Virus record (IMG/VR): IMGVR_UViG_3300021979_000003
Coordinates: 175,091 to 239,090 of that record
Reading direction: 5' to 3' (one strand)
Length of the DNA: 64,000 nucleotides
Source: a virus
Taxonomy: Duplodnaviria; Caudoviricetes
Shown: in pieces, positions 1-64,000 of the stretch
Position numbering within the stretch: the first letter of the stretch is position 1
Layout: every line of letters starts with the position of its first letter
Notes under the pieces: generated by a model
What the model was told of the DNA's origin: nothing
The model's database searches: none
What the model saw: only the letters and a program-made list of their open reading frames with translations
Position numbers and translations under genes: made by a program

Positions 1-2119
1 ATAAATCAAAAGTATGATTTACTGTATATGGATTATTGTTGGAGTCATATCTAGTTTCTTCTTCAGTGTGTCGTGCACTACCACCTACACCAGCGCTACT
101 ACTCGTTCCTTGTGTAGCATTTGTTGTTGAAACGTTACCGATAGCGTCAGTAACAGTTGCAACTCGACCTGTAATAGACCTACCACCACCACCGGGGCCT
201 AGCGCATTAGTTGAATAGCTTGTGTCACCACCCTTACCTGCGTTACTTGATGTGGCAGTATAGCGCACGGCACCGCCACCACCACCACCACCAGCGCGGA
301 CGGTACAACCATTTATTGTTAAGTTAGTAGGCACTGCCGACACGTATATACACGTTCCACCGGGGCTTCCGTCATTACTACGATAATTTCCACCACCAGA
401 GCCACCATGTGAAGTTATATTTGCATTGTAAATATTGAGTGTTAATTCACTACCTTCAGTAAAAAGAAAATAATTTTCTGTACGTATTGCAGCGTAAATA
501 AGTCCGCCTTCAACTGTACTATAATTTCCGTATACATTAACAGTATAATGTAACCCCGGCTCAGGCATTCCAATTGCATCATATATAACAAGATTGCCGC
601 CACTAAAATCAGTTATGTCTATTGGGTCTGGCTTTCCTAAAATAGTTATTGTTTTTTCGACTACAATTGATCCACTTGTAACACTAAGTGTTTCTGTATA
701 TTCATTCTCAGTTCCCGGTGGGACCGAAATAGTTATAATACCACCTGAAAAGGTATAAGGAAACGATGTACTTATGTTATAAGTCATTGTAGAGTCATAT
801 GGATCGATTGTATATTGAAAATCAGCCCCCGGCCAAACTTCATCACGCCCTACTACGTCATAAGGTGGAACTGCTAGTATAAGGGTGTTTATACTATCAC
901 TAGAACCTTCTCTAGTAACTGTAATAGTAGCCGTTACATCGTTCTCTAACGTGGCAGGTGTAATTAATGTAATAATATCATCTGTCCTAGACACAGTACC
1001 GTGTGTGGTTGTAACAGTATATGTATAATCTGGGTTATAGTTTCCAATTGTATATTGATAATTTCCACCGCCTGAATTTATTTCTGTAGGACCAGAAATC
1101 GTAACAGAAGGGTCTGCAACCAGAGTTATTGTAAATACATTTTCAAAACCATCTTTTAATACAACTAAATCTGTTTGTGTTTCAAATGGAATTGTATTAG
1201 GACCAATAACCTCAATTATGTCTTCTGAAGAAAAGCTTACCCCAAATCCTGCATCTGAAGGTGGTAGTTCATACTCACTAAAGCTATTGTAGTTTGTTAT
1301 TAAATAACTAAAAGTTCCACCAGAAGAGATTTCGGTTGGACCGTTTAAGGTAACTAATGTCTCCCCACGTGCGCCATATATCCATGCATTATCTATTTTT
1401 CCATTACTGTCAGAGACTGGTATAGCATATTCCTTTGGTGTGTTAGATAACATATATCTTCCTACACCTACTCTTCCAATACCACTTATAGGAGTGTATG
1501 TATCTATTGATGTTGCATTGGTTTCTAGTGTGCCTATGAAAATTTTATTATCTTCATTTACTTCAAAGTTTTCCTTTATTCGTATGTCAGCAATACCAGC
1601 TTCTATTTGAACATAGGTATAAAAAACTTTATTTTCAAAATTAGCATTAACGTCTCGAATGTCAAATGTATCAGTCGGAATGGTATACTTGGAGCCGTTT
1701 ATCAGACATTCCATTTCACTAAAACGAATATTATACGAATCCAGAACTGAGTAGTCATATGTAGTTGAGCTTTGGTCACCAATAGACGTTATCCCATAAA
1801 ACTCCCCACTTCTGACATTCTGTGGTATACTGTTCTGTAGATATAGTCTTGATACCGCATTTCTATTCTGTGTTGGATGATTAGCTAGTATTAGTTCAGG
1901 TATAGTGTCGTTTTCAGTTAAAAGAAACTCGTTACTTAGATCACCATAAGTATTACCTGATAATACATTAGCGTCTATTCCACCACCATCACCTTGTGAT
2001 CCAGTTGCTAATGTATTGAGTCCATCAATGTCACTAGCACTATGTCTATGATTGTTTGCAATACCTTTGTGTATTATTTTCTTACCACCAATGGTAGTAC
2101 CGTTTGGTAAATCTGCCAT
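1..2119 (-). CDS. Tail fibre / receptor-binding protein, partial (runs off the left edge; absent from the ORF track)
   Basis: Manual translation gives an uninterrupted frame from ATG at 2119 (MADLPNGTTIGGKKIIHKG..HRHSASDIDGL), three Ig-like repeats and Gly-rich gp38-adhesin-like motifs (ITSHGGSGG, VRAGGGGGGGA). AGGA RBS and TATAAATA upstream. Confidence 0.85.
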   Translation of the reverse strand, partial: MADLPNGTTIGGKKIIHKGIANNHRHSASDIDGLNTLATGSQGDGGGIDANVLSGNTYGDLSNEFLLTENDTIPELILANHPTQNRNAVSRLYLQNSIPQNVRSGEFYGITSIGDQSSTTYDYSVLDSYNIRFSEMECLINGSKYTIPTDTFDIRDVNANFENKVFYTYVQIEAGIADIRIKENFEVNEDNKIFIGTLETNATSIDTYTPISGIGRVGVGRYMLSNTPKEYAIPVSDSNGKIDNAWIYGARGETLVTLNGPTEISSGGTFSYLITNYNSFSEYELPPSDAGFGVSFSSEDIIEVIGPNTIPFETQTDLVVLKDGFENVFTITLVADPSVTISGPTEINSGGGNYQYTIGNYNPDYTYTVTTTHGTVSRTDDIITLITPATLENDVTATITVTREGSSDSINTLILAVPPYDVVGRDEVWPGADFQYTIDPYDSTMTYNISTSFPYTFSGGIITISVPPGTENEYTETLSVTSGSIVVEKTITILGKPDPIDITDFSGGNLVIYDAIGMPEPGLHYTVNVYGNYSTVEGGLIYAAIRTENYFLFTEGSELTLNIYNANITSHGGSGGGNYRSNDGSPGGTCIYVSAVPTNLTINGCTVRAGGGGGGGAVRYTATSSNAGKGGDTSYSTNALGPGGGGRSITGRVATVTDAIGNVSTTNATQGTSSSAGVGGSARHTEEETRYDSNNNPYTVNHTFDL

Positions 2120-2159
2120 TTCTAAGACCTTTTCCTATTAATAGTATCGTGTTATAATG

Positions 2160-2167
2160 TATTTATA
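2160..2167 (-). promoter_or_regulatory. T4-type late promoter TATAAATA for the tail fibre gene
   Basis: Exact TATAAATA on the minus strand about 40 nt upstream of the start. Confidence 0.75.
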
Positions 2168-2188
2168 CAGTTATAAATGGAGCGCTTA

Positions 2189-3253
2189 ATGAGTACTTTT
2201 TACGATCCTCAAGATGAAATTGATGAGCTTTCACATAGAGTTAATGAGCTTGAAAATTGTATCAATGATCTTGAAGCTTCGGCATCGACACTAGAGACTG
2301 AAAATAATAACCTTAAAACCGAGATTGAAGAGCTTAATGAAAAGCACAAAGAAAAAGTAAGCAACCTTTTAGATGAGGTTAGTGGGAAACAATCAGAAAC
2401 ATTTAACATATTCTACGAACTCTATGTCTCACCTTTGATCGAAAAGCTTGAGTCTAAAGAATTGCCAGCGATTGAAGTATTTGAGGAAAGTGTTGATCAC
2501 CACATTTTTTGTGACCTTATCAACGAAACCATGGAAATGAACTTGGGATTCTTCCATGAAGATGAAGACGAAAGTATTTTGAAAAACTCTTATTCCCTAG
2601 CATGTGAAGGTATCCAAAGGCTTCTCAAAGAAATAAATTCAGTTATCGACTCAGAATCATATTTTGAGTTTATCAATGAACTTTGCAAGCATGTTTCTCT
2701 ATGTCCTACAAACATACTGGCATTCTTAAACGAATATACATGCGGGAACATAACATGTGATTTTGTACAGTCACTACCAGAAAAGGTAAAAAATTCTTTG
2801 GCTCGTAGTCTGATGAGCAACTTTTATGTTTCTAGATCATATATCCCAAACACTATGATGAACAGTATTACTTCTTATTCAGTTGGTATGCCTTACACTA
2901 GTGCTATCAAAGAATTGTTTGTTGTTCTATGGGACCATTTAAATCAAGACAAACTCAAAGTTAAAATGAAAGATCATAGTGATGTTGCAAGTAAGATCAA
3001 TGCAGTAGTGAACTATAAGAAAGGCTATCGAAAGAGTACGGGTAAAACCAGAGGTTTGCTTGAAGACATTATGGATAGGGATATCTCTGTTTCTGATGAT
3101 TTTTGGGAAACATATTTTACTAAAAACCAAGAATCCTTTAAATCATTTTATAAGAATATCGTATCAAAAGAGGATGGAAGTGACTATATTGAGAAAATTC
3201 CATCCTCTATACGGAAAGAGGTTAATAAGCTAAAGATAAAAGGGGATTTTTAA
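2189..3253 (+). CDS. Hypothetical protein with N-terminal coiled coil
   Basis: ORF track; GGAG RBS favours ATG 2189; heptad-rich acidic N-terminus. Confidence 0.7.
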   Translation: MSTFYDPQDEIDELSHRVNELENCINDLEASASTLETENNNLKTEIEELNEKHKEKVSNLLDEVSGKQSETFNIFYELYVSPLIEKLESKELPAIEVFEESVDHHIFCDLINETMEMNLGFFHEDEDESILKNSYSLACEGIQRLLKEINSVIDSESYFEFINELCKHVSLCPTNILAFLNEYTCGNITCDFVQSLPEKVKNSLARSLMSNFYVSRSYIPNTMMNSITSYSVGMPYTSAIKELFVVLWDHLNQDKLKVKMKDHSDVASKINAVVNYKKGYRKSTGKTRGLLEDIMDRDISVSDDFWETYFTKNQESFKSFYKNIVSKEDGSDYIEKIPSSIRKEVNKLKIKGDF

Positions 3254-3690
3254 ACAAATCCCTTGAACTCTATGTCATCTTCGGTGACTTCAAAATATGC
3301 ATTTAGATATTCATCGAACTCATTTTTGCATTTAAAAACAACAACAAGACCATTCTCAAGGGTAAATCCCATGATCATATAGCTGTCACATTCATATGTG
3401 TCACCATCATTAATATAACCTGTAATACCTTCTCGAACCATGTCATTAACCTTAGTTACGTGCTTTTTAACTTTCGATAAGAATGACATAGACTCCGATA
3501 GATCAATTTCTTTACCATCAACGGACTCAGTTACTTTGTTGCAACCACAATCACAATCAGAAGGGCAGTCACAAGGTTTTGTTCCATCGCAATCACATTT
3601 ACTCTCTTCTACTGATTCTTCACTTTCAGCTTCTTTCTTTTCGACCGATTTCATCATTCTCATGTAATCGCCCATTGTTTTACTTGACAT
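3250..3690 (-). CDS. Hypothetical acidic protein with Cys-rich patch, probable head-internal protein
   Basis: ORF track; CDCDGTKPCDCPSDCDCGC; repeated xxES motifs (VEES, VTES, LSES). Confidence 0.65.
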   Translation of the reverse strand: MSSKTMGDYMRMMKSVEKKEAESEESVEESKCDCDGTKPCDCPSDCDCGCNKVTESVDGKEIDLSESMSFLSKVKKHVTKVNDMVREGITGYINDGDTYECDSYMIMGFTLENGLVVVFKCKNEFDEYLNAYFEVTEDDIEFKGFV

Positions 3691-3702
3691 TATATTCTCC
3701 TT

Positions 3703-4197
3703 TTACTTCCCACATATATCTGCAAATGGTACTAAGTTATCGTCAAAAAATGTATCATAATCAAAAAAGTACCATCCTTTGTACTCCAAACCACGCTCTA
3801 GGTTTAGGTTTTCATTCTTCTCAATACAAATAAACTTCCCTTTTCTATTTACTTTTATTGCTATAATATTAATATCACCATCGTCAGCAGCATCATATGT
3901 TTGACCAATCCATGTATCTAGTTGGCTACAGTTACCTTGAAAAATCTGGTGAAATAGCAAGTCTGAGTAAAACTTACATTCCATGTTCATTCTATAAAAA
4001 CTATCAGGTGGAGTAACATCACCTTTATGATGACGTGCTTGATTCTCGGTTAAAGAATCTTTTCTGAATCTATTGCTACCACCAGTGAATGCACCAGACC
4101 CAATAGTTCTAACAAAATTTTCACCATATCGTTCTGTTAAATCTTTTGCAATTTCCCTTTCAAATCCACTTCCTTTAGTTTTTTGTTTACTTGGCAT
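3703..4197 (-). CDS. Holliday junction resolvase (Hjc-type PD-(D/E)XK nuclease)
   Basis: KTKGSGFEREIA N-terminus, GDVTPP and MECKFY catalytic pattern. Confidence 0.75.
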   Translation of the reverse strand: MPSKQKTKGSGFEREIAKDLTERYGENFVRTIGSGAFTGGSNRFRKDSLTENQARHHKGDVTPPDSFYRMNMECKFYSDLLFHQIFQGNCSQLDTWIGQTYDAADDGDINIIAIKVNRKGKFICIEKNENLNLERGLEYKGWYFFDYDTFFDDNLVPFADICGK

Positions 4198-4220
4198 AAT
4201 ACTTCCTCTTAAAAATAATA

Positions 4221-4228
4221 TTTATACC
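4221..4228 (-). promoter_or_regulatory. Late promoter TATAAATA
   Basis: Exact motif 24 nt upstream of the resolvase start. Confidence 0.7.
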
Positions 4229-4327
4229 TTGAAAAATATACAGTTAATCCGATATATACTATTGAGGGCGCTCAACGGTAGGCTCTCCACAACTATATTT
4301 CTAGCTTAAACGTAAGGAGAATATATT

Positions 4328-4795
4328 ATGACAAATAAAATGCCTAGAAGAATAACAAGCGACATGCTTTTTGATAACTCATTTAAAGATTTATTTAATA
4401 TCTTTGATAGTGCACCTGCTTTTGGTATGAACAAAAGTGTGCCTCCATACCCACATTTTAACTTGACTAACCTAGACGAAGATGGACGCTATACAGTAGA
4501 AGTGGCTCTTGCTGGATTTGATAAAGATGATATTGCTGTTCGTTTTGAACCATATCAACAAAATCCAAACAGTGGTGTAAAAGTTCTTAAAATAGAAGCT
4601 TTACATAGCCATAGCGAAGAAGAGGAAGGTTCTGGATACCTTCATCAAGGTATCGCAAAAAGGGATGCTAAGTTGTCTTTACTAACACATAAAACCGATA
4701 AGGTTGAGAACTGTACTTATGAAAATGGTGTATTGTATATAACCATTAAAAAGACCGAGCCTGATAGTCAGGTCGAAAACATAGATATAATGTAA
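4328..4795 (+). CDS. hsp20: Small heat shock protein (Hsp20/IbpA family)
   Basis: YPHFNL, YTVEVALAGFDKDDI, YLHQGIAKR and YENGVLYITI alpha-crystallin motifs. Confidence 0.92.
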   Translation: MTNKMPRRITSDMLFDNSFKDLFNIFDSAPAFGMNKSVPPYPHFNLTNLDEDGRYTVEVALAGFDKDDIAVRFEPYQQNPNSGVKVLKIEALHSHSEEEEGSGYLHQGIAKRDAKLSLLTHKTDKVENCTYENGVLYITIKKTEPDSQVENIDIM

Positions 4796-4800
4796 AAAGA

Positions 4801-4824
4801 AAAAGAGGGCAATGCCCTCTTTTT
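4801..4824. terminator. Bidirectional rho-independent terminator
   Basis: AAAAGAGGGC-AAT-GCCCTCTTTT between convergent genes. Confidence 0.8.
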
Positions 4825-5393
4825 TATTGTTCCAAGAACCTATGCTCTCCAACGTCTCCTACTAAAATATAATGCTCTGCCCATGATGGGTTTGCAGTTT
4901 TATAGTTATAGTAGTGAGTGGCTTCACCAACCAACGGCTCGTACAAATCATGGTATGCATAAAATGATGCCAAGATAGATTCCCTCCAAGCATTCTTTTC
5001 AAGAACATTCACTTCACCTGACTTAGTATGAAGTTGAATAGTATCAGGGACACCATCACAATACCAGCTATACCAGCACTCGTTTTTAATTGGATTACCT
5101 TTTGAATCAATATTAGAGCGCTTTACAATACCACAGACATTTGAATAACGGCGAAACTCACCTTCTTCGTCATGTACGCGATTCATTACCGCTTGGGCTA
5201 CTGCCACCTTACTCTCAAAATCTTCACCACGTGTTTCATGGTATGTATTGATAGTGAGACAGTAAAGCTCTTGTGCATACTGCGGTTCTGGTGAGTAATT
5301 ATGCATTGGCTCTACGTCTGTAAGAAACGCCTGCCCAAAGATTGTAATCAAATTAAAAAACATAGCTTCTGCAAGATTCATAAGTCTCTCCAT
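4824..5393 (-). CDS. Cell wall hydrolase (SleB / Hydrolase_2 family)
   Basis: CLTINTYHETRGE, AVAQAVMNRV, YSWYCDG, GEATHYY and GEHRF. Confidence 0.9.
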   Translation of the reverse strand: MERLMNLAEAMFFNLITIFGQAFLTDVEPMHNYSPEPQYAQELYCLTINTYHETRGEDFESKVAVAQAVMNRVHDEEGEFRRYSNVCGIVKRSNIDSKGNPIKNECWYSWYCDGVPDTIQLHTKSGEVNVLEKNAWRESILASFYAYHDLYEPLVGEATHYYNYKTANPSWAEHYILVGDVGEHRFLEQ

Positions 5394-5438
5394 CAGTAAT
5401 ATAATTATTATACTACCTTGGTTTTAAAATTACAATAC

Positions 5439-5927
5439 TTAGAGTGGTTTTGCTTCAATAGAAACGATTTCATACTCAATAGTATTGGGTCCAATATTGA
5501 TTTCAAATGCGTCATCAACACGAAGCCCCATCATTTCACGTCCAACTGGACTAGTGTAACTAATCATGCCTTTCGAAGGATCGCTTTCTACACTACCTAC
5601 GAGGCGGTAAACAACTTCCTGATCTGTATCAATGTTAACAAGGGTTACGACAGAACCCACTGTTACTTTGTCCGTTTGAATAGTAGTGACATCAACGACT
5701 GTTGCATTAGACATGATGTCTTTTAGTTCACTATATTGCTTTTGTAATGAATCATAACGCTGGTTATATTCATTGGTTTCTGTGTTGTCTTCGGTAGAAA
5801 GGGAGTTATCACGAACCTCTTTCATTTCCACCATAACGTTTTTCATTTCTTCCTGTAGGGCGTCCATACGCTTTTTCAAAATACCAACACCATACTGTGT
5901 AATAACATTCATAAAGTTTTTCTCCAA
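5439..5927 (-). CDS. greA: GreA/GreB-family transcription elongation factor (divergent tip)
   Basis: Coiled coil ending SNATVVD; C-domain VTVGSVVTL..YRLVG..ISYTSPVGREMMG. Confidence 0.9.
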   Translation of the reverse strand: MEKNFMNVITQYGVGILKKRMDALQEEMKNVMVEMKEVRDNSLSTEDNTETNEYNQRYDSLQKQYSELKDIMSNATVVDVTTIQTDKVTVGSVVTLVNIDTDQEVVYRLVGSVESDPSKGMISYTSPVGREMMGLRVDDAFEINIGPNTIEYEIVSIEAKPL

Positions 5928-5949
5928 TTTAAAGATTATATTTATTGAA

Positions 5950-6768
5950 TTAAATCAATTTTAGATAATTTACAATTTCGGGTTTGATTTCTTCGTTAAT
6001 AACGGTAAACGATTCATCAAGTATGTCACTTTTCATTAATCTGAGAAGTGTTTTATTTTTAGATTGTTTCACTGATTCAATGAATGAATAGAAAGATTTG
6101 TTATAGTCTTCAATTGCAATCTTAAGCATTTCGTTTGTATTCTTTCCATCATTGACAATAGACGAAGTAAACGATTCAAGGTGGGTTTTACCTTCAGTTT
6201 CAACATTTTCATCACGTAAGGATTCTAGTTCACCAATACTAGAATAGGTATACTCTAGTACTTCAAAAGCTAAACGTGCTATATCTTCACAGTCATACGA
6301 TGAAATTTGAAACACTTTTGCTAGTTGTGGAGTGAATGCAATTAAAGCGGATACTTTTGCCACATTAGCGTCTTTTGTTGATGCATATATGGTATACCCA
6401 ACGACGTTGATTGCAAAAGACAAACCTTCTATTGCATCACCGGTTTCTGTCACATGTTTGAAATTCTGGTAGTATTCAGAATCCACATGAGAAGGAAATA
6501 GGAATTTAAAAATCTGTAGGAAGCGAAATACTTCATAACCATTTGGATCACCCTGCTTACTTACTACAGCTTGGGCTAGAATCCTTTTCTTATGGTTATT
6601 AAGAACAAAGAAACATGAATGCAAAATAAACTCATCGACCATTTCAGTTTCTGAGATAGATTTTTCAAACATATATGACGTGATTTTCGATTTGATGTTT
6701 TGTGGTGTCAGCCTTGCTGTATAAATCAGCTTGCCCCAAAAGTCTTTACTCTCTTCATTAAAATTCAT
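5950..6768 (-). CDS. Hypothetical protein
   Basis: 272-aa ORF with RBS, co-oriented with neighbours. Confidence 0.65.
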   Translation of the reverse strand: MNFNEESKDFWGKLIYTARLTPQNIKSKITSYMFEKSISETEMVDEFILHSCFFVLNNHKKRILAQAVVSKQGDPNGYEVFRFLQIFKFLFPSHVDSEYYQNFKHVTETGDAIEGLSFAINVVGYTIYASTKDANVAKVSALIAFTPQLAKVFQISSYDCEDIARLAFEVLEYTYSSIGELESLRDENVETEGKTHLESFTSSIVNDGKNTNEMLKIAIEDYNKSFYSFIESVKQSKNKTLLRLMKSDILDESFTVINEEIKPEIVNYLKLI

Positions 6769-6839
6769 ATAACAACCTCATTAAAAAAGAACCGCATTGC
6801 GGTTCTATAAACAAATAATTATCTCATGTCCTTATGGAA

Positions 6840-8069
6840 TCACTTCTTATCATAGATATCTGATTCTGTAACGTTATAGCCATTGTAACCTTTAACGTCC
6901 TGTAGGTCAACCTTCATTCCATGAATTTCTCCGTTACGACCAACAACATAAATATTCTGAGAAGCCTTACCAGCAAGGTCTAGAGCATTCTGTGAATAGT
7001 TGTTTGATCCCGGCAGACCCGAAGACCTAGCAAATAGATCACTAATCACAGCACTGTGAATATGACCAAAGATTGTGTAGTTAATGAAAATACCTTTCTG
7101 AGCATATTGTCCATACTTTGCCGCAATCTTTTTATCAGTATCACGAGCAAAGCCATTGTGACCATGAAGTAGTAGAAACTTTTGACCAGCCACTTCAATA
7201 ACTTTCTCCACGAAAGTGTCATCAGGACCATGAAAGTATACACCTTTGCTACCTTTGAAAAGATAAGCTAGGGTATTGTATATTACAAAGTCGAAGTTGT
7301 CTTGTGCAATTTCGTTAATCCAGCCCACGTCTTTTTCAATACGTGATTCATTACCAGTTACGTTAGCACACTCAACATTGAAGTCTTCGTTAATGTCTAG
7401 AATAGCTTGTTGAAGAATATCAACAGCAACGAATGTTGCATTAGCTCGGTTGGTCGCATTCAGTAGTAATTCATCAGGACGACGGTTAGAGTTCATTAGA
7501 TCGCCTGTAAAGGCAAAGATGACCTTCGACACACCGTAAGCCTTAAACACCCTCTTAGCGTGTTGTACGTGCTTCTGGATACGCTTAGATGCAATGTCTA
7601 CATCAAACTTGTTATTGGCAAGTAGAACTTGCTCGTTAATATGCAAGTCGCTTAGGTGTATCACACCCTCATACTCACCTTGTACATTTTGATGAACCTG
7701 AGTAAGACCAGAAAGATTTTTACTTTTAAATACCTTTAGTAGGCTTTCAGAGTATTCTTCTAGTGCATTTACAATCCTAGACTTCTCACGGAAATACTTT
7801 CTTTCAACTCGCATAACATCAGCTTGACGCTGTTTAGTTTTTGCTAGCTTGATCAAAGTATTTTTAATGTCGTCGTTAGGAGCTTTTTCAATTTGTTCGA
7901 TCAGGTCTTGATCTTCCTTACTAAACCCAACTTTCTTTAGTCCACGACGTAAAGTGGTTCTAGGAACACCAAGTTCTTTTGCGAGTTTACGGACTGATAA
8001 ACCTTCTTCGGTTTTTAAACGGTCTGCGCACTCTTCAAAAAATTCATCACTATAATTTGATTTTGACAT
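6840..8069 (-). CDS. N-terminal HTH fused to a calcineurin-like metallophosphoesterase
   Basis: SVRKLAKELGVPRTTLRR HTH; SDLH, TGD, GNES, HGH and GHIH motifs. Confidence 0.85.
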   Translation of the reverse strand: MSKSNYSDEFFEECADRLKTEEGLSVRKLAKELGVPRTTLRRGLKKVGFSKEDQDLIEQIEKAPNDDIKNTLIKLAKTKQRQADVMRVERKYFREKSRIVNALEEYSESLLKVFKSKNLSGLTQVHQNVQGEYEGVIHLSDLHINEQVLLANNKFDVDIASKRIQKHVQHAKRVFKAYGVSKVIFAFTGDLMNSNRRPDELLLNATNRANATFVAVDILQQAILDINEDFNVECANVTGNESRIEKDVGWINEIAQDNFDFVIYNTLAYLFKGSKGVYFHGPDDTFVEKVIEVAGQKFLLLHGHNGFARDTDKKIAAKYGQYAQKGIFINYTIFGHIHSAVISDLFARSSGLPGSNNYSQNALDLAGKASQNIYVVGRNGEIHGMKVDLQDVKGYNGYNVTESDIYDKK

Positions 8070-8151
8070 GAGATATTATTCTCCGATTTATTTTTGTAAT
8101 AATTACAGACATACTATCATGGGATTGACATATGTCAATATATTTATCACA

Positions 8152-8174
8152 TAAAAAAGCCCCTTTTCGGGGCT
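8152..8174 (-). terminator. Rho-independent terminator after the VWA gene
   Basis: AGCCCC-GAAAA-GGGGCT followed by a T-run on the minus strand. Confidence 0.75.
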
Positions 8175-8191
8175 AATCGGAGCATTTTCGA

Positions 8192-9583
8192 TTAATTTGC
8201 ATAATCGTCGTAATAGAGAGTAGTACCGAAGGGAGCTTTTACCTTATTGCTGATCGCATAGCGGTCATGAATAAGGAAAACCGTTTCACAGTACTCAGGA
8301 TCGCCCCAAGAGTCCCATGGCATACCATCTGTGAGCATGATAAAGGTTTCAGGCTGAATATCTTCTTCTTCGAAGAACCTCCAACAGCACATGAAATCAG
8401 TACCACCACCACCTTTCGGGTTGTATGACAGAAGGTCATCAATAGTGTCCTGTGTAAACTCTTCATAGTTGTACACCTTAGTATCGAAAGTGAAGATACC
8501 AATCTTGAAGGACATGAACGCGTCTGCAATAGAGTAGATTTCACTCAGGAAGTCCCGCAATTGCTCATTGCTCATAGAGCCAGAAGCATCGATACCAATG
8601 ACAAAATCAAAGTGATCATCAACGGTCAGGCTTGGCAGCATGATACGCTGTGACATGTAACGACGGTTTAGACGCTTCCATGTGTAATCACTAGTAACCT
8701 GTGACTTGGCAGTTTCACGAACAATGTCACGCCAGTTCATTTTAGGTTCAACAAGCTGTTCGATTAGGCGTTCTACCTCGGCAGGAACCTTACCAGCCTT
8801 CTTGCCGACATCAGCAGCCTGCATAATGGTAGACGTAATTTCGTTTTCGATTTCAGACGCTTCACTTTCGCTGATAGTCATAGAGCCACCAGAACCATCC
8901 TGATCGCCATCACCGTCTTCACCGTCACCGGAACCATCACCAGATACGTCTACTTCAATATGATCATCGAAGTTACCACCGGCACCGGGGCCGCTACCAG
9001 CATTGCCAGAACCGCCACCTTCGCCGGAACCACCGCCGCCGTTTTGCTGAGCTTGTTGGTACAGTTCTTCATACAGGTCTTCAGTTGTACGGTTACCATA
9101 GCTTTCTTCGTACAGGCCACCTACGGAAGGGAAACGACCAACATTATCACGTACAAGAATGTAGTTAATGATGTAGTCACCTGCATAGTTCCAGATTTTC
9201 GGATCACGCTTACCACGACGTGTAAGGTGGCGAAGAACACAATGCATAACCTCGTGTGCTACAAGAAACACAAGCTCTTCGTCATCCAGAGCATCAATGA
9301 AGCACGGATTGTAATAGAAGTTGCGGCCATCTACAGCGGCAGTTTTAATAACCTTGTGGTCCTTCTCAACGCCTTTAAGCTGTAGGTTAATTGCGATAGT
9401 GCCATAGAAAGGCTCTTTCTGTAGTAGACGAATACGGGTTACAAGAAGACGAGAATGAACCGCACGTTCATCAACATCCTTTTCGTAATCGACTTCTTTG
9501 GTTGCTTCACCAATCTTGGCATGAAGCATTGCCGATTTGTTACTTAGTACGTTATGCATAGTTATCTCCAACTTTTGTTTCAA
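8192..9583 (-). CDS. HEXXH metallopeptidase-VWA domain protein (DUF2201-like), partner of MoxR AAA+
   Basis: AAVDG, AHEVMH, Gly/Asp-rich linker, MIDAS motif DASGSM, GGGGTDF and LTDG. Confidence 0.88.
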   Translation of the reverse strand: MKQKLEITMHNVLSNKSAMLHAKIGEATKEVDYEKDVDERAVHSRLLVTRIRLLQKEPFYGTIAINLQLKGVEKDHKVIKTAAVDGRNFYYNPCFIDALDDEELVFLVAHEVMHCVLRHLTRRGKRDPKIWNYAGDYIINYILVRDNVGRFPSVGGLYEESYGNRTTEDLYEELYQQAQQNGGGGSGEGGGSGNAGSGPGAGGNFDDHIEVDVSGDGSGDGEDGDGDQDGSGGSMTISESEASEIENEITSTIMQAADVGKKAGKVPAEVERLIEQLVEPKMNWRDIVRETAKSQVTSDYTWKRLNRRYMSQRIMLPSLTVDDHFDFVIGIDASGSMSNEQLRDFLSEIYSIADAFMSFKIGIFTFDTKVYNYEEFTQDTIDDLLSYNPKGGGGTDFMCCWRFFEEEDIQPETFIMLTDGMPWDSWGDPEYCETVFLIHDRYAISNKVKAPFGTTLYYDDYAN

Positions 9584-9620
9584 CTACTATGGTGTATTTA
9601 AACATAGTTTAGACTTGATG

Positions 9621-9878
9621 TCAAACTACTTTGCAAATAATGGCATCTTCAGCCACACGATAAACGGTTTCATCAACAACATCATCTAACTTTTTCACAG
9701 CATCGGAAAACCAGATAATGTCACCTTCTTTAATAAACTCAAGGTCAGGTCCAACACTTAGAACCTCACCCCTTAGATTTTTCTTATCAGTCAAATCTAC
9801 GTGAATGATAGTATCATCCTCATAGTCGTCAACTAATTTTACAATACAATGATTCTGCAACGCTTTCAAATGCGACAT
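9621..9878 (-). CDS. groES: GroES-like co-chaperonin
   Basis: LKALQNHCIVK, GEVLSVGP, IKEGDIIWF and VAEDAII; 85 aa. Confidence 0.85.
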   Translation of the reverse strand: MSHLKALQNHCIVKLVDDYEDDTIIHVDLTDKKNLRGEVLSVGPDLEFIKEGDIIWFSDAVKKLDDVVDETVYRVAEDAIICKVV

Positions 9879-9890
9879 TTTATACCTCTA

Positions 9891-10757
9891 TTATTGTAGT
9901 CGTTTTGTACTTAAATCAATTACTTTTTCTTCTTTGTTCAGGCACCCAAATTTATCTTTAGAATACTTCACACCATCAACCTTGTCGTAAACTTCAATGT
10001 TCATGCTCAAAGACTCAAAAGTTTCAATAATGAAATCTTCAAGCGGCTCAAGTGGTGCGTTATGGTCCTTATAGATATATCGTGCCAAATCAGGGAATCT
10101 CAATGCGGCATCCCTTTTACAGAATACATCTATGTCATGCACCAGTCCGTACAACTGGATAAACATAAACGCAATATCCTTTACAATTTCAACATCAGGT
10201 AACTTTTTGTTAAAAGTTTCTACTGAAGAAATTCCATTTTGAGATACCACCTTAAGAATAAATTCAAGTCTTTCTTTAAAAGAACCTTTCTTAAGAAGAT
10301 ATTTAACTTCTTCCCTATAAGAAGTTCTGGATAAAAATGTCAGAAGCGTTCGAACTACTTTGACAATCTTAAATGAAACATTTTGTTCAAGCTTGAGCTT
10401 AATAGGATTTTTCCCATAAAGCACATTGTTGTTATAAGCATGATGATCAAATGTGTAATAAAGAGCGTTGTTACACTCTTCAAGATCATCGTATTCACAC
10501 CAATCTACTACACCATCCTTCGATATATGGATGAATGAAAAATCAACGGTCTTATCAGAGTTTGAAAATTGTCCTGAATAGCGAAGAGTATAATCAATAG
10601 TTTCATGAATTTCATCCATCATGATACGGTCATCTTCATCATCCATATCAGGTACACGACTAAGACCAATGAAAACATCAATATCATCAGAATCGTTCGA
10701 GCCGTATCGGTAAATTCCAGTTATGTCTAGTTCTGTTTGTTGGATCATAATAGTCAT
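9891..10757 (-). CDS. Putative Pol-beta superfamily nucleotidyltransferase
   Basis: YRYGSNDSDDIDVFI matches the hGS-x-DxD motif. Confidence 0.6.
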   Translation of the reverse strand: MTIMIQQTELDITGIYRYGSNDSDDIDVFIGLSRVPDMDDEDDRIMMDEIHETIDYTLRYSGQFSNSDKTVDFSFIHISKDGVVDWCEYDDLEECNNALYYTFDHHAYNNNVLYGKNPIKLKLEQNVSFKIVKVVRTLLTFLSRTSYREEVKYLLKKGSFKERLEFILKVVSQNGISSVETFNKKLPDVEIVKDIAFMFIQLYGLVHDIDVFCKRDAALRFPDLARYIYKDHNAPLEPLEDFIIETFESLSMNIEVYDKVDGVKYSKDKFGCLNKEEKVIDLSTKRLQ

Positions 10758-10802
10758 CCTTTTTTTAATATCTTACTATAGTTATACTTTTTAAGCAAGT
10801 AT

Positions 10803-10829
10803 AAAAAAGGGAACCTTAAGGTTCCCTTT
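10803..10829. terminator. Rho-independent terminator
   Basis: AAAGGGAACC-TTAA-GGTTCCCTTT. Confidence 0.8.
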
Positions 10830-10903
10830 AAGTTTGGCATTCTGACATGCTTTACAGCATATCGAGAATGTCCTGATGACGGTCCAGCAGAGTAGACAGA
10901 GAG

Positions 10904-12175
10904 TCACAGGTGATCAATGTCAAGCTCGTACTGATCCAGAGCGATAGTAGCACCCATGATGATGAAATCTTCTTGGAATGCCATGTTTTCCATCAGGAAG
11001 TCAAGGTAGTGATTACCAAGCTTGCGCATTACGGAATCATACTTGTCTTCATCCTCATCCTTGGTACGACCCTGAAGGTCACGCATGACGTAGCACAGGT
11101 TGACGATCAGACTGTAAGATGCAGACAGCTTAACATCCTCAAGGTTGAACTTCTTAACACGACCTTCCAGAATATCCATCACATCCGGCAGCTTACCGAT
11201 GATTTCGATAGAAGCCAGCAGCGCAGCAGCGATACCAGTGCCTACCAGAGCCGCAACGTTACGAGTAACGAAAGCGTTGGATACAGACTTCTGAATACGA
11301 CCGTTCTCATCAGAGATAGACCACAGGAAGTCAGAGACGAAAGACCAGCTACGCGGAGTAGCGAAGGCATATGCAGCCTTGTTCTTCGCATCGAACTCGT
11401 TCAGATGTCCACGGTTACCCTTGATGTAACCAACAACTACAGGGTGAATACGTGCGCCTACAGCCCAATCCAGCCATGCATCAGCATCAACCTCTAGGGT
11501 ACGGTGACCAAAGCGGTTACGCAGCGGAGTAGGCATTGAGAAGTGCTGTGTAGCATCTTCTGCACGGTTACCGGCAGCTACGATAGCAACACCGTCAGCA
11601 AGCTCGTAAGTACCGATACGGCGCTCAAGTACAAGCTGTAGTGCAGCCGCCTGTACGGCAGGAGTAGCACTTGAAAGCTCGTCAAGCAGTACGATTGCCT
11701 TACCCTGAATAACCAGATGCATCAGGTAGGACTTTTCAGTATCGTCAAGGTCTTCGTCAGCCTGCACCTTACGCATTACAGAGTTGATCTGATATACGTC
11801 AGGCTCTTGCTCGGAAGGACTAACGACGTTATCACCGCCGATTGCACGAAGGTACGCGCTAAGCTCTTGCTTGGAAGGCGGCAGTTCATCAGGAGCCGCG
11901 TAAAGCATACGCTTGTGTTCTTCGTTGTAGTACGGAATACCAGAAAGATCAGTAGGGTCTTTCAGAAGTAGACGAATGTCGATAACGGGACGGTCAAGCT
12001 CATCACCAACTTGGCGAATAACTTCCGACTTACCTACACCCGGCTGGCCCCAGATCATCATAGGCTGCGGACGACGACCCATTTTAGGCATGGTATCGAT
12101 GGCGTGAATGATGTCTTCCTTTAGTTGTACAGTAGTAACAACCGGATGAGTGTAATTGTTGTCTTTCTTAGCCAT
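10904..12175 (-). CDS. MoxR-like AAA+ ATPase (C-terminus possibly frameshifted, see findings)
   Basis: Walker A GQPGVGKS, Walker B VLLDE, AAGNR, LRNRF and TPRSW. Confidence 0.9.
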   Translation of the reverse strand: MAKKDNNYTHPVVTTVQLKEDIIHAIDTMPKMGRRPQPMMIWGQPGVGKSEVIRQVGDELDRPVIDIRLLLKDPTDLSGIPYYNEEHKRMLYAAPDELPPSKQELSAYLRAIGGDNVVSPSEQEPDVYQINSVMRKVQADEDLDDTEKSYLMHLVIQGKAIVLLDELSSATPAVQAAALQLVLERRIGTYELADGVAIVAAGNRAEDATQHFSMPTPLRNRFGHRTLEVDADAWLDWAVGARIHPVVVGYIKGNRGHLNEFDAKNKAAYAFATPRSWSFVSDFLWSISDENGRIQKSVSNAFVTRNVAALVGTGIAAALLASIEIIGKLPDVMDILEGRVKKFNLEDVKLSASYSLIVNLCYVMRDLQGRTKDEDEDKYDSVMRKLGNHYLDFLMENMAFQEDFIIMGATIALDQYELDIDHL

Positions 12176-12219
12176 AATATTGCTCCTGTTTACAATTTGA
12201 TTTGCGATTTGTGTGAACC

Positions 12220-12249
12220 ATTATAAGGCTTAACTCTTCGATCTGTCAA
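12220..12249 (-). promoter_or_regulatory. Sigma70-type early promoter TTGACA-N18-TATAAT
   Basis: Consensus hexamers upstream of the AAA+ gene. Confidence 0.75.
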
Positions 12250-12272
12250 CACCCTTTTGAAAACTTTTTCTG

Positions 12273-12614
12273 CTATCGTTTGTAGGAGTTGGCGACCTTT
12301 GTAAAGTCTTCACCGTATAACTTTATACGATTTACTAAAGCTTTATCCGTGGTGAACAATCTCACTCGGTCTTTATCTTTAGTGTTCGTTAAGTAGTATA
12401 GGCCCTTTATTCGCTTATGTAAAGCCAAATAATCCAAAACTCTCTTACTAAATTTAAATTCGACCTCATAAAACTCGTACATCTTTGAAAGATGACGATA
12501 GCCACAGAACCTTAACTTACCATCAGAAGGCGTGATATTGTGGAAAATGTCAATTATTTCAAAGTCGTCGTCAAACTTTTCGTTGATGGCGTCTACGATT
12601 TCTTGCTTAATCAT
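12273..12614 (-). CDS. Hypothetical protein
   Basis: ORF track; overlaps the upstream gene end. Confidence 0.6.
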   Translation of the reverse strand: MIKQEIVDAINEKFDDDFEIIDIFHNITPSDGKLRFCGYRHLSKMYEFYEVEFKFSKRVLDYLALHKRIKGLYYLTNTKDKDRVRLFTTDKALVNRIKLYGEDFTKVANSYKR

Positions 12615-12870
12615 AAACTTTTACTGTGAATTCATCCGTATCAAACAGCTTGTTGAGGCGGGATGCTAGATTGTCTGCATGTGCTTTGCTAGTAAATGCA
12701 GTCTTCTTATAGGCAGGGCACTTGTCTTGTAGTTTGTTAAAGCTTTTTATGTTGATAGGCTTACCTCTATATACCACCGCATATAGTTCAGCACCCTCTA
12801 TAATCTGTTCACACTTACCATCTTTAGGGTTAACATGCTCTAATAGTACTGTAGGCTTTGGTCTAGACAT
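12607..12870 (-). CDS. Conserved phage hypothetical protein (MSRPKP start)
   Basis: MSRPKPTVLLE..YAVVYRGKPIN..YKKTAF..HADNLA pattern that I recognise from large phages. Confidence 0.65.
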   Translation of the reverse strand: MSRPKPTVLLEHVNPKDGKCEQIIEGAELYAVVYRGKPINIKSFNKLQDKCPAYKKTAFTSKAHADNLASRLNKLFDTDEFTVKVYD

Positions 12871-12919
12871 CGATTTATCCGTTTTTTATTATTGTAATTA
12901 TATGTATTGTTAATTATAT

Positions 12920-13129
12920 TTATTTAAATTTTCCGCCATGTAGAACTATTTTTTCATTTTTTGAAGAAATTTTTTCCTCTCTCTCACTAACACCTTGATT
13001 TCCTGCACTTTCTAATTCATCTATCTCAGAAATTAAATCAGAAATATAGTCAATATCTAGCGTTATTGCCCTCGACCCTTTGATTTTCATGGCCGAGAGC
13101 TTCTTTTTTAGGTCAGTAATTCTACTCAT
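12920..13129 (-). CDS. Small hypothetical protein
   Basis: GGGGA RBS before ATG 13129; coupled to the rnh stop. Confidence 0.6.
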   Translation of the reverse strand: MSRITDLKKKLSAMKIKGSRAITLDIDYISDLISEIDELESAGNQGVSEREEKISSKNEKIVLHGGKFK

Positions 13130-14117
13130 ATATCTTCCCCAAGAACTCAAGATATAGAGCGGGATTATTGCCGATGTTCACAAGATCGTATTTTGAACAG
13201 AATTTCATAAACTTGAAACCCATATCCGAGTTAGGTATACGCTTTTCCGTTGCGCCATTAATAGATTCTCGAACTTCATCCATAATAAAATCTGGAATCA
13301 TCTTAAGGTCTATTAATAGACGGTTAAGCTCATAGACATCCTTGACCTTATGGTTCTGTCCTTTATGATCTTCCCATTCATGGAGCATGACGGTATTCCA
13401 TTCAAACCCTTTAGATTTACGATCTTCAAAGCAGTCGATCATACCTACTTTGTTTTTAGTACTTTTTTCTCTAAGTCTAGGGTATGCGGAAGAAATGTTG
13501 TCTGACGAATCACCCCTGATACATTTTTTAAATAGAATCCACTCAGGATCACCAATTTCCTTTTGCTTTTTAGTCTTACTATCCATGACAGGACGCATAC
13601 GGTCATCAAAAATACCTTCAATAGTAATGATATGCCCTTTCATTGCATCATACATTCTCACATTGTGCGTGATAAGTTGATGGAAATCACTGTCAGAAGA
13701 TACAATGATGTGTTGTTCATCAGGTCTATCAAGAATGAATGTTGCAATCACATCATCCGCTTCTGCATTCGGTGAAGATATAGCAGGAACATTCGTATAC
13801 AAGTCAATGTACTCAATGAAATCATTAGCTGCTTTTTGAAACTCTTCATCCAGTTCGATTTCAGAAGGCTTTCGCTTTAAACGCTGTGCAACGCGGTTCA
13901 TTTTATAATCTGGATACACGTGCTTACGCCAACTTTTTCCCTCTAGTGCAAGAATACAACGATCAGCATCAAATTTTTTCCAAGCAGAACGCATACCTAC
14001 TAGGATTTGATGCATGACCATTCCGATTCTTTCATCATCCGAAGCCCCTTTGATCGTCTGGTGCTTCATTCTATGAAACAAATTATTGAAGTCGATTAGT
14101 ATATTTGTTTTACTCAT
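13122..14117 (-). CDS. rnh: RNase H / 5'-3' flap exonuclease (T4 Rnh family)
   Basis: LIDFNN, EADDVI, SSDSDF and GDSSDNI acidic motifs. Confidence 0.92.
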   Translation of the reverse strand: MSKTNILIDFNNLFHRMKHQTIKGASDDERIGMVMHQILVGMRSAWKKFDADRCILALEGKSWRKHVYPDYKMNRVAQRLKRKPSEIELDEEFQKAANDFIEYIDLYTNVPAISSPNAEADDVIATFILDRPDEQHIIVSSDSDFHQLITHNVRMYDAMKGHIITIEGIFDDRMRPVMDSKTKKQKEIGDPEWILFKKCIRGDSSDNISSAYPRLREKSTKNKVGMIDCFEDRKSKGFEWNTVMLHEWEDHKGQNHKVKDVYELNRLLIDLKMIPDFIMDEVRESINGATEKRIPNSDMGFKFMKFCSKYDLVNIGNNPALYLEFLGKIYE

Positions 14118-15100
14118 TTGTACATTCTACGGTTTCGTGTTTTATTCGCAATGTCTTGTATTTGTTCTGGTGTTAGTTCATCACCATAGTACTCTTCCAG
14201 ATTATCTCTATCAATTTCTAGATGTTGAACTATAGTTCCCTCGGGTTCGGAAGCCACCACGGAGCGAAACGTGTCACCACCATCGTCAACTAACATGGTT
14301 GCGGCTAGTGACATCAATGCACCTTTTGCCCATTTTTCAACCAGTAGCTCCGAGTATTCTTCTGAATCAGGATCAACATCTTCGTGTTCAGTACCATCTA
14401 GGGTTACACCAAAATCAACAAGCCAGTTAACGAATTCATCATTAAAATCTACTTGTAGTTCAAATGCTTCAGGTCTATTTTCAGACTCATCAATTTTAAT
14501 TTGATAATTAAACCACTTTCTGCCTTCTAGTGAGTACAGTGATTTTTCATAATCAAGAAAGCCAATTTCGCCTTTCTTGTACCTTAGCTCAATTATTTCT
14601 TTACGTAGTCTGAACTCTGCATCTTCACGTTCTTCTTTTGAAGTGTCAGGCATAATGGCTTCCAGATGATTCAACTCGTTTGTTTTTAGCTTGATATCAA
14701 ACTCAATGGATTTGTCACTTCTAAATCCATACTGTGTCCTTTCAAACAAAAGGTTTTCACGAACCATTGTGTATTCGTCAATCTCTCCACAGTCCTTTTT
14801 AGCCTGCATAAAGGCTTTGTGTTTTTCAAGCTGTGTTTGTCCAGAACGTTCACCCTTTGCACTGGTTGCTTTAGCAAACTCATACTCTGCTTGATAACGC
14901 TTGGCAAAATTCTCAGGCATACCGCAAGCCATCATAAGATGTGTAACTGAGCTTTCATGCATTTCGATAAGCGGTGCTTTATCCTGACCAAAGAACACAA
15001 CCTTCTCAAGCATTAATTCAAATGCTTTGCGATAAGCCATCTTATCGATGTAGCTGGTCATATTTTTCTTAGCTTTTTTAAGCTTAAATCCTTCAAACAT
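14114..15100 (-). CDS. Conserved hypothetical protein
   Basis: 328-aa ORF coupled to rnh. Confidence 0.7.
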   Translation of the reverse strand: MFEGFKLKKAKKNMTSYIDKMAYRKAFELMLEKVVFFGQDKAPLIEMHESSVTHLMMACGMPENFAKRYQAEYEFAKATSAKGERSGQTQLEKHKAFMQAKKDCGEIDEYTMVRENLLFERTQYGFRSDKSIEFDIKLKTNELNHLEAIMPDTSKEEREDAEFRLRKEIIELRYKKGEIGFLDYEKSLYSLEGRKWFNYQIKIDESENRPEAFELQVDFNDEFVNWLVDFGVTLDGTEHEDVDPDSEEYSELLVEKWAKGALMSLAATMLVDDGGDTFRSVVASEPEGTIVQHLEIDRDNLEEYYGDELTPEQIQDIANKTRNRRMYK

Positions 15101-15139
15101 TTTGTTCTCCTATATCAAAGGGGGTGTTATCCCCCTATA

Positions 15140-15910
15140 TTAAATGCTACTTAGCTGGAATGAGTATACTGCATGATCAGTATCAAGATTGATATTAATC
15201 ATGGATAGCTCATCAGAGATATTAAAAGTAACATTTTCAATACTTGGCGCTTGTTTCAAGATCGATAGTACTTGCTTGATCGGCCATGTATTTACAGGGC
15301 TGATGTTCTCGCAGTCTGTTTCGCACACAGGGAAACGTGCTGTGTCATCATCACCAAGGTTCATGTAAAGAACACCTTCATCAATCGAAAAACTAAATTC
15401 ATTACTAAACTTAGCTAGGATCGAAGCAAAAGACTGAAAGTCTTTTAGAAACTGTTCAGATGGTTGGAAACTGATGTCGTATTCCATTTCAGTTCCGCTT
15501 GCCAAACGGAAAGATTTAACTTTTTGCTTTACTGCTTCAGGGTTCATGAAACGATAAGTACATTTATGTCCCTTATCAGAAGCAAACTGAATTTCATTGG
15601 GCGACCCACTAGCTTCTTTGTAGGTTACCTTAAGGCTACTGCCACCTTCTTCGTTAAAGACAGGTGAATTAACATAACCAGAAAGTACGTTTAGACGAGA
15701 AAAACCAACAGTGGTTTTCTTATCATCATCCAATTGCTGATTGAATAGTTCAGGAATTGGATTCTTTAGAGTGGCATTCATGATAATACTTAGGTCTTTT
15801 GAAGATGACTTCACTTTACCATTACCATCTTTATCTACAATCATTTTAAATGCTTCAAATTCACCCAGATCGTGGGTGTATCGAATAACATCTTTAAGAA
15901 CACTTTGCAT
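15140..15910 (-). CDS. Sliding clamp (gp45-like)
   Basis: Size, beta-rich two-domain pattern and position next to PolB. Confidence 0.65.
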   Translation of the reverse strand: MQSVLKDVIRYTHDLGEFEAFKMIVDKDGNGKVKSSSKDLSIIMNATLKNPIPELFNQQLDDDKKTTVGFSRLNVLSGYVNSPVFNEEGGSSLKVTYKEASGSPNEIQFASDKGHKCTYRFMNPEAVKQKVKSFRLASGTEMEYDISFQPSEQFLKDFQSFASILAKFSNEFSFSIDEGVLYMNLGDDDTARFPVCETDCENISPVNTWPIKQVLSILKQAPSIENVTFNISDELSMININLDTDHAVYSFQLSSI

Positions 15911-15972
15911 ATTTTTTACCTCATAATTTCAATATATGACCAGTTTACCACTGATCGTTATAGCGTCAATAG

Positions 15973-18762
15973 TTAAAAGAATTCATCTTCGTCATCGTCC
16001 ATAATGAACGTATTAGTGAACTTAGTACCTTTACGAATAAGGTTCACATCCCAACCTAGAACACCAAATATAGTAATAATTGGCTTGTAGTAGATTGTTT
16101 CAAGCATTGTTTCCGAATCAAATGGCATTGCTTTGAACCATTCTGGAAACTTTGTTTGGTCTGTCAAATAAGATATGTTCTTGTATCCAAAATCATTTGT
16201 CTTTAGCTTACAAGTTACTACCTTAGATTGATTGCCAATGCGTTCAATATGTTGCTCATTATGAATATCAAGTTGCTCATTCCATGCGATTGCTCCCGAT
16301 ATAGCACCCGGAATAGCTGGTTTCTTATCAATCTGACCATTTTGATATTTGTAATGTAGATCAGTGTAATGTGAAACCGCATTCGCACCACTTGGTCTAC
16401 CTAATACCCATGGTTCTTTATTAGCAAGATCGTCTTTAAACTTAGTAAAATAGTTGACAACCTCATCTTCTGACGTACCATTCAACAACATATCCATGCC
16501 TTCTTTAAGACAATCTTGGATCATCTTTGGTGTATCAGAACGCTTGATCTGTAGACCCATGATCTTAAGCTTACCATTCTTTCCATTCTTATCAAGACGA
16601 ATACCGTCTTTATCAAATAGATTCATGGCATAACGCTTTTTCTTGATAAACAGTGAGTAGCTTGCAAGGTTTTCACGTCCAGCTTTTATAATAGAACCAT
16701 TCTCAATTCCAGTGTTAAAGCGTTGATCCATAAATGATGGGAAACTACTGTTTGTTTTATCAGAAATAGCATTATAAATTTCTACTGCTAAGTCACGATC
16801 CTCAAACATAGCATTAGCCATAGCTTTTTTCTCGGAATCACCAGAAGCCATATATGCTTCATACACTGAGAAATAACTACTATCGGTATCACCGTATACG
16901 ATAGTATCACCAAGATGGTTGTAATCACCACATACTTGCTCATTAATATGTGAACTCATATGCCTTGTGATACTTCTACCAGTTAACGTAGTAGACTGAC
17001 CAATACGCTTATCGTAGAATCTACAATGTTGGTTTAGAAGTGCACCATACAATGCGTTCAGGTTAATCTTCTTAGCCATCTGGCGTTGATCCCAATACTT
17101 ATAGTTTTTGGTAGCTTCAGCTTTCTTCTCAGGATCAGTTTCGTTAACCATAAGGTTTTCCCACTTCTCAGCTTCTGCTTGCATCTTCTTACGTTCAGAA
17201 TACCAACGTTCAAGCAGTGCCGGGATAACACCTTTCTTTTCTCTACTAAAGACAGTTCCATTAGCACTTATACTAAACTTCTCATCATCGTAGATCATTT
17301 CTTTAATTTTATAGGCAGGTGCTGTTATCTTTTCATCTGAACGATTAAACTCAAATGTAACATCCTCATCAGTACCGTTATATACTCTATCAAACTCAAA
17401 AGTATTGAAGAATGGTTGCCATGCTTCAGCAAATGATTCTGCTTCACCACTGTTCACCTTTTCAATAATATGATTTTCAGTCTCATCGCTATTGATGTGT
17501 CCTATAAGTGTTTCAGGACTCATGTTCAATGCACGAATCGTACTTGGATATAGTGAGTTGATATCGTTACCTGCTACGAGCTTTCTTATACCCACTTTAG
17601 GTGGAGATACGAATGCACCAGCCGCGCCAGATTCATTTTCATCTTTCTTTGGCTTAGATGGGAAGATAAGCTCTTCTTCACTAAAGTAATGTCCTTGGTT
17701 AATAATGGCCTGTTCAGTAATACCTACAGTTCCTAACGTAGTTTCTAATAGAACACCGTTGTTGTGTGCTAGTAGATTGGTTAGATCAATGAATTTCTTT
17801 TCATCATCAATACGCTTTACAAGATAGGTATCTTTAATGTTGTATCGAACAAACTTTTCAAAGTCTTGCTTGTATAACTGATCTAGTGTACCGGGATATT
17901 CAACCTTTCTCTCATCAAGTTCAATATATGCAACATGGTCCAACTTATAAGTTGGTAATTCAATATATGTATATTTTTTGTACAGATTCATGTAATCCAG
18001 ATGAACACGACCAATAGGCGAGAACACTTCCTCGAATTGCTTAGTCTTTGGATTCATCAATGTCTTTGAGGAAGGCTTTTTACCACCAACACACATTTCG
18101 CGTAAGTAGTGCTGACCGATCACTTTAGATATACGGTTATATAGATACTTGAAGTCGTATGACTCTGAGTTCCAACCAGATATGACATCACTGTCTTCAA
18201 TTAATAGTAAAAAGCACTTCAATAACTCTGCTTCACTATTAACCATGACACATTTTACTTCGTACTCGCTGTCTTCTTCTTCGATTTTTGAGCAGATAGC
18301 CTCGCACTCACTCATGGTCATAGTGGGTGGTGGTAGTGCAATCATGTACATGATGTTAGACCAGTTCTGATATACGGCTACTGATATAACTTCATTTTCT
18401 GCATCGTCTGGATTTGAATAACGCGTATCTTCGTGGAACGCAACCTCAATATCGTAGAACGCAGTGTTAATATTAGGGACTGCATCAAACTCATAGTTTT
18501 TACTTAGGTATCTAAAAATAGGGTTTACGTCATGCTCATAAATAACATCACTAGGATATTGGCGCATTGCTGCGTAAAATTCTTTGCGGTTATCATATAC
18601 GTGTTTACTACACTTGTCTCCAAATATGGTTGTATAATCACCATATTGATCGAGCGTATAGAACACATATTCTATGTTGTCTCTTTTTATAATTCTTTCA
18701 CCATCCACACGTTCAATGATTACAATTTCATCATCGTCTGTGAATGCGCTTACATATGACAT
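15973..18762 (-). CDS. Family B DNA polymerase (gp43-like), intact with no intein
   Basis: YDIE, GWNSESYD, DINSLYPS, KINLNALYG and YGDTDS. Confidence 0.97.
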   Translation of the reverse strand: MSYVSAFTDDDEIVIIERVDGERIIKRDNIEYVFYTLDQYGDYTTIFGDKCSKHVYDNRKEFYAAMRQYPSDVIYEHDVNPIFRYLSKNYEFDAVPNINTAFYDIEVAFHEDTRYSNPDDAENEVISVAVYQNWSNIMYMIALPPPTMTMSECEAICSKIEEEDSEYEVKCVMVNSEAELLKCFLLLIEDSDVISGWNSESYDFKYLYNRISKVIGQHYLREMCVGGKKPSSKTLMNPKTKQFEEVFSPIGRVHLDYMNLYKKYTYIELPTYKLDHVAYIELDERKVEYPGTLDQLYKQDFEKFVRYNIKDTYLVKRIDDEKKFIDLTNLLAHNNGVLLETTLGTVGITEQAIINQGHYFSEEELIFPSKPKKDENESGAAGAFVSPPKVGIRKLVAGNDINSLYPSTIRALNMSPETLIGHINSDETENHIIEKVNSGEAESFAEAWQPFFNTFEFDRVYNGTDEDVTFEFNRSDEKITAPAYKIKEMIYDDEKFSISANGTVFSREKKGVIPALLERWYSERKKMQAEAEKWENLMVNETDPEKKAEATKNYKYWDQRQMAKKINLNALYGALLNQHCRFYDKRIGQSTTLTGRSITRHMSSHINEQVCGDYNHLGDTIVYGDTDSSYFSVYEAYMASGDSEKKAMANAMFEDRDLAVEIYNAISDKTNSSFPSFMDQRFNTGIENGSIIKAGRENLASYSLFIKKKRYAMNLFDKDGIRLDKNGKNGKLKIMGLQIKRSDTPKMIQDCLKEGMDMLLNGTSEDEVVNYFTKFKDDLANKEPWVLGRPSGANAVSHYTDLHYKYQNGQIDKKPAIPGAISGAIAWNEQLDIHNEQHIERIGNQSKVVTCKLKTNDFGYKNISYLTDQTKFPEWFKAMPFDSETMLETIYYKPIITIFGVLGWDVNLIRKGTKFTNTFIMDDDEDEFF

Positions 18763-18785
18763 TAAATTTTATACCTCCATAAATT

Positions 18786-18811
18786 AAATAAGGCTCTTAG
18801 GAGCCTTATTT
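18786..18811. terminator. Rho-independent terminator
   Basis: AAATAAGGCTC-TTAG-GAGCCTTATTT. Confidence 0.75.
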
Positions 18812-18829
18812 ATTAATCACCAAGTTCGA

Positions 18830-19087
18830 TTATGCAGTACGGCCAATCTTGCGTAGAGCTTCAGAAACTGCTTCAAACTCTTCTTCTTCGTCTGCGTAGT
18901 TCATGTTCTTAGCAATGGTGATTACCTTGCGAATTACTTTTGGTTTAACGTCAAACTCTTCAGCTAGTGCTTTGATAGCTTCGTTGAGGCCATCGCGCTC
19001 TAGTTTGATTTTCTCATGAATGCGAACACCTTCGCTTACTAGGGAATCGAGCTTACGTACTTGATCTGGGTTAAGATTATCTAGCAT
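18830..19087 (-). CDS. dsDNA-binding protein (T4 DsbA-like)
   Basis: 85 aa, LAEEFDVKPKVIRKVITIA helical motif. Confidence 0.6.
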   Translation of the reverse strand: MLDNLNPDQVRKLDSLVSEGVRIHEKIKLERDGLNEAIKALAEEFDVKPKVIRKVITIAKNMNYADEEEEFEAVSEALRKIGRTA

Positions 19088-19202
19088 TGTTTTTCTCCTT
19101 CTACGTTATTAACAATGATGGGTCTATTCAACCACACTTATGAAATCTGTCAAGAACAAAAATGTCGTTCGATCAATAAATATCCAAAAAGGGAGATAAA
19201 TT

Positions 19203-19775
19203 ATGATTCTTGAAAATGACAAATCACTAGTAATAGTGACAAACCTTAAGTTTATATTAGAGCGACTTCGCGTTGTGTCAAGACTTTTTATGGTCGGATA
19301 CATGATTGCGCTCTATCAAGCCATACAATGGGTTTATGGATTACCTGATATATCAGGTGCACAATCCGCTATACTATCCTCACTGGCTGCTATAGCGTCC
19401 ATACTGACTAAGTTTTACGTCGATACGGGTAGGAATCTATATGATGACTATGAAGATATCAAATATGCAAACAAGATGGTTATGTATATAGACAAGGTAG
19501 GATATATAATCGATAAGTTCCGGTTATTCCCATTAGTCTTTACGCTGTTCTACTTATTCTTCTGGTATGATGTATTCATATGGGCAATGAGTGTTGAAGT
19601 TCTATCCAATGCACAAGCAACATTTGTAAGCATATATTCTGGTATCGCGTCAGTTGTTCTAGGTTTGTTTATTACATCTGGTGATGTGAGTCTAAATCTT
19701 GAGAAGAACTTTTTGAAAAGATTCTCATCTAACGAGGATTTAGAAGATTCTGAAGACGAAAAGAAACCTAGTTAA
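19203..19775 (+). CDS. 4-TM membrane protein made of two tandem 2-TM units (holin candidate)
   Basis: Repeat R..RLF..Y..W..Q..IAS..G in both halves; AATAAATA upstream. Confidence 0.65.
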   Translation: MILENDKSLVIVTNLKFILERLRVVSRLFMVGYMIALYQAIQWVYGLPDISGAQSAILSSLAAIASILTKFYVDTGRNLYDDYEDIKYANKMVMYIDKVGYIIDKFRLFPLVFTLFYLFFWYDVFIWAMSVEVLSNAQATFVSIYSGIASVVLGLFITSGDVSLNLEKNFLKRFSSNEDLEDSEDEKKPS

Positions 19776-19808
19776 CAATAAATATATCTATAACATAGGA
19801 TAAAATTT

Positions 19809-20123
19809 ATGATAGGTTTCGTAGAAGTCGAGATTTCTAAGATTAAGAAGGCTTATGGCCTTCTTAAAAACGATTTGAAAAATCAATCGTCACCAAGTAT
19901 TGATAGCAAGATAAAGAATCTGTCTAGTATCATCAATCACGATGCTGGTAAAAACAGGTTGTTTTCACATAAAGAAAAATTAAAAGTAAAAGCGTTACTT
20001 CATGAGTTAGTGTACTCATCATACGTTTCAAACTCATCAGTAATGCTATTGAGAATTGAAGTGGCTAGCTTGATCCAAGATATCATCAGTCTACATGAAG
20101 ATCATATAAAGGATGTAGAATGA
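19809..20123 (+). CDS. Hypothetical protein
   Basis: ORF track; RBS AGGA. Confidence 0.6.
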   Translation: MIGFVEVEISKIKKAYGLLKNDLKNQSSPSIDSKIKNLSSIINHDAGKNRLFSHKEKLKVKALLHELVYSSYVSNSSVMLLRIEVASLIQDIISLHEDHIKDVE

Positions 20124-22045
20124 ACATTACAAAAATTATAAAGAAAAACGAAGACGAAGTACGTAAAGTCATAACAGATGCTAATCTAAGCAAAGACTTT
20201 GAAGAAGCGGCTGAACTTTACTACCAAGCTTCTGCATTAGCCAAACGCGCTGAAAGCGTTAAGTCCGGTATTGACGAAAGCATCATAAAAACTGTAAAAG
20301 GTTATTTCAATGCATCTGACCAGACCATTGCTAAGTCTTTACAGGTCGGTGGTCTACTTGTTAAAGTAGGAAAAGATTCTCAACGTTCATATACAAATTA
20401 TGATACAGAAAAGGTGTTGGCTGATGTTAAAGAAGCGCTACCTAAGCTTACTGATGTCATTGACGACATATACAAGAAACATTTAGAACTGAACAAAAGC
20501 CCCACATCCCCACGTCTATACGTGTTTAAGAGAGACGAAGAAGAATATTATAGAAATATAATTGATGGCAACTATAATGAATCGGTAGGTTCTGGTGTAA
20601 TCGGCAAGCTAATGTCAAAGTTAGGTGATGCACTAAAGCGCCATCTTTATAGATTTATAAAGAATCAAAAAGTTACTGCGTTCGAAATAGTAGACAGTTT
20701 GTATGCACTCACAGAATCAAAGAAATATTATAAGGGTTTAGATTCAGAAACCAAACAAAAGCGTGAAAAGCACTTTGATAAACATGCTGATATGGATGAT
20801 GGTGATGACGATGCATATAAACCAGCACCGGGAGATAAGGATGCTGAAACCAAACCTTCAAAGCATACCAATAAATATCAAGACATGTATGGTGAAAGTG
20901 AACTAAGTGAAGACAGTAGTTCAGAAAGGGCTATTAAGAATAAGTCTGAAGAAACCGGTATTGCATACGGGATACTAAAACAGGTCTATAACCGTGGTAT
21001 GGCGGCATGGAAATCTGGTCACAGACCGGGAACCACGCCCCATCAATGGGCACTGGCACGAATTAACTCGTTTGCAACGGGTGGTAAGACACGTTATACC
21101 GCAGATGCAGACTTATGGAAGAAACATAAAAAGAAAAACAAATCAAGGGTACACACAATGGAAGATCAAAAAGAAAGATCAAATCTGATCGAAGTATTAA
21201 AAGAAAAGAAAAATGAAGTTTCTGCATGTATGAATGAAGGGGTTGAAAACGAACATCTTCAAGAACTTTTAAATGAGTACATCGTAGCAAATGATATTGC
21301 TCAAACTGCGACTAGTGTGAAATCTGAAATGTCTCAGACCATCAAAGAAGAAGCCACTAATCTTTTTGATGTACAAGAATCTATTCTACACAAGTTCCTT
21401 GAAGTTGGAGATTATGTAGTTGCAGTATGTGCAGAAGGTGAGCGTACAAACAATAAGAAAGCACTAGAAGGTTTCATTAAAGAGCTTTCTGAAACTGTTC
21501 CTGAATACGTTGATATTATTGAAAACATCATGAAGGTCAACACTGACATTAGTAAAGTTGATGTTAAGCCACGCACTAGTGTTAAAAATGTTGATGAAAG
21601 CTTAGTTGAATCTATCGAGCAAATGGCAGAAGCTTTTGACAAAGTTTCAAAATACGTCAATTCACTAACACGTGTTTTCTCAAAGTATCTACCTAAAGTA
21701 TCGAAGCATAATGAGAAACTTAAAGGGTACGTAAACAATCTTTATGAAGAAATTATAGTAGAAGAATCTGTGAAAGGTGATCACTACTGCATTATCCAGC
21801 CTAAGTTTGCTATCTTTGGTGTTGGACGTACTGAAGATGAAGCATGGAAAGATGCCGAAGAGTGGGCCGATACAACAGATGAAAACTGGAAAAATTCTTT
21901 TGAAGTAAAACCATGTACTAAGGCAGTTTACGATTATGTGAACTCTAATGGTACTCCTGATGAATGGGAAGAAAAAGAAGGTGTTGTAGCAATGCCTGAA
22001 GAAATCTCAGAAATGAAAGAAAAGATTCAGGAATCAGTAATTTAA
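20120..22045 (+). CDS. Probable virion (head) protein with DUF5824-like central domain and duplicated flanks
   Basis: ILKQVYNRGMAAWKSGHRPGTTPHQWALARINSF; many xxES motifs. Confidence 0.75.
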   Translation: MNITKIIKKNEDEVRKVITDANLSKDFEEAAELYYQASALAKRAESVKSGIDESIIKTVKGYFNASDQTIAKSLQVGGLLVKVGKDSQRSYTNYDTEKVLADVKEALPKLTDVIDDIYKKHLELNKSPTSPRLYVFKRDEEEYYRNIIDGNYNESVGSGVIGKLMSKLGDALKRHLYRFIKNQKVTAFEIVDSLYALTESKKYYKGLDSETKQKREKHFDKHADMDDGDDDAYKPAPGDKDAETKPSKHTNKYQDMYGESELSEDSSSERAIKNKSEETGIAYGILKQVYNRGMAAWKSGHRPGTTPHQWALARINSFATGGKTRYTADADLWKKHKKKNKSRVHTMEDQKERSNLIEVLKEKKNEVSACMNEGVENEHLQELLNEYIVANDIAQTATSVKSEMSQTIKEEATNLFDVQESILHKFLEVGDYVVAVCAEGERTNNKKALEGFIKELSETVPEYVDIIENIMKVNTDISKVDVKPRTSVKNVDESLVESIEQMAEAFDKVSKYVNSLTRVFSKYLPKVSKHNEKLKGYVNNLYEEIIVEESVKGDHYCIIQPKFAIFGVGRTEDEAWKDAEEWADTTDENWKNSFEVKPCTKAVYDYVNSNGTPDEWEEKEGVVAMPEEISEMKEKIQESVI

Positions 22046-22071
22046 AAAGAGGGCTTTAAGCCCTCTTTTTT
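22044..22071. terminator. Bidirectional terminator
   Basis: AAAAAGAGGGC-TTTAA-GCCCTCTTTTTT between convergent genes. Confidence 0.8.
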
Positions 22072-23194
22072 ATAATCTATCTTCGTCGTAAGACTCTCCG
22101 TATTCTTCTTCAACTTCCTCATCGTCAAACGCCTGTTCAAGTCGTTCCAAATCTTCCTCACTGATATCTGTCGATTTAAGATGTCTAACTTCACCACCTT
22201 CCATATTGTTAACACCAAGTGCTTTATCCCAATATTCGGTACGTGACATATCATTCTTTAACTGTTCTGTATAACTAGGATCGTAATTGTTTTCCTGTAA
22301 CACTTTATCTCTATGTTGTTGAACCGCATGTTCTTCATTGAAAATAACAGTGAATGAATTGTTGACGGTGGAAGTATAGTATGAGAATGGATTACTTGAA
22401 AACATTTCATTAAATTGTAACCCCATACTGGTTAACTGTGTTAATGCATTCCCAACCATATCGTCGGTGTATGTGTACCCACGCCAATTATAATTTTGCG
22501 CGATCTTATTACATAGTTTGATAAAACCGATAGCCAGTGGTTCATTGATTTGTCCATGAGTGGTGTTAAACTTTTCGCCATCAAAGTGACTGATAGCTAC
22601 ACATGTAGTTTCACCATCAACTAACGCATAGTGCTTATAGGGAGGGAAGTTCACCTTCTCTTTGGTATCAGCAAACTTATTAGTCTTTTTAGTATTTTTG
22701 TCAGTATTATCTGGAATATGCTCATAAGAGAATACGCGTATAACTACGTCTTCGTCATTGACCTTCTCAATTTCTTCTTCTGGCATATCAGTAATACGCT
22801 TCTTTCCATCTTCGTAAAGCTTTCTATTGATATGTCCAATTTTCGCAAGTCGTAGAATTTTGCTATCTATTTCACCTTGAAATAGTACTAGCTTATCTTC
22901 TATAAGGTCATAGTCTTCTCTTTCTAGGAAACGATCTATGTCAGTATCATTAAGTACTGATGTACGCTTCTCATTGTTTTTCAGACGTTTTCTGTTGATT
23001 GCTTGTAGCATCATTTGTGCTTTACATTGCTCATACATTTCTTCGTCACAAACAATGATATCGTAATCACGATAATTGGTTGTTTTCCAATTACCATCGA
23101 TGTACCACGTATACGAGGCTTTAGACAGATGAATGTTATTCATCAAGTCTCTATTTCTAAGGTATTTTTGCTTAACTTGTTTCTTAACGGTCAT
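22070..23194 (-). CDS. Late-transcription sigma factor (gp55-like)
   Basis: KYLRNRDL, NWRGYTYTDDMVGNAL and FNEMFSSNPFSYYT. Confidence 0.85.
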   Translation of the reverse strand: MTVKKQVKQKYLRNRDLMNNIHLSKASYTWYIDGNWKTTNYRDYDIIVCDEEMYEQCKAQMMLQAINRKRLKNNEKRTSVLNDTDIDRFLEREDYDLIEDKLVLFQGEIDSKILRLAKIGHINRKLYEDGKKRITDMPEEEIEKVNDEDVVIRVFSYEHIPDNTDKNTKKTNKFADTKEKVNFPPYKHYALVDGETTCVAISHFDGEKFNTTHGQINEPLAIGFIKLCNKIAQNYNWRGYTYTDDMVGNALTQLTSMGLQFNEMFSSNPFSYYTSTVNNSFTVIFNEEHAVQQHRDKVLQENNYDPSYTEQLKNDMSRTEYWDKALGVNNMEGGEVRHLKSTDISEEDLERLEQAFDDEEVEEEYGESYDEDRL

Positions 23195-23300
23195 AAATTT
23201 TCCTATTTTATTGTTTTTATTATCTTTTATTTTATATAATATCGTTGTGATCCTAAATCAACTTGTCTGGATGTTAAAGTTGTTCTATCATTTCTTTTTA

Positions 23301-23328
23301 AGTATAAACTTATTAGTTAATTTGTCAA
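23301..23328 (-). promoter_or_regulatory. Sigma70 promoter TTGACA-N16-TATACT for the late sigma gene
   Basis: Near-consensus hexamers. Confidence 0.6.
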
Positions 23329-23352
23329 GATTCATAGGCAGATAATAGGAAA

Positions 23353-23360
23353 TATAAATA
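23353..23360 (+). promoter_or_regulatory. Late promoter TATAAATA for the baseplate operon
   Basis: Exact motif 25 nt upstream of the ATG. Confidence 0.8.
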
Positions 23361-23385
23361 GATATATAAGTTAAAAGGATAACGT

Positions 23386-24042
23386 ATGTCTATAGCAAAC
23401 AAACAAGGTAATGTAAGATCATCAAAACAAATTGATAAGTGTAAGTTGATTCTACAAAATCCAATAGAAACTGACGGTGACAATTCATATAATTTATTAG
23501 GGTCACCCGGAAATATTATGTACCCACTGGTTTCAGAAGGTGGTGTGGTATTTGAAAACACGCCCTCCATTTCAGTTGTATATACATCTTCATATACTGC
23601 CTACGAACTTGCACACTCTAACTATGAAATCAACGCATACCAGAAATCTTCTATTAGTGACTTCCAGATCACGGCGGCACGTTTAACCTCAGAAACAAGA
23701 GAGAAGGCCGATTACACGCTAGCAGTAATGCAGTTCTTCAGAACATTTACTAAGATGAATTATGGTCAGAATGATCCAGATGCAGGTCTACCACCACGTA
23801 TAATGAATTTTTCAGCATATGGTGAATATATGTTTAAGGATGTTCCGGTTGCTGTAAGGAACTACACAATCAGCTTACAGGAAAACGTTGACTACGTACA
23901 AACTAGCTTCAATACTCAAGTACCACTTGTAGTAGATATTAACGTTATACTAACATATATGCCTACACCATCTAACATTAAAAGAGAATTTAGTCTAAAC
24001 AGCTTTGCAAACGGAAGCTTGATTAAGAAGGGTTACCTATGA
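23386..24042 (+). CDS. Baseplate / tail tube initiator-like protein
   Basis: First gene of the baseplate operon; PPRIMNFSAYGEYMFKDVPV pattern. Confidence 0.65.
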   Translation: MSIANKQGNVRSSKQIDKCKLILQNPIETDGDNSYNLLGSPGNIMYPLVSEGGVVFENTPSISVVYTSSYTAYELAHSNYEINAYQKSSISDFQITAARLTSETREKADYTLAVMQFFRTFTKMNYGQNDPDAGLPPRIMNFSAYGEYMFKDVPVAVRNYTISLQENVDYVQTSFNTQVPLVVDINVILTYMPTPSNIKREFSLNSFANGSLIKKGYL

Positions 24043-24323
24043 GTGCAGAATCTTCACCATATTTTTTAACAAATGTAAAAGACTATTATTTGGATATTCT
24101 TGAGAAGCCAGAAATACCGGCAAATCCAGATGATAAATATTACACCATCGAATTAAAATACCAATATAGACCAGATAAACTTGCGAGAGATTTATATGGT
24201 GATAGTGGATATTGGTATGTTTTCATATTAAGAAATATGGACGTATTAGAAGACCCAATCTTTGATTTTACGGAAGGTAAGGAAATACGTCTTCCAAGCA
24301 AACGAGCTATAAGAGGACTATAA
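24039..24323 (+). CDS. Baseplate wedge protein (gp53/LysM-like)
   Basis: YQYRPDKLARDLYGDSGYWYVFILRN..DPIFDF. Confidence 0.85.
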   Translation: MSAESSPYFLTNVKDYYLDILEKPEIPANPDDKYYTIELKYQYRPDKLARDLYGDSGYWYVFILRNMDVLEDPIFDFTEGKEIRLPSKRAIRGL

Positions 24324-26191
24324 TGGCCGAATACAATTTGAATCCAACCAGTGGAAACATATTAAATAGGTACTCATCGTATACATATAATTTTAAATTA
24401 TACGCAATTAGTAAAGATGCTTATAATGCGATTTCTAAAAATTCTATCGACTTTAATCTTATTCATAAAAGTGAAGCAGTTAAAAACTCACCAAGGGCTA
24501 TAATTGCTGAAACGGGTGTTACTAACTTAAAGATTGATGATGTATCTATAACTTCTAGACCATCTACTACAGATGCCACCTATATTACTAACTTGGGATT
24601 CAAAATCACACAGCCTAAAGGTTTTACTTTTATCGAATCTATGGTTGCCGCTGGTACTATGTGTGGTTGGGAAGGGTTTTTTTCATCACCGTTCCTAATC
24701 TTTGAAATACAATTTAAAGGTTGGAATGGTACTACTGGACGTGAACAGACTGCACAAACTATTTCTATACCTATTCAGATTACAAATGTAAACACTGAAA
24801 TTGATGGTGGTGGTAGCCGATATTCTATTGATGCCGCTGTGCTATTTAATTCTAATAGACAAGCATACAACTCGACATTGGGAGCTATGACAATTGATGC
24901 GTGTGATACATTTGGGGCATTTCTAACAAAGTTTGAAAGTGCCTTGAATGAAGAAGCCAAAAAAGATAAATCGAATGGTGATGTTCTTACAACCACACAT
25001 AAATTTGAAACAGATGAGGATTTAAAAAGCTTAAAGCTTTCAGCACCAAGTGAAGCAGGACATATGGTATATAATCGATCCGCAAATCCCGATAACGGAA
25101 ATGGGTCCGGTTCATCATATTCTATTTCCAGTCAATTATCTATACCAAAAATTCTAGAAAGTGTACTTATATCATCACCTCAATTTCAAAAAAACTTGTC
25201 AAAGGATGAAAAGCCAAACGATTTATTTGGAAAATGTTTTCAAATAGACCCTAAAATAGATGTGAAAAATTATAACCCAATAGCGGGAGAGTATACATAT
25301 GAAATAACATGGGTTATAAGAGCCACACCAATCGCGCTTATAAGAAATAGAGGATTAAGTTCGAACGAAGCACTTAAACAATTAGTGGATGATCAAAACA
25401 CAAAATTTAGAAGAGTATACACACACTATTTTACTGGAACTAATACCGAGGTATTAAGTGCAAATATAGAAACAAATAAATTATACTTCAATAAGCTTAC
25501 TAGATATGAAAATTTATTTTCAAACTCAGCAAACATTGATTCGTCAAATAAAGGCGAAAACTTTTTAACACCAGAAAACAAGCAAAATGTACAAAATGAA
25601 ATGATCACTTCCAGAGAGCAAAATACTCCAACTAGAAATACATCAAACGTTAAGGGAAGGCTTTCTAATGGTGATCAGATGTATGTAGATGATGTGGACG
25701 TTGGTTCAATAGAAAAGCTAGCTAGATTTAAATACCAATATAGATTTGCTAGAGATACACAAGGTTCTGTTCCTTTAGAAGCAAAGCCTGAAGATGCAGG
25801 TTCAAGATCACAAGAAATGTACGATTTGCTTAGGAACACAAGAAACAAGCTTTATCTTTCAGCATTAAAACTAGATTTAGAAATAAAAGGCGATCCTTTC
25901 TGGTTATCCCCAATTAATGGGAACTATGAAGAAAACAGCGGTGAGCGTTTGAGTAATTTAAAATCAAACGTTATAGGATTTGTTACTGGTTTTCCTAACG
26001 AAGTTCAAGAAAAAGGAATACGTAACGATTACATGTTTTCAGGATTATATTACGTTACAAACGTAACTTCTTCTTTTAATGCTGGAAAATTTACACAAAA
26101 ATTAGAATGCTCTAGAATAAACGATGTGGATGGTGGCACATTCCTAAATAGATATGGAAGAAATGACGATGAGAGTGGTGAACAACAATGA
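24323..26191 (+). CDS. Baseplate hub protein (gp27-like)
   Basis: LEIKGDPFWL and FSGLYYVTNVTSSFNAGKFTQKL; operon position. Confidence 0.75.
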   Translation: MAEYNLNPTSGNILNRYSSYTYNFKLYAISKDAYNAISKNSIDFNLIHKSEAVKNSPRAIIAETGVTNLKIDDVSITSRPSTTDATYITNLGFKITQPKGFTFIESMVAAGTMCGWEGFFSSPFLIFEIQFKGWNGTTGREQTAQTISIPIQITNVNTEIDGGGSRYSIDAAVLFNSNRQAYNSTLGAMTIDACDTFGAFLTKFESALNEEAKKDKSNGDVLTTTHKFETDEDLKSLKLSAPSEAGHMVYNRSANPDNGNGSGSSYSISSQLSIPKILESVLISSPQFQKNLSKDEKPNDLFGKCFQIDPKIDVKNYNPIAGEYTYEITWVIRATPIALIRNRGLSSNEALKQLVDDQNTKFRRVYTHYFTGTNTEVLSANIETNKLYFNKLTRYENLFSNSANIDSSNKGENFLTPENKQNVQNEMITSREQNTPTRNTSNVKGRLSNGDQMYVDDVDVGSIEKLARFKYQYRFARDTQGSVPLEAKPEDAGSRSQEMYDLLRNTRNKLYLSALKLDLEIKGDPFWLSPINGNYEENSGERLSNLKSNVIGFVTGFPNEVQEKGIRNDYMFSGLYYVTNVTSSFNAGKFTQKLECSRINDVDGGTFLNRYGRNDDESGEQQ

Positions 26192-27606
26192 GAAATGATA
26201 GAGAATATGATGCGTCAAACCATCGATTAAATGGACTTTACATGGGCTATGTAAAGAATAGTTCAGATTATCAAAAGATGGGAAGGTTAGACGTATGGAT
26301 TCCAGAGCTTTGTTCTTCAGACACTGAAACCATTGCTGTGATATACGGTTCTCCGTTTGCAGGTGCATCGGCGCAATCTACTAATGACACTTCTGATACT
26401 TATGAACAAACTCAAAAGTCATATGGATTCTGGGCAGTCCCGCCAGATATTGATACTATGGTGCTGGTGATGTTTATTAATGGTCACATATCACGTGGTG
26501 TATGGATTGGTTGTCTGTTCCACCAAGATATGAACCATATGATACCTAATGTTCCTGTAGGAGATACCTATCAAAAAGATAATCCTGTTCCAAGCGCGGA
26601 ATACAATAAAAAAAGCCCAAATGCAACAACTGACCCAGAACAAGCTAAGCCTTATCATAAGCCACATTATGAAGCTATTCGTAATCAAGGATTAAAAAAT
26701 GATAAGGTGCGTGGATTTTCTCAACATGGTGTTCGTTCTGAAACTACTCCCAAAGTTTCAGGTTTCTTAAGTCCTAAAGGACATTATTGGTCTATTGAAG
26801 ACACGGCAGATGATGAAAAGATACGTTTTCGTTCAAGGTCTGGTGTTCAAGTCCTTCTAGATGATACTAATGGTATGGTCTATATGATAAATAAGTCTGG
26901 TAAAGGATGGGTAGAAATCGATGACGAAGGGAAGATCATGATCTACGGCGAACAGGGTATTGCCATGAGAAGTAAAGGTGATATCAACTTACGTGCTGAT
27001 AATGATTTAATTTTTGAATCTGGTAGAAATATAGTAATGAAAAGTGTTGCTAATACTAAGATGGAAAATTACAATTTCATTCATAAAACAAAGATGGACC
27101 AAACAATAAACGTCGCTGGTATTCAAAGTGAAAAAGTTGGCAGGCAGCATACTTTATCACAAGATGATATACAGGTAATTGCTACCAACAAATATAATCT
27201 TGGAACAAACCTGTTCAATGTCAACAGTGGTACGATGGCAAATATTACTTCTGGTGCTGATATGAATTTAAATAGTGGGAATAATTTTAACTCTACTGCG
27301 GCAAGTCAGGTTAATGTTAATTCAGTATCTAATATAAACATGTCTGCGGGTGCGACAATGACGATGAGCTATTCCATGATTTTACAAAACGTGGGAGGTG
27401 CGGCATCACCAGCAGCATCAGCCGACCCATCGCAACCTAATATTGTTACAATTCCAGATTTGCAAACATATGATAAAATAGATGTGGAACAACCTCATAG
27501 TGATTCTGACCCTGTAGAGACGACTATTCCGTCTATCAATACAGTGTTTCCATCACATGAACCTTGCCCTGAACATGACAAAGACCCAGAAAAAAGGACT
27601 GATTAA
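26188..27606 (+). CDS. Baseplate central spike (gp5/VgrG-like, no lysozyme domain seen)
   Basis: OB-fold GRLDVWIPEL..GFWAVPPD, beta-helix repeats and PSHEP C-terminus. Confidence 0.88.
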   Translation: MRNDREYDASNHRLNGLYMGYVKNSSDYQKMGRLDVWIPELCSSDTETIAVIYGSPFAGASAQSTNDTSDTYEQTQKSYGFWAVPPDIDTMVLVMFINGHISRGVWIGCLFHQDMNHMIPNVPVGDTYQKDNPVPSAEYNKKSPNATTDPEQAKPYHKPHYEAIRNQGLKNDKVRGFSQHGVRSETTPKVSGFLSPKGHYWSIEDTADDEKIRFRSRSGVQVLLDDTNGMVYMINKSGKGWVEIDDEGKIMIYGEQGIAMRSKGDINLRADNDLIFESGRNIVMKSVANTKMENYNFIHKTKMDQTINVAGIQSEKVGRQHTLSQDDIQVIATNKYNLGTNLFNVNSGTMANITSGADMNLNSGNNFNSTAASQVNVNSVSNINMSAGATMTMSYSMILQNVGGAASPAASADPSQPNIVTIPDLQTYDKIDVEQPHSDSDPVETTIPSINTVFPSHEPCPEHDKDPEKRTD

Positions 27607-27920
27607 ATATCACAGTCCTTTTTTCCATAGTCAATTTTATTGATTTGTTGTTTATGACGTTTACGATCTAATTCAGATTCTTCCACACTTTTCGAAACAT
27701 CAGACGTACTTTCAATTTTAGGATTTAAAAATAATAATCCCGGCTCTTTTGAACCGGTTTTGATTATCATATGTTTTCCAGAGGTGAAAAGAATATTTTC
27801 ATCTGTTGATATAAGAAGATTCTTTTTAAATAGAACACGAATTTGTTCTGAATCTTCTTCAATATCTATTTTATCTACAAGCTTGATTAGCTTCGATAGT
27901 TTCCTAAAAAACTTGATCAT
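27603..27920 (-). CDS. Hypothetical protein
   Basis: ORF track; coupled to the upstream gene. Confidence 0.55.
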   Translation of the reverse strand: MIKFFRKLSKLIKLVDKIDIEEDSEQIRVLFKKNLLISTDENILFTSGKHMIIKTGSKEPGLLFLNPKIESTSDVSKSVEESELDRKRHKQQINKIDYGKKDCDI

Positions 27921-28237
27921 TAACCTGCACCAACAATACCAGTATCATCCTGACGTAGTGTTTTATCAATACTGTCCATTGCTTTCAAGTGAGTGATAAT
28001 CTTTTCTTTTGAAAAAGTCATTTCACACTTTTGAGCATCTTCACTTGAATATGAAATAGGATGTAGAGAAATGCCTACACCACCTTGGGCATTGGCTTGT
28101 GGTACGATCACACGCACACAACTGAGAACTAGTGATTTCTCATCTTCAGACACAAAGCGCCCAACAATTTCATTCATGTTATCAAGAACGACAGTTACAC
28201 CGTCGCCTTTTTTCAAGCCAGTGTTAATTTGTAGCAT
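27920..28237 (-). CDS. Small beta-rich protein, Sm/LSm-like fold candidate
   Basis: GDGVTVVLDNMNEIVGRFVSEDEKSLVL resembles the Sm1 motif. Confidence 0.5.
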   Translation of the reverse strand: MLQINTGLKKGDGVTVVLDNMNEIVGRFVSEDEKSLVLSCVRVIVPQANAQGGVGISLHPISYSSEDAQKCEMTFSKEKIITHLKAMDSIDKTLRQDDTGIVGAG

Positions 28238-28246
28238 TTAAACCTC

Positions 28247-28546
28247 TTATTCGATTTCGTTTGTAATAGTAAATTCGGTATAACCGTATTGATTTGCCAG
28301 TTCCATAGCACGGTCTGCAAGGGTTTCTAGATAGTTCCTCAGACCGTATTTAACAATAGACTGTCCTTGTGTATGTGTTTGCATTGTAAGCGCAACAGCT
28401 TCATCCATAGGTTTCTGATATACTTCAGTCAACACAAAGATTACAAATTCGAATGATGTAGTATCATCATTATGGATGATAGCCTTATACTTCTTAGGGC
28501 TTACAACCTTGATATCATTCATTTCAACAACTTCTGACTTAGCCAT
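28247..28546 (-). CDS. clpS: ATP-dependent Clp protease adaptor ClpS
   Basis: YKAIIHNDDTTSFEFVIFVL..TMQTHTQG. Confidence 0.93.
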   Translation of the reverse strand: MAKSEVVEMNDIKVVSPKKYKAIIHNDDTTSFEFVIFVLTEVYQKPMDEAVALTMQTHTQGQSIVKYGLRNYLETLADRAMELANQYGYTEFTITNEIE

Positions 28547-28566
28547 TTTTAACTCCCAACAATTGA

Positions 28567-28815
28567 TTAATCAAAATTACGAAGACGTTTCGCTTCTTCT
28601 CTTAGCTGCTTTTCGTGACGTTTAATAGCACGTTTTTTGTCCAACTTCTTTTTCATCGAAGGCTTTTGGAATTCTTGACGTAATCCATAGTCTTTAATAC
28701 GACCATCTTCATCGACCTTCTTACGAAGCTTTTTAAGCGCACGGTCTACATTACCATTTCTTACTTCTACTTTCAACCCATTTATTCGATGGGCATCACC
28801 TTTAAATCGTCTCAT
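28567..28815 (-). CDS. rpsU: Ribosomal protein bS21
   Basis: VEVRNGNVDRALKKLRKK..RQEFQKPS..KRAIKRH. Confidence 0.9.
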   Translation of the reverse strand: MRRFKGDAHRINGLKVEVRNGNVDRALKKLRKKVDEDGRIKDYGLRQEFQKPSMKKKLDKKRAIKRHEKQLREEAKRLRNFD

Positions 28816-28856
28816 TGTTATTATTTAATCTCCTGTTTAATTTATAATATGAATAG

Positions 28857-30074
28857 TTATTTATTGTTAGTTGTTTTATTCTTTCTGTTGTACCTAAATG
28901 TAGTCTTGAGTCTATTAGTATTAGAATCATAGCCTACCACAACAGTCTTAATGTTTCGAGAATGATACTCTTCAATATCATATTGGATGTTTCTTAGTTC
29001 TTTTTCTAGAACCTTACGCAGACCACGAACACCAATTTTATCTTTAACTACTTTGTCTGCAACAAAATCTACTGCTTCTGGTTTAAATTGTAACTTCACT
29101 CCATCAACAGCAAATAACGTCTCGAACTGCTTCACAACGCTGTTCTTTGTCTCTGTCATTACACGCTTGATATCACTACGCGTTAGCGTGTTTGTATAAG
29201 TATGTATGGGCAATCTACCAACCAACTCAGGAATCATACCAAACTCAACTAAGTCATCAGTTGTAACATTTTTGTAAACATCTGCCATGTCTACGTCTTG
29301 TGTTGTCTTGGTTCTACCAAAGCCGATAGCATTTGTTTCCATCCTTTGTTGAACTATTTTTTCCAACCCCACGAATGCACCACCAGCAATGAATAGAATA
29401 TTTTTAGTGTCAATGGATACGTTCTTGGCTACTTTTACTTCTTTACCTTCTAGTAGTCGTAGGAACGACTTCTGAACATCTTCACCACTAACATCGGCAG
29501 TGGAACCACCACCTTTAGATTTTCTCTTTTTATCTATCTCATCAAGGAATACAATACCTTTCTCAGCCAGTTCTTTGTTTTTATCAGCTTTAGCGTAAAG
29601 CTCTTTGATACAGTTTTCTACGTCATCACCTGTGTATCCAGAAGCAGACATGCTTGTTGTATCTACTACGACCATAGGTACGTTAATAAACCTTGCTATA
29701 TGCTGAATGATAGCTGTTTTACCTGTTCCTGATTCCCCCATTAGAAGAATATTACTTTTATCAAGGTCGGTCTGCTCTTCTACCGAGAGACTAAGCCTTT
29801 TATAATGATTTCGAACAGCAATAGCAATATCTTTCTTAGCCGTTTCCTGACGAATGATGTACTGATCAAGATATTCTACCAATGTCTTAGTAGAAGGAAT
29901 GTCAGGCTCTGAACTAGATTTTGTTTTCTTAATTTGGTTATTCAAAGTGTGTTTTAAATAGTGTTCATACATCTTATTGACACAATCCCCACAAACGACT
30001 TCATTACCAGTATTGTCTATTGCTATAAAGAAATCGTTTGTTTTATCAGTATTGGGGCAAACTTTACACTTCAT
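28857..30074 (-). CDS. clpX: ClpX unfoldase
   Basis: N-terminal Cys zinc-binding domain, GESGTGKT, FLDEIDK, IGF loop and GVRGLR. Confidence 0.93.
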   Translation of the reverse strand: MKCKVCPNTDKTNDFFIAIDNTGNEVVCGDCVNKMYEHYLKHTLNNQIKKTKSSSEPDIPSTKTLVEYLDQYIIRQETAKKDIAIAVRNHYKRLSLSVEEQTDLDKSNILLMGESGTGKTAIIQHIARFINVPMVVVDTTSMSASGYTGDDVENCIKELYAKADKNKELAEKGIVFLDEIDKKRKSKGGGSTADVSGEDVQKSFLRLLEGKEVKVAKNVSIDTKNILFIAGGAFVGLEKIVQQRMETNAIGFGRTKTTQDVDMADVYKNVTTDDLVEFGMIPELVGRLPIHTYTNTLTRSDIKRVMTETKNSVVKQFETLFAVDGVKLQFKPEAVDFVADKVVKDKIGVRGLRKVLEKELRNIQYDIEEYHSRNIKTVVVGYDSNTNRLKTTFRYNRKNKTTNNK

Positions 30075-30086
30075 ACGTACCTCTTG

Positions 30087-31175
30087 TTATTTTTTGAATT
30101 TAGGTAACCAAGATGACGCACCGCGTTTGGGCTTATCGAGGTTGTGCAATTTATATGGGGATTCCACTGATTTAGATTCTTCATCTTCAGGGATTTGATC
30201 GACCAAATCATCAGCTTCTTCATCAGAAACTTTATTTCTATCAACCATTCCCTCATATTTCTTTTGAGTGTCTTCATTAACAGCATCATCTTCACTTTCG
30301 TTCATGCTATCAATATACTCTCTTACTTTCTGACGATGGATTTCTTTCTCATCTTCACTTAGATCATCATACAGTAATTCTTGATCTTGTACAGTCTCTT
30401 TTTTCTTCTCAAACATAGAAAACTCAGATCGTACACGGTTATCATTTCTATGCATATGAGCATGGTTTGCACAAATCAATAGCATAATAGCCAGTGGATC
30501 AAACATACATACAAGAATAATAATAAGTATCTTAACTGCCTTATCAATAGCCTCTGGTCCATCACCATAAATTATCTCTGCAATATATTTAATTGGACCC
30601 ACCTTCAATTCAATGTCCTGAATATTACTTCGGATATCAGATATTGAATTACGGTATTCGTCTATCTTATTTTCACTGGTAGCAATAGCACTTTCAACTT
30701 GCTCTCTCTGTTCAGACTGTTCTTCGCGCTGCTCTAGACCACGTGTTACGAAACCAAGCTCTATATACTTGTCTAGTGCTTGATCAAGGTTGTCCAGCAC
30801 AGATTGATTACGTTCAATTTTCTTACGTTCCATATCAATCTTTTCTTCCAGTCTGTCTATTTGAATAACATACTGTTCTTGTGGACCTACCTTCTCTAAG
30901 TGTGCTTTAGATAGGAAACCGAATATACCGATAGATGTTAGTGCCATCAAGCCAGCTATCAGCATTATCATTAGAGACTTTTGTATGAATCCGATCAGTT
31001 CCCAAAAACGATATACATAAGATACCGCCACTAGTTTACCGGCTTCTATCACAGTACCCATAACAATAATGGCAATAGCACTGGCGGAAAATACCGCCAC
31101 CAAGCCTGTGATTGAGAAGTAAGCTGCAACAGCAGCTATTGATAATGCGCTTAAAAATAGTATTGTAATAAACAT
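30087..31175 (-). CDS. Membrane-anchored coiled-coil protein
   Basis: Three N-terminal TM helices, long coiled coil, further TM (FDPLAI). Confidence 0.75.
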   Translation of the reverse strand: MFITILFLSALSIAAVAAYFSITGLVAVFSASAIAIIVMGTVIEAGKLVAVSYVYRFWELIGFIQKSLMIMLIAGLMALTSIGIFGFLSKAHLEKVGPQEQYVIQIDRLEEKIDMERKKIERNQSVLDNLDQALDKYIELGFVTRGLEQREEQSEQREQVESAIATSENKIDEYRNSISDIRSNIQDIELKVGPIKYIAEIIYGDGPEAIDKAVKILIIILVCMFDPLAIMLLICANHAHMHRNDNRVRSEFSMFEKKKETVQDQELLYDDLSEDEKEIHRQKVREYIDSMNESEDDAVNEDTQKKYEGMVDRNKVSDEEADDLVDQIPEDEESKSVESPYKLHNLDKPKRGASSWLPKFKK

Positions 31176-31194
31176 ATAAGTTAACCCTTTTAAG

Positions 31195-32547
31195 TTATTT
31201 ATATTCTTTCAAAAGGTCGCGTAAATCTTTTAGATACAACTTCTTAGCAGTTTGTTTATTCCACCAATCTATATCTTTTTTATGACTAGTAACTTCTCGT
31301 TGGAGCTTTTCAATGTTGTCCTTAGTCATCGTATAGACTGGAATTGAAATGATCTTGGTCACCAAGTCAGTATCGTATCCCTTTTTTACCATATCGTCAT
31401 GAAGTTGCTTACGCGTAACATTTCTTATATTGATTTTATTGTTGAGTACATCATTGATGAAATCAATTTTCGCATTCTTCAAAAGAATCTGTTCATTAAG
31501 CTTCTTAAGATTATGCTGTATACGATAGTTATAGAATCCAATTCTGAAATCACAGAATGTTTTGATAACATCTTCAACACAGTCATATGATTTTATTTTT
31601 ATATTACCCATACCATCTTCACCAGTTTGATTAAAGTCTTCGATCAAACTAATGTTTTCGGTAATAGGCTCCACAAGTTTTAACTCTTTTTCTAGGTGTT
31701 CCTGAGTTACCCCCCTTGCTGCATATATTTTAAAATCAAAGATGTCTGAAGTATCATCAACATACTTTTTGATTAAGCCTTTCTCTACTAATGAATCCAA
31801 GTGAGATACATATTTTTCATGTACATACTTCAAAGGAAGCTCTTTGATTCGGTAGATGTTAAGGCGTTCATGTTCCAATACACCTTTACAGATAAACTTA
31901 CTTGGGCCTACCTTTTCAAACGTTCCTTTGAATGGAGTAAGGTTGGGCATAACTTCAAGTACCTTTCCTTTGGAAACATAGTTTATACATGACTCAGTAA
32001 TATCAACTATAGACCTTGGTAAAATGTTCACTGCAAATCCTACTGCCATGCCCTTAGCACCGTTTAACAGCACAGTTGGAATGATTGGTAGGTAATATAG
32101 TGGTTCAGGGTGATCATCCTTATCCAAAGACTGAGGGAGTATATCATTGTCCTTGAATATCTTGTCAAAGTTCTCACCTAGCTTTACAAAGATATAACGT
32201 GCTGCACCAGCATCAGGTACAGGACGTGTACCGAAAGTTCCTTCATAATCCAGTAATGGAATATTCTGGTTGAAATCCTGTGCCATTTTAATAATCGCAT
32301 TCTCCGCAGAAACGTTACCATGGTGGTACGCTGATACTTTCGCAAGCACCCCACCAAGGGCAGATAGCTTTACAAAATCATTAGAACACTCTTTAATCGC
32401 GGCATAAATGATTTTTCTTTGTACTGGTTTGAATCCATCAATGATACTAGGAATTGCACGATCATTATTTGTGTATATTGAATAATCCCTATAACGGGTA
32501 TTGATATAATCACTAATCTTTACTACATTCTTTTTTGTTCTACTCAT
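31195..32547 (-). CDS. DNA topoisomerase II, medium/GyrA-like subunit (T4 gp52)
   Basis: DGFKPVQRK, YHHG and AARYIF catalytic Tyr. Confidence 0.95.
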   Translation of the reverse strand: MSRTKKNVVKISDYINTRYRDYSIYTNNDRAIPSIIDGFKPVQRKIIYAAIKECSNDFVKLSALGGVLAKVSAYHHGNVSAENAIIKMAQDFNQNIPLLDYEGTFGTRPVPDAGAARYIFVKLGENFDKIFKDNDILPQSLDKDDHPEPLYYLPIIPTVLLNGAKGMAVGFAVNILPRSIVDITESCINYVSKGKVLEVMPNLTPFKGTFEKVGPSKFICKGVLEHERLNIYRIKELPLKYVHEKYVSHLDSLVEKGLIKKYVDDTSDIFDFKIYAARGVTQEHLEKELKLVEPITENISLIEDFNQTGEDGMGNIKIKSYDCVEDVIKTFCDFRIGFYNYRIQHNLKKLNEQILLKNAKIDFINDVLNNKINIRNVTRKQLHDDMVKKGYDTDLVTKIISIPVYTMTKDNIEKLQREVTSHKKDIDWWNKQTAKKLYLKDLRDLLKEYK

Positions 32548-32559
32548 GTTAGTACCGTA

Positions 32560-34413
32560 TTACTCCAACCATTCTTTACGTAATTTCGCATCATCACCAA
32601 ATACCACTTCCAATATATCATCACAGTTTTCGTCATCTTGTACTGCTTCAATCAAAGGCTGTTCGATCAGATATTTCTTATACTGATTGACTCCGAGAGA
32701 GCCTAAACCCTTGAGGTATTTGATAGTTTCACCAGACTTTACTTTATATTTTTTATAATCACTTAAGGTATAAAATGATTTCACGATCTTTCCACTCTTA
32801 CGAATTTCCATAATAGGTGTGTAAAGAATATGAACAATACCTCTTTCAAATAGTTCAGGCCATAGCTTAAAGAAGTTGATCAACTGTGCAGTTATACAGT
32901 AACCATCAACGTCAGCATCAGCCGTGATATAAATCTTTCCGTAGTTATGATGTAGCCTATCTGGTACTGGCTCACCTAACCTTAGCCCTAGAATGGACAT
33001 CAACTCTTTACATTCATTATGCTGAAGAATATCCATTTTATTTTTTCTGGATACGTTCACAAACTTACCCTTTAGAGGATAGATACCATGATAGTTTCTA
33101 TCACGCACTGTCATGAAGTTACCCTTCGCACTATCACCCTCTACGATGTAAAGAACGTTTTTAGCAACATCCTTACTCTTAGGGGGAATGTGCTTAGCTA
33201 CTTTCTCTTTCAATGCCTTCTTCTGTTCAGCTTGAAGCTTTTTCCTTTCAGCACGTTCAGCTTTCATCAACTGAAATTCGATAATAGGCATTATGATATC
33301 TTCAGTCTTGAGGATTTTCTGTGCTAGCTTTTCAAAGTCGAGGTCTTTATACACAGCCTCAATTTCAGCTTTGTCATTTGTAATTCTTTCTTTTGTTTGT
33401 GAATCAAACTTCAAGTTTGGGAACTCTCTGGTAAAGTTCACAACAAATAGATGTTGCTTAATCTGTGATGGGACTACATCGATTTTATATTTCTTATTGA
33501 TAGCAGGTCTTAGATAAGATGCTAACGTATCCATTATATAATCAATATGAGAACCACCTTTAGTAACATTAAGGCCATTCACAACTGATATGAAACGAAA
33601 CTCTTCTGAAGTGTTTGGTAGAAAAGCCACCATACTCTTAGAATCTTTCTCATATACACTCTTTGATTCAAAATGTTTTAGGAAGTCACTGGTTTCTTTA
33701 TAGGAAACCTTTACTTCATTGAAAACGAATGTGATTTCTGGATAGATAGCAGCAAGCTTTTCAATCCTGTCTCTAATAACATCAATATGTTGCTGATCAA
33801 AACTCTTGATACCAAAGCGTGTAAAGTCTGGTTCAAAATAAACCTGCGTGTAGTTTTTCTTACTGCGTCCAACTTTAACATCATCCAAGTTATTGTTTTC
33901 GCTGGTATGGAGAATAAGTTTCTTTGAACCGTCACATGTTTCACCTACAAATTTCTTTGAGAAGATACTAACAACAGTAGAGCCAACACCATTCATACCA
34001 ATGCTCTGACGCGCATCTTCAATACTGTCATCGAAGTTCGTACCAGCTTTTGTATACGTCCAAGACATAACAGGGTTCCAGACATCTTTACCGTCTCTGT
34101 CCTGTACTTTAACAACCGGTATACCAGTACCATTGTCCTTGACTCGAACATAGTCTTCTGTCATGTCAATTTCAATTTTATTACCATACTTAAAATTAGT
34201 TTTAATAGCAACGTCTACTGAGTTATCAATTATTTCGTTCACCAACTTTAGTAGTCCGGGGATATATTCAATCTCACGGTACTCATTGATAATAAACTGA
34301 GTGTACTTTTCCTTAGACGTTGAACCAATAAACATGTGCGGTCTAAGCAGCACATGTTCTTCATCACTTAAATGCTTTGATACTTTGTGATATTTTTTAA
34401 GTGCATTACTCAT
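32560..34413 (-). CDS. DNA topoisomerase II, large/GyrB-like subunit (gp39+gp60 in one ORF)
   Basis: EIIDNSVD, GMNGVG, VEGDSA, PLKGK, DADVDG and YLKGLGSL. Confidence 0.95.
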   Translation of the reverse strand: MSNALKKYHKVSKHLSDEEHVLLRPHMFIGSTSKEKYTQFIINEYREIEYIPGLLKLVNEIIDNSVDVAIKTNFKYGNKIEIDMTEDYVRVKDNGTGIPVVKVQDRDGKDVWNPVMSWTYTKAGTNFDDSIEDARQSIGMNGVGSTVVSIFSKKFVGETCDGSKKLILHTSENNNLDDVKVGRSKKNYTQVYFEPDFTRFGIKSFDQQHIDVIRDRIEKLAAIYPEITFVFNEVKVSYKETSDFLKHFESKSVYEKDSKSMVAFLPNTSEEFRFISVVNGLNVTKGGSHIDYIMDTLASYLRPAINKKYKIDVVPSQIKQHLFVVNFTREFPNLKFDSQTKERITNDKAEIEAVYKDLDFEKLAQKILKTEDIIMPIIEFQLMKAERAERKKLQAEQKKALKEKVAKHIPPKSKDVAKNVLYIVEGDSAKGNFMTVRDRNYHGIYPLKGKFVNVSRKNKMDILQHNECKELMSILGLRLGEPVPDRLHHNYGKIYITADADVDGYCITAQLINFFKLWPELFERGIVHILYTPIMEIRKSGKIVKSFYTLSDYKKYKVKSGETIKYLKGLGSLGVNQYKKYLIEQPLIEAVQDDENCDDILEVVFGDDAKLRKEWLE

Positions 34414-34429
34414 AAGATTAATTTAACCT

Positions 34430-34933
34430 TTAGTCTTTTTTATAATTCATTATGTTTATATACATGTCCGTTTCTGTTTTATATTCTTCGTATTCGGACA
34501 TTGGAGTCTCACTTATAGAATTAAATTCATCTACATAGACTCTTTGTTTCTTCCCTACACGTAAACTGATAATGTTATCAAGTAGTGTTACATGTACGAA
34601 TTCTTTATTACGTTCAATACAGTAAGGAAGTGTTTTGTTGTTATAGGTATCCAGTAACGAAACACTGTTACTACCATCCACATATAATACCTTATCTTCC
34701 TGATCAGTCAATATACCTAGCATGTAAGAACTGTTTTTTATCTTTTTAAAACAACTAGGTACGAAACCATCCTCCACATCTTCTTCAATTGGCAGGGAGA
34801 CAACCGTATGGTTTACAATCTCTCTTTCGATGATTTCAAATATATGAAGGACGGTATGCACGGACCTTACGTTTAATTCGTATAGATCACAAAAGGTTCT
34901 CTTTCCAAAAGAACCAAAGAAGGAACTGTTCAT
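34430..34933 (-). CDS. Hypothetical protein
   Basis: ORF track; RBS present. Confidence 0.6.
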   Translation of the reverse strand: MNSSFFGSFGKRTFCDLYELNVRSVHTVLHIFEIIEREIVNHTVVSLPIEEDVEDGFVPSCFKKIKNSSYMLGILTDQEDKVLYVDGSNSVSLLDTYNNKTLPYCIERNKEFVHVTLLDNIISLRVGKKQRVYVDEFNSISETPMSEYEEYKTETDMYINIMNYKKD

Positions 34934-34944
34934 AATTTTCCTTA

Positions 34945-35412
34945 TTAACGTAGGATATCATCGTCGTCTAGGCCAGCAGCCTTAAGCTTGACGATATTAG
35001 TTATCTGGTAGTGTTTTACTTCCAATGCTTTAGTTATACTTGCAAATTTATTCCTTACCATAGCTACCTTATTGATTAGCATTAGTTTTTCAAGAACATC
35101 CGACTCACCATCGATATATTTTTCCACATCACGGCTGGATAGTGCACGTGAGTAATGTTCTAGGTATTGCTTATAATGCTTACTTTTAAGGTACTTCAGT
35201 TTTATATTAAACATTTCCAAAACGGCTTCGATTTCTTGTAATTGGGAGAAGCGCTTATCGGTAATAGCTGGCATCATTCGTGCTAGCTTTTCTACATGAC
35301 CATCTATGCCTAGCTCTGACTTGGCATCTTCAACCTCAGACATGTAGTAATTGTAGAATTGATCAATCTGCGTTTCATCTTGATCGAGTATGTCTAACCA
35401 GTTCTTTCTCAT
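34945..35412 (-). CDS. uvsY: Recombination mediator UvsY-like
   Basis: Helical pattern YLEHYSRALSSRDVEKYIDGE..ITNIVKLKAAG; GAGG RBS before ATG 35412. Confidence 0.7.
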   Translation of the reverse strand: MRKNWLDILDQDETQIDQFYNYYMSEVEDAKSELGIDGHVEKLARMMPAITDKRFSQLQEIEAVLEMFNIKLKYLKSKHYKQYLEHYSRALSSRDVEKYIDGESDVLEKLMLINKVAMVRNKFASITKALEVKHYQITNIVKLKAAGLDDDDILR

Positions 35413-35571
35413 AATTTCCTCTAACGAATAATTGGCTATATAACCACAGTTTCCTGATGTAGTCAAGTGGTTTCAATGTCTAACTTAAAAAGTCTAACCT
35501 AATCTTTATTATTTCTTATAAAGAAAAAGTAAGAGTTTTAGTTACAAAAGAAATATAATATCTTAATAAAA

Positions 35572-35689
35572 GAAATATCATGATAATGATATTTCATGTC
35601 TGTATTGAATGGAATGAAATACAGACAATAATATTTACTGATGTAGATTATCGCGTTCTTCAACGCGATATGAGTTGCATTGCAACTCA
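35572..35689. repeat. Four tandem perfect inverted repeats (hairpin array)
   Basis: Stems of 10, 10, 9 and 8 bp; see findings. Confidence 0.9.
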
Positions 35690-35690
35690 G

Positions 35691-35698
35691 TATAAATA
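35691..35698 (+). promoter_or_regulatory. Late promoter TATAAATA
   Basis: Exact motif directly after the hairpin array. Confidence 0.75.
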
Positions 35699-35722
35699 TT
35701 AATAAACAGTAGGAATACATAT

Positions 35723-36373
35723 ATGAAATACGAAAAGATCAAAGATGGCATTATAAGTATAATGAATTCATTGGGTTACCAGTTCAAACTCTATGATGGG
35801 GATGGCACTGCTATATCAAATCCATACGAATCCAAGTATATATTCGTAAAAGAACCCAATATGATGTTTATATTTGAAGAAGAACGAAATACAATAGAGC
35901 TTCATAAGTCAGATATGAAGACCAGTACCTTTAAGAAAGTCCTTCAGTTAGTAAGACAACTGACAAAAAAGTACTTCGTTAATCTTGAAGTTTCCAATTA
36001 CAACCAGATATTAGAACCTAAAGACTTCTCTAAAGATATTTTGAAGAAGCGTTACAATCTGAAACAGATGATGAACGCTGTTCACGAATCGTTAACAAAT
36101 AATAAATCGACGTATGAGTTATATGACCATATATTGTTTGTTGACAACGGTATAAATATTAAGGTAATCAATGAGGATAAGGCAGAGATTCTTAGTACCG
36201 AGTTGAGGCCATTTTTACCAGCTATTGCTAAGGGAGTTGATCATAAAAAGATCAGTAACCTGTTGGAAAGAAAGAAAGAGCTTGACAAAAATGGTAGATC
36301 GGTTACATTAGAAAGCCGTTCATATGACGACTTGAATAAGATCGTTGAATTACTTGAAAAGATGTCCTACTAA
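35723..36373 (+). CDS. Conserved hypothetical (probable virion) protein
   Basis: ORF track; late promoter; AGGA RBS. Confidence 0.65.
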   Translation: MKYEKIKDGIISIMNSLGYQFKLYDGDGTAISNPYESKYIFVKEPNMMFIFEEERNTIELHKSDMKTSTFKKVLQLVRQLTKKYFVNLEVSNYNQILEPKDFSKDILKKRYNLKQMMNAVHESLTNNKSTYELYDHILFVDNGINIKVINEDKAEILSTELRPFLPAIAKGVDHKKISNLLERKKELDKNGRSVTLESRSYDDLNKIVELLEKMSY

Positions 36374-36433
36374 TTAGGACATCAAATTATTAGCCAAAAT
36401 TAGCACTATTATATAACTAGGAGTAGTAACACA

Positions 36434-36793
36434 ATGCGTAAATCTTTTAATACCAAGCCTGTTGGGGAAACCGTGAGTACCGCTAAAGAACAAATTCAAA
36501 ATGGCGACTTCGATTTTTATATGCGTAATCGCAAGCAACAGGAATATCACCCCTCCAACGTGGGACAATTCACCCACAACCACTTCAAATTTGCATATAT
36601 CCTACAAGACATGGCGATGTTGTGTACGTCGTTAGAAATATCTAACTTCATTTGCAATATTGCATACTATCTTCGTAACGGTGAATTCGAGAAGATCACC
36701 CAAGAAGACCTTGAGTACACAGTAATGTTCGTACAAAAGGGAAGAGAGAAATACAATAAATCAGACTATGTGGACCTAGATTCACTTCTATAA
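36434..36793 (+). CDS. Hypothetical protein
   Basis: ORF track; AGGAG RBS. Confidence 0.65.
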   Translation: MRKSFNTKPVGETVSTAKEQIQNGDFDFYMRNRKQQEYHPSNVGQFTHNHFKFAYILQDMAMLCTSLEISNFICNIAYYLRNGEFEKITQEDLEYTVMFVQKGREKYNKSDYVDLDSLL

Positions 36794-36909
36794 AAAAATA
36801 TAGAAAAGTCTATTGACGTATTTCAATTTTATGATTTAATCATATTAACAATTACATTAACAAACTTATAAAAGTTAACACACTAAAATAATAAAAAGGA
36901 AACAAACTT

Positions 36910-37884
36910 ATGTCTAGCTTAGATGAAATCCGCGCAAAACTTGCAAAATCCCAAGGTGACAAAGCACCTAGCTCCACTTCCAGTGGCGATATCTATCCGT
37001 TCTGGAATGCTCCAAACGATTCAACCACTATTGTACGTTTTCTACCAGATGCTGATGAAAACAATACCTTCTTCTGGCGTGAGCGTCAAATGATCCGTAT
37101 TCCATTCGCCTCTGTAGAAGGCCATCCAGAACTATCCAACGTAGTAGTTGAAGTTCCATGTGTGGAAATGTACAAGGAAGGTGATAAGTGCCCAATCCTA
37201 ACCGAGACACGTCCTTGGTGGAAAACTGATAAAGAGGAACTAGCACGTCGCTACTGGCCTGCAAAGACCTACATTTATCAAGGTTTTGTACGTGAAGGTC
37301 ATATTGACGAAGAAAGTCCAGAAAACCCAATTCGTCGTTTCGTAGTAGCAAAATCTATTCACAAGATCATTGAGGCATCCCTACTTGATCCTGAAATGGA
37401 AAATCTACCAACAAACTTCGATCACGGTACTGATTTCAAAATCACTAAGAAGAAAGATGGTCAGTATGCATCCTATGCAACATCTGGTTTTGCACGTCGT
37501 GAATCATCCCTAACTGTCGAAGAGCGTGACTCAGTAGACAAGTTTGGTCTATTCGACCTAAGCGGCTTCCTACCACGTAAGCCAACTCAGGAAGACCTAA
37601 ACGTGATCTACGCGATGTTTGAAGAAAGCCTAAAAGAAGGTGATTCTGTATATCGCCTAGAGTGGGCAAACAAGTATCGTCCTAAAAACACGAAGCTTGA
37701 TTTAGGTAATGCTGCGGTAGGTACTGGAACTAGTACACCAACCCCTACGCCATCCGCTGCACCTGCTCAGGAATCAGCACAGAGTGCGCCTGCTCAAGAA
37801 CCTAAAGAAGAAGCACCTGCTGCATCTTCCGGTGGTACTGATGATGTTCTAGCACAACTACGTGCAAAAATGAACAAAGGCTAA
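36910..37884 (+). CDS. ssDNA-binding protein (gp32-like)
   Basis: IYPFWN..IVRFLPD..FFWRER, GTDFKITK, flexible Pro/Ala tail. Confidence 0.9.
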   Translation: MSSLDEIRAKLAKSQGDKAPSSTSSGDIYPFWNAPNDSTTIVRFLPDADENNTFFWRERQMIRIPFASVEGHPELSNVVVEVPCVEMYKEGDKCPILTETRPWWKTDKEELARRYWPAKTYIYQGFVREGHIDEESPENPIRRFVVAKSIHKIIEASLLDPEMENLPTNFDHGTDFKITKKKDGQYASYATSGFARRESSLTVEERDSVDKFGLFDLSGFLPRKPTQEDLNVIYAMFEESLKEGDSVYRLEWANKYRPKNTKLDLGNAAVGTGTSTPTPTPSAAPAQESAQSAPAQEPKEEAPAASSGGTDDVLAQLRAKMNKG

Positions 37885-37939
37885 TTCGAATTAAAATATT
37901 GGGGCCTTAGTGCCCCAAAACTATTTGGGGATAATAATA

Positions 37940-39043
37940 ATGAGAAAACCTGTAGATATGACAAAATTTGCTTCTAGTGTAACTAAGAAGCTGAACGTTA
38001 GTTATGGTTTTAATGACCCTAAGATTTGGGTTGATACCGGTAACTATATGCTTAACTATTTAATTTCAGGAGACTTTCATAAAGGGATTCCTTTGAGTAA
38101 AGTTTCTATGTTTGCTGGTGCATCTGGCTCTGGTAAGTCGCTGATTGTTTCTGGTATGCTGGTTAAACACGCTCAAGATATGGGCATCATTCCAGTTTTA
38201 TTCGACTCAGAGAACGCACTAGATGAAGATTGGCTTAAGAACTTTGGTATTGATACATCACCTGAAAAGATTCTCAGATTCCAAGTATCTATGATTAACG
38301 ATGTTGGTAAGATTATGTCTGAGTTTATCAAAGACTATCGTGCTAACTATTCTGATCTTGATCCTGAAGAACGTCCATGTTTCTTATTTGTAATAGATTC
38401 ATTGGGTATGCTATTAACCGATACTGACGTTGACCAATTTAATAAAGGTGACATGAAAGGTGATATGGGTCGTAAGCCTAAGCAGCTAAATGCACTTGTG
38501 CGTAACCTAGTTAACCAAATTGCTGATCTAAACATCGGTGTTGTATGTACTAACCATACCTATGCCTCACAAGATATGTTTGATCCTGACGATAAGATCA
38601 GTGGTGGTAATGGGTTTATCTTCGCATCGTCTATCGTAGTAGCAAGTCAAAAGCTTAAACTTAAAGAAGATGATGAAGGTAACAAGACTTCTGATGTTCA
38701 TGGTATTAAATCCGCAATCAAGATTATGAAATCTCGTTATGGTCGGGCTTACGAAACCTGTAAAATTCACATTCGTTTCGATAGTGGTCTTGATCGTTAT
38801 TCTGGTCTATTTGAATATATTGAACAGCTTGGTGTTATTGAAAGACAAGGTAACAAATACAAGTATGTTGATAAGGAAGGTGTGGAACATTCAGAGTTCA
38901 GAAAGAACTTTGGTCCAGAGCTTCTAGAAAAGATCGTTGAAGAATGGGATTATGATAAGTATAAGCTACTTTCAAACAAGGTTAGCCTTGAAGAAGAACG
39001 TGAAATGCTTGGGATAAAAACAGAAGAAAAGAAAGACGATTAA
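37940..39043 (+). CDS. uvsX: RecA-like recombinase UvsX
   Basis: DTGNYMLNYLISG, GASGSGKS, FDSENA, IDSLG and TNHTY. Confidence 0.95.
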   Translation: MRKPVDMTKFASSVTKKLNVSYGFNDPKIWVDTGNYMLNYLISGDFHKGIPLSKVSMFAGASGSGKSLIVSGMLVKHAQDMGIIPVLFDSENALDEDWLKNFGIDTSPEKILRFQVSMINDVGKIMSEFIKDYRANYSDLDPEERPCFLFVIDSLGMLLTDTDVDQFNKGDMKGDMGRKPKQLNALVRNLVNQIADLNIGVVCTNHTYASQDMFDPDDKISGGNGFIFASSIVVASQKLKLKEDDEGNKTSDVHGIKSAIKIMKSRYGRAYETCKIHIRFDSGLDRYSGLFEYIEQLGVIERQGNKYKYVDKEGVEHSEFRKNFGPELLEKIVEEWDYDKYKLLSNKVSLEEEREMLGIKTEEKKDD

Positions 39044-39045
39044 AG

Positions 39046-39074
39046 AAAAAGGGAACCAGAAGGTTCCCTTTTTT
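39046..39074. terminator. Bidirectional terminator
   Basis: AAAAAGGGAACC-AGAA-GGTTCCCTTTTTT. Confidence 0.8.
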
Positions 39075-39078
39075 GACA

Positions 39079-40059
39079 TTATTTAGATACTTGGATAACC
39101 ATGTCCACAAATTGTGCCATTTCATCGTAAGCATCACCCACTTCCCTGATTTTTTTAGCTAAAGTCTTTGAGAGTTCATTCAGCTTTTCTTTATCAAGTT
39201 CTTGGTCTTTAAGGAATCTTAAGAATACTTCTTTTGTATTTTTAAGGTCTTGTGGGTAAAGACGCATAATATTATCTTTGTAGTGATCGAAGTTGTTAGC
39301 GATGTGCTTCTTTAGATCATACTTGCTAGAAACGTGACCCATAGTCATGTCTTTCTCATCTAGCTTAGAATCTTCTTTTAGTTTGTCAGCAACAGCGTGT
39401 ACAAACCAATCCATGTGAGCAACGTTATCAAAGATTTGTCCGTTGTCTTCTGCAACTTCGATAGCTAGATCAGATTCGTCTTCGATTTCTTTCTTTGCCT
39501 TTTCAACAAAATCTTCATCGGACTCTTCCATTTCTTCAGATTCATCTAGATCACTGTAATCATCTTTGTAATCTCTTAGGTCTTCATTTAGACTATATAA
39601 TTCATAATCATATGGAAATGATTGGATTCCTTTTGAAGATAAATATTCTTTTAGAGATTGATCTTTAGGTTTTGTAAAAACAATATTATGATCGTGTTCT
39701 CGTGTCATTGAATGATCAATGCCTTTATTACTAAGAACTTTAGATACTTCGTCGCGCTTTTCGGGTGGTATAATAACCACAACCTTGTCAAGCTCTTCAC
39801 CTTCACCTTCATATATAGAAGGCTTACACATCTTACAGCGGCAATCTTCAGGATGATCAGCCGACTCATCAAGATCACTGTAATCATCTTTATAATCTTT
39901 TAGGTCTTCATCTACCTGTTCTTCACATTCCATGCACTGTTCACAATCACAATCCTGATCGTGTTCTTCTTCCATTTGTTCGGCCTGTTCTAGAATCTGT
40001 GCAATCATATCACGATGATTCTTATACATGTCAGAACCGCTATAGTATTTCTTACTCAT
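39079..40059 (-). CDS. Acidic probable head-internal protein with an internal 46-bp direct repeat
   Basis: EDL(K/R)DYKDDYSDLDES occurs twice; TATAAATA at 40095-40102. Confidence 0.75.
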   Translation of the reverse strand: MSKKYYSGSDMYKNHRDMIAQILEQAEQMEEEHDQDCDCEQCMECEEQVDEDLKDYKDDYSDLDESADHPEDCRCKMCKPSIYEGEGEELDKVVVIIPPEKRDEVSKVLSNKGIDHSMTREHDHNIVFTKPKDQSLKEYLSSKGIQSFPYDYELYSLNEDLRDYKDDYSDLDESEEMEESDEDFVEKAKKEIEDESDLAIEVAEDNGQIFDNVAHMDWFVHAVADKLKEDSKLDEKDMTMGHVSSKYDLKKHIANNFDHYKDNIMRLYPQDLKNTKEVFLRFLKDQELDKEKLNELSKTLAKKIREVGDAYDEMAQFVDMVIQVSK

Positions 40060-40119
40060 ACCTAACTCCTTAAATTTATTTTTTATTATAGTTATATTTA
40101 TAGGTAGTAAGAAATATTA

Positions 40120-40398
40120 TTAATAAACTCCCATAACAACGCCGAAAACCATACCAACTGCAACCACAATAAACACAAGTACCGCGACAGCCGCCAATGC
40201 CAGAAAGTATGTAGCGACTGCAATACATACACCAATCGCGATCCACGTCCCGACCCATGTTCCGATAAAAAATATACAAAAATAAGCGATAGCCATTGCG
40301 AACCCAAGTCCTTCCGCCAGCGCTGCAAAGAAATACAACGCGCCTGCGATAGTTCCTAATGTGATACCTATACCGTTGATTATGTTCATATCAGTCAC
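40120..40398 (-). CDS. Small hydrophobic membrane protein
   Basis: 92 aa, almost entirely hydrophobic; AAAGGG RBS. Confidence 0.6.
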   Translation of the reverse strand: MTDMNIINGIGITLGTIAGALYFFAALAEGLGFAMAIAYFCIFFIGTWVGTWIAIGVCIAVATYFLALAAVAVLVFIVVAVGMVFGVVMGVY

Positions 40399-40473
40399 CC
40401 TTTTATTTCAATATGATTAATTATAACATAAATACTATATAGACTTCAACTAAAACTATGGAGGTAGTCTATT

Positions 40474-40773
40474 ATGAGTAATAAAAATTTTGTCGGAATG
40501 GTTAACATGATTAACAACATTAGTTCGGGTTTAAATGAACAAGAATCTTTAAACGAGTACCTAACTATGTTAGAATCTGTACAGAATCTAGAAGAACAAG
40601 ATGATGATCTTGAAGAGACTGAAATGACCAAAGAACTCGAAGATAAACGTGAAGAATATGTTTTAGAGTTGAAGAAAAAAGCAGATTACTTTAAAAAACG
40701 TTACGGCGATGATTGGGAAAACGTTATGTATGGTACAGCTACCAACCTCGCTAAAAAAGACTTAGGAATGTAA
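40474..40773 (+). CDS. Small acidic probable head protein
   Basis: CATAAATA upstream; LNE, LES and LEE motifs; VMYGTATNLAKK. Confidence 0.7.
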   Translation: MSNKNFVGMVNMINNISSGLNEQESLNEYLTMLESVQNLEEQDDDLEETEMTKELEDKREEYVLELKKKADYFKKRYGDDWENVMYGTATNLAKKDLGM

Positions 40774-40782
40774 AATACTTTT

Positions 40783-41346
40783 ATGGCTGAAGATATTGAT
40801 AAAATACAACAAATTCTGAAGAAGGCAGAAGAATATGCTGCTAGAAAAGCTGAAAAGGGTGAAAAACCTAAGCTCTCTAGTGGTGCTTTCTGGGTTTCTC
40901 CACAAGGTAAAGTCCGTGTTGTAAAAAGCGGAAACTACCACATCAATGATGTTATTCAGAATCCTGACATTTTCGGATGGACTAAAGAAGACATCGATAA
41001 CCTCTATGATCAACACGGTGAAAAAATTGGTCAGGAAGGTGACGCACGTGACAATCTCATGACTTCACTGCTTAAAGATGGGTGGGTACGTATTCGTATA
41101 CGTAAAAACTTTTACAGTATTCAGGTTTGGGATTTCAACCCAAGCACTTTTACTAAGCTTGAGAGTTTTGTATCTGAAGCTATTACAGATGGAATTAATG
41201 GTCAATACGCATCTGAGTATGATGAGGCCAAAATCAATGCGCTAAAATCTGGACGTATGAAATCACTATCCTTTGATGAAATATTGAAAGGGTATTTGTA
41301 CGAATCGGAAGAGCGTTCTATTGATTTCAACTTTTTTACAAGGTAA
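40783..41346 (+). CDS. Hypothetical protein (FWVSPQG..H..GWVRIR family)
   Basis: ORF track; lies in a late operon. Confidence 0.7.
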   Translation: MAEDIDKIQQILKKAEEYAARKAEKGEKPKLSSGAFWVSPQGKVRVVKSGNYHINDVIQNPDIFGWTKEDIDNLYDQHGEKIGQEGDARDNLMTSLLKDGWVRIRIRKNFYSIQVWDFNPSTFTKLESFVSEAITDGINGQYASEYDEAKINALKSGRMKSLSFDEILKGYLYESEERSIDFNFFTR

Positions 41347-41349
41347 GCC

Positions 41350-41976
41350 GTGAGAATTACAGATATCACTGAGGCTGTTAGCGACAGCCTTCTATATCAT
41401 GCTGTTAAAATAGAATATGCAGTTAATCAACTCGCTAATGATAAGATAGAAGGCCGAAGCAGCCAACGTGTTTGGCCTGACGGTGTTCGTCGTAAAGAAG
41501 ATGATGAGCATTATGAAGATCATTGGCTTTTAAAAGGAATTAGTACCACCAGAGATTTTTCTTTTGCTAAAAATTTCAATGGCGTGGTATATATCCTTGA
41601 TCGCGACAAAGTGTCACATAATTTTAAGATAGTTCCTTATAATTGGGGCTTTCATATAGGTGGTGGGTACGTACAGAAAGATATAAAGCGTGAGCGTGAA
41701 GAGTTTGTTGTATTCAACACTTTGAAGAAATCATTTGATGATTTAAAAAGAGAGTGGGAAAAATACATAGAAAAGCATAATGAAAATCCCGATGAATTTG
41801 AATTCGTTAATCAGTTTGATTTTATGTTTGGCCCTAGTGGAGAAATGAAACCGTTAAGTCGCTATTTACGTGGAGTAATGATAGCCGATTACATTGTTGA
41901 AATTTATGGAGAAGATAATGATATGGTTAAAACCATAATGTCTCATCCCAAGTATAAGGGGATATATAAAACATGA
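41350..41976 (+). CDS. Putative ADP-ribosyltransferase-fold protein
   Basis: LLYHA, GISTTRDFSFA and EREEF motifs; MRITDITEA N-terminus (GTG start). Confidence 0.55.
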   Translation: MRITDITEAVSDSLLYHAVKIEYAVNQLANDKIEGRSSQRVWPDGVRRKEDDEHYEDHWLLKGISTTRDFSFAKNFNGVVYILDRDKVSHNFKIVPYNWGFHIGGGYVQKDIKREREEFVVFNTLKKSFDDLKREWEKYIEKHNENPDEFEFVNQFDFMFGPSGEMKPLSRYLRGVMIADYIVEIYGEDNDMVKTIMSHPKYKGIYKT

Positions 41977-43319
41977 AACAGTATATAGACCTTATCGATA
42001 AAGTTCTTAATGAAGCAACGAATGACTACGACAAAACAAAGCTTCAACCCGCCTTGATGACACGTTCCGAATATATATCTCATCGTAATCCTAGAGGTAA
42101 GATGCACTCTTCTGATGCATACAAAACCACAATAGATTCATTGAACCAAGACTATTCACTATCGCTTAACCGCCAAGGCGGAATGCTGATTGTTGGTGGT
42201 GAAAGATATACTTTACTATCCAATGAGCAAGATGGAAAAGAATTATACTTAGTTCTGAAGAGTGCTGATAATAAGGATGATATAGAAGCATTTGCTAAAG
42301 ATGGTGTTCTTTATTATGATCCCATGAGGATTAGACGAGACGATGCAGTAAGTGCTACGAATGCAGATTACCATGATCTTGAAATTCAACCCGTTAAATA
42401 TATCGAACCTTTGTTTAAACGTCTTAACCTGAAGTCTCAAATAGATAAGTATCCCAAGCCTATTAAGAATATAACGATAGATGGTGAACAAATAAGAATT
42501 CGTCAAGCAGACGATCAGTTTGGAGATATAGCAGCTTTTAATGAAGATGATATGAAAGTAGCAGTGGGTCAGGATGAATGGGGCGCTGTACTAGTAATGG
42601 TTGCTGATGAATACCGTGGTAAGGGTATTGGTCCGATAATGCAGAAGATATACACTGAACTGTATCCAGACAAAGAATCTGGTGGATTCACACCATCTGG
42701 ACTTAACAACGCTACTAAGGTATGGGAAAGAGAAGTAAGACGATTCTTAGCTTCTGGTATCTATAGTAACTTAATTCGTAAAGGTGAAATAAGTAAAGAA
42801 AGAGTAGATGATATATTGTCGGGATTAAGTGGTAAGGTTGACTTTAAATCGAATCTTCCAAAGAAAGTTCCACAAAAAGAAAAAGATTACATGGTTTATT
42901 ATAACGGTGCGAATGCTTTTATATTATATGACAAAGATTATTTACTTGATCATGACTTAAAATACATCTATGCGTATATTCATTTAGAACAGAAACCAAC
43001 TGCAAAAGATAATGAGGTTTATGTATTCCGTTTTGAATATGAATCAGATAAGGATAGACAGACGCTATTCCATATTGCTATTCAACAGATGGAATCTGAA
43101 GGTGTTACTGTACGAGAAGACGAAGCCGGATCAGACTATTTCAAATATAATGATATGAAACACATTGAAGTAAAAGATGGTGTTTTCAAAATGAATAAGA
43201 AGCCATTTTCTAATCTGAAGATGCTTTATAGCAAAGAAAAGCAGTTAAGAAACCAAATCGATAAATATAATGAAGTACTATACAATTTACTTGAAGATGC
43301 CGAACGAAAATGGAGATAA
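41973..43319 (+). CDS. Multi-domain protein with a GNAT acetyltransferase domain
   Basis: VMVADEYRGKGIG acetyl-CoA motif and ESGGFTPSG. Confidence 0.7.
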   Translation: MKQYIDLIDKVLNEATNDYDKTKLQPALMTRSEYISHRNPRGKMHSSDAYKTTIDSLNQDYSLSLNRQGGMLIVGGERYTLLSNEQDGKELYLVLKSADNKDDIEAFAKDGVLYYDPMRIRRDDAVSATNADYHDLEIQPVKYIEPLFKRLNLKSQIDKYPKPIKNITIDGEQIRIRQADDQFGDIAAFNEDDMKVAVGQDEWGAVLVMVADEYRGKGIGPIMQKIYTELYPDKESGGFTPSGLNNATKVWEREVRRFLASGIYSNLIRKGEISKERVDDILSGLSGKVDFKSNLPKKVPQKEKDYMVYYNGANAFILYDKDYLLDHDLKYIYAYIHLEQKPTAKDNEVYVFRFEYESDKDRQTLFHIAIQQMESEGVTVREDEAGSDYFKYNDMKHIEVKDGVFKMNKKPFSNLKMLYSKEKQLRNQIDKYNEVLYNLLEDAERKWR

Positions 43320-43325
43320 TTTAAA

Positions 43326-44234
43326 ATGAGTATGAAAAAATACAGAGAACTTCTTGAAAGCGTAGAAAACGGAAAAGAAGTTGAAGAATCAAAAGAAGAA
43401 ATGGAAGAAACCCTTGAAGAAGATCGTTACGAAGAAGAGCTTCCCGGTGATGAAGATATGGGTATGGATTCCTCACTAGACATGGACGACTACGATCTAG
43501 ACAGCGAACTAGATATGGAAATTGCACGTGATGGTCTGGAAGATGAGTATATGGGTGATGACGAAGAGTATATTGCACCTGATCTAGACGCGGATATGGA
43601 CGTTGATGATGAACTAGGTTCAGAAGAGGACGATGTTATCTTTAACTACACTGCAACTATTCAACTAACTGGCTATGATTATCCACTAGTTCTACAGGCT
43701 GACGACATGGAAGAAATCAAAACTGTTATGCGTGTAATGCAACAAAGTGGTCTAAACCCTAAAGGTGATTACAAGTGGAACAGTAAGACATTTGAAATTG
43801 AGCTTGATGAATCTGCTGAAAATAACCGTAAGCGAGAAATCGTTCATAGTGAAAATGGATTTGATATTGTAAAAGTCAAAGGCGGCGGTTGGGCCGATTC
43901 ATATAAAGTATATAAAGGCAACAAAATAGTTAGTAATTGGAATTATTATGATGATGCCTTAGATTTTGTTCAAGGTAAAAAGTCTGATAAAGAATCTGTT
44001 ACTGAAGAAGCTGATGATAATTGGGCATACGATGAAGGCTGTGAAGCTGCGAAGGCCGATTGTAAAGCAGGTCTAGGTAATTACATTGGTGATCCTCGTG
44101 ATACTGTTAAAGATGATAAGGAAATGAGTTCTTCTGAAAAACAGAAATACATGAAGGGTTATAAGAAAACTTTAGATGATAAAGGTTATAAGCTTTCAGG
44201 CTCTGGTGAGAAGACGCAAATTGTTAAGAAATAA
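43326..44234 (+). CDS. Acidic probable head-internal protein
   Basis: MKKYRELLES; VEES, LEE, LDES and VTEE motifs. Confidence 0.7.
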   Translation: MSMKKYRELLESVENGKEVEESKEEMEETLEEDRYEEELPGDEDMGMDSSLDMDDYDLDSELDMEIARDGLEDEYMGDDEEYIAPDLDADMDVDDELGSEEDDVIFNYTATIQLTGYDYPLVLQADDMEEIKTVMRVMQQSGLNPKGDYKWNSKTFEIELDESAENNRKREIVHSENGFDIVKVKGGGWADSYKVYKGNKIVSNWNYYDDALDFVQGKKSDKESVTEEADDNWAYDEGCEAAKADCKAGLGNYIGDPRDTVKDDKEMSSSEKQKYMKGYKKTLDDKGYKLSGSGEKTQIVKK

Positions 44235-44255
44235 TCTATAACAAGCATTAGATAT

Positions 44256-44283
44256 AAAAAGGGACGCTATACGTCCCTTTTTT
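44256..44283 (+). terminator. Rho-independent terminator
   Basis: AAAAAGGGACG-CTATA-CGTCCCTTTTTT. Confidence 0.8.
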
Positions 44284-44331
44284 ATTGACAATAAATAAAC
44301 TTATGATATTGTCAATATAGTGAGGTGAAAT

Positions 44332-45030
44332 ATGGCTAATAATAACAAAAATATAGAAGATGATGGAATTGATACTTCAAGTTTTAAGTCAAGTCTATCG
44401 GACTATCTATCAAGCTCTAGTATATTGGATAAACTAAAACAATCTCAAGATGATTTTAAAGTTAATACATCAATGCCAAATTATACAGACTATTCGTATG
44501 ATTATGACTACACAACTGCAAGAAAGAATTTAACAAGCACTGGCGGTCCTGTTGGTTGGGGAACTACCACTACGGGAACTACCAACATGGGTCATGTTCA
44601 TACACATACTGGAACGACTAGTATAGGTGGGACTCATACACACAACCTAGTTTATGATTCATCCATGTATCAGTTCTACAAACAGCCATTTTCAAAGGCT
44701 GGATTCATCAATGATGTGATTGTGGCTGGTAACTCTGTGAAGAGACATATCGAATCGCACATAGACAACTATACTGATGATGGTCTAATTGACTGTCTTG
44801 AATTTTGTGATAAGTTCGAACTATTAACCCCCGATTTATTCTGGTATGCGGTAAGCAAAAACCTAGTGTTATATCCTTTGTACACCAAGTACCATGAAGT
44901 AGATAGATGTCTTGAAATTATAGAACGAGAAAAAAATAAAAACATAATTGGGTATACCGCAAAGAATGTCAAAGAAGATATTGAATTCAAACGTGGAGTC
45001 AATAAGTTAAAACTTAAAGGTGTTCTGTGA
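44332..45030 (+). CDS. Hypothetical protein with Thr/Gly/His low-complexity segment
   Basis: ORF track; GAGG RBS. Confidence 0.65.
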   Translation: MANNNKNIEDDGIDTSSFKSSLSDYLSSSSILDKLKQSQDDFKVNTSMPNYTDYSYDYDYTTARKNLTSTGGPVGWGTTTTGTTNMGHVHTHTGTTSIGGTHTHNLVYDSSMYQFYKQPFSKAGFINDVIVAGNSVKRHIESHIDNYTDDGLIDCLEFCDKFELLTPDLFWYAVSKNLVLYPLYTKYHEVDRCLEIIEREKNKNIIGYTAKNVKEDIEFKRGVNKLKLKGVL

Positions 45031-45485
45031 AAATACCTTGGAAGTATTCTCTTATTGAACAAATAACAAATACAACACTTGGCCTCTTTATTGGGGCCTT
45101 GTTTCTGATATTTGTCATAAATCCTATGTTCTCACTATCTCTAACTGTTATTGTGAGTATAGAAGTATCTATCATCATGTTTATTGTAAGCACGATTAGA
45201 GGGCTTCTGATACGTAGACTGTGGATTCGATTTATAGAAGAGAAGCAATCGTTGAGACATAGTTTTGTTGAAAAGTTCATAGACGTTGGTTTGGGACTTG
45301 TCATTGCTACTATTGTTTGGTCGTTCTTCGTAATGCCTGCGTATGATGTGCAGACCACATTCTTCGTAGATTTGTTGATTAACTTGATGTTCTTCTTCGT
45401 GAATCTATTACGCTCTGTAGTAGTTAGAAGATTCTTTGAAATTCATTCACAAAAGTACTTGACAGGAAGTACCCAGACTGTATAA
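45027..45485 (+). CDS. Membrane protein with two tandem homologous units
   Basis: YSLIEQITNTTLG..RRLW repeated as HSFVEKFIDVGLG..RRFF. Confidence 0.65.
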   Translation: MKIPWKYSLIEQITNTTLGLFIGALFLIFVINPMFSLSLTVIVSIEVSIIMFIVSTIRGLLIRRLWIRFIEEKQSLRHSFVEKFIDVGLGLVIATIVWSFFVMPAYDVQTTFFVDLLINLMFFFVNLLRSVVVRRFFEIHSQKYLTGSTQTV

Positions 45486-45486
45486 T
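45459..45486 (+). promoter_or_regulatory. Consensus sigma70 promoter TTGACA-N16-TATAAT
   Basis: Perfect hexamers at 45459-45464 and 45481-45486. Confidence 0.8.
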
Positions 45487-45504
45487 TGAACACAGTTAGC
45501 GCTA

Positions 45505-45773
45505 ATAGGGAATGTAATTCCCGAGTAGATAATCATGGCAATTCAAGTTCCAGATTATTATATTATGGAGTTTTCATCCGGTTTAGATATATAAAATACT
45601 AGATTTAATATATTATTAAACACTAACATATATCTATTAGCTAGATGTTAACAAGCAACTGATTGGGTTAAATTTATAGACACTATCATAGAATATATAT
45701 TCTATAATACTTATAAAAAGTGTCGAATCTGGGAGCCGCGACTCAGTTGTTTCATGTTATCTACTTCCCCTAT
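45505..45773 (+). ncRNA. Candidate structured non-coding RNA or long structured leader (unknown class)
   Basis: Nested long-range complementarity plus internal hairpins directly downstream of the promoter. Confidence 0.55.
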
Positions 45774-45794
45774 CTATATTGATATATCAGGACA

Positions 45795-46610
45795 ATGAAC
45801 ATGCGAAACTTTGACGAAATAATTGATTCTGCAACACATGAACTTGTAAAGAGTCATGGCTTTACTGATGAGAACAGTAACGAATATAAAGTATTATTCG
45901 AAGGTAGACGTGCCACACTCCTATCAGATTTCAATGATAAGGTCGATCTTAATAATATAACTGCCCCTGCCCTGAAAGGTGTCAAAGAACTTATCGCCAA
46001 TGGTGTCATTGAAGACACAAAACAAACTGCGGTGGTATCGTTTTCGAGTTTAATGGCTGGTCAGTTTATCCACTTAGTTAACTTCATCAAAGACAATGAC
46101 GAGCTTAAATATCATCAGCTTCATAATAGGTCTAATATTCTTATTGAAAATCTAACACCTTTTAAAGCTCTGCAACTTTCTGAGCTATTGAAAAATGATC
46201 TTGTATACTTGACTCTCAGTCTGAAGTACCTTGAGAAGTATGCTGAGTTGGTTCAAAGTAAAGTAATAACCATCAGTACTGATGGCAAGCTTTACAATAA
46301 AAATAAGACATATAAGATCAATGTTCGCGTAGCAGCAAATGTTCCTGCCGCCGAGGCAAATAGACGTAAAGATCATTATGCTGACGTTATTCTAAGACTA
46401 TCCAAAGGTCTAAAAGAAAAAGGCTATGATGCAATGATCGGAACATCAGGTGGTAATGTCGGTCACTCATTGACAATGTACACTGATGATATTCCATCAC
46501 TTAATATTTTTAAGCTATATCGTCTTGGTAATATTAGTATTGGTGTACGTGACGATCTTAAGATGGTAACGGATGAAGAGTTTGTAGGTATTTTCAAAGA
46601 CCTCTTATGA
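45795..46610 (+). CDS. Hypothetical protein following the structured element
   Basis: 271-aa ORF; AGGA RBS (start 45795 or 45801). Confidence 0.7.
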   Translation: MNMRNFDEIIDSATHELVKSHGFTDENSNEYKVLFEGRRATLLSDFNDKVDLNNITAPALKGVKELIANGVIEDTKQTAVVSFSSLMAGQFIHLVNFIKDNDELKYHQLHNRSNILIENLTPFKALQLSELLKNDLVYLTLSLKYLEKYAELVQSKVITISTDGKLYNKNKTYKINVRVAANVPAAEANRRKDHYADVILRLSKGLKEKGYDAMIGTSGGNVGHSLTMYTDDIPSLNIFKLYRLGNISIGVRDDLKMVTDEEFVGIFKDLL

Positions 46611-46662
46611 TCTTGAATTATATTTTTAATTCAGGTATTATGTTCATAAGAGGATTTGGAAT

Positions 46663-47016
46663 ATGCTAGATTACGCAATTGAAAAAGCAAGAGAGATAGA
46701 CCTTGATGAAAACTATGTCAGGGTCTATGCTGTTATTACTGACAAGCGTGGACGTATTGTTAGCGAAGCTCATAACAGTTACACAAAAACGCATCCACTC
46801 CAAGCACGGTTTGCTAAGATTGTTGGTAACGAAGAAGCTGTATACCTTCATGCTGAGATTCGTGCGATGGTTAAATGTAAAGAAGGTCAGGGACATAAAA
46901 TGTATGTAGCTAGGGTAGGAAGAACAGGCAATCCACTTCCTGCCTGTCCGTGTGAAATTTGTCAGGCTGCAATAGAAAGACTTGGGGTGGTTAAATCAGT
47001 GGAGTATACTGTATGA
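46663..47016 (+). CDS. Zn-dependent cytidine/dCMP-type deaminase
   Basis: LHAEIRA and PCEIC motifs. Confidence 0.85.
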   Translation: MLDYAIEKAREIDLDENYVRVYAVITDKRGRIVSEAHNSYTKTHPLQARFAKIVGNEEAVYLHAEIRAMVKCKEGQGHKMYVARVGRTGNPLPACPCEICQAAIERLGVVKSVEYTV

Positions 47017-47780
47017 GTAAAAATTTTATTGACCTTGATGCGTTTACTAAATTTGTTGCAAATACTATCAGTGGTTATATATGTGATCCTGAAACGGATT
47101 GTGACGTAAACGATTTTCTATCTTATCCCCAATTTGTTTGGTCCTTCAACTATGGAAGTATGATTTATCATCCAGAGCTTGCAAAGGATTATGATGTTTG
47201 TGTAATACTATCAGAACAGTTAGTTGATATCTTCAATAACATCTTTAATAAAGACATTTTCGATACATGGACTATCAATGGATATCCAATAGATGTTAAG
47301 CATACGGTGTTCAGTTATCTAGATAGTTCTGAACTCCTAGAGCTTGATTACAATATACAGAATGACCGGTCTTGCTATAGGCCGCTATATCTTAAAATGT
47401 CACACGCATATCTACATCAAGATTCGGTAGAAATGCTGGTGTCTATGGCTTTGTGTGAAAAGCAGAAGGTTCGTCATTCTATATCACAAAAATGCTCTAA
47501 CTCATTTGTTAAAGCAAAGAAAAAGTTAACGGTAGAAAAGGATTATGATCGTTATTCTTCCATGAAGTCACTGTTTCATAGTATTCGAATGGCAGTCTTT
47601 GCATATAACTACGCTAAAGATGGTATTATAAAGCCTTCGGCGTGTTCTGAGTTATACAAAGAAATTATTGAAGATTATGAAAATCATAGTGATGACGAAG
47701 TACTTGAATTAATTAAGACTAAATACAAAGGGATTTATAATGAAAAGATGAGACTCTTTCGTCTCTTTTACCCAAAGTGA
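47013..47780 (+). CDS. Pol-beta superfamily nucleotidyltransferase
   Basis: FNYGSMIY..KDYDVCV; KSLFHSIR helical domain. Confidence 0.7.
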   Translation: MSKNFIDLDAFTKFVANTISGYICDPETDCDVNDFLSYPQFVWSFNYGSMIYHPELAKDYDVCVILSEQLVDIFNNIFNKDIFDTWTINGYPIDVKHTVFSYLDSSELLELDYNIQNDRSCYRPLYLKMSHAYLHQDSVEMLVSMALCEKQKVRHSISQKCSNSFVKAKKKLTVEKDYDRYSSMKSLFHSIRMAVFAYNYAKDGIIKPSACSELYKEIIEDYENHSDDEVLELIKTKYKGIYNEKMRLFRLFYPK

Positions 47781-47844
47781 GAAAAGTATGGTAGGTCCAA
47801 AAGTTATTTAATATAGGAGAACCTTATTATGGTTGGCCCAAAAC

Positions 47845-49158
47845 TTATTTAATATTAGATTTTATACTTTTAACTAAATCGTGTAAGATCATCGGGTTGG
47901 ATACTGAAGGCATTGTGTTCGCTTCTAGGAAGTAAACATTGCCTTCAATTTTACCCCTTGTTATTTTACCTGAAATCTTACCAACCCCTGATACGAAAGC
48001 CCCTAGTGACTCAGACACTTCCGTTTTTGATATTGCTATATCAACACCGCTTGCACCGTAACCTAATTCTTTAATAGCTGTAATGGCTATATTCTTACAA
48101 ACATTATATACTTCACCACTAGTAATAGATGTCATTGACATATTACTACCCATCTTTTTGTAGATACCACTTAGGTGATAATCACCATTCATGTAATACA
48201 CTACAACTCTATACTCAGACGCTATATCTAATAATGGTTGGAATACATAGTCTTCTGGGTTTTTAGGAACCTTATTAATAAGTTGACCTTCCTGTCTTTG
48301 ACCACTCTTATGTTTTGCTATAAATCGACCCTGTACATCATCACTGTCTTCATAAGTAGGAACCGTAGGAACTTTGCCTTTAAGCATATTATATTGTGAT
48401 TGTTTGTTGTAATATGCATTACCGAAATGAATTGTATTTCCAACTTCAGATATAGATGAGCGCCTACCAAACTTAATCATAGCTTGTCCTTTAAGAACAC
48501 TTTCGCCTATTTCAAATACGTTGCTTTTATCTGCAAGTTTATATATGTAATTTTGGAATTGCGCAGGTGCTTCATGGACATTTGATAGAATTATTTTAAA
48601 CTCAGTATCTTCTTCTGGTTCTTCTTCGTTTTCGTTTAAGTACTCATCACTAAGATGCTGTTCTACTTTATCTACTGACATTTTAGTTCCATGAGCTATC
48701 CAGTAGTTAAGAATGTTTGAACTGAATGGTGATTTTTGTGAAAAGCCAAAAGTAACATATTGGTTGCGCTTCATCAGGGTATTGATAGTTTTATTAGATG
48801 TTACGGTAGTTGCAAAGATAAACTGATAGTTATTAGCTACATCTCGTACTGCACGATATAGAAGAGTATAGGCATTAAAACTTCTCGCTTCAGGTTTGAT
48901 ATAAAGATACCCAACTTCAGCCCCTGTGATGCCTTCTATGGTAGTTTCTTTTAAACCTATAGTTCCAACCATATCATTACTATCATAAAGCCCAAAAAGC
49001 TTACCAGAGCTTCCTAGCTTACCTAACAGCCTTGAAGGTGTGAGGGTCCATGATAGTTGCGCACCATCATTGATCAAATCACATGCTGCTTGTAATTCTT
49101 CTTCGGATGATAATTCTTCGATATGTAATGTAGATTCAAACAGTTGTAGTACTTTCAT
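47845..49158 (-). CDS. GNAT domain fused to a RimK-like ATP-grasp ligase
   Basis: N-terminal VGTIGL..EVGYLYIKPEAR; C-terminal YVFQPLL..EYRV..GVDI..FLEAN..PS; TATAAATA at 49179-49186. Confidence 0.75.
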   Translation of the reverse strand: MKVLQLFESTLHIEELSSEEELQAACDLINDGAQLSWTLTPSRLLGKLGSSGKLFGLYDSNDMVGTIGLKETTIEGITGAEVGYLYIKPEARSFNAYTLLYRAVRDVANNYQFIFATTVTSNKTINTLMKRNQYVTFGFSQKSPFSSNILNYWIAHGTKMSVDKVEQHLSDEYLNENEEEPEEDTEFKIILSNVHEAPAQFQNYIYKLADKSNVFEIGESVLKGQAMIKFGRRSSISEVGNTIHFGNAYYNKQSQYNMLKGKVPTVPTYEDSDDVQGRFIAKHKSGQRQEGQLINKVPKNPEDYVFQPLLDIASEYRVVVYYMNGDYHLSGIYKKMGSNMSMTSITSGEVYNVCKNIAITAIKELGYGASGVDIAISKTEVSESLGAFVSGVGKISGKITRGKIEGNVYFLEANTMPSVSNPMILHDLVKSIKSNIK

Positions 49159-49250
49159 AGAATATCCTTGTATAAGAATATTTATAGAAAGTGTTGCAAT
49201 TAGATTTTTTAAGGTATATAATAGTATTAAATCAATACAGGAGAGTTACT

Positions 49251-49733
49251 ATGAGCTTTGATGAAACCAAGTACAAAAACACCATGAAATATCCGAAAGA
49301 ATCTGACTTCTATCGTTACACTGTTATGAGTGACGAAGGTGATAAGATCGGAAATTTTGAAAAAGCTAGTGAGCTTGTTAACGCTTTTAGTGAAGATATG
49401 CTGAAAGTATGCAACACAGTAAACAGCAAGGTGCGTACTGAAGGCAAGGCGAGTGTTGTATATGATGACTATGTTGTAGTTATCAAATATGACAAAGAAG
49501 CTTACCGGGAATATCGTAAAGCCTATGGTCAGGAAACCAGTCGTCTTGAAGAACTGTTTTACCAAGACTGCTGTGAAGATCATGGTTATGATCCTGATAG
49601 TGATCTGTCTAGGCTGATTTATAGTGAAGCTTATGATCGTGGTCACAGTGCAGGATATAGTGAAGTATATAACTACTTTGATAGTGTAGCAGCATTTGCA
49701 GATAATGTTCTGGAAGCTGTCAAGAATAATTAA
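49251..49733 (+). CDS. Hypothetical early protein
   Basis: TTGCAA..TATAAT promoter and AGGAG RBS before ATG 49251; YDRGHSAG motif. Confidence 0.7.
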   Translation: MSFDETKYKNTMKYPKESDFYRYTVMSDEGDKIGNFEKASELVNAFSEDMLKVCNTVNSKVRTEGKASVVYDDYVVVIKYDKEAYREYRKAYGQETSRLEELFYQDCCEDHGYDPDSDLSRLIYSEAYDRGHSAGYSEVYNYFDSVAAFADNVLEAVKNN

Positions 49734-49753
49734 GGGCCGTTAGGCCCTTTTTC
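49732..49753. terminator. Bidirectional terminator
   Basis: AAGGGCC-GTTA-GGCCCTTTTT. Confidence 0.75.
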
Positions 49754-49754
49754 T

Positions 49755-50423
49755 TTATGGTAAAATTATTTCTACGTAATCAACTATTAATTCTGTAGAT
49801 GGTGAGTATGCGTCAGTTCCAAGAAATACACTATAGTCTTCTGCAAATGTAATGCCAGTAACCTGATGCTTTAAAACACCATCAATTTTAAAGTCTACTA
49901 CTGATGATGATACACGGTGTATTTCTAATTCGTAATAGCTCCGGTGATCTACATCGGTATATTGAGTATAATCGGTAGCACCTAATTCATCTTTATAACT
50001 ACCTACTGTTGTTTCACCAGCCAAAGCGCTACCACCTGTAAGTGATCTCCCATACCATGATATCGCAGGATTAGTGTTTGCATGACCTGCTATACTATCT
50101 GGATTATTCGCAAATCCTAAAAATGTACCATGTTGGCCTGTTGTATGTTTTACTCTTGCAATAGCTCTAGTTCCAACAGGAAACTTCTGGTTTGTGTATA
50201 TACCAGCAAAACTATTATATAAATTATTAGACGTTGTGTTTTGCATTACCAATTCGCCCGAAGATACGGTAAAGTTGTAATCTACTGTATAACCTGTCTG
50301 TGAGGTTATTGTCCATACACTAGTATCCAACGTTGTAGCGTTGAAGTCATCCCTCAATCCTGAGTTTGGTTTTGGTCCAAACTTAATATCATTGAATTTT
50401 ACGTTGTTTGATTTTACGCCCAT
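49755..50423 (-). CDS. Lectin/ConA-like beta-sandwich protein, probable virion decoration
   Basis: DDFNATTLDTSVW, YELEIHR..VDFKIDG and VDYVEI. Confidence 0.65.
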   Translation of the reverse strand: MGVKSNNVKFNDIKFGPKPNSGLRDDFNATTLDTSVWTITSQTGYTVDYNFTVSSGELVMQNTTSNNLYNSFAGIYTNQKFPVGTRAIARVKHTTGQHGTFLGFANNPDSIAGHANTNPAISWYGRSLTGGSALAGETTVGSYKDELGATDYTQYTDVDHRSYYELEIHRVSSSVVDFKIDGVLKHQVTGITFAEDYSVFLGTDAYSPSTELIVDYVEIILP

Positions 50424-50509
50424 TGTCTTTCTCCAAATATAATATTATTTATTGGATGTTGACAAATTAAAAATGTACGGTAAATTGTTTTAAAAATGGA
50501 GAAAAATGT

Positions 50510-50743
50510 ATGTCTGAAGAAAAACAACAACACGAAAAAATTACTGGTTATAAAACCCTTTCCCAAGATCAAATTGACCTTATGAACGAAATCAAAGCAA
50601 AAGGTAATGAGCTACAGGAGATTTATGATCGACTCATGGAGCTTGAATATACTGATAAACGTTGGGTTAATATTGGTCGCACCGAATTGCAGCAAGGTGT
50701 CATGGCTTGGTGCAGAAGTATCACAAACCCCGACTCATTTTAA
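50510..50743 (+). CDS. acb2: Anti-CBASS cyclic-oligonucleotide sponge Acb2 (T4 Vs.4 family)
   Basis: QHEKITGYKTLSQDQIDLMNEIK..RWVNIGRTELQQGVMAWCRSITNPDSF matches the Acb2 signature. Confidence 0.9.
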   Translation: MSEEKQQHEKITGYKTLSQDQIDLMNEIKAKGNELQEIYDRLMELEYTDKRWVNIGRTELQQGVMAWCRSITNPDSF

Positions 50744-50775
50744 TTTTTAATCGAGTCATAGTTTTAAATAATAAA

Positions 50776-50791
50776 ATACAATATATAGTAG
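50776..50791. promoter_or_regulatory. NrdR-box-like site upstream of nrdA
   Basis: ATACAATATATAGTAG versus consensus acaCwAtATaTwGtgt. Confidence 0.55.
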
Positions 50792-50928
50792 TAAACCCTT
50801 GATATACAAGGGATTTTGATAGTTTATCCAATTATAAACTTATAAGTTTATGGTTTTTAAATGTTGGTAAATAAAAATACCATTTTAATTTTCTTACCTA
50901 AAAAACAATAAAAATATTAAGGAGAATC

Positions 50929-53274
50929 ATGAAAGATATAGAAGTAATCAAGCGCGACGGTAGTCGTGAACTGTTGGATTATGAGAAAATCCATAAGGTT
51001 TTGATGTGGGCAGTTGAAAACGTTACAGGTGTTTCAGCATCTGAAATTGAACTTAAAGCACATCTGAATTTATATGATGGAATTAAGACAACAGAAATTC
51101 ACGATACACTAATCAGTGCAGCGCGTGATCTAATTTGTGAAGAGACACCCAATTACGATAAAGTAGCTGGTCGTCTCGAAATTTTTAACATTCGTAAAGA
51201 AGTTTATAAAGATTTCACCCCATGTGCTTTTCTAGACATTGTTAAGAAAAATATTGATCGTGGCTTCTATGATCCAACCCTAATTGAAGAATTTTCCGAA
51301 GAAGAAATCAATGAGCTTGGTGATTATATCGTACATGATCGTGATTACAACTTCCGCTATGCTGGTACTCAACAACTTGTATCCAAGTATCTAGCACAGG
51401 ACCGCACAACTGGTCGTCATTTTGAAAGCCCTCAAGTTATGTACATGCTTATCTCTATGACAATGTTCATGTATGACTATGATGGTAATGATGTTGTAAA
51501 ATCACATTTTACTAAAAAGCAACGTCTTAAAATTATCAAAGAGTTCTATGATGACATCAGTCTATTTAAAACTGGTCTTCCAACTCCTGTATTAGCTGGT
51601 GCGCGTACCCCAACACGTCAGTATAGTAGCTGTGTTGTAATTGAAACGGCAGATGACCTCGATAGCCTTGGGCACACCAACGTAGGTATCATGCGTTATA
51701 TTTCTAAGAAAGCGGGTCTAGGTCTGAACCTTGGTCGTGTGCGTCCAGAAGGAAGCTCCATACGAAACGGTGAGATTAAGCATACAGGCTTAATACCATT
51801 TATTAAGGCTGCACGTGCGGCGGTCAAATCATGCTCACAGGGTGGTCTACGTGGTGGTTCGGCAACTATGCATTTTCCTATTTGGCATACTGATATTGAG
51901 AACCTAATCGTACTCAAAAACAACAAAGGTACTGAAGAAACTCGTGAGCGCCATCTAGATTACAGCGTTGGTATTTCTGGATTGTTCCTTGAACGAATGA
52001 TCAAAGGACAGGATATTACACTACTACCACCTAACCTCGACGGATTGTATGACTCTTACTACGAAGACCCTAAGAAATTCAAAGAGTTATATGAATTTTA
52101 TGAAAAAAGCGAAGTGGTTAATGTTAAGATGAAAAAGAAAGTGCCTGCTGCTGAACTGTTCAGGAAACTATTGACTGAAGGTAAAAATACTGGTCGTGTT
52201 TATATTCATGTGGTTGATGAAATGAACCGTCACACGCCATTTGATCGTGCACATGATCCTATACATCAGTCCAACCTATGTCAGGAAATTGCACTACCAA
52301 CACGTCCTTTCTATAGCACTGATGATGAAAATGGTCGTATTGCTCTATGCACATTAGCGAACAGCAATCTTGGGGAATTCAGTACACCACAGACTATGAA
52401 ACATCCACTACGTAGAATTGTACGCGCATTGGATAACCTATTGTCTATGCAAGACTATCCAATGATCCAAGCAAAACTATCTACTGAAGAGTTTAGACCT
52501 CTTGGTATTGGTGTTAACAATCTCGCATACTTCTTAGCTAAGAATGGTGTTAGTTACAGTGACCCTAATGCACTTCCATTAGTTCATAACTGGATGGAAC
52601 ATATGGCTTATTACATGCAAGAAGCAACTATCGATCTAGCAAAAGAGCGTGGCGCTTGTACTCGTTCTCAGTTTACAAAAAGATCGAAAGGTGTTATGCT
52701 TGTTGACACCTATAAGAAGAAAGTAGACGAACTAGTAGGAAACGAACTAGAGCTTGATTGGGATAAGCTTAGGGAAGATGCGAAAGTCTATGGTGTTCGT
52801 AATGCTACGTTGTCTGCAACGATGCCTAGTGAATCTAATTCACAAGTAATGAATGCAACAAATGGTGTTGAACCAGTGCGCAATCTTATTACTGTTAAGA
52901 AAAACCGTGATAAGCGCCTACCGATTGTTGTTCCTAGCTTCCAAAAGCTAAAGAACAAATATGAGTTGCTTTGGGACATTAAGAGTAACAAAGGATACCT
53001 TGATATTCTAGCTGTTATTCAGAAGTTTACTGATCAGGCTATCAGTGTAAACCTGTCTTATAATCCAAATCATTATGAAAATAATGAGATACCAATGAGT
53101 GTGTTGATGCACGATATGTTGTACTCATATGCTCTAGGACATAAGACACGTTACTACATTAATACCAACGACGAAGTAACTGAGTTCAGAGAGGTTGACC
53201 CTGAAGAGAAAACTATTGTCTCTGAAGAGTCTCAAGAATTAGAAGAGGATCATTGTGAAAGTTGTGTACTTTAA
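50929..53274 (+). CDS. nrdA: Ribonucleotide reductase class Ia alpha subunit with ATP cone
   Basis: VIKRDG, YSSCVV, SNLCQEI and C-terminal CESC. Confidence 0.97.
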   Translation: MKDIEVIKRDGSRELLDYEKIHKVLMWAVENVTGVSASEIELKAHLNLYDGIKTTEIHDTLISAARDLICEETPNYDKVAGRLEIFNIRKEVYKDFTPCAFLDIVKKNIDRGFYDPTLIEEFSEEEINELGDYIVHDRDYNFRYAGTQQLVSKYLAQDRTTGRHFESPQVMYMLISMTMFMYDYDGNDVVKSHFTKKQRLKIIKEFYDDISLFKTGLPTPVLAGARTPTRQYSSCVVIETADDLDSLGHTNVGIMRYISKKAGLGLNLGRVRPEGSSIRNGEIKHTGLIPFIKAARAAVKSCSQGGLRGGSATMHFPIWHTDIENLIVLKNNKGTEETRERHLDYSVGISGLFLERMIKGQDITLLPPNLDGLYDSYYEDPKKFKELYEFYEKSEVVNVKMKKKVPAAELFRKLLTEGKNTGRVYIHVVDEMNRHTPFDRAHDPIHQSNLCQEIALPTRPFYSTDDENGRIALCTLANSNLGEFSTPQTMKHPLRRIVRALDNLLSMQDYPMIQAKLSTEEFRPLGIGVNNLAYFLAKNGVSYSDPNALPLVHNWMEHMAYYMQEATIDLAKERGACTRSQFTKRSKGVMLVDTYKKKVDELVGNELELDWDKLREDAKVYGVRNATLSATMPSESNSQVMNATNGVEPVRNLITVKKNRDKRLPIVVPSFQKLKNKYELLWDIKSNKGYLDILAVIQKFTDQAISVNLSYNPNHYENNEIPMSVLMHDMLYSYALGHKTRYYINTNDEVTEFREVDPEEKTIVSEESQELEEDHCESCVL

Positions 53275-53313
53275 GTACACAACACAATTTATTTGTAATA
53301 AAGGTGTATACAA

Positions 53314-53556
53314 ATGAGTGATAAAGAATTGCCTGAAATTGAGTTCATAGAACATATCGATGATTCTCATTATCTGGATGATTTACCAGATGGTGATATA
53401 GATGATCGTCGTAAGTACTCAAACATTTCCAAACGTGAGGTAGTAGATCGCTATCTTGCACAAGGTTGGGAAATCGTTTCTAGGAATCCCTTGACTCTAC
53501 AGAGAGGGCGATTGAAAAAACGATTTAAAGGAAATATATTGATAGATTCGGAGTAA
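53314..53556 (+). CDS. Small hypothetical protein between nrdA and nrdB
   Basis: 80 aa, acidic N-half and basic C-half; AAGG RBS. Confidence 0.6.
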   Translation: MSDKELPEIEFIEHIDDSHYLDDLPDGDIDDRRKYSNISKREVVDRYLAQGWEIVSRNPLTLQRGRLKKRFKGNILIDSE

Positions 53557-53561
53557 GTTGA

Positions 53562-54677
53562 ATGACAAAAAGTATTTACAAAGCACAACAAAAATCGCAT
53601 ATGGATCAGAAAATCTTCTTTGATGAAGATGTGGATATCCAACGTTTCGACGTTATGAAATATCCTAAAGCTGATCGAATGAACAAAACCCATATTGGCT
53701 ACTCATGGGTTCCAGAAGAAGTAGACCTAACTAAAGATTCTAGTGACTTCAGAACACAAGTATCTGAAGCAGGACAACACATTTTTACGTCAAACCTTAA
53801 GCGTCAAATTATGCTTGACTCTATTCAAGGTCGTGGTCCTGCATTAACACTGCTTCCTATTGTATCATTGCCGGAAGTTGAATCTTTTATTAACACGTGG
53901 AACTATTTTGAAGGTTCTATTCATAGTCGTAGCTATTCACATATCATTCGTAATATCTACAATGATCCTAGTGAAGTCTTTGATACTATGAAGGATTCTA
54001 AAGAGATTAACTTTGCTGCGGCTGAGATTGCCCGTTACTACGATGACCTTATTGTTAAGAATGCTCAAGTAATGGCTGGTATGAAGGTAAACAGTTATGA
54101 TCACAAAGCGTCTCTATGGAAGTGTCTACATGCCATTAATGCACTAGAAGGTTTGCGTTTTTATGTAAGCTTTGCGTGTTCATGGGCATTCGCTGAAAAC
54201 GACTTAATGGTTGGTAATGCTGATATCATCCGTTTGATCTGCCGTGATGAGAACCTACATCTAGGTTTTACTCAGTGGCTTATTAAAAAGCTTCCAGAAG
54301 ATGATAAAGACTTTATCAAAATTGCTGAAAAGGAAAAAGACGAGTGTCGCCAAATCATGCTCAATGTGCGTGAGCAAGAAAAAGATTGGGCTGACTATCT
54401 TTTTTCTAAAGGTTCTATCCTTGGTCTAAACGCTGAGATTTTAAAGCTCTTCGTTGACTATCTAACTAATAAGCGTATGAGAGCAATTGGATTGGACGTT
54501 GACTTTGATTATCCTAAGTCACATCCTCTACCATGGGTTAAAGCGTGGATTTCTGCTGATAGTGGTCAAGATGCACCACAGGAAAAAGAAAAGACTGAAT
54601 ACATTGTAGGTGGCATTAACAACGATGTATCCAAAGACACATTTAAAGGTTTTGATCTAGGTATTCAAAACGACTAA
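53562..54677 (+). CDS. nrdB: Ribonucleotide reductase class Ia beta subunit
   Basis: EGSIHSRSY (radical Tyr), LEGLRFYVSF and RDENLH. Confidence 0.97.
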   Translation: MTKSIYKAQQKSHMDQKIFFDEDVDIQRFDVMKYPKADRMNKTHIGYSWVPEEVDLTKDSSDFRTQVSEAGQHIFTSNLKRQIMLDSIQGRGPALTLLPIVSLPEVESFINTWNYFEGSIHSRSYSHIIRNIYNDPSEVFDTMKDSKEINFAAAEIARYYDDLIVKNAQVMAGMKVNSYDHKASLWKCLHAINALEGLRFYVSFACSWAFAENDLMVGNADIIRLICRDENLHLGFTQWLIKKLPEDDKDFIKIAEKEKDECRQIMLNVREQEKDWADYLFSKGSILGLNAEILKLFVDYLTNKRMRAIGLDVDFDYPKSHPLPWVKAWISADSGQDAPQEKEKTEYIVGGINNDVSKDTFKGFDLGIQND

Positions 54678-54708
54678 TAAAAATAAAAATAAAAATAGGA
54701 GAAGAAAA

Positions 54709-54930
54709 ATGATTGAAGTTTATGGTAAAGAAAATTGCCCACAGTGTGATCAAATGAAACGTCATCTTGAGGCAAAGGGCGTTGAATATAAGTATTACAT
54801 GGTTGGGAAAGACCTAAGCCGTGAAGAGCTACTAGACAAGTGCGAAGCACCAGTAAGGATGGTCCCGGTAGTTTTTAAAGATGGAAAGCATCTTGTAGGC
54901 ACACCAGACCAAGTAAAAGGGATGATTTAA
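54709..54930 (+). CDS. Glutaredoxin (NrdC/NrdH-like)
   Basis: CPQC and VPVVF motifs. Confidence 0.9.
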   Translation: MIEVYGKENCPQCDQMKRHLEAKGVEYKYYMVGKDLSREELLDKCEAPVRMVPVVFKDGKHLVGTPDQVKGMI

Positions 54931-54958
54931 AAAAGAGGGGAAAATCCCCTCTTTTTTT
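54929..54958. terminator. Bidirectional terminator
   Basis: AAAAAAGAGGGG-AAAAT-CCCCTCTTTTTTT. Confidence 0.8.
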
Positions 54959-56312
54959 ATTGTTTTTCGCTTCTAATTTCAGTAAGTGTAGTAGTTGATT
55001 CTGTTAACGTTGTTGAAGTTTCAGTTAGCGTTAACGTTGTTTCAGTTAACGTTGGGGTTGTTTCATTAAGCGTTGTAGTAGAGGATAATAAATTAGCTGT
55101 CGCCCAATACAAACCACTGTGGTTTGTTAATGTGCCTGTTAAAAGACTGAAGTCATTTGGTATTTTTGTTATAAGGCCATCATAATTCCCATTGACTGAG
55201 CGTTCATTACCTACAATTATATAACCCAAATCACTCGTGGTTATTATTGATCGACTAATGTCATTACTCGCACCACCTAAAAACTTTTGTTCTAAAACAT
55301 TTAATTGGTTGTCTAATTTAACAATAAGTAAATCGTTTGCTCCAACTGCGCCAGAATAAGAATATCCCGATACTACATAACCGCCTTCTATTGATTTTGT
55401 TATAGAATTAAAGTAATCACTATCTGAGCCACCAACATAAATTTGCTTGGTTACATTAAGGTTTGAGTCATATTCAACCACAAGTCCATCATATGCTCCT
55501 TGACCTTGGCTGCTCTGTTCACCACATACGACAAATCCCCCACTGTCTTTTCTTACTATGCCTCTAAATCTATCAGTGCCGGTCCATCCAAACCCTTTCA
55601 CTATAATTGGCTCTAGGTTCGAATTAAACTTTACTATCAATCCATCGTCTGAGGCAATAGAGTTACTGGCGTGATATCCCACTGCAACATATCCACCGTC
55701 TCCCGAATCTATAACATCTTCAAAGTGGTCATTTGAAGTACCACCTAGAGATTTTTGTGCCTGAACAACCAAGTTAGAATCGTACTTAACAATAAAAGCA
55801 TTATAACCTCCCTCTGACTGAGAAGTTTGGGAACCAACCACAATACATCCACCATCTGGTGTTGCGATCACCGATTTGAATATATCTGTACCAGTATCAC
55901 CTAGCGCTTTTTGATTAATTAAGCTAAGGTTTGAATCATATTTAATAATAAACGCGTCACTTGAACCAACTCCCTCCGAACTCTGTTGTCCTACAACTAT
56001 AAATCCACCATCGGTTGATTTGCAAATTTTTAAACCAAAGTCATTCGCTGATCCCCCTATGGATTTTTGTGTTAGTAGATTTAAATTTTTGTCGTATTTA
56101 AATATGCATATATCGTATGCACCAAGGGTATCGCTTTGTTGATAACCAATAGAAACATATCCACCGTCATCTGACTCAACAACAGATGTCATATAATCAC
56201 TGTTTCCACCTGATATGGTTCCTACTATCCAATTTTTAAATTCCTCGACGGTGATTCCTTTTGATAAACGTATTCCGTCCAATCCGACATTGTATATTCT
56301 TATTCCAGACAT
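54957..56312 (-). CDS. Beta-propeller repeat protein with Thr-rich C-terminal repeats (probable virion-associated)
   Basis: About seven ~55-aa repeats (GG.VVVG..D..I.K.DSNL..K..GG..D.F); TTLTET heptads. Confidence 0.8.
   Translation of the reverse strand: MSGIRIYNVGLDGIRLSKGITVEEFKNWIVGTISGGNSDYMTSVVESDDGGYVSIGYQQSDTLGAYDICIFKYDKNLNLLTQKSIGGSANDFGLKICKSTDGGFIVVGQQSSEGVGSSDAFIIKYDSNLSLINQKALGDTGTDIFKSVIATPDGGCIVVGSQTSQSEGGYNAFIVKYDSNLVVQAQKSLGGTSNDHFEDVIDSGDGGYVAVGYHASNSIASDDGLIVKFNSNLEPIIVKGFGWTGTDRFRGIVRKDSGGFVVCGEQSSQGQGAYDGLVVEYDSNLNVTKQIYVGGSDSDYFNSITKSIEGGYVVSGYSYSGAVGANDLLIVKLDNQLNVLEQKFLGGASNDISRSIITTSDLGYIIVGNERSVNGNYDGLITKIPNDFSLLTGTLTNHSGLYWATANLLSSTTTLNETTPTLTETTLTLTETSTTLTESTTTLTEIRSEKQ
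54976..55082 (-). repeat. Imperfect 21-bp tandem repeat (about 5 copies) encoding T(T/P/L)TL(T/N)E(T/S) heptads
   Basis: TTTLNET TPTLTET TLTLTET STTLTES TTTLTE. Confidence 0.8.
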
Positions 56313-56449
56313 ACTTTATTTCTCCTATTTTGATGAATATATTTATTCTTTAAATTTTTTCATTAAAGGGGTTGTTTTTTAAAATTAGATCGCCTATAAT
56401 AGTTACATAAGGTTGAGAAACAAATTAAACACTAAACTAGGTGATTATT

Positions 56450-56746
56450 ATGACTAACGCAACTACTACTCAAGCACAAGTAACTCGTCCTGTAGGTCGT
56501 CCGCTGTCCAAGCGCGGTCGTAGCGCAAAACGCGCCGTTGAGAAATTCGTCAGCGAAACTCAGGGTAAATTCACTGCCGCTGATGTACGTCGCGTAGCCA
56601 AGCAGTCCAAGGTTACTGTACGTAACCGCCTGAACGCTCTGGTTGCTGCGGGAGTCATCGAGAAGGTCGATAGTGTTCCGGTGCAGAAGGCAGGCAAGGC
56701 CACTCGTGGTCGTCCTCTGGCGGTTTACAAGCGTAAGGATGCATAA
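56450..56746 (+). CDS. Basic winged-helix DNA-binding protein with AT-hook-like GRP motifs (early)
   Basis: RPVGRP; FTAADV..SKVTVRNRLNALVAAGVIEK; TRGRP; sigma70-like promoter upstream. Confidence 0.8.
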   Translation: MTNATTTQAQVTRPVGRPLSKRGRSAKRAVEKFVSETQGKFTAADVRRVAKQSKVTVRNRLNALVAAGVIEKVDSVPVQKAGKATRGRPLAVYKRKDA

Positions 56747-56752
56747 GCATCC

Positions 56753-57481
56753 TTATATAAACCAAAAGCCATTAAACGGGAATATGATTATTTCATATCC
56801 CGTTTTTACGCTTTCAAAATCTTCTATTTTTTCCATTCCTTTGATATAGTTAATTGTATCATCATAATACTTTTGAAATACATCTTTAACTACTTCTTCA
56901 CTGTTACCAATAACACCCTCGTCTTCTACATTAGATGCGAATCGTAGATAGAATACATAAACGCTTTCAACGAAATTGTCATAGTCTATCTGGTCAGCAT
57001 TTTTCTCTAAGAATCTAAGAAAATTCTGCATATGTTTTATTTGTGGACCCTTACCGCTTTCAGACTCATACTGTATTAAGTGATACATAATAGCCCTAGA
57101 CTGTCTTTTGTATTCAGTATCCACTGTGAAGTCCTGAACATTAGGATTGTAATAAGCTTCATACCCATCGTTTGGTACTAGTCGGAATATCGTATCACCA
57201 AACAAGTCTGCTTGCTGCTTGTCTTTAGATGTAAATATTCCACTACGTATATAAACATCCATCATTTCCTTTGATAGATGGTTCGTTAAATTGTGTAAAA
57301 CTATAAATGTATCAACAGGCTTTCTTGACTTAGGTCTGTACTTATGAAAGCCTTCGTAGCTTAGTATACCTTCATAATTTGTTCGTACTCCAACAAACAA
57401 TTTACCGGCACCATATTCGTTATAGTATTCGGTTTCTTGGTAAGATCGGTCTTTGTTGTCAACGACTTCATTTATCTTCAT
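56753..57481 (-). CDS. ART-like paralog 1 (MKINEVV start)
   Basis: RKPVDT..HN..RSGIF..YEIII; AAGGA RBS before ATG 57481. Confidence 0.65.
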   Translation of the reverse strand: MKINEVVDNKDRSYQETEYYNEYGAGKLFVGVRTNYEGILSYEGFHKYRPKSRKPVDTFIVLHNLTNHLSKEMMDVYIRSGIFTSKDKQQADLFGDTIFRLVPNDGYEAYYNPNVQDFTVDTEYKRQSRAIMYHLIQYESESGKGPQIKHMQNFLRFLEKNADQIDYDNFVESVYVFYLRFASNVEDEGVIGNSEEVVKDVFQKYYDDTINYIKGMEKIEDFESVKTGYEIIIFPFNGFWFI

Positions 57482-57542
57482 TTTAATATCCTTACTGTTG
57501 TATATATTTAGAGTAATAAATACAATACTATGGAGGTAATAT

Positions 57543-57902
57543 ATGTCAAAGATACTTGAAGGCAATATAATTAAAAAGGCCAATACCAAGCAAAAGTATA
57601 CCAAAGAACAGATACAACAACTAAGAAAATGTAGTGCAGCAAATGAAAATGGGCATTACTATTTCATGGAACACTTTGGTCATCTAAAGCATACATCTAA
57701 AGGTAGGGTTTTGTTTAAGCCGTTTGACTATCAGAAAAGATTGATTGATAATTATCATAATTATCGCTTTAGTATCAATATGTTAGGTAGACAAATGGGC
57801 AAATGTGTTACTGGTGATACTGAAATGAAAATTAGAAATAAAAAGACTGGTGAAGAAAAACAAATTTCTTTTGAAGACTTTTTAGAAATGGTAAAAAAAT
57901 AA
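57543..57902 (+). CDS. terL: Terminase large subunit N-terminal fragment fused to a split-intein N-half
   Basis: T4 gp17-like N-terminus to Walker A RQMGK, then intein block A CVTGDT and a stop after 32 aa. Confidence 0.92.
   Translation: MSKILEGNIIKKANTKQKYTKEQIQQLRKCSAANENGHYYFMEHFGHLKHTSKGRVLFKPFDYQKRLIDNYHNYRFSINMLGRQMGKCVTGDTEMKIRNKKTGEEKQISFEDFLEMVKK
57804..57899 (+). mobile_element. Split intein N-fragment (32 aa, atypically short)
   Basis: CVTGDTEMKIRNKKTGEEKQISFEDFLEMVKK inserted after the Walker A Lys. Confidence 0.9.
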
Positions 57903-57920
57903 GAGGGGAATTCCCCTCTT
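57901..57920. terminator. Terminator after the terL N-fragment
   Basis: AAGAGGGG-AATT-CCCCTCTT. Confidence 0.75.
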
Positions 57921-57959
57921 ACTGTTCTTTGGTGAACCCCCTTACTGTTCTTTGGTGAA
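57913..57959. repeat. Near-perfect 23-bp tandem duplication
   Basis: CTTACTGTTCTTTGGTGAA at 57918 and 57941. Confidence 0.9.
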
Positions 57960-58178
57960 ATCGAAAGCAGCACCGTACTCATCATAGCATACGAGAGTTT
58001 TGGTATACATTCGACCGTCTTTATATGCCAGCGTAGGTTGAGGTGTCATGCCTTGTTGTTGACACATATGCTTCAGAGCATGATATTGACCATAAGGCAT
58101 AGGACCAGTGGTTCCACAACCAGTGAGCATAGCAGTAACAAGTACAACCATAATAGCAGCGTGTTTGATACGGAACAT
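57942..58178 (-). CDS. Lipoprotein
   Basis: Signal peptide with lipobox LTG-C. Confidence 0.8.
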   Translation of the reverse strand: MFRIKHAAIMVVLVTAMLTGCGTTGPMPYGQYHALKHMCQQQGMTPQPTLAYKDGRMYTKTLVCYDEYGAAFDFTKEQ

Positions 58179-58214
58179 AATAATTCTCCTAACAGTTTAT
58201 TAAATTATAAACAC

Positions 58215-59126
58215 TTACTTAAATGAAGTCAAATCATTTTTGTAAAGCATTGTAATGACATCATTCTCACTAAAGTCGTGACCTTTGTCTACCAAGTAGC
58301 GCAGTATGTCAGCGGTATTAACCAATACAAAACGATCAGCGTGAATCATAAGTTCATTGTACTTAACGGTAGTGATGTCAATATCATCATGTTCATGTAC
58401 CAGCTTGTATTTTGCGGCTTCAGAACGAATGTATTTTTCTGTCATACTTAGTGTTTTATCAAATAGGCTCTTATACTTTTCTTTTGATGCAAGAAACTTA
58501 GCATCGTTCCCTAATATTTGTTTTGCTGAAGTTTCAAATACACCTATAAATGTGTCTAGGTTAGGAAAGTCTTTTTGCTTTAACCACGATTCGCGTGGTA
58601 GTAGGTTGAACACATAGTTTGGAACCAAGTCTGCCCTTACCTTTGCATGATCGTCACTTAAATCAACATAGTCTTCTATGAAATCAACATACATTTTTTC
58701 AATTTCACCACTATTTAAATAGTCTCTAACCAAAATGTACATGTCGTTAACCGTATCAGAAGTTGCTATCTTATAGCCATCGAATGGAAACACCACGTAT
58801 GAAGAAGAACTAAAGTCTTTATAGTACGTAAACAAAGCATTACTTCTGAATCTTTCACCTAATTCTTTTTGTAAGGCATCGTCCATTATATTATGAAAAT
58901 ATTCTGGGGTATCTGTAGGTTTTCTGTCTTGTTTGTTCTTTACTACTTTAAATATACCTTCAGGAAGGTTAGATGCGCTGTGTCTAAACTTTTGTGACAC
59001 ATCCTTACTGTAAAAGTTTTTATATACGTCTCGGCAATGTTCTCGAAGTATCTTTGATAGCTTTTCAACTTCTGAGACTACATTAGTAGACTCTTCGTCT
59101 TCTTTTAAAATATCTCTGATTTTCAT
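58215..59126 (-). CDS. ART-like paralog 2 (MKIRDILKE start)
   Basis: RKPTDT..HN..RSNALF..NELMI; GAGGA RBS before ATG 59126. Confidence 0.65.
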   Translation of the reverse strand: MKIRDILKEDEESTNVVSEVEKLSKILREHCRDVYKNFYSKDVSQKFRHSASNLPEGIFKVVKNKQDRKPTDTPEYFHNIMDDALQKELGERFRSNALFTYYKDFSSSSYVVFPFDGYKIATSDTVNDMYILVRDYLNSGEIEKMYVDFIEDYVDLSDDHAKVRADLVPNYVFNLLPRESWLKQKDFPNLDTFIGVFETSAKQILGNDAKFLASKEKYKSLFDKTLSMTEKYIRSEAAKYKLVHEHDDIDITTVKYNELMIHADRFVLVNTADILRYLVDKGHDFSENDVITMLYKNDLTSFK

Positions 59127-59214
59127 TATCAATCCTCAATCTTATTTTATAGTAATATTTATTGATGTGTCGGTAGTGGTATGTTATAATGAAATTAAAA
59201 GTGGAGGGTAAAAA

Positions 59215-59391
59215 ATGAGTCAGAAAAAACTTTCTTGGGTAGAAGCGTTTAATGAAGCTATGCAAAAGGATATCCAGCCGAAAAATACCGATGTTAATGT
59301 AGCTTTCTTTGTAAGGGAGCCAAGCAAGGAAGAAGTTGACTACGTGATTTCTGAATTGGAAAAGCTTGAAGTTCAGGTACAAAGACGATAA
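59215..59391 (+). CDS. Small early hypothetical protein (58 aa, not in the track)
   Basis: TTGATG..TATAAT promoter, GGAGG RBS, MSQKKLSW..QRR stop, then a terminator. Confidence 0.65.
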   Translation: MSQKKLSWVEAFNEAMQKDIQPKNTDVNVAFFVREPSKEEVDYVISELEKLEVQVQRR

Positions 59392-59414
59392 AAGAGGGCA
59401 TTGCCCTCTTTTTT
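59391..59414. terminator. Bidirectional terminator
   Basis: AAAGAGGGC-ATT-GCCCTCTTTTTT, almost identical to the one at 4801. Confidence 0.8.
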
Positions 59415-59778
59415 ATTCAATCACAAATATATAAACAGGTATATTAAATTCTTTAATGGTGTCTAGCGCACGGTTTATATGTTCTGTTTCTATATAGGTT
59501 CCGTTCTTTTTAATTAGACCACATACAGCTTGCATCCCTGTCATTTTTCTGTAGTATAAAGCCTGTGTCACACATTCATACCATTTGTTAGTAAAGTCGT
59601 ACTCAATTGCATCCATATCTGTGAGACAGTCAACACGTGTAGAGTCTTTTAGAACATGCTCTACTTGGCCGTTAATAGTAGCACAATGTTCAGTTGCATA
59701 TTCACTTTCTGATTTTGCATTTGCGGATAGAGATAGGCACATTAGAATTACTATCCACAACATATTTAATTTATTCAT
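59413..59778 (-). CDS. Secreted protein with a PD-(D/E)XK-like core
   Basis: Signal peptide; TRVDCLT..AIEYD..QALYY. Confidence 0.65.
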   Translation of the reverse strand: MNKLNMLWIVILMCLSLSANAKSESEYATEHCATINGQVEHVLKDSTRVDCLTDMDAIEYDFTNKWYECVTQALYYRKMTGMQAVCGLIKKNGTYIETEHINRALDTIKEFNIPVYIFVIE

Positions 59779-60001
59779 ATCGTTCCTTATTAAACCTTTC
59801 GTAATTCTTTAATGCTTTGTTGCATATACTATTTATTTCAGAGTTAATTTTTCTTTGTGATTCTTTATCATCTACTCGGGGAATGATATAGAAGTTCATT
59901 GTAAATCCACTTTCTTTAGACTTTCTATTATCTACTAAGTCGGTGACAACAACTTTATATTCTTGATCGTCAACATCAATTTTCATTTCAAATCGTGTCA
60001 T
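59771..60001 (-). CDS. Hypothetical protein
   Basis: GGGA RBS before ATG 60001. Confidence 0.55.
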   Translation of the reverse strand: MTRFEMKIDVDDQEYKVVVTDLVDNRKSKESGFTMNFYIIPRVDDKESQRKINSEINSICNKALKNYERFNKERYE

Positions 60002-60002
60002 A

Positions 60003-60248
60003 TCACATCCCAAATGAGTTTATGCCATATGGTGAAACTTTGTTTTCGGTACAATCATCGCACAAACCAGCGAGAGGCTTGTTATATTCAACACGGTAAA
60101 GTAGTGACCAACAAAGACCTATTTCTTCGTGTTCTTCAATAGATTGAAAGGAACAGCATGGTGGTATACTAGCCGCATAATCATCTTTTGTTATTTCTCT
60201 ACGTCCTTCTATGGTGTTATCTATAATTCTAACTTTAGATGCTTCCAT
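60003..60248 (-). CDS. Small Cys-containing hypothetical protein
   Basis: PPCC..CW..CDDC. Confidence 0.55.
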   Translation of the reverse strand: MEASKVRIIDNTIEGRREITKDDYAASIPPCCSFQSIEEHEEIGLCWSLLYRVEYNKPLAGLCDDCTENKVSPYGINSFGM

Positions 60249-60673
60249 TATTCCTTCCCTATTAAACCTTCTACGAGTTTAAACTTGTTGTAATACTTAG
60301 TATCGTAAAATTTTAGCACCAACAATGGTATTCTCTCAACAGATTTTATTCCGTCACGAAGATGGAGAGTATACGCAATTTCAACTTCTAAGCCTTTATA
60401 TTTCTTTTCAAGCTCCGCTTTTATTAAGGCAAAAAGCATATCACTAGATTTATTTAATGTTGTGCATAATTCTACAAAAGTATCATGATACTTTGCAGTT
60501 GTGCGCAATTCTCTCGGTTCTTTACCAACTACTATAGGTTCACGTTCTTTAGTATATTCCATCGCTTCAATCCTAAGAAATTTTTTAAATTGTACCACTA
60601 TAAATATTACAAAGCAAGGAATGTACATGAAGACTGAAGACATAGGCACAGAATTTTCTAATATAGAATCCAC
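60248..60673 (-). CDS. Hypothetical protein (true start probably internal, MEYTKE)
   Basis: ORF track; the 5' part overlaps the divergent gene. Confidence 0.55.
   Translation of the reverse strand: MDSILENSVPMSSVFMYIPCFVIFIVVQFKKFLRIEAMEYTKEREPIVVGKEPRELRTTAKYHDTFVELCTTLNKSSDMLFALIKAELEKKYKGLEVEIAYTLHLRDGIKSVERIPLLVLKFYDTKYYNKFKLVEGLIGKE
60599..60606 (+). promoter_or_regulatory. Late promoter TATAAATA
   Basis: Exact motif 20 nt before ATG 60627. Confidence 0.75.
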
Positions 60674-61400
60674 ACCATTTTATAAAAAATTTGGTACGCC
60701 ACTGTATCATGCAAGTAGACAAGATTTCAAGGGGCTAGTTAAGCTTAAGAAAAGGCCAGCACCTAGAGATACAGCAACCATTTTCCATAATGAAGTTAAT
60801 GCACTATCTAAAGAGAAACATGGTATTGAAGTAAGAAGTTTACTATTCGTTATGAAAAATCCGTTTGCTGCATACAACTATGCTTCACTAGGTAGTGTAT
60901 ACTATGTGTCTCCTGTTTCCGAAGACTATCAGGTTTGGTACTCGACTAACACTGAAGATATGACTAACGATATGCGAGTAACCGACGCAGCTATTGCGAC
61001 CGACTTGAAAGCTAGGATTCGTTCAGAGGCGATGAACAGCTTAAAGGGTGACGAAGATTATGATGCACAACATGACCTTCTCAAGGTAAAGCGTATTGAA
61101 AACATTGTGATTGACCATTTAAAAGATTGTGTTAGAAAGAAAACGTACCGCATTAAAGACTGTTTCTATGAAATATATAAAAAGATAGAAGACAATAAGT
61201 ATATCGAAGATCGTTATAAGACACCTATCTTAAAGGCCATTCTTATGCAAAAAACGCATGAAGAAAACTTAGCATACGACTACGTACTCACTTTAAAGAA
61301 GCTTGAAAGTTCCGATGAGCTACGTAGCCTTGGGGATGATCAGGAACTAATGGTCTATGATCCGGTTGGTGTATACGCAGTAAAGTACGCCCAAGAATAG
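60627..61400 (+). CDS. ART-like paralog 3 (MKTEDIGTE start)
   Basis: PLYHASR, APRDT..HN, RSLLF and QELMV; AAGGA RBS. Confidence 0.65.
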   Translation: MKTEDIGTEFSNIESTPFYKKFGTPLYHASRQDFKGLVKLKKRPAPRDTATIFHNEVNALSKEKHGIEVRSLLFVMKNPFAAYNYASLGSVYYVSPVSEDYQVWYSTNTEDMTNDMRVTDAAIATDLKARIRSEAMNSLKGDEDYDAQHDLLKVKRIENIVIDHLKDCVRKKTYRIKDCFYEIYKKIEDNKYIEDRYKTPILKAILMQKTHEENLAYDYVLTLKKLESSDELRSLGDDQELMVYDPVGVYAVKYAQE

Positions 61401-61453
61401 TTTGACTACGGATTTGAGTTATGATAAATTGCTCTTAAAACTAGGAGCATATT

Positions 61454-62497
61454 ATGAAAACCGGATTTGTCGTAGGAAAATTTGCACCACTTACAACCGG
61501 CCACATCAATTTCATCAACCAAGCGTCCACACAGTGTGATAAGCTTTTGGTTCTGTTGTCCTATGATGAACGCTGGCGACAAAAGCAAACGCCTTACATG
61601 GCTAACAAGCTCACACTCAAAAACCGTATTAAGTGGCTCAAAGAGACATACAATGGGTTTGATCACATTATTGTAGACTATGTTGATGAATCAGAAATTC
61701 CAGAATACCCGAATGGATGGGATGCATACACTAAGCTTGTTGAAGAGAAGCTTGAAAAGCATTTTGGTTCTAAGAGTGCGGACTATGTTTTTTCATCCGA
61801 AGTCGAGTACGATGAAGGATTTAAAACATATTTCCCCAAATCTGAACACGTACTGATTGATCCAGATCGTGAGAACTTTCCCATTTCAGCAACCATGGTT
61901 CGTGGTGAACTATTTAAGCATTGGGATTATCTACCTTCTGCCGTTCGTAAAGAATTTGTATATAAGGTAGCCATTATTGGCACTGAAAGTACAGGTAAAA
62001 CAACACTTACCAAGTACCTTGCCAAAATGTTTGCAACCTCATGGGTTGAGGAATATGGCCGTGTGTACTGTGAAGAAAATCTTTTTGGTGATGAAACTCT
62101 CCTATCAAATGAGGATTATGAAAAGATTGTGTTTCGCCATAAAGAGAATGAAGAAGAGGCGGCACGTACTGCTAATCGAATTCTTCTATCTGATACCAAT
62201 GCATTTATCACAGGATTCTATCAGTATCTTTATGAAGGTGAAATAAGTCCTATCGTTAGTTCTATGATTAGTAGTGAATACTATGATCTTGTAATCTACT
62301 TAGATAATGATGTACCATGGATTGATGACGGTCTTCGTATTCATGGAACCAATGAGCTACGTAAGAAGACTAAGGACACTTTGGAATACCTCATGGAGCT
62401 TTATAATATTGACCATGTTCGTATTTCTGGTTCTTATAAAGAGCGTCTTAACAAGACGTATACACTTATCAAAAAATCAATGGAGAATGTACGATGA
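61454..62497 (+). CDS. nadR: NadR-type NMN adenylyltransferase / ribosylnicotinamide kinase (no HTH)
   Basis: GKFAPLTTGH, ISATMVR, GTESTGKT, EEYGR and DGLR. Confidence 0.93.
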   Translation: MKTGFVVGKFAPLTTGHINFINQASTQCDKLLVLLSYDERWRQKQTPYMANKLTLKNRIKWLKETYNGFDHIIVDYVDESEIPEYPNGWDAYTKLVEEKLEKHFGSKSADYVFSSEVEYDEGFKTYFPKSEHVLIDPDRENFPISATMVRGELFKHWDYLPSAVRKEFVYKVAIIGTESTGKTTLTKYLAKMFATSWVEEYGRVYCEENLFGDETLLSNEDYEKIVFRHKENEEEAARTANRILLSDTNAFITGFYQYLYEGEISPIVSSMISSEYYDLVIYLDNDVPWIDDGLRIHGTNELRKKTKDTLEYLMELYNIDHVRISGSYKERLNKTYTLIKKSMENVR

Positions 62498-63201
62498 GTA
62501 CACTAAGCTTTTTGATTGATGACTTTAAAGGATGGGATAAGTTTGACTATAGTTGGCTTGCTCTCGCCAGTGCAGCAATCATTGGTATAACACTAATGAT
62601 GGGTGGTTCATACATTTCTATTATTAGTGCGTTGGCTAATGTAGTCTGTGTGATACTGGTGGCGCAAGGTAAGCTATCGAACTATGTGTGGGGAACTGTA
62701 GGTGTCGTAACTTATGCATATCTTGCATTTACTTGGGGATACTACGGTGAAACATTTCTCAATGCTTTATATTATTTACCAATGCAATTCATTGGTTTTT
62801 ATTTTTGGTACAAGCACAAAGGTAATGTTGATAATACATCGTCTGAATCTGTACTGATTACAAGCTTGAGTCGGTTTCAAAAAGTCTTAGGGGTTGTTCT
62901 AGTACCTATTCTAGTTGTCTTGCTTTCATACGTCTTGATGCTGATGGGAGGCAAGCTGGTTATTCTCGACGCTACTACTACTGTGTTGTCAGTAGTTGCA
63001 ATGATGCTTATGGCTGCACGAATGAAAGAACAGTGGTTACTGTGGATTATTGTCAACGTGATCAGTATCTATATGTGGTTTCAGTCTTTTATGTTGGGAA
63101 ACCCTGATGGGATCGCCACCTTACTCATGTGGTGTGTATTCTTACTAAACGCTGTATATGGTGCTTGGAAGTGGTTTAAGCCGCTCTCGCGCCAAGCTTA
63201 G
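62494..63201 (+). CDS. pnuC: Nicotinamide riboside transporter PnuC
   Basis: Multi-TM; GKLSNY, YYLPMQ, LDATTT and EQWLLWI. Confidence 0.93.
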   Translation: MSTLSFLIDDFKGWDKFDYSWLALASAAIIGITLMMGGSYISIISALANVVCVILVAQGKLSNYVWGTVGVVTYAYLAFTWGYYGETFLNALYYLPMQFIGFYFWYKHKGNVDNTSSESVLITSLSRFQKVLGVVLVPILVVLLSYVLMLMGGKLVILDATTTVLSVVAMMLMAARMKEQWLLWIIVNVISIYMWFQSFMLGNPDGIATLLMWCVFLLNAVYGAWKWFKPLSRQA

Positions 63202-63517
63202 CCTCGATATCATTAACAGTGATTGCTAGACCTGATGCCCTGAGTTCAGCATAGAGCTTGGGGTATTTTAGTTTAAAGTGGTTTAGTTGCTTTTCGTCTT
63301 TAAACTCCACTAACGTAAAGCAATAGAAGTATGCGGGTGTGTAATCTGAAGCGTAGAATATACACCATCGCGCATCTACGTTAGCTAAACTTCCTCCTGA
63401 TGAGCCAAAATACTTTTCTTGATATTCCTTTATAAGGTCATCAATCGTAATACTTATTCTCTCTTCTGTTATTTCTTCATCTTTTAAAATGAAAAATTCT
63501 GAGCCATAAAAAACCAT
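63176..63517 (-). CDS. Hypothetical protein
   Basis: ORF track; AAATAAATA upstream. Confidence 0.55.
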   Translation of the reverse strand: MVFYGSEFFILKDEEITEERISITIDDLIKEYQEKYFGSSGGSLANVDARWCIFYASDYTPAYFYCFTLVEFKDEKQLNHFKLKYPKLYAELRASGLAITVNDIEAKLGARAA

Positions 63518-63602
63518 AGCTTTGATCTTACTTTTTTCTTAATTCCACCTATATTTATTTGACAATAAATACAAATATACAGCAAATAAAGGAAAGCTAT
63601 AA

Positions 63603-64000
63603 ATGCACACGTATACTCGTCATTATCGAACATTCAGACAATATTTCAACAAGAATAGAAGAACTTATCGCTTTGAAATCAAGATGTTAAACATGGAGCC
63701 TGATGAAAGGTTCATGGAAGAAACATTAAGACCGATATTGGAGCCTTTGGATGTGGTTGAGATAACCAAACCTGTAAAATCATACTTACATGAGAATCCG
63801 GTTGAGTTTCCAATAGAGCCGTTTGGTGTTATTTGGAGTTTCGAATTGGAATTGGGTATGAGTGCGACTGCTGAAGAACTAAAGATGCTTTTCTTTGAAG
63901 CCCTTCGACTACCCTTTAAAAACTTTATTATCTACAATATCAACGATCCTTCGCGTAAAGCCAAAAAAGAGTATCAAGCTTTGCAGGATTCACTAGTTGA
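63603..64000 (+). CDS. Hypothetical protein, partial (runs off the right edge)
   Basis: AAGGA RBS; frame open from ATG 63603 (MHTYTRHY..) to the window end. Confidence 0.6.
   Translation, partial: MHTYTRHYRTFRQYFNKNRRTYRFEIKMLNMEPDERFMEETLRPILEPLDVVEITKPVKSYLHENPVEFPIEPFGVIWSFELELGMSATAEELKMLFFEALRLPFKNFIIYNINDPSRKAKKEYQALQDSLV

Follow-up and report, generated by a model that had tools for sequence, protein, structure and literature searches.

The gap upstream of an orphan gene in an uncultured jumbo phage, kin of Salicola phage SCTP-2, encodes a predicted RNA of ~280 nt whose conserved, pseudoknotted fold is supported by sequence comparison. The RNA lies between a consensus promoter and the orphan gene, in the window analysed here (the whole 64-kb stretch of DNA, which forms the end of a 239-kb record). 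A first-pass annotation had proposed an unclassified, highly structured RNA at this site; we find the structure to be real, specific to one strand and part of no described family. Our leading, and still tentative, explanation is that it may be a cis-acting operon leader bound by the operon's own first gene product, in a form of autogenous control.

A structured RNA follows a consensus promoter

The perfect sigma70 promoter proposed ahead of the RNA is borne out, with a 12/12 match to the consensus and a 16-nt spacer, and transcription would probably start at ~45492-45495. Both hexamers are kept in the homologous loci L003, L007 and L014, with a spacer that varies. Homology to L003 starts at the -35 box, and the upstream DUF7220 gene ends with its stop codon within the -10 box (TATAAT). 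The proposed gap is there as well: ~307 nt separate the promoter from the likely start codon of the orphan gene, and no conserved ORF lies between 45486 and 45800.

On the plus strand, the minimum free energy of the RNA was -69.5 kcal/mol compared with -54.4 +/- 3.8 kcal/mol for shuffled sequences (z -3.95), and none of the 100 shuffled controls, against which the first-pass annotation had suggested checking the fold, was as good; the minus strand gave a folding z of -2.71. All the pairings that had been listed are present in the sequence where they were placed. The helix suspected of crossing the others, here named Px, crosses helix P3, making a genuine pseudoknot that covariation backs. The outermost helix fared less well: AUAGGG (45505-45510) can pair with CCCUAU (45768-45773), but the helix is doubtful, as it competes with a local hairpin and has weak comparative support. 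It is mutually exclusive with the P1 hairpin (GGGAAU 45508-45513 with AUUCCC 45517-45522), and in L005 and L007 a U-to-C change improves the mini-hairpin at the 5' end and breaks the AUAGGG/CCCUAU pair. P1 has counterparts in L003 (GGGA-GAAA-UCCC) and L005 (GGGAA-UGAACU-UUCCC). Read as DNA, the 5' mini-hairpin contains a 10-bp palindrome, TTAGCGCTAA, and a related sequence, GUAAGCGUAAU, occurs at the 5' end of L014.

The features are collected in Table 1. In the folded molecule, P2 would join both ends; inside it, Px would stack under P5, and the 3' half of the core loop would pair with a strand beginning UUC to form P3. The A-rich linker would precede this UUC strand, and a variable AU-rich domain would be tolerated between P3 and Px. 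We found no intrinsic terminator between the RNA and the downstream gene, and no terminator conserved across lineages. Nor could a conserved element sequestering the Shine-Dalgarno (SD) sequence be defined, although weak, non-conserved pairings between the pyrimidine tract and the SD are possible.

Table 1. Features of the RNA locus and the downstream operon (window coordinates).
Feature	Position	Strand	Details
Sigma70-type promoter	45459..45486	+	-35 TTGACA 45459-45464; 16-nt spacer; -10 TATAAT 45481-45486; 12/12 match
5' mini-hairpin GUUA-GCGC-UAAU	45495..45506	+	G.U becomes G-C in L005 and L007
P1 local hairpin GGGAAU-GUA-AUUCCC	45508..45522	+	window-type lineage only
P2 5' strand AGUAGAUAA-u-CAUG	45524..45537	+	pairs with 45753-45765; long-range closing helix
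A-rich linker GCAAUUCAAG	45538..45547	+	~8-9 nt, from P2 to P3; equivalents in L003, L014 and L017
P3 5' strand UUCCAGAUU	45548..45556	+	pairs with 45726-45734; pseudoknot helix crossing Px and P5
Variable domain	45557..45651	+	AU-rich hairpins (UUUAAUA/UAUUAAA, UAACAU/AUGUUA and others)
Px 5' strand GCAACUGA	45655..45662	+	pairs with 45743-45750; basal helix of the conserved core hairpin
Conserved UUGGGUUAAA	45663..45672	+	GGUU 45666-45669 is the P5 5' strand and pairs with AGCC 45734-45737
Core-loop inserted hairpin	45679..45724	+	GACAC 45679-45683 / GUGUC 45720-45724 around AUAGAAU/AUUCUAU; window-type lineage only
P3 3' strand AAUCUGGGA, then P5 3' AGCC and an invariant G	45726..45738	+	conserved GRAGCCG
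Px 3' strand UCAGUUGU	45743..45750	+	
P2 3' strand CAUGUUAUCUACU	45753..45765	+	
Leader tail	45766..45800	+	pyrimidine tract UCCCCUAU, small hairpin, Shine-Dalgarno AGGA 45789-45792
269-aa orphan protein gene	45801..46610	+	always directly downstream of the RNA
CDA-fold deaminase gene	46663..47016	+	117 aa; HAE, PCxxC
Pol-beta-type nucleotidyltransferase-like protein gene	47013..47780	+	255 aa

Compensatory changes maintain the core across lineages

We used the downstream protein to find homologous loci, down to 23-30% protein identity, so the association between RNA and gene carries a bias from the search itself, and the deep lineages number three or four. Common to these lineages is an architecture of the closing helix P2, an A-rich linker of 8-9 nt, a core hairpin (Px plus GGUU/AGCC) and pairing of its loop with the UUC strand in P3. 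Of the cells in the core alignment, 97.4% are paired, and double-sided changes occur in 10 pairs. None of 500 shuffles equalled the alignment on even one of five measures, and pairing fell to 30-44% when the partner strand was shifted by 1-3 columns; the alignment was fitted to the structural model and hence leans somewhat toward the structure.

The individual helices behave accordingly in the homologous regions, where the first-pass annotation had proposed to look for covariation and where Px, P3 and P2 all hold compensatory changes. Double-sided changes affect 8/8 pairs of Px, with 96.9% of cells paired. P3, which we judged by a duplex-energy test because a run-length test is uninformative in AU-rich sequence, has compensatory changes in three of its seven core pairs (positions 4, 6 and 7) and none broken; its counterparts are UUCCAAC/GUUGGGA in L014 and UUCGAGC/GCUCGGA in L017. 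P2 is retained with other sequence in every lineage: L003, L005, L014 (GUAAGCGUA/UAUGCUUAU) and L017 (UGUCGUC/GACGACA). P5 (GGUU/AGCC) is invariant in all eight distinct sequences, its U.G pair included; on the minus strand this pair would be a C.A mismatch, which makes the structure strand-specific. G.U pairs also occur in P3 and Px.

Other parts are freer to change. The variable domain ranges from 66 to 131 nt and its sequence is not kept between lineages. The hairpin inserted in the core loop shows one A-U to G-C change in L003 and is absent from L012, L014 and L017, which have a loop of 13-14 nt. Linker equivalents stand in the same place in L003 (UAGAAA(G)), L014 (ACGAGAA(A)) and L017 (AAAUAAAA(G)).

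Judged by its identity to homologs, the RNA is under purifying selection: it is 76% identical in L005 and 89% in L006, whereas synonymous third positions in the neighbouring gene reach 55% and 48%, respectively. This bears on the possibility that the region is no functional RNA at all, being instead an AT-rich spacer with chance repeats, an element that acts as DNA, or a coding region that is tiny or has decayed. The region is AT-rich (~30% GC), hairpins are frequent in such sequence, and distant homologs taken singly fold no better than their own shuffles (z about -1 to 0). Against this stand the compensatory changes in Px, P3 and P2 across lineages and the conservation above synonymous sites, and the invariant U.G pairs and strand-specific structure argue against a DNA cruciform. 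The 19-codon mini-ORF noted in the first-pass annotation can be read in the sequence, yet it is not conserved: its ATG is missing from L003, and the alignment indels are not multiples of three, which also counts against a coding origin. The non-functional reading is thus largely refuted, and we give it very little weight.

No described RNA family accounts for the element

Searching the whole 64-kb window with the 4227 models of Rfam 15 at gathering thresholds gave no matches; the models include 6S, tmRNA, RNase P, SRP, group I and II introns, riboswitches, self-cleaving ribozymes, GOLLD, ROOL, HEARO, OLE and Y RNA. With E-values up to 10 allowed, the segment 45400-45850 returned chance-level hits to STnc430 (22 bits, 47 needed) and a snoRNA (18 bits, 70 needed) only, and ARAGORN found no tRNA or tmRNA gene in the window. 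The Infernal/Rfam search suggested in the first-pass annotation therefore matched no family, in keeping with its statement that no tRNA, tmRNA, RNase P, SRP or group I signature was visible. A type III toxin-antitoxin RNA of the ToxI kind was ruled out, as 45300-45900 contains no tandem repeat. A retron msr-msd was likewise ruled out: no RVT family matched at E up to 0.01, the YxDD motif is not kept and the fold searches showed no reverse transcriptase-like protein fold.

The first-pass annotation had also raised decoy roles, either 6S-like and aimed at RNA polymerase or for dsRNA/defence. A phage RNA that is structured and strongly transcribed, as predicted here, would suit such a role, and nothing more specific speaks for it. 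In place of a long rod with a central bubble we see a closing helix around a pseudoknotted multi-helix core, and no Rfam 6S model matched. The longest uninterrupted helix, at ~9-10 bp, is too short for a dsRNA mimic, and a decoy would not be expected to sit invariably in front of one gene family as its leader. We consider a decoy highly unlikely and find no support for this part of the annotation.

The RNA might instead be catalytic or protective: a ribozyme that shortens the 5' leader by self-cleavage, or a structure that resists nucleases and so stabilises the early mRNA. Phage genomes commonly contain self-cleaving ribozymes. The compact pseudoknotted core, the invariant nucleotides and the location at the very 5' end of the mRNA fit this idea, and in L014 P2 begins essentially at the predicted transcription start. 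However, models of the hammerhead, twister, twister-sister, pistol, hatchet and HDV-like ribozymes gave no match with E-values up to 10, we could name no cleavage-site signature, and a simple stabiliser would not need such conservation. We regard this function as decidedly improbable.

The RNA could also be a new riboswitch class. Translation of the operon would then be controlled through binding of a small molecule to the core, for which a nucleotide or nucleobase derivative connected with the deaminase/nucleotidyltransferase operon is one candidate. As in an aptamer, a conserved core combines covarying stems with invariant nucleotides at junctions and loops (UU-GGGUUAA and GRAGCCG), and peripheral domains vary in length. 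The element sits in the 5' UTR of an operon encoding a CDA-fold deaminase and a Pol-beta-type nucleotidyltransferase-like protein, and the possible competition between P1 and AGGG/CCCU beside the pyrimidine tract could provide a platform. Yet the platform is otherwise represented by the weak, non-conserved SD pairings, with no conserved expression platform or terminator, and invariant positions are few among the unpaired nucleotides. The riboswitch models of Rfam gave no match at E up to 10, and the element was found with one gene family only, in a rare phage clade, whereas riboswitch classes normally precede several gene types and occur also in cells. Known pseudoknotted riboswitches (SAM-II, preQ1-II/III, fluoride, ZTP and THF) share the pairing of a loop with a distal strand, an A-rich strand beside the pseudoknot helix, few invariant junction nucleotides, covarying stems and the 5' UTR position, and differ from our RNA, which is much larger, matches no Rfam family, has a single gene context and lacks a defined platform. 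On balance, a riboswitch seems improbable.

The RNA is rare and precedes a single operon family

The core lies directly upstream of the gene family, on the same strand, in every lineage with upstream DNA (the window type, L012, L014 and L017); L012-type contigs all end ~165 nt upstream of the gene, and the 5' part of the RNA lies beyond their ends. From the 3' end of P2 to the start codon there are ~22-50 nt in all lineages. In the 239-kb record the RNA is single-copy, as nhmmer with filters off and the covariance model (CM) R1 recovered the element itself alone.

Elsewhere it is scarce. A blastn search of 50,697 phage records gave no match, and neither did tblastn of the downstream protein against these records. 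Exact and degenerate DNA patterns located one second contig in IMG/VR, so that two IMG/VR contigs carry the RNA; a looser core pattern gave 17 IMG/VR loci, all of them chance or coding matches without the Px helix (best CM E-value 0.57). IMG/VR protein scans with the distant homologs and a scan of genome contigs returned nothing, and a metagenome scan yielded one gene, N-terminally truncated and without upstream DNA. The RNA is therefore rare, and found only upstream of the operon family that encodes the orphan protein, the deaminase and the nucleotidyltransferase, a gene order repeated in L005, L006, L007 and L012.

The orphan gene described in the first-pass annotation is present, but its start is most likely the ATG at 45801, giving 269 aa, rather than position 45795 (271 aa), because MRNFDE then aligns with MKTFDE of L003. 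An AF2 model (pLDDT 87) predicts N-terminal helices followed by two ferredoxin-like alpha/beta domains. The protein is near-neutral overall (pI 6.4) with a basic C-terminal domain (pI 9.7). It matched no Pfam or PHROG family and has no recognised RNA-binding domain; a Pfam hit to SieB fell below threshold (E 0.0055; 16.8 bits, cutoff 26) and was treated as spurious. Fold searches (PDB Foldseek, AFDB clusters, VIA-align wide and ESM Atlas) gave generic ferredoxin-like similarity only, with Z up to 7.3, and a feature-based Atlas search gave no usable match. A reverse transcriptase, hinted at by 'MYTDD', was ruled out: YTDD is replaced by FCDT, FCDE, FCNE or YCDE in homologs, and no RVT family matched.

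The pairing of a conserved RNA with this protein could mean that the neighbouring gene encodes a partner and not a target. Processed out of the leader, the RNA would then be a stable noncoding RNA acting in trans, and most plausibly it would join the 269-aa protein as the RNA component of an RNP. High output is suggested by the 12/12 promoter; paired ends in a closing helix, and a conserved core that takes variable insertions, are typical of stable noncoding RNAs; and RNA and protein strictly co-occur across deep divergence. In L006 the RNA, at 89% identity, is more conserved than codon positions 1 and 2 of the protein gene (82%), and the modelled protein may be a novel fold built of RRM/ferredoxin-like modules. 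By contrast, we recognised neither a terminator nor a processing site in the stretch that separates RNA from gene, and the protein is not basic overall. The homologous gene in L015/L016 has a 112-nt leader without the core, and the RNA is absent from its 4.9 kb of context; SCTP-2 encodes a weak protein homolog, gp119, and its 440-kb genome lacks the RNA altogether. We rate a trans-acting RNP subunit as rather unlikely. Retron msr-msd, Y RNA/YrlA and 6S RNA offer partial likenesses, with a long-range 5'/3' helix around hairpins and a place upstream of an always co-occurring protein, but here there is no reverse transcriptase, the protein is not Ro60-like and no Rfam Y RNA or 6S model matched.

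A cis-acting leader is the favoured reading

Of the alternatives offered by the first-pass annotation, two still lead: a switchable leader, and an RNP that includes the downstream protein. For the first of these, which we tentatively prefer, 22-50 nt separate the end of the fold from the ribosome-binding site (RBS) and no terminator intervenes, which indicates that the RNA is made as the 5' leader of the operon. The consensus sigma70-type, early-type promoter would drive the transcript, and its first ~280 nt would fold into the compact pseudoknotted RNA. Translation initiation or mRNA stability would change when a trans factor binds the folded core. By analogy with T4 gene 32, gene 43 and ribosomal-protein leaders, the likeliest such factor may be the operon's first protein.

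Several observations suit an autogenous leader: the promoter is conserved, no terminator precedes the gene, the RNA is single-copy in one gene context, and the protein model suggests ferredoxin/RRM-like domains, the C-terminal one basic. The protein homolog in L015/L016, with no core nearby, shows that the protein can occur where the RNA is missing nearby, a pattern seen with regulatory leaders too. Precedent comes from T4-family gp32 leaders, for which pseudoknots are described (PMC10690425, PMC535899). Against the leader reading, an RNA of 200-300 nt with a four-helix pseudoknotted core surpasses typical protein operators in size and complexity, no conserved SD-sequestering element is apparent, and the protein is near-neutral and has no recognised RNA-binding domain.

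Among the closest known systems are the leaders of T4-family gene 32 (also the gene 43 and regA types). They share with our RNA a T4-superfamily phage setting and a pseudoknotted 5' leader lying tens of nt upstream of the RBS of one gene and conserved with that gene; the RNA described here has a pseudoknot and an A/U-rich tail of 22-50 nt. According to PMC10690425 (section 2.6), phage autoregulatory leaders of the gene 32 type are absent from Rfam. Unlike gene 32 leaders, our RNA is built of a four-helix core within a closing helix; it is 4-6 times larger and shows no sequence similarity to them. Its 269-aa protein has no Pfam/PHROG match, and nothing in the fold searches points to gp32 or its OB fold, with two ferredoxin-like domains predicted instead. 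Ribosomal-protein leaders (the S15, S4 and L20 pseudoknots, and S6:S18) are similar in being cis-acting pseudoknots that co-evolve with their gene, are narrowly distributed and can be lost, but the orphan is not a ribosomal protein, and its S6-like/ferredoxin matches (Z 6-7) are at the generic level. Fremin, Bhatt and Kyrpides (2023) reported 10,006 candidate structured RNAs from IMG/VR (PMC10690425); these derive from the same source data and include conserved structures directly upstream of phage genes. With two IMG/VR contigs only, our RNA is unlikely to be included in a covariation-based catalogue of this kind.

Implications for jumbo phages

Large RNAs with conserved pseudoknots are rare finds that have repeatedly opened new biology, in the form of riboswitches, ribozymes and RNP machines, and jumbo phages have been little explored for RNA elements. 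Here, covariation supports an RNA architecture across lineages in which the partner protein has diverged to 23-30% identity. The consensus promoter and the fixed genetic partner make the RNA directly testable even though the phage is uncultured. Its rarity, in a handful of metagenomic contigs, limits the general impact of the RNA.

A more far-reaching proposal, which we consider somewhat unlikely, is that the RNA represents a new functional class confined to SCTP-2-like jumbo phages. It would then be a ligand-sensing riboswitch or ribozyme, or an RNP subunit with the novel-fold 269-aa protein that works alongside the deaminase and the nucleotidyltransferase; the targets early in infection could, for instance, be nucleotides or RNA of the host or the phage. 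If the RNA is an autoregulatory leader, as we tentatively favour, it would carry the principle known from T4 gene 32 over to a gene unrelated to it and a far more elaborate RNA; if it is a riboswitch, a ribozyme or an RNP RNA, it would be a new class.

A single-copy leader in a jumbo phage

Genes in the window, which forms the final 64 kb of a 239-kb record, include those for a family B DNA polymerase, type II topoisomerase subunits, ribonucleotide reductase and baseplate proteins. The polymerase has its closest counterpart, at 61% identity, in Salicola phage SCTP-2 (440 kb), followed by those of other T4-superfamily jumbo phages at ~37%. On the basis of this gene content and these identities, the source is an uncultured SCTP-2-like jumbo phage and not a cell. 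CheckV estimated the 239-kb record to be 54% complete, so the full genome would be ~440 kb.

The element occurs once in the record, between a sigma70-type promoter and the gene for a 269-aa orphan protein (see table). The perfect promoter reported in the first-pass annotation is present as a sequence match, with a 16-nt spacer; over the 4.2 kb scanned, no other 12/12 match occurs. Both hexamers are kept in L003, L007 (close homologous loci) and L014 (a distant one), with differing spacers. The upstream DUF7220 gene has its stop codon within the -10 hexamer; in L003, homology begins at the -35 box and a different gene lies 5' of the promoter, separated from it by an intergenic spacer.

The orphan gene most likely starts at the ATG behind an AGGA motif, where all homologues align (M-R/K-N/T-F-D-E-I-I). 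Together with the predicted transcription start, this gives an untranslated stretch of ~307 nt. A 19-codon mini-ORF previously noted within it shows no conservation: the ATG is missing from L003, and indels do not come in multiples of three. Predicted transcript positions ~+3 to +12 hold a perfect 10-bp DNA palindrome, TTAGCGCTAA, and L014 has the related AAGCGTAAT in the equivalent position; the palindrome could act as a DNA operator instead of, or besides, an RNA mini-hairpin.

Coordinates of features of the leader and its surroundings
Feature	Locus	Coordinates
DUF7220 gene	window	45027-45485
DUF7220 stop codon	window	45483-45485
-35 hexamer, TTGACA	window	45459-45464
-10 hexamer, TATAAT	window	45481-45486
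Predicted transcription start	window	~45493
Palindrome	window	45496-45505
P1, local hairpin	window	45508-45522
P2, closing helix	window	45524-45537 with 45753-45765
P3, loop-to-upstream helix	window	45548-45556 with 45726-45734
Px, core helix	window	45655-45662 with 45743-45750
P5, core helix (GGUU/AGCC)	window	
Terminator-like hairpin	window	45729-45746
AGGA	window	45789-45792
Orphan gene (ATG 45801)	window	45801-46610
Operon from the deaminase gene	window	46663-47780
P2 3' strand and six-U run	L014	1095-1113
Contig end 5' of the orphan gene	L012	1-166

The leader is strongly folded and matches no described family

The + strand folded at a minimum free energy of -69.5 kcal/mol, compared with -54.4 ± 3.8 for dinucleotide shuffles (z = -3.95; none of the 100 reached it); the minus strand gave z = -2.71. 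Comparison with shuffled controls had been proposed in the first-pass annotation, and every helix listed there was found at the coordinates given. The element matches no described RNA family, as had been suspected: 4,227 Rfam models gave no match at gathering thresholds across the window and, over 45400-45850, chance-level rows only up to E = 10, and ARAGORN returned nothing. The earlier suggestions of a 6S-like RNA polymerase decoy or a dsRNA/defence decoy are poorly supported, with no Rfam match, and we consider them highly improbable.

The leader is conserved among close relatives

DNA searches of cultured phages found no relatives of the element. It is absent from SCTP-2 (MF360958.1), in which gp119 (349 aa), a weak homologue of the orphan protein's C-terminal domain only (22% identity, E = 1e-4), is preceded by a 64-nt gap and no long leader. 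Homologous loci were reached via the downstream protein. Close relatives by protein identity are L003 (an IMG/VR contig, 88%), L005 (90%), L006 (73%, its RNA cut by the contig end) and the near-identical L007; several SRA assemblies carry identical copies. When 1.84 billion cluster representatives were searched exhaustively with HMMER, only five more distant proteins (23-40% identity) emerged, four of them with informative contigs.

Among close relatives the full leader is alignable. RNA identity to L005 and L006 is 76% and 89%, exceeding that at synonymous third positions of the adjacent gene (55% and 48%); judged from this comparison, the leader is under purifying selection. The values for L003 are 70% and 75%, respectively, with many indels and compensated changes. 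That the stretch is non-functional is poorly supported and scarcely probable.

A covarying pseudoknotted core

Three distant loci, L012, L014 and L017, could not be aligned to the window by nhmmer, yet share its core, placed just 5' of the homologous gene: the Px 5' strand, UU, (U)GGGUUAA(A/C), a loop, G(G/A)AGCCG, 4-7 nt and the Px 3' strand. A covariance model of the core retrieved them at E = 3e-5, 1e-4 and 0.03. In the core alignment, which is fitted to the model and thus somewhat favourable, pairing extends to 97.4% of cells, and double-sided changes occur in 10 of the 24 pairs. None of 500 column shuffles matched it on any of five measures, and a shift of the partner by 1-3 columns cut pairing to 30-44%. 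Covariation among homologues, a check suggested in the first-pass annotation, appears as compensatory changes in both Px and P3.

All eight Px pairs show compensatory changes (window, GCAACUGA/UCAGUUGU; L012, GGGUAUG/CAUACUC; L014, CACGGUAAU/AUUGCCGUG; L017, ACUGGG/CCCAGU), while the short helix P5 is invariant, including its U.G pair. In P3, the 3' half of the core loop, continuous with AGCC, pairs with a far-upstream strand that always starts with UUC, after an 8-9-nt A-rich linker following the closing helix (window, UUCCAGAUU/AAUCUGGGA; L014, UUCCAAC/GUUGGGA; L017, UUCGAGC/GCUCGGA). At positions 4, 6 and 7 the changes are Watson-Crick and fully compensatory, and all seven core pairs stay intact among six sequences. 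In every lineage, no stretch of the entire upstream region forms a better duplex than this site, and 18, 61 and 2 of 500 shuffles did as well. Because it crosses Px and P5, P3 is, on this comparative evidence, a true pseudoknot. The crossing of helices had been recognized correctly, but the core hairpin consists of Px and P5, with P3 joining its loop to the upstream strand.

The periphery varies between lineages. The closing helix P2 is retained in each with unrelated sequences, and independent minimum free energy folds of L014 and L017 recovered both it and the core hairpin. The AU-rich domain between P3 and Px (66-131 nt) is lineage-specific. Only the close loci have a hairpin inserted in the core loop, in which L003 shows a single A-U to G-C compensation, and a 5' extension of a mini-hairpin and P1; in L014, P2 starts at the predicted transcription start. 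The outermost AUAGGG/CCCUAU pairing listed earlier is present, but competes with P1 and has weak comparative support; it may represent an alternative state. In three independent L012-type assemblies (L012, L013, L044), contigs stop at one point ~165 nt 5' of the orphan gene, inside the variable domain, where a repeat, hypervariable segment or physical genome end may break assembly.

The perfect promoter, the paired ends and the size and complexity of the element are all consistent with a processed, stable RNA acting with the 269-aa protein as an RNP, a reading that we regard as unlikely though deserving of attention. That it is a ribozyme or 5' stabiliser seems distinctly improbable.

The downstream operon and possible functions

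The 269-aa protein belongs to no Pfam or PHROG family. Its confident AF2 model (pLDDT 87) comprises N-terminal helices and two ferredoxin-like alpha/beta domains, with generic ferredoxin-fold similarity only in four structure libraries. The overall pI of the protein is close to neutral (6.4), and that of its C-terminal domain is basic (9.7). A sub-threshold SieB match was discarded, and a reverse transcriptase was ruled out, as YTDD is not conserved. The next gene encodes a CDA-fold deaminase that, at 117 aa, is far shorter than T4 dCMP deaminase and retains the HAE and PCxxC motifs intact; this gene order holds in every lineage with enough downstream DNA. A third gene (255 aa), overlapping the second by 4 nt, is found in the window type and L012. 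As a lead only, its product resembles Pol-beta-type nucleotidyltransferases (NTP_transf_2/RlaP clusters; Atlas feature score 0.95, no Pfam match).

This nucleotide-enzyme operon and the conservation pattern would fit a riboswitch, but the single gene context does not and no conserved expression platform was found; this reading is improbable. No conserved intrinsic terminator was found between RNA and gene. A terminator-like alternative hairpin (CUGGG...CUCAG, then UUGUUU), incompatible with P3, P5 and Px, is probably incidental, since L005, L006 and the distant lineages do not share it. In L014, the P2 3' strand is followed by a six-U run ahead of the ribosome-binding site, where some termination or pausing might occur; the run is not conserved in other lineages.

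The comparisons show a promoter that matches the consensus and is conserved, a covarying, pseudoknotted fold specific to one strand, purifying selection, and a location found only as the 5' leader of one operon. In the T4 family, gp32 and gp43 are autoregulated. Following this precedent, and resembling ribosomal-protein leaders, the leading, if tentative, reading is that the folded core serves in cis as an operator to which a trans factor, probably the first protein of the operon, would bind. Such an operator would account for the one-to-one association of RNA and gene and for why one lineage, L015/L016, has lost the RNA: its homologous gene has a 112-nt leader without the core.

A bulk catalogue from IMG/VR lists 10,006 candidate structured RNAs (PMC10690425). 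A core pattern search with a covariance model filter found no further instance in IMG/VR; as just two of its contigs carry the motif, inclusion of the element in that catalogue is unlikely. Its nearest functional analogues are autoregulatory pseudoknotted leaders of phages and bacteria and pseudoknotted riboswitch aptamers, and by the features tested it is a member of none. A genuinely new functional RNA class is possible, if doubtful. We class the element as a structured RNA of a T4-superfamily phage, either a 5' leader or an ncRNA, with an inferred function. Although it is rare, with few sequences known, its structure is solid and direct tests of the system are feasible.

Follow-up and report, generated by a model that had tools for sequence, protein, structure and literature searches.

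The window (the whole stretch of DNA that was analyzed, 64,000 nucleotides) is the final 64 kb of a 239,090-bp linear IMG/VR record, here called G000, with a CheckV completeness of 54%. Near its end lies a short gene in which the N-terminal part of a phage terminase large subunit (TerL) is followed directly by an intein N-fragment (IntN). The features of the locus are as follows.

57543..57902, plus strand: gene for TerL piece 1 (N-extein plus IntN-a), 119 aa plus stop
57543..57803, plus strand: N-extein, TerL residues 1-87, with Walker A GRQMGK as its last motif (gp17 alignment)
57804..57899, plus strand: IntN-a, a 32-aa intein N-fragment with Cys1, block A, and a short helix (VAP7 alignment)
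57515..57522, plus strand: T4-late-type promoter-like motif AATAAATA, ending 20 nt before the ATG
57532..57536, plus strand: ribosome-binding site GGAGG, 6 nt before the ATG, read from the sequence
57900..57923, no strand assigned: palindromic G+C-rich hairpin over the stop codon, terminator-like on both strands

Residues 10-89 of the N piece align with residues 93-168 of T4 gp17, up to SRQLGK|T (PDB 3ezk/2o0h, E 1e-4), the protein matches the TerL PHROGs (phrog_36964, E 1.9e-12), and its N-extein is collinear with residues 1-94 of the intact TerLs of PA5oct and two IMG/VR jumbo phages. From Cys88 on, similarity to TerL ends, and approximately 32 residues align with the start of the contiguous intein in the TerL of Vibrio phage VAP7, with Cys at position 1 directly after the N-extein and block A following. 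The gp17, PHROG, and VAP7 alignments thus agree with the initial annotation, which had read the ORF, from its letters alone, as a gp17-like N-terminus up to the Walker A lysine plus 32 intein residues. The Walker A Thr is absent from the N piece and is provided by a separately encoded middle piece (GK|T).

The same annotation had described a stand-alone transcription unit, and the gene does possess its own promoter motif, a GGAGG that is also kept in a relative (L154, JGI 3300048879), and a hairpin at its stop. The hairpin has an 11-bp stem and a T-run on the minus strand and a 9-bp stem on the plus strand, and with its T-run it is stronger as a terminator for the convergent minus-strand gene at 57942..58178 than for the N piece. 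No reading frame continues past the N-piece stop, where the convergent opposite-strand gene comes next. No nuclease or endonuclease domain families were found among the neighbors of the N piece, in accord with the earlier statement that no endonuclease gene lies nearby, and neither the 64-kb window nor the 239-kb contig yielded a TerL C-part, an IntC-terminase ORF (IntC, intein C-fragment), or a homing endonuclease.

Just past the hairpin, a 19-nt direct repeat, CTTACTGTTCTTTGGTGAA, is present in two copies (window 57918-57936 and 57941-57959), with the second copy constituting the 3' terminus of the convergent 78-aa gene. Only one copy is present in relative L154, and the pair in the window is therefore a small tandem duplication. 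The minus-strand genes at 56753-57482 and 58215-59132, which bracket the N piece and the lipoprotein-like 78-aa gene, are paralogs of one another (both phrog_15932). Further along the window, at 61454-63201 on the plus strand, genes for a NadR-like NMN adenylyltransferase/kinase and a PnuC-type NMN transporter constitute a phage-encoded NAD salvage module; they were assigned from PF01467/PF13521 and PF04973 matches on identical genes in L150 and L191.

Conservation of the N piece

At least five independent assemblies contain the 119-aa protein unchanged and with its stop in the same place (Logan SRR7168051 and SRR7168054; ENA ERZ23499214, ERZ23499121, and ERZ23499197). Across ten related clusters of 119-131 aa, every stop falls 30-44 residues past the invariant Cys. 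Residues Cys88, R98, K100, T102, G103, and F113 are invariant in 11 of 11 homologs, and Walker A and Cys1 are invariant across 11 N-piece clusters. Comparison with an 82%-identical relative, in which the N piece is also a stand-alone gene and the gene order is that of the window, gave a dN/dS of 0.07, indicating purifying selection. These values bear on whether the ORF, which is short, isolated, flanked by genes of unknown function, and without a partner in the window or the contig, might be a decaying relic of an intein-invaded terL, with a separate intact terminase doing the work. The low dN/dS and the invariance of Walker A and Cys1 argue against a relic, and no intact terL was found either in the approximately 457 kb of the joined genome described below or in the complete genome of Salicola phage SCTP-2 (MF360958, 440 kb), the nearest cultured phage. 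We regard a relic as very improbable.

In close relatives (L154, JGI 3300048879; L155, SRR35531911) the N-piece gene contains a 293-nt group I intron (L154:1404-1696; RF00028, 86 bits, E 7e-22). The intron separates codons R83 and Q84, four codons upstream of where the intein is inserted, and gene callers cut the relative's intron-split gene to 83 aa; over residues 1-83 the intron-bearing relative has 95% amino acid identity with the N piece of the window. The window carries the intron-less allele, with the intron site corresponding to 57791|57792.

Partner pieces and the joined genome

The window holds no partner piece because it ends the 239-kb contig, which is about half of the genome. On G000 itself, no second TerL part was detected with PF03237, PF17289, phrog_2, or phrog_36964, or by tblastn with the TerL pieces of SCTP-2 and Vibrio phage vB_VmeM-32 as queries; the only matches to the TerL queries were intein-to-intein (the PhoH, helicase, and portal inteins) and not to TerL. 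Gene-by-gene comparison indicated that most of what SCTP-2 encodes at 241-430 kb is missing from G000, as are all the genes found beside the middle piece in relatives.

The family of middle pieces is large: approximately 40 clusters match the SCTP-2 protein from end to end. An N-piece fragment with 95% identity (P0263) and a middle piece (P0126) come from a common JGI sample and SRA run, and P0274, which belongs to the cluster of P0126, sits on IMGVR_UViG_3300021979_000004 (G006, 217,982 bp). Other middle-piece candidates (P0125, P0127, P0132, P0250, and P0248) belong to other phages or samples. Five large IMG/VR contigs that were checked have a terL that is intact or locally fractured rather than dispersed, and matches to a 576-aa IntC-TerL query (L020) came mostly from a large TerL family that is unrelated.

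Over their final 149 bp, G000 and G006 are 100% identical when one of the two is read as its reverse complement, and the joined genome comprises 456,923 bp. An independently assembled ENA scaffold of 351,510 bp (TREM19-1_SAMN09060589 scaffold_1) crosses the G000/G006 junction with 100% identity on the G006 side and 99.5% on the G000 side. Both the 119-aa N piece and P0274 are present on this scaffold in identical form, on opposite strands and separated by 84.4 kb. The same layout recurs on a 401-kb TARA scaffold, where the distance between the N and middle pieces is 83 kb and the N piece bears one substitution. On these sequence matches the linkage of G000 and G006 is established for the phage population rather than for one molecule, because the two are separate assemblies and the bridging scaffold is 99.5% rather than 100% identical. 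Near the end of G000, a stretch of approximately 390 bp (window 56356-56739; G000 231446-231829) carries a 101-aa HTH-like gene (phrog_25395) and recurs with 82-83% identity in G006, at 56.9-57.3 kb and at 217.36-217.62 kb; the latter copy adjoins the junction, which is probably why the assembly broke there. G000 contains the N piece only, and G006 contains the middle and C pieces and no N piece.

G006:C1:138629-139546, strand opposite to the N piece: middle piece (P0274), 297-305 aa, 84.4 kb from the N piece
G006:C1:71573-73663, strand not given: C piece, approximately 694 aa, 150.3 kb from the N piece and 65.0 kb from the middle piece

The data are metagenomic, and the contig breaks 6 kb past the gene beside repeated sequence, so that an assembly artifact, either a mis-join or a chimera of two phages, could in principle account for the stop at 57900 or for the distance between the pieces. 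The ORF and its stop are, however, alike in the at least five independent assemblies, which come from different pipelines; the stand-alone gene and gene order recur in the 82% relative and in cultured SCTP-2; and the 351-kb and 401-kb scaffolds, assembled independently, each hold both the N and the middle piece. An artifact of either kind is highly unlikely, and, as judged from these comparisons, the N piece is a maintained gene, neither a relic nor an assembly error.

The initial annotation had expected the partner of the N piece to be encoded far away, as an ORF with an intein C-fragment ending in HN or SN ahead of the terminase remainder. The middle piece lies 84.4 kb downstream, past the contig end on the opposite strand, and consists, in order, of IntC-a (CADDH block B, GIVSHN end), Thr+1, an 87-aa extein ending SISLLY, and a second N-fragment, IntN-b; it is thus the matching C-fragment for IntN-a on the same scaffold (P0274, CADDH ... 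GIVSHN|T), and an end of the predicted type, SHN followed by Thr+1, was found on G006. The C piece consists of IntC-b (approximately 110 aa, ending SSN), Cys+1, and the remaining ATPase and nuclease domain, in which Terminase_6C (PF17289) scores 25.2 bits against the Pfam cut-off of 22.6, and a 224-aa contiguous intein interrupts its extein. TerL is therefore divided not into two halves, as had been proposed, but among three genes with two split inteins and one cis intein. The observations named beforehand as ones that could overturn the assignment were looked for: no intact terL turned up in approximately 457 kb, the partners were located, and several assemblies show the same stop.

Virtual splicing at GK|C, SHN|T, LLY|C, SSN|C, TLS|C, and GSN|T gave exteins of 87 + 87 + 24 + 336 = 534 aa. 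The 534-aa virtual TerL, which would comprise a complete ATPase and RNaseH-like nuclease, aligns without gaps at all three junctions with intact TerLs, at 50-53% identity (PA5oct, 531 aa, and two IMG/VR jumbo phages, 527 aa each), and it regains Walker A (GK-T), Walker B (LLY-CDE), and the TLS-TGG motif. That three pieces sum exactly to one TerL is a further argument against decay. The catalytic residues of all three inteins are present (Cys1, CADDH, SHN|T, SSN|C, and GSN|T), and together these features are strong evidence, at the level of sequence, that mature TerL would be made by two trans-splicing reactions and one cis-splicing reaction.

Beyond the first approximately 35 residues of IntN-b, the middle piece has a conserved C-terminal tail of approximately 58 aa (...IKTTIENI...; region G006:C1:139260-139543, P0274 residues 211-305; SCTP-2 L010:1780-2061). 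The tail is found in the middle pieces of 297-305 aa, including that of this phage, and is missing from variants of 245-261 aa; the shorter variants end 35-40 residues after Cys1 of IntN-b.

Split inteins, expression, and proposed assembly of TerL

Both split inteins are atypically split, with a short IntN (approximately 32-36 aa) and a long IntC (110-123 aa) that includes block B. IntN-a, at 32 aa, and IntC-a, at 115-123 aa including block B, fit an S2-type split; the S2 site, after the first helix, has been described for the AceL and GOS TerL inteins (PMC13014065), and the unusual split terminase intein was first noted by Dassa et al. 2009 (PMC2677866). As a short query against PDB, IntN-a gave nothing meaningful. 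Over its full length, IntC-a matches VidaL (6vgv, E 5e-6) and CatC, which represents the consensus of the characterized AceL/GOS-TerL inteins (6dsl_B, E 2e-5, 27.9 bits, residues 20-126 against 15-113 of 118), although its similarity to PDB entries is modest, at approximately 28-30 bits; CatC is the best match of the SCTP-2 IntC-a. IntC-b matches CatC over its full length, Cys+1 included, with E 5.5e-8 and 36 bits versus 28 for IntC-a. The kinship with the AceL and GOS inteins that had been suggested for the N piece is therefore upheld in part: the S2-type split and the CatC match at 2e-5 agree with it, but CatC is closer to intein b (5.5e-8).

The [T/A]ATAAATA motif was found 41 times in the 80 nt upstream (sense) of 274 contig ORFs versus approximately 3 expected; it is approximately 12-fold enriched just upstream of genes in the 239-kb contig, and 58 of 100 ATAAATA sites fall in 80-nt upstream regions. 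TATAAATA occurs approximately 25-26 nt before the start of the middle piece (the Met that matches the 297-aa family) and approximately 25 nt before the start of the C piece, and the late-promoter motif is also found upstream of all three SCTP-2 pieces. From these motifs, the three TerL pieces look like co-expressed late genes. Independent transcription of the loci had been put forward as a possible timing checkpoint, a proposal that is unsupported because all three pieces carry the same late-promoter motif.

The ORF is, with high probability, a functional late gene for the first of three TerL pieces of an uncultured, approximately 457-kb T4-like jumbo phage related to SCTP-2. This reading draws on directly observed gene structures, linkage in one genome, collinearity of the virtual product, conservation, and promoter motifs. 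All three pieces would be produced late in infection; IntN-a would dock IntC-a, and IntN-b would dock IntC-b, to give two complete HINT folds; and two trans-splicing reactions and one cis-splicing reaction would yield the 534-aa TerL with Walker A (GK|T) and Walker B (LLY|CDE) restored. We infer the docking, the splicing, and the orthogonality of the two split inteins.

The two halves of a split intein bind each other tightly, and the pieces could instead associate through their intein halves without being spliced, TerL then being a non-covalent complex of three chains; splicing is here deduced rather than observed, and the extra tail of the middle piece after IntN-b would be compatible with such a complex. 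Against it, Cys1, the block B His, the terminal Asn, and the Thr or Cys at +1 are all conserved, and unspliced HINT domains would interrupt the Walker A and Walker B motifs of the ATPase. The characterized AceL-, GOS-, and Cat-TerL and VidaL inteins, moreover, do splice (PMC11766414, PMC13014065). A non-covalent complex is unlikely, and trans-splicing of the three pieces is the reading we retain.

If TerL is made from three genes spread over 150 kb, both split inteins must be orthogonal in vivo. IntN-a and IntN-b are identical at 10 of 32 positions, so that mis-pairing is conceivable and orthogonality is assumed. In close relatives the N piece would also need RNA splicing of the group I intron, and we place at even chances the full picture of two paralogous split inteins, mutually orthogonal in vivo, and, with the intron of the relatives, one RNA-splicing and three protein-splicing events. 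TerL is essential, and every virion would therefore depend on two trans-splicing reactions and one cis-splicing reaction. If the two split inteins are indeed orthogonal, the phage would supply a natural pair with short IntN fragments for joining three protein fragments in one pot; split inteins of this short-IntN type are prized in protein semisynthesis and labeling. The Walker A intein, with Cys1/Thr+1 and a 32-aa IntN, is an allele distinct from AceL/GOS/Cat; metagenomes contain dozens of its natural variants, and the protein that carries it presumably also contains a second, orthogonal system as its partner. Annotators should not class a 119-aa 'terminase fragment' of this kind as a pseudogene, and completeness tools may miss terL in genomes with dispersed pieces.

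Comparison with known fragmented genes

In SCTP-2, the N piece is gene 534 at 429 kb, a stand-alone gene of 130 aa that is 56% identical including IntN-a; the middle piece is a 297-aa ORF (gene 267) at 257 kb with IntC, an 87-aa extein, and a second IntN; and the C piece is a 694-aa ORF at 215.4-217.5 kb with the second IntC, the remainder of TerL, and a contiguous third intein. The two phages thus have in common a three-piece dispersed TerL, two split sites, and a middle piece beside gp13, whereas host and habitat differ and protein identity is only approximately 55%. IntC-b of SCTP-2 ends Ser-Gln before Cys+1 (L008:3238-3243, minus strand), where this phage has Asn (SSN|C). GenBank labels SCTP-2 genes 534 and 267 'terminase large subunit', and our literature search found no description of the three-piece SCTP-2 arrangement. 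In Vibrio phage vB_VmeM-32, the N and C pieces of TerL are approximately 79 kb apart, and the split goes unmentioned in the vB_VmeM-32 paper. SCTP-2 and vB_VmeM-32 were isolated as viable phages, and a working terminase must therefore arise from dispersed pieces. Through SCTP-2, and for the two-piece form through vB_VmeM-32, the lineage can be cultivated, and it offers a natural test of how far a working gene can be fragmented and scattered.

The inteins share with AceL, GOS, and their consensus Cat (PDB 6dsl) a TerL host protein, Cys1, an IntN of approximately 25-37 aa with block A and the first helix only, and an IntC that exceeds 100 aa and includes blocks B, F, and G. Unlike Cat, intein a is inserted at Walker A with Thr+1, and the CatC end ...SH(A)|CE aligns with SSN|CD of intein b, a comparison of insertion sites that rests on the Cat construct. 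By this alignment, the AceL/GOS/Cat inteins look like alleles of the Walker B site; intein a, with its Thr+1, is a relative of theirs that occupies the Walker A site. At that site, the VAP7 TerL, a single ORF of 756 aa, has a contiguous homologous intein with the same insertion point (GK|C ... SHN|T), and contiguous Walker A-site TerL inteins, spliced in cis, are likewise present in Dickeya Limestone-like phages and Atu_ph07 (Ackermannviridae and others). The break of the N piece falls at the approximately 35-aa linker of VAP7, after which VAP7 continues with blocks B, F, and G; the split form is without this linker region of the contiguous VAP7-type intein.

An essential enzyme encoded in split-intein-tagged pieces is a feature shared with fractured genes (PMC2677866) and with the split PolB of MIJ3 (PMC6892783). 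In Dassa et al. 2009 (PMC2677866), the Lake Gatun terminase locus was one of those whose halves flank a homing-endonuclease gene; in this phage, unlike the Lake Gatun locus, the halves are 84 kb apart, with no nearby endonuclease gene and with two such inteins per protein. The N half-endonuclease-C half arrangement of the fractured genes of Dassa is missing, and the partner is 84.4 kb off on the other strand. The same genome does contain a classic fractured gene outside the window (G000:C1:70834-74095, minus strand), for a UvsW-like helicase, whose Walker A motif carries one contiguous intein and whose DExH box carries a canonical split intein, with a 316-aa endonuclease-like ORF separating the halves. 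Further inteins are found in PhoH (G000:C1:110424-112271, plus strand; Ala1 intein, LAGLIDADG-like domain, insertion GTGK|T) and in a gp20-like portal protein (G000:C1:123846-126146, plus strand; GGE|C ... KN|S).

Atypically split TerL inteins, fractured phage genes, and split-intein genes with distant halves are already known. In the literature searched, there is apparently no account of an essential TerL divided among three genes that span 150 kb, of a single protein with two paralogous short-IntN split inteins as well as a cis intein, or of the conservation of this layout from a cultured halophage to marine metagenomes. The split inteins of cyanobacterial DnaE and of Nanoarchaeum equitans PolB (PDB 5oxx) are encoded at distant loci of one genome and are trans-spliced. 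Those systems differ from the phage TerL in that they belong to cellular genomes, have the canonical split with a long IntN and a short IntC, and comprise only two pieces.
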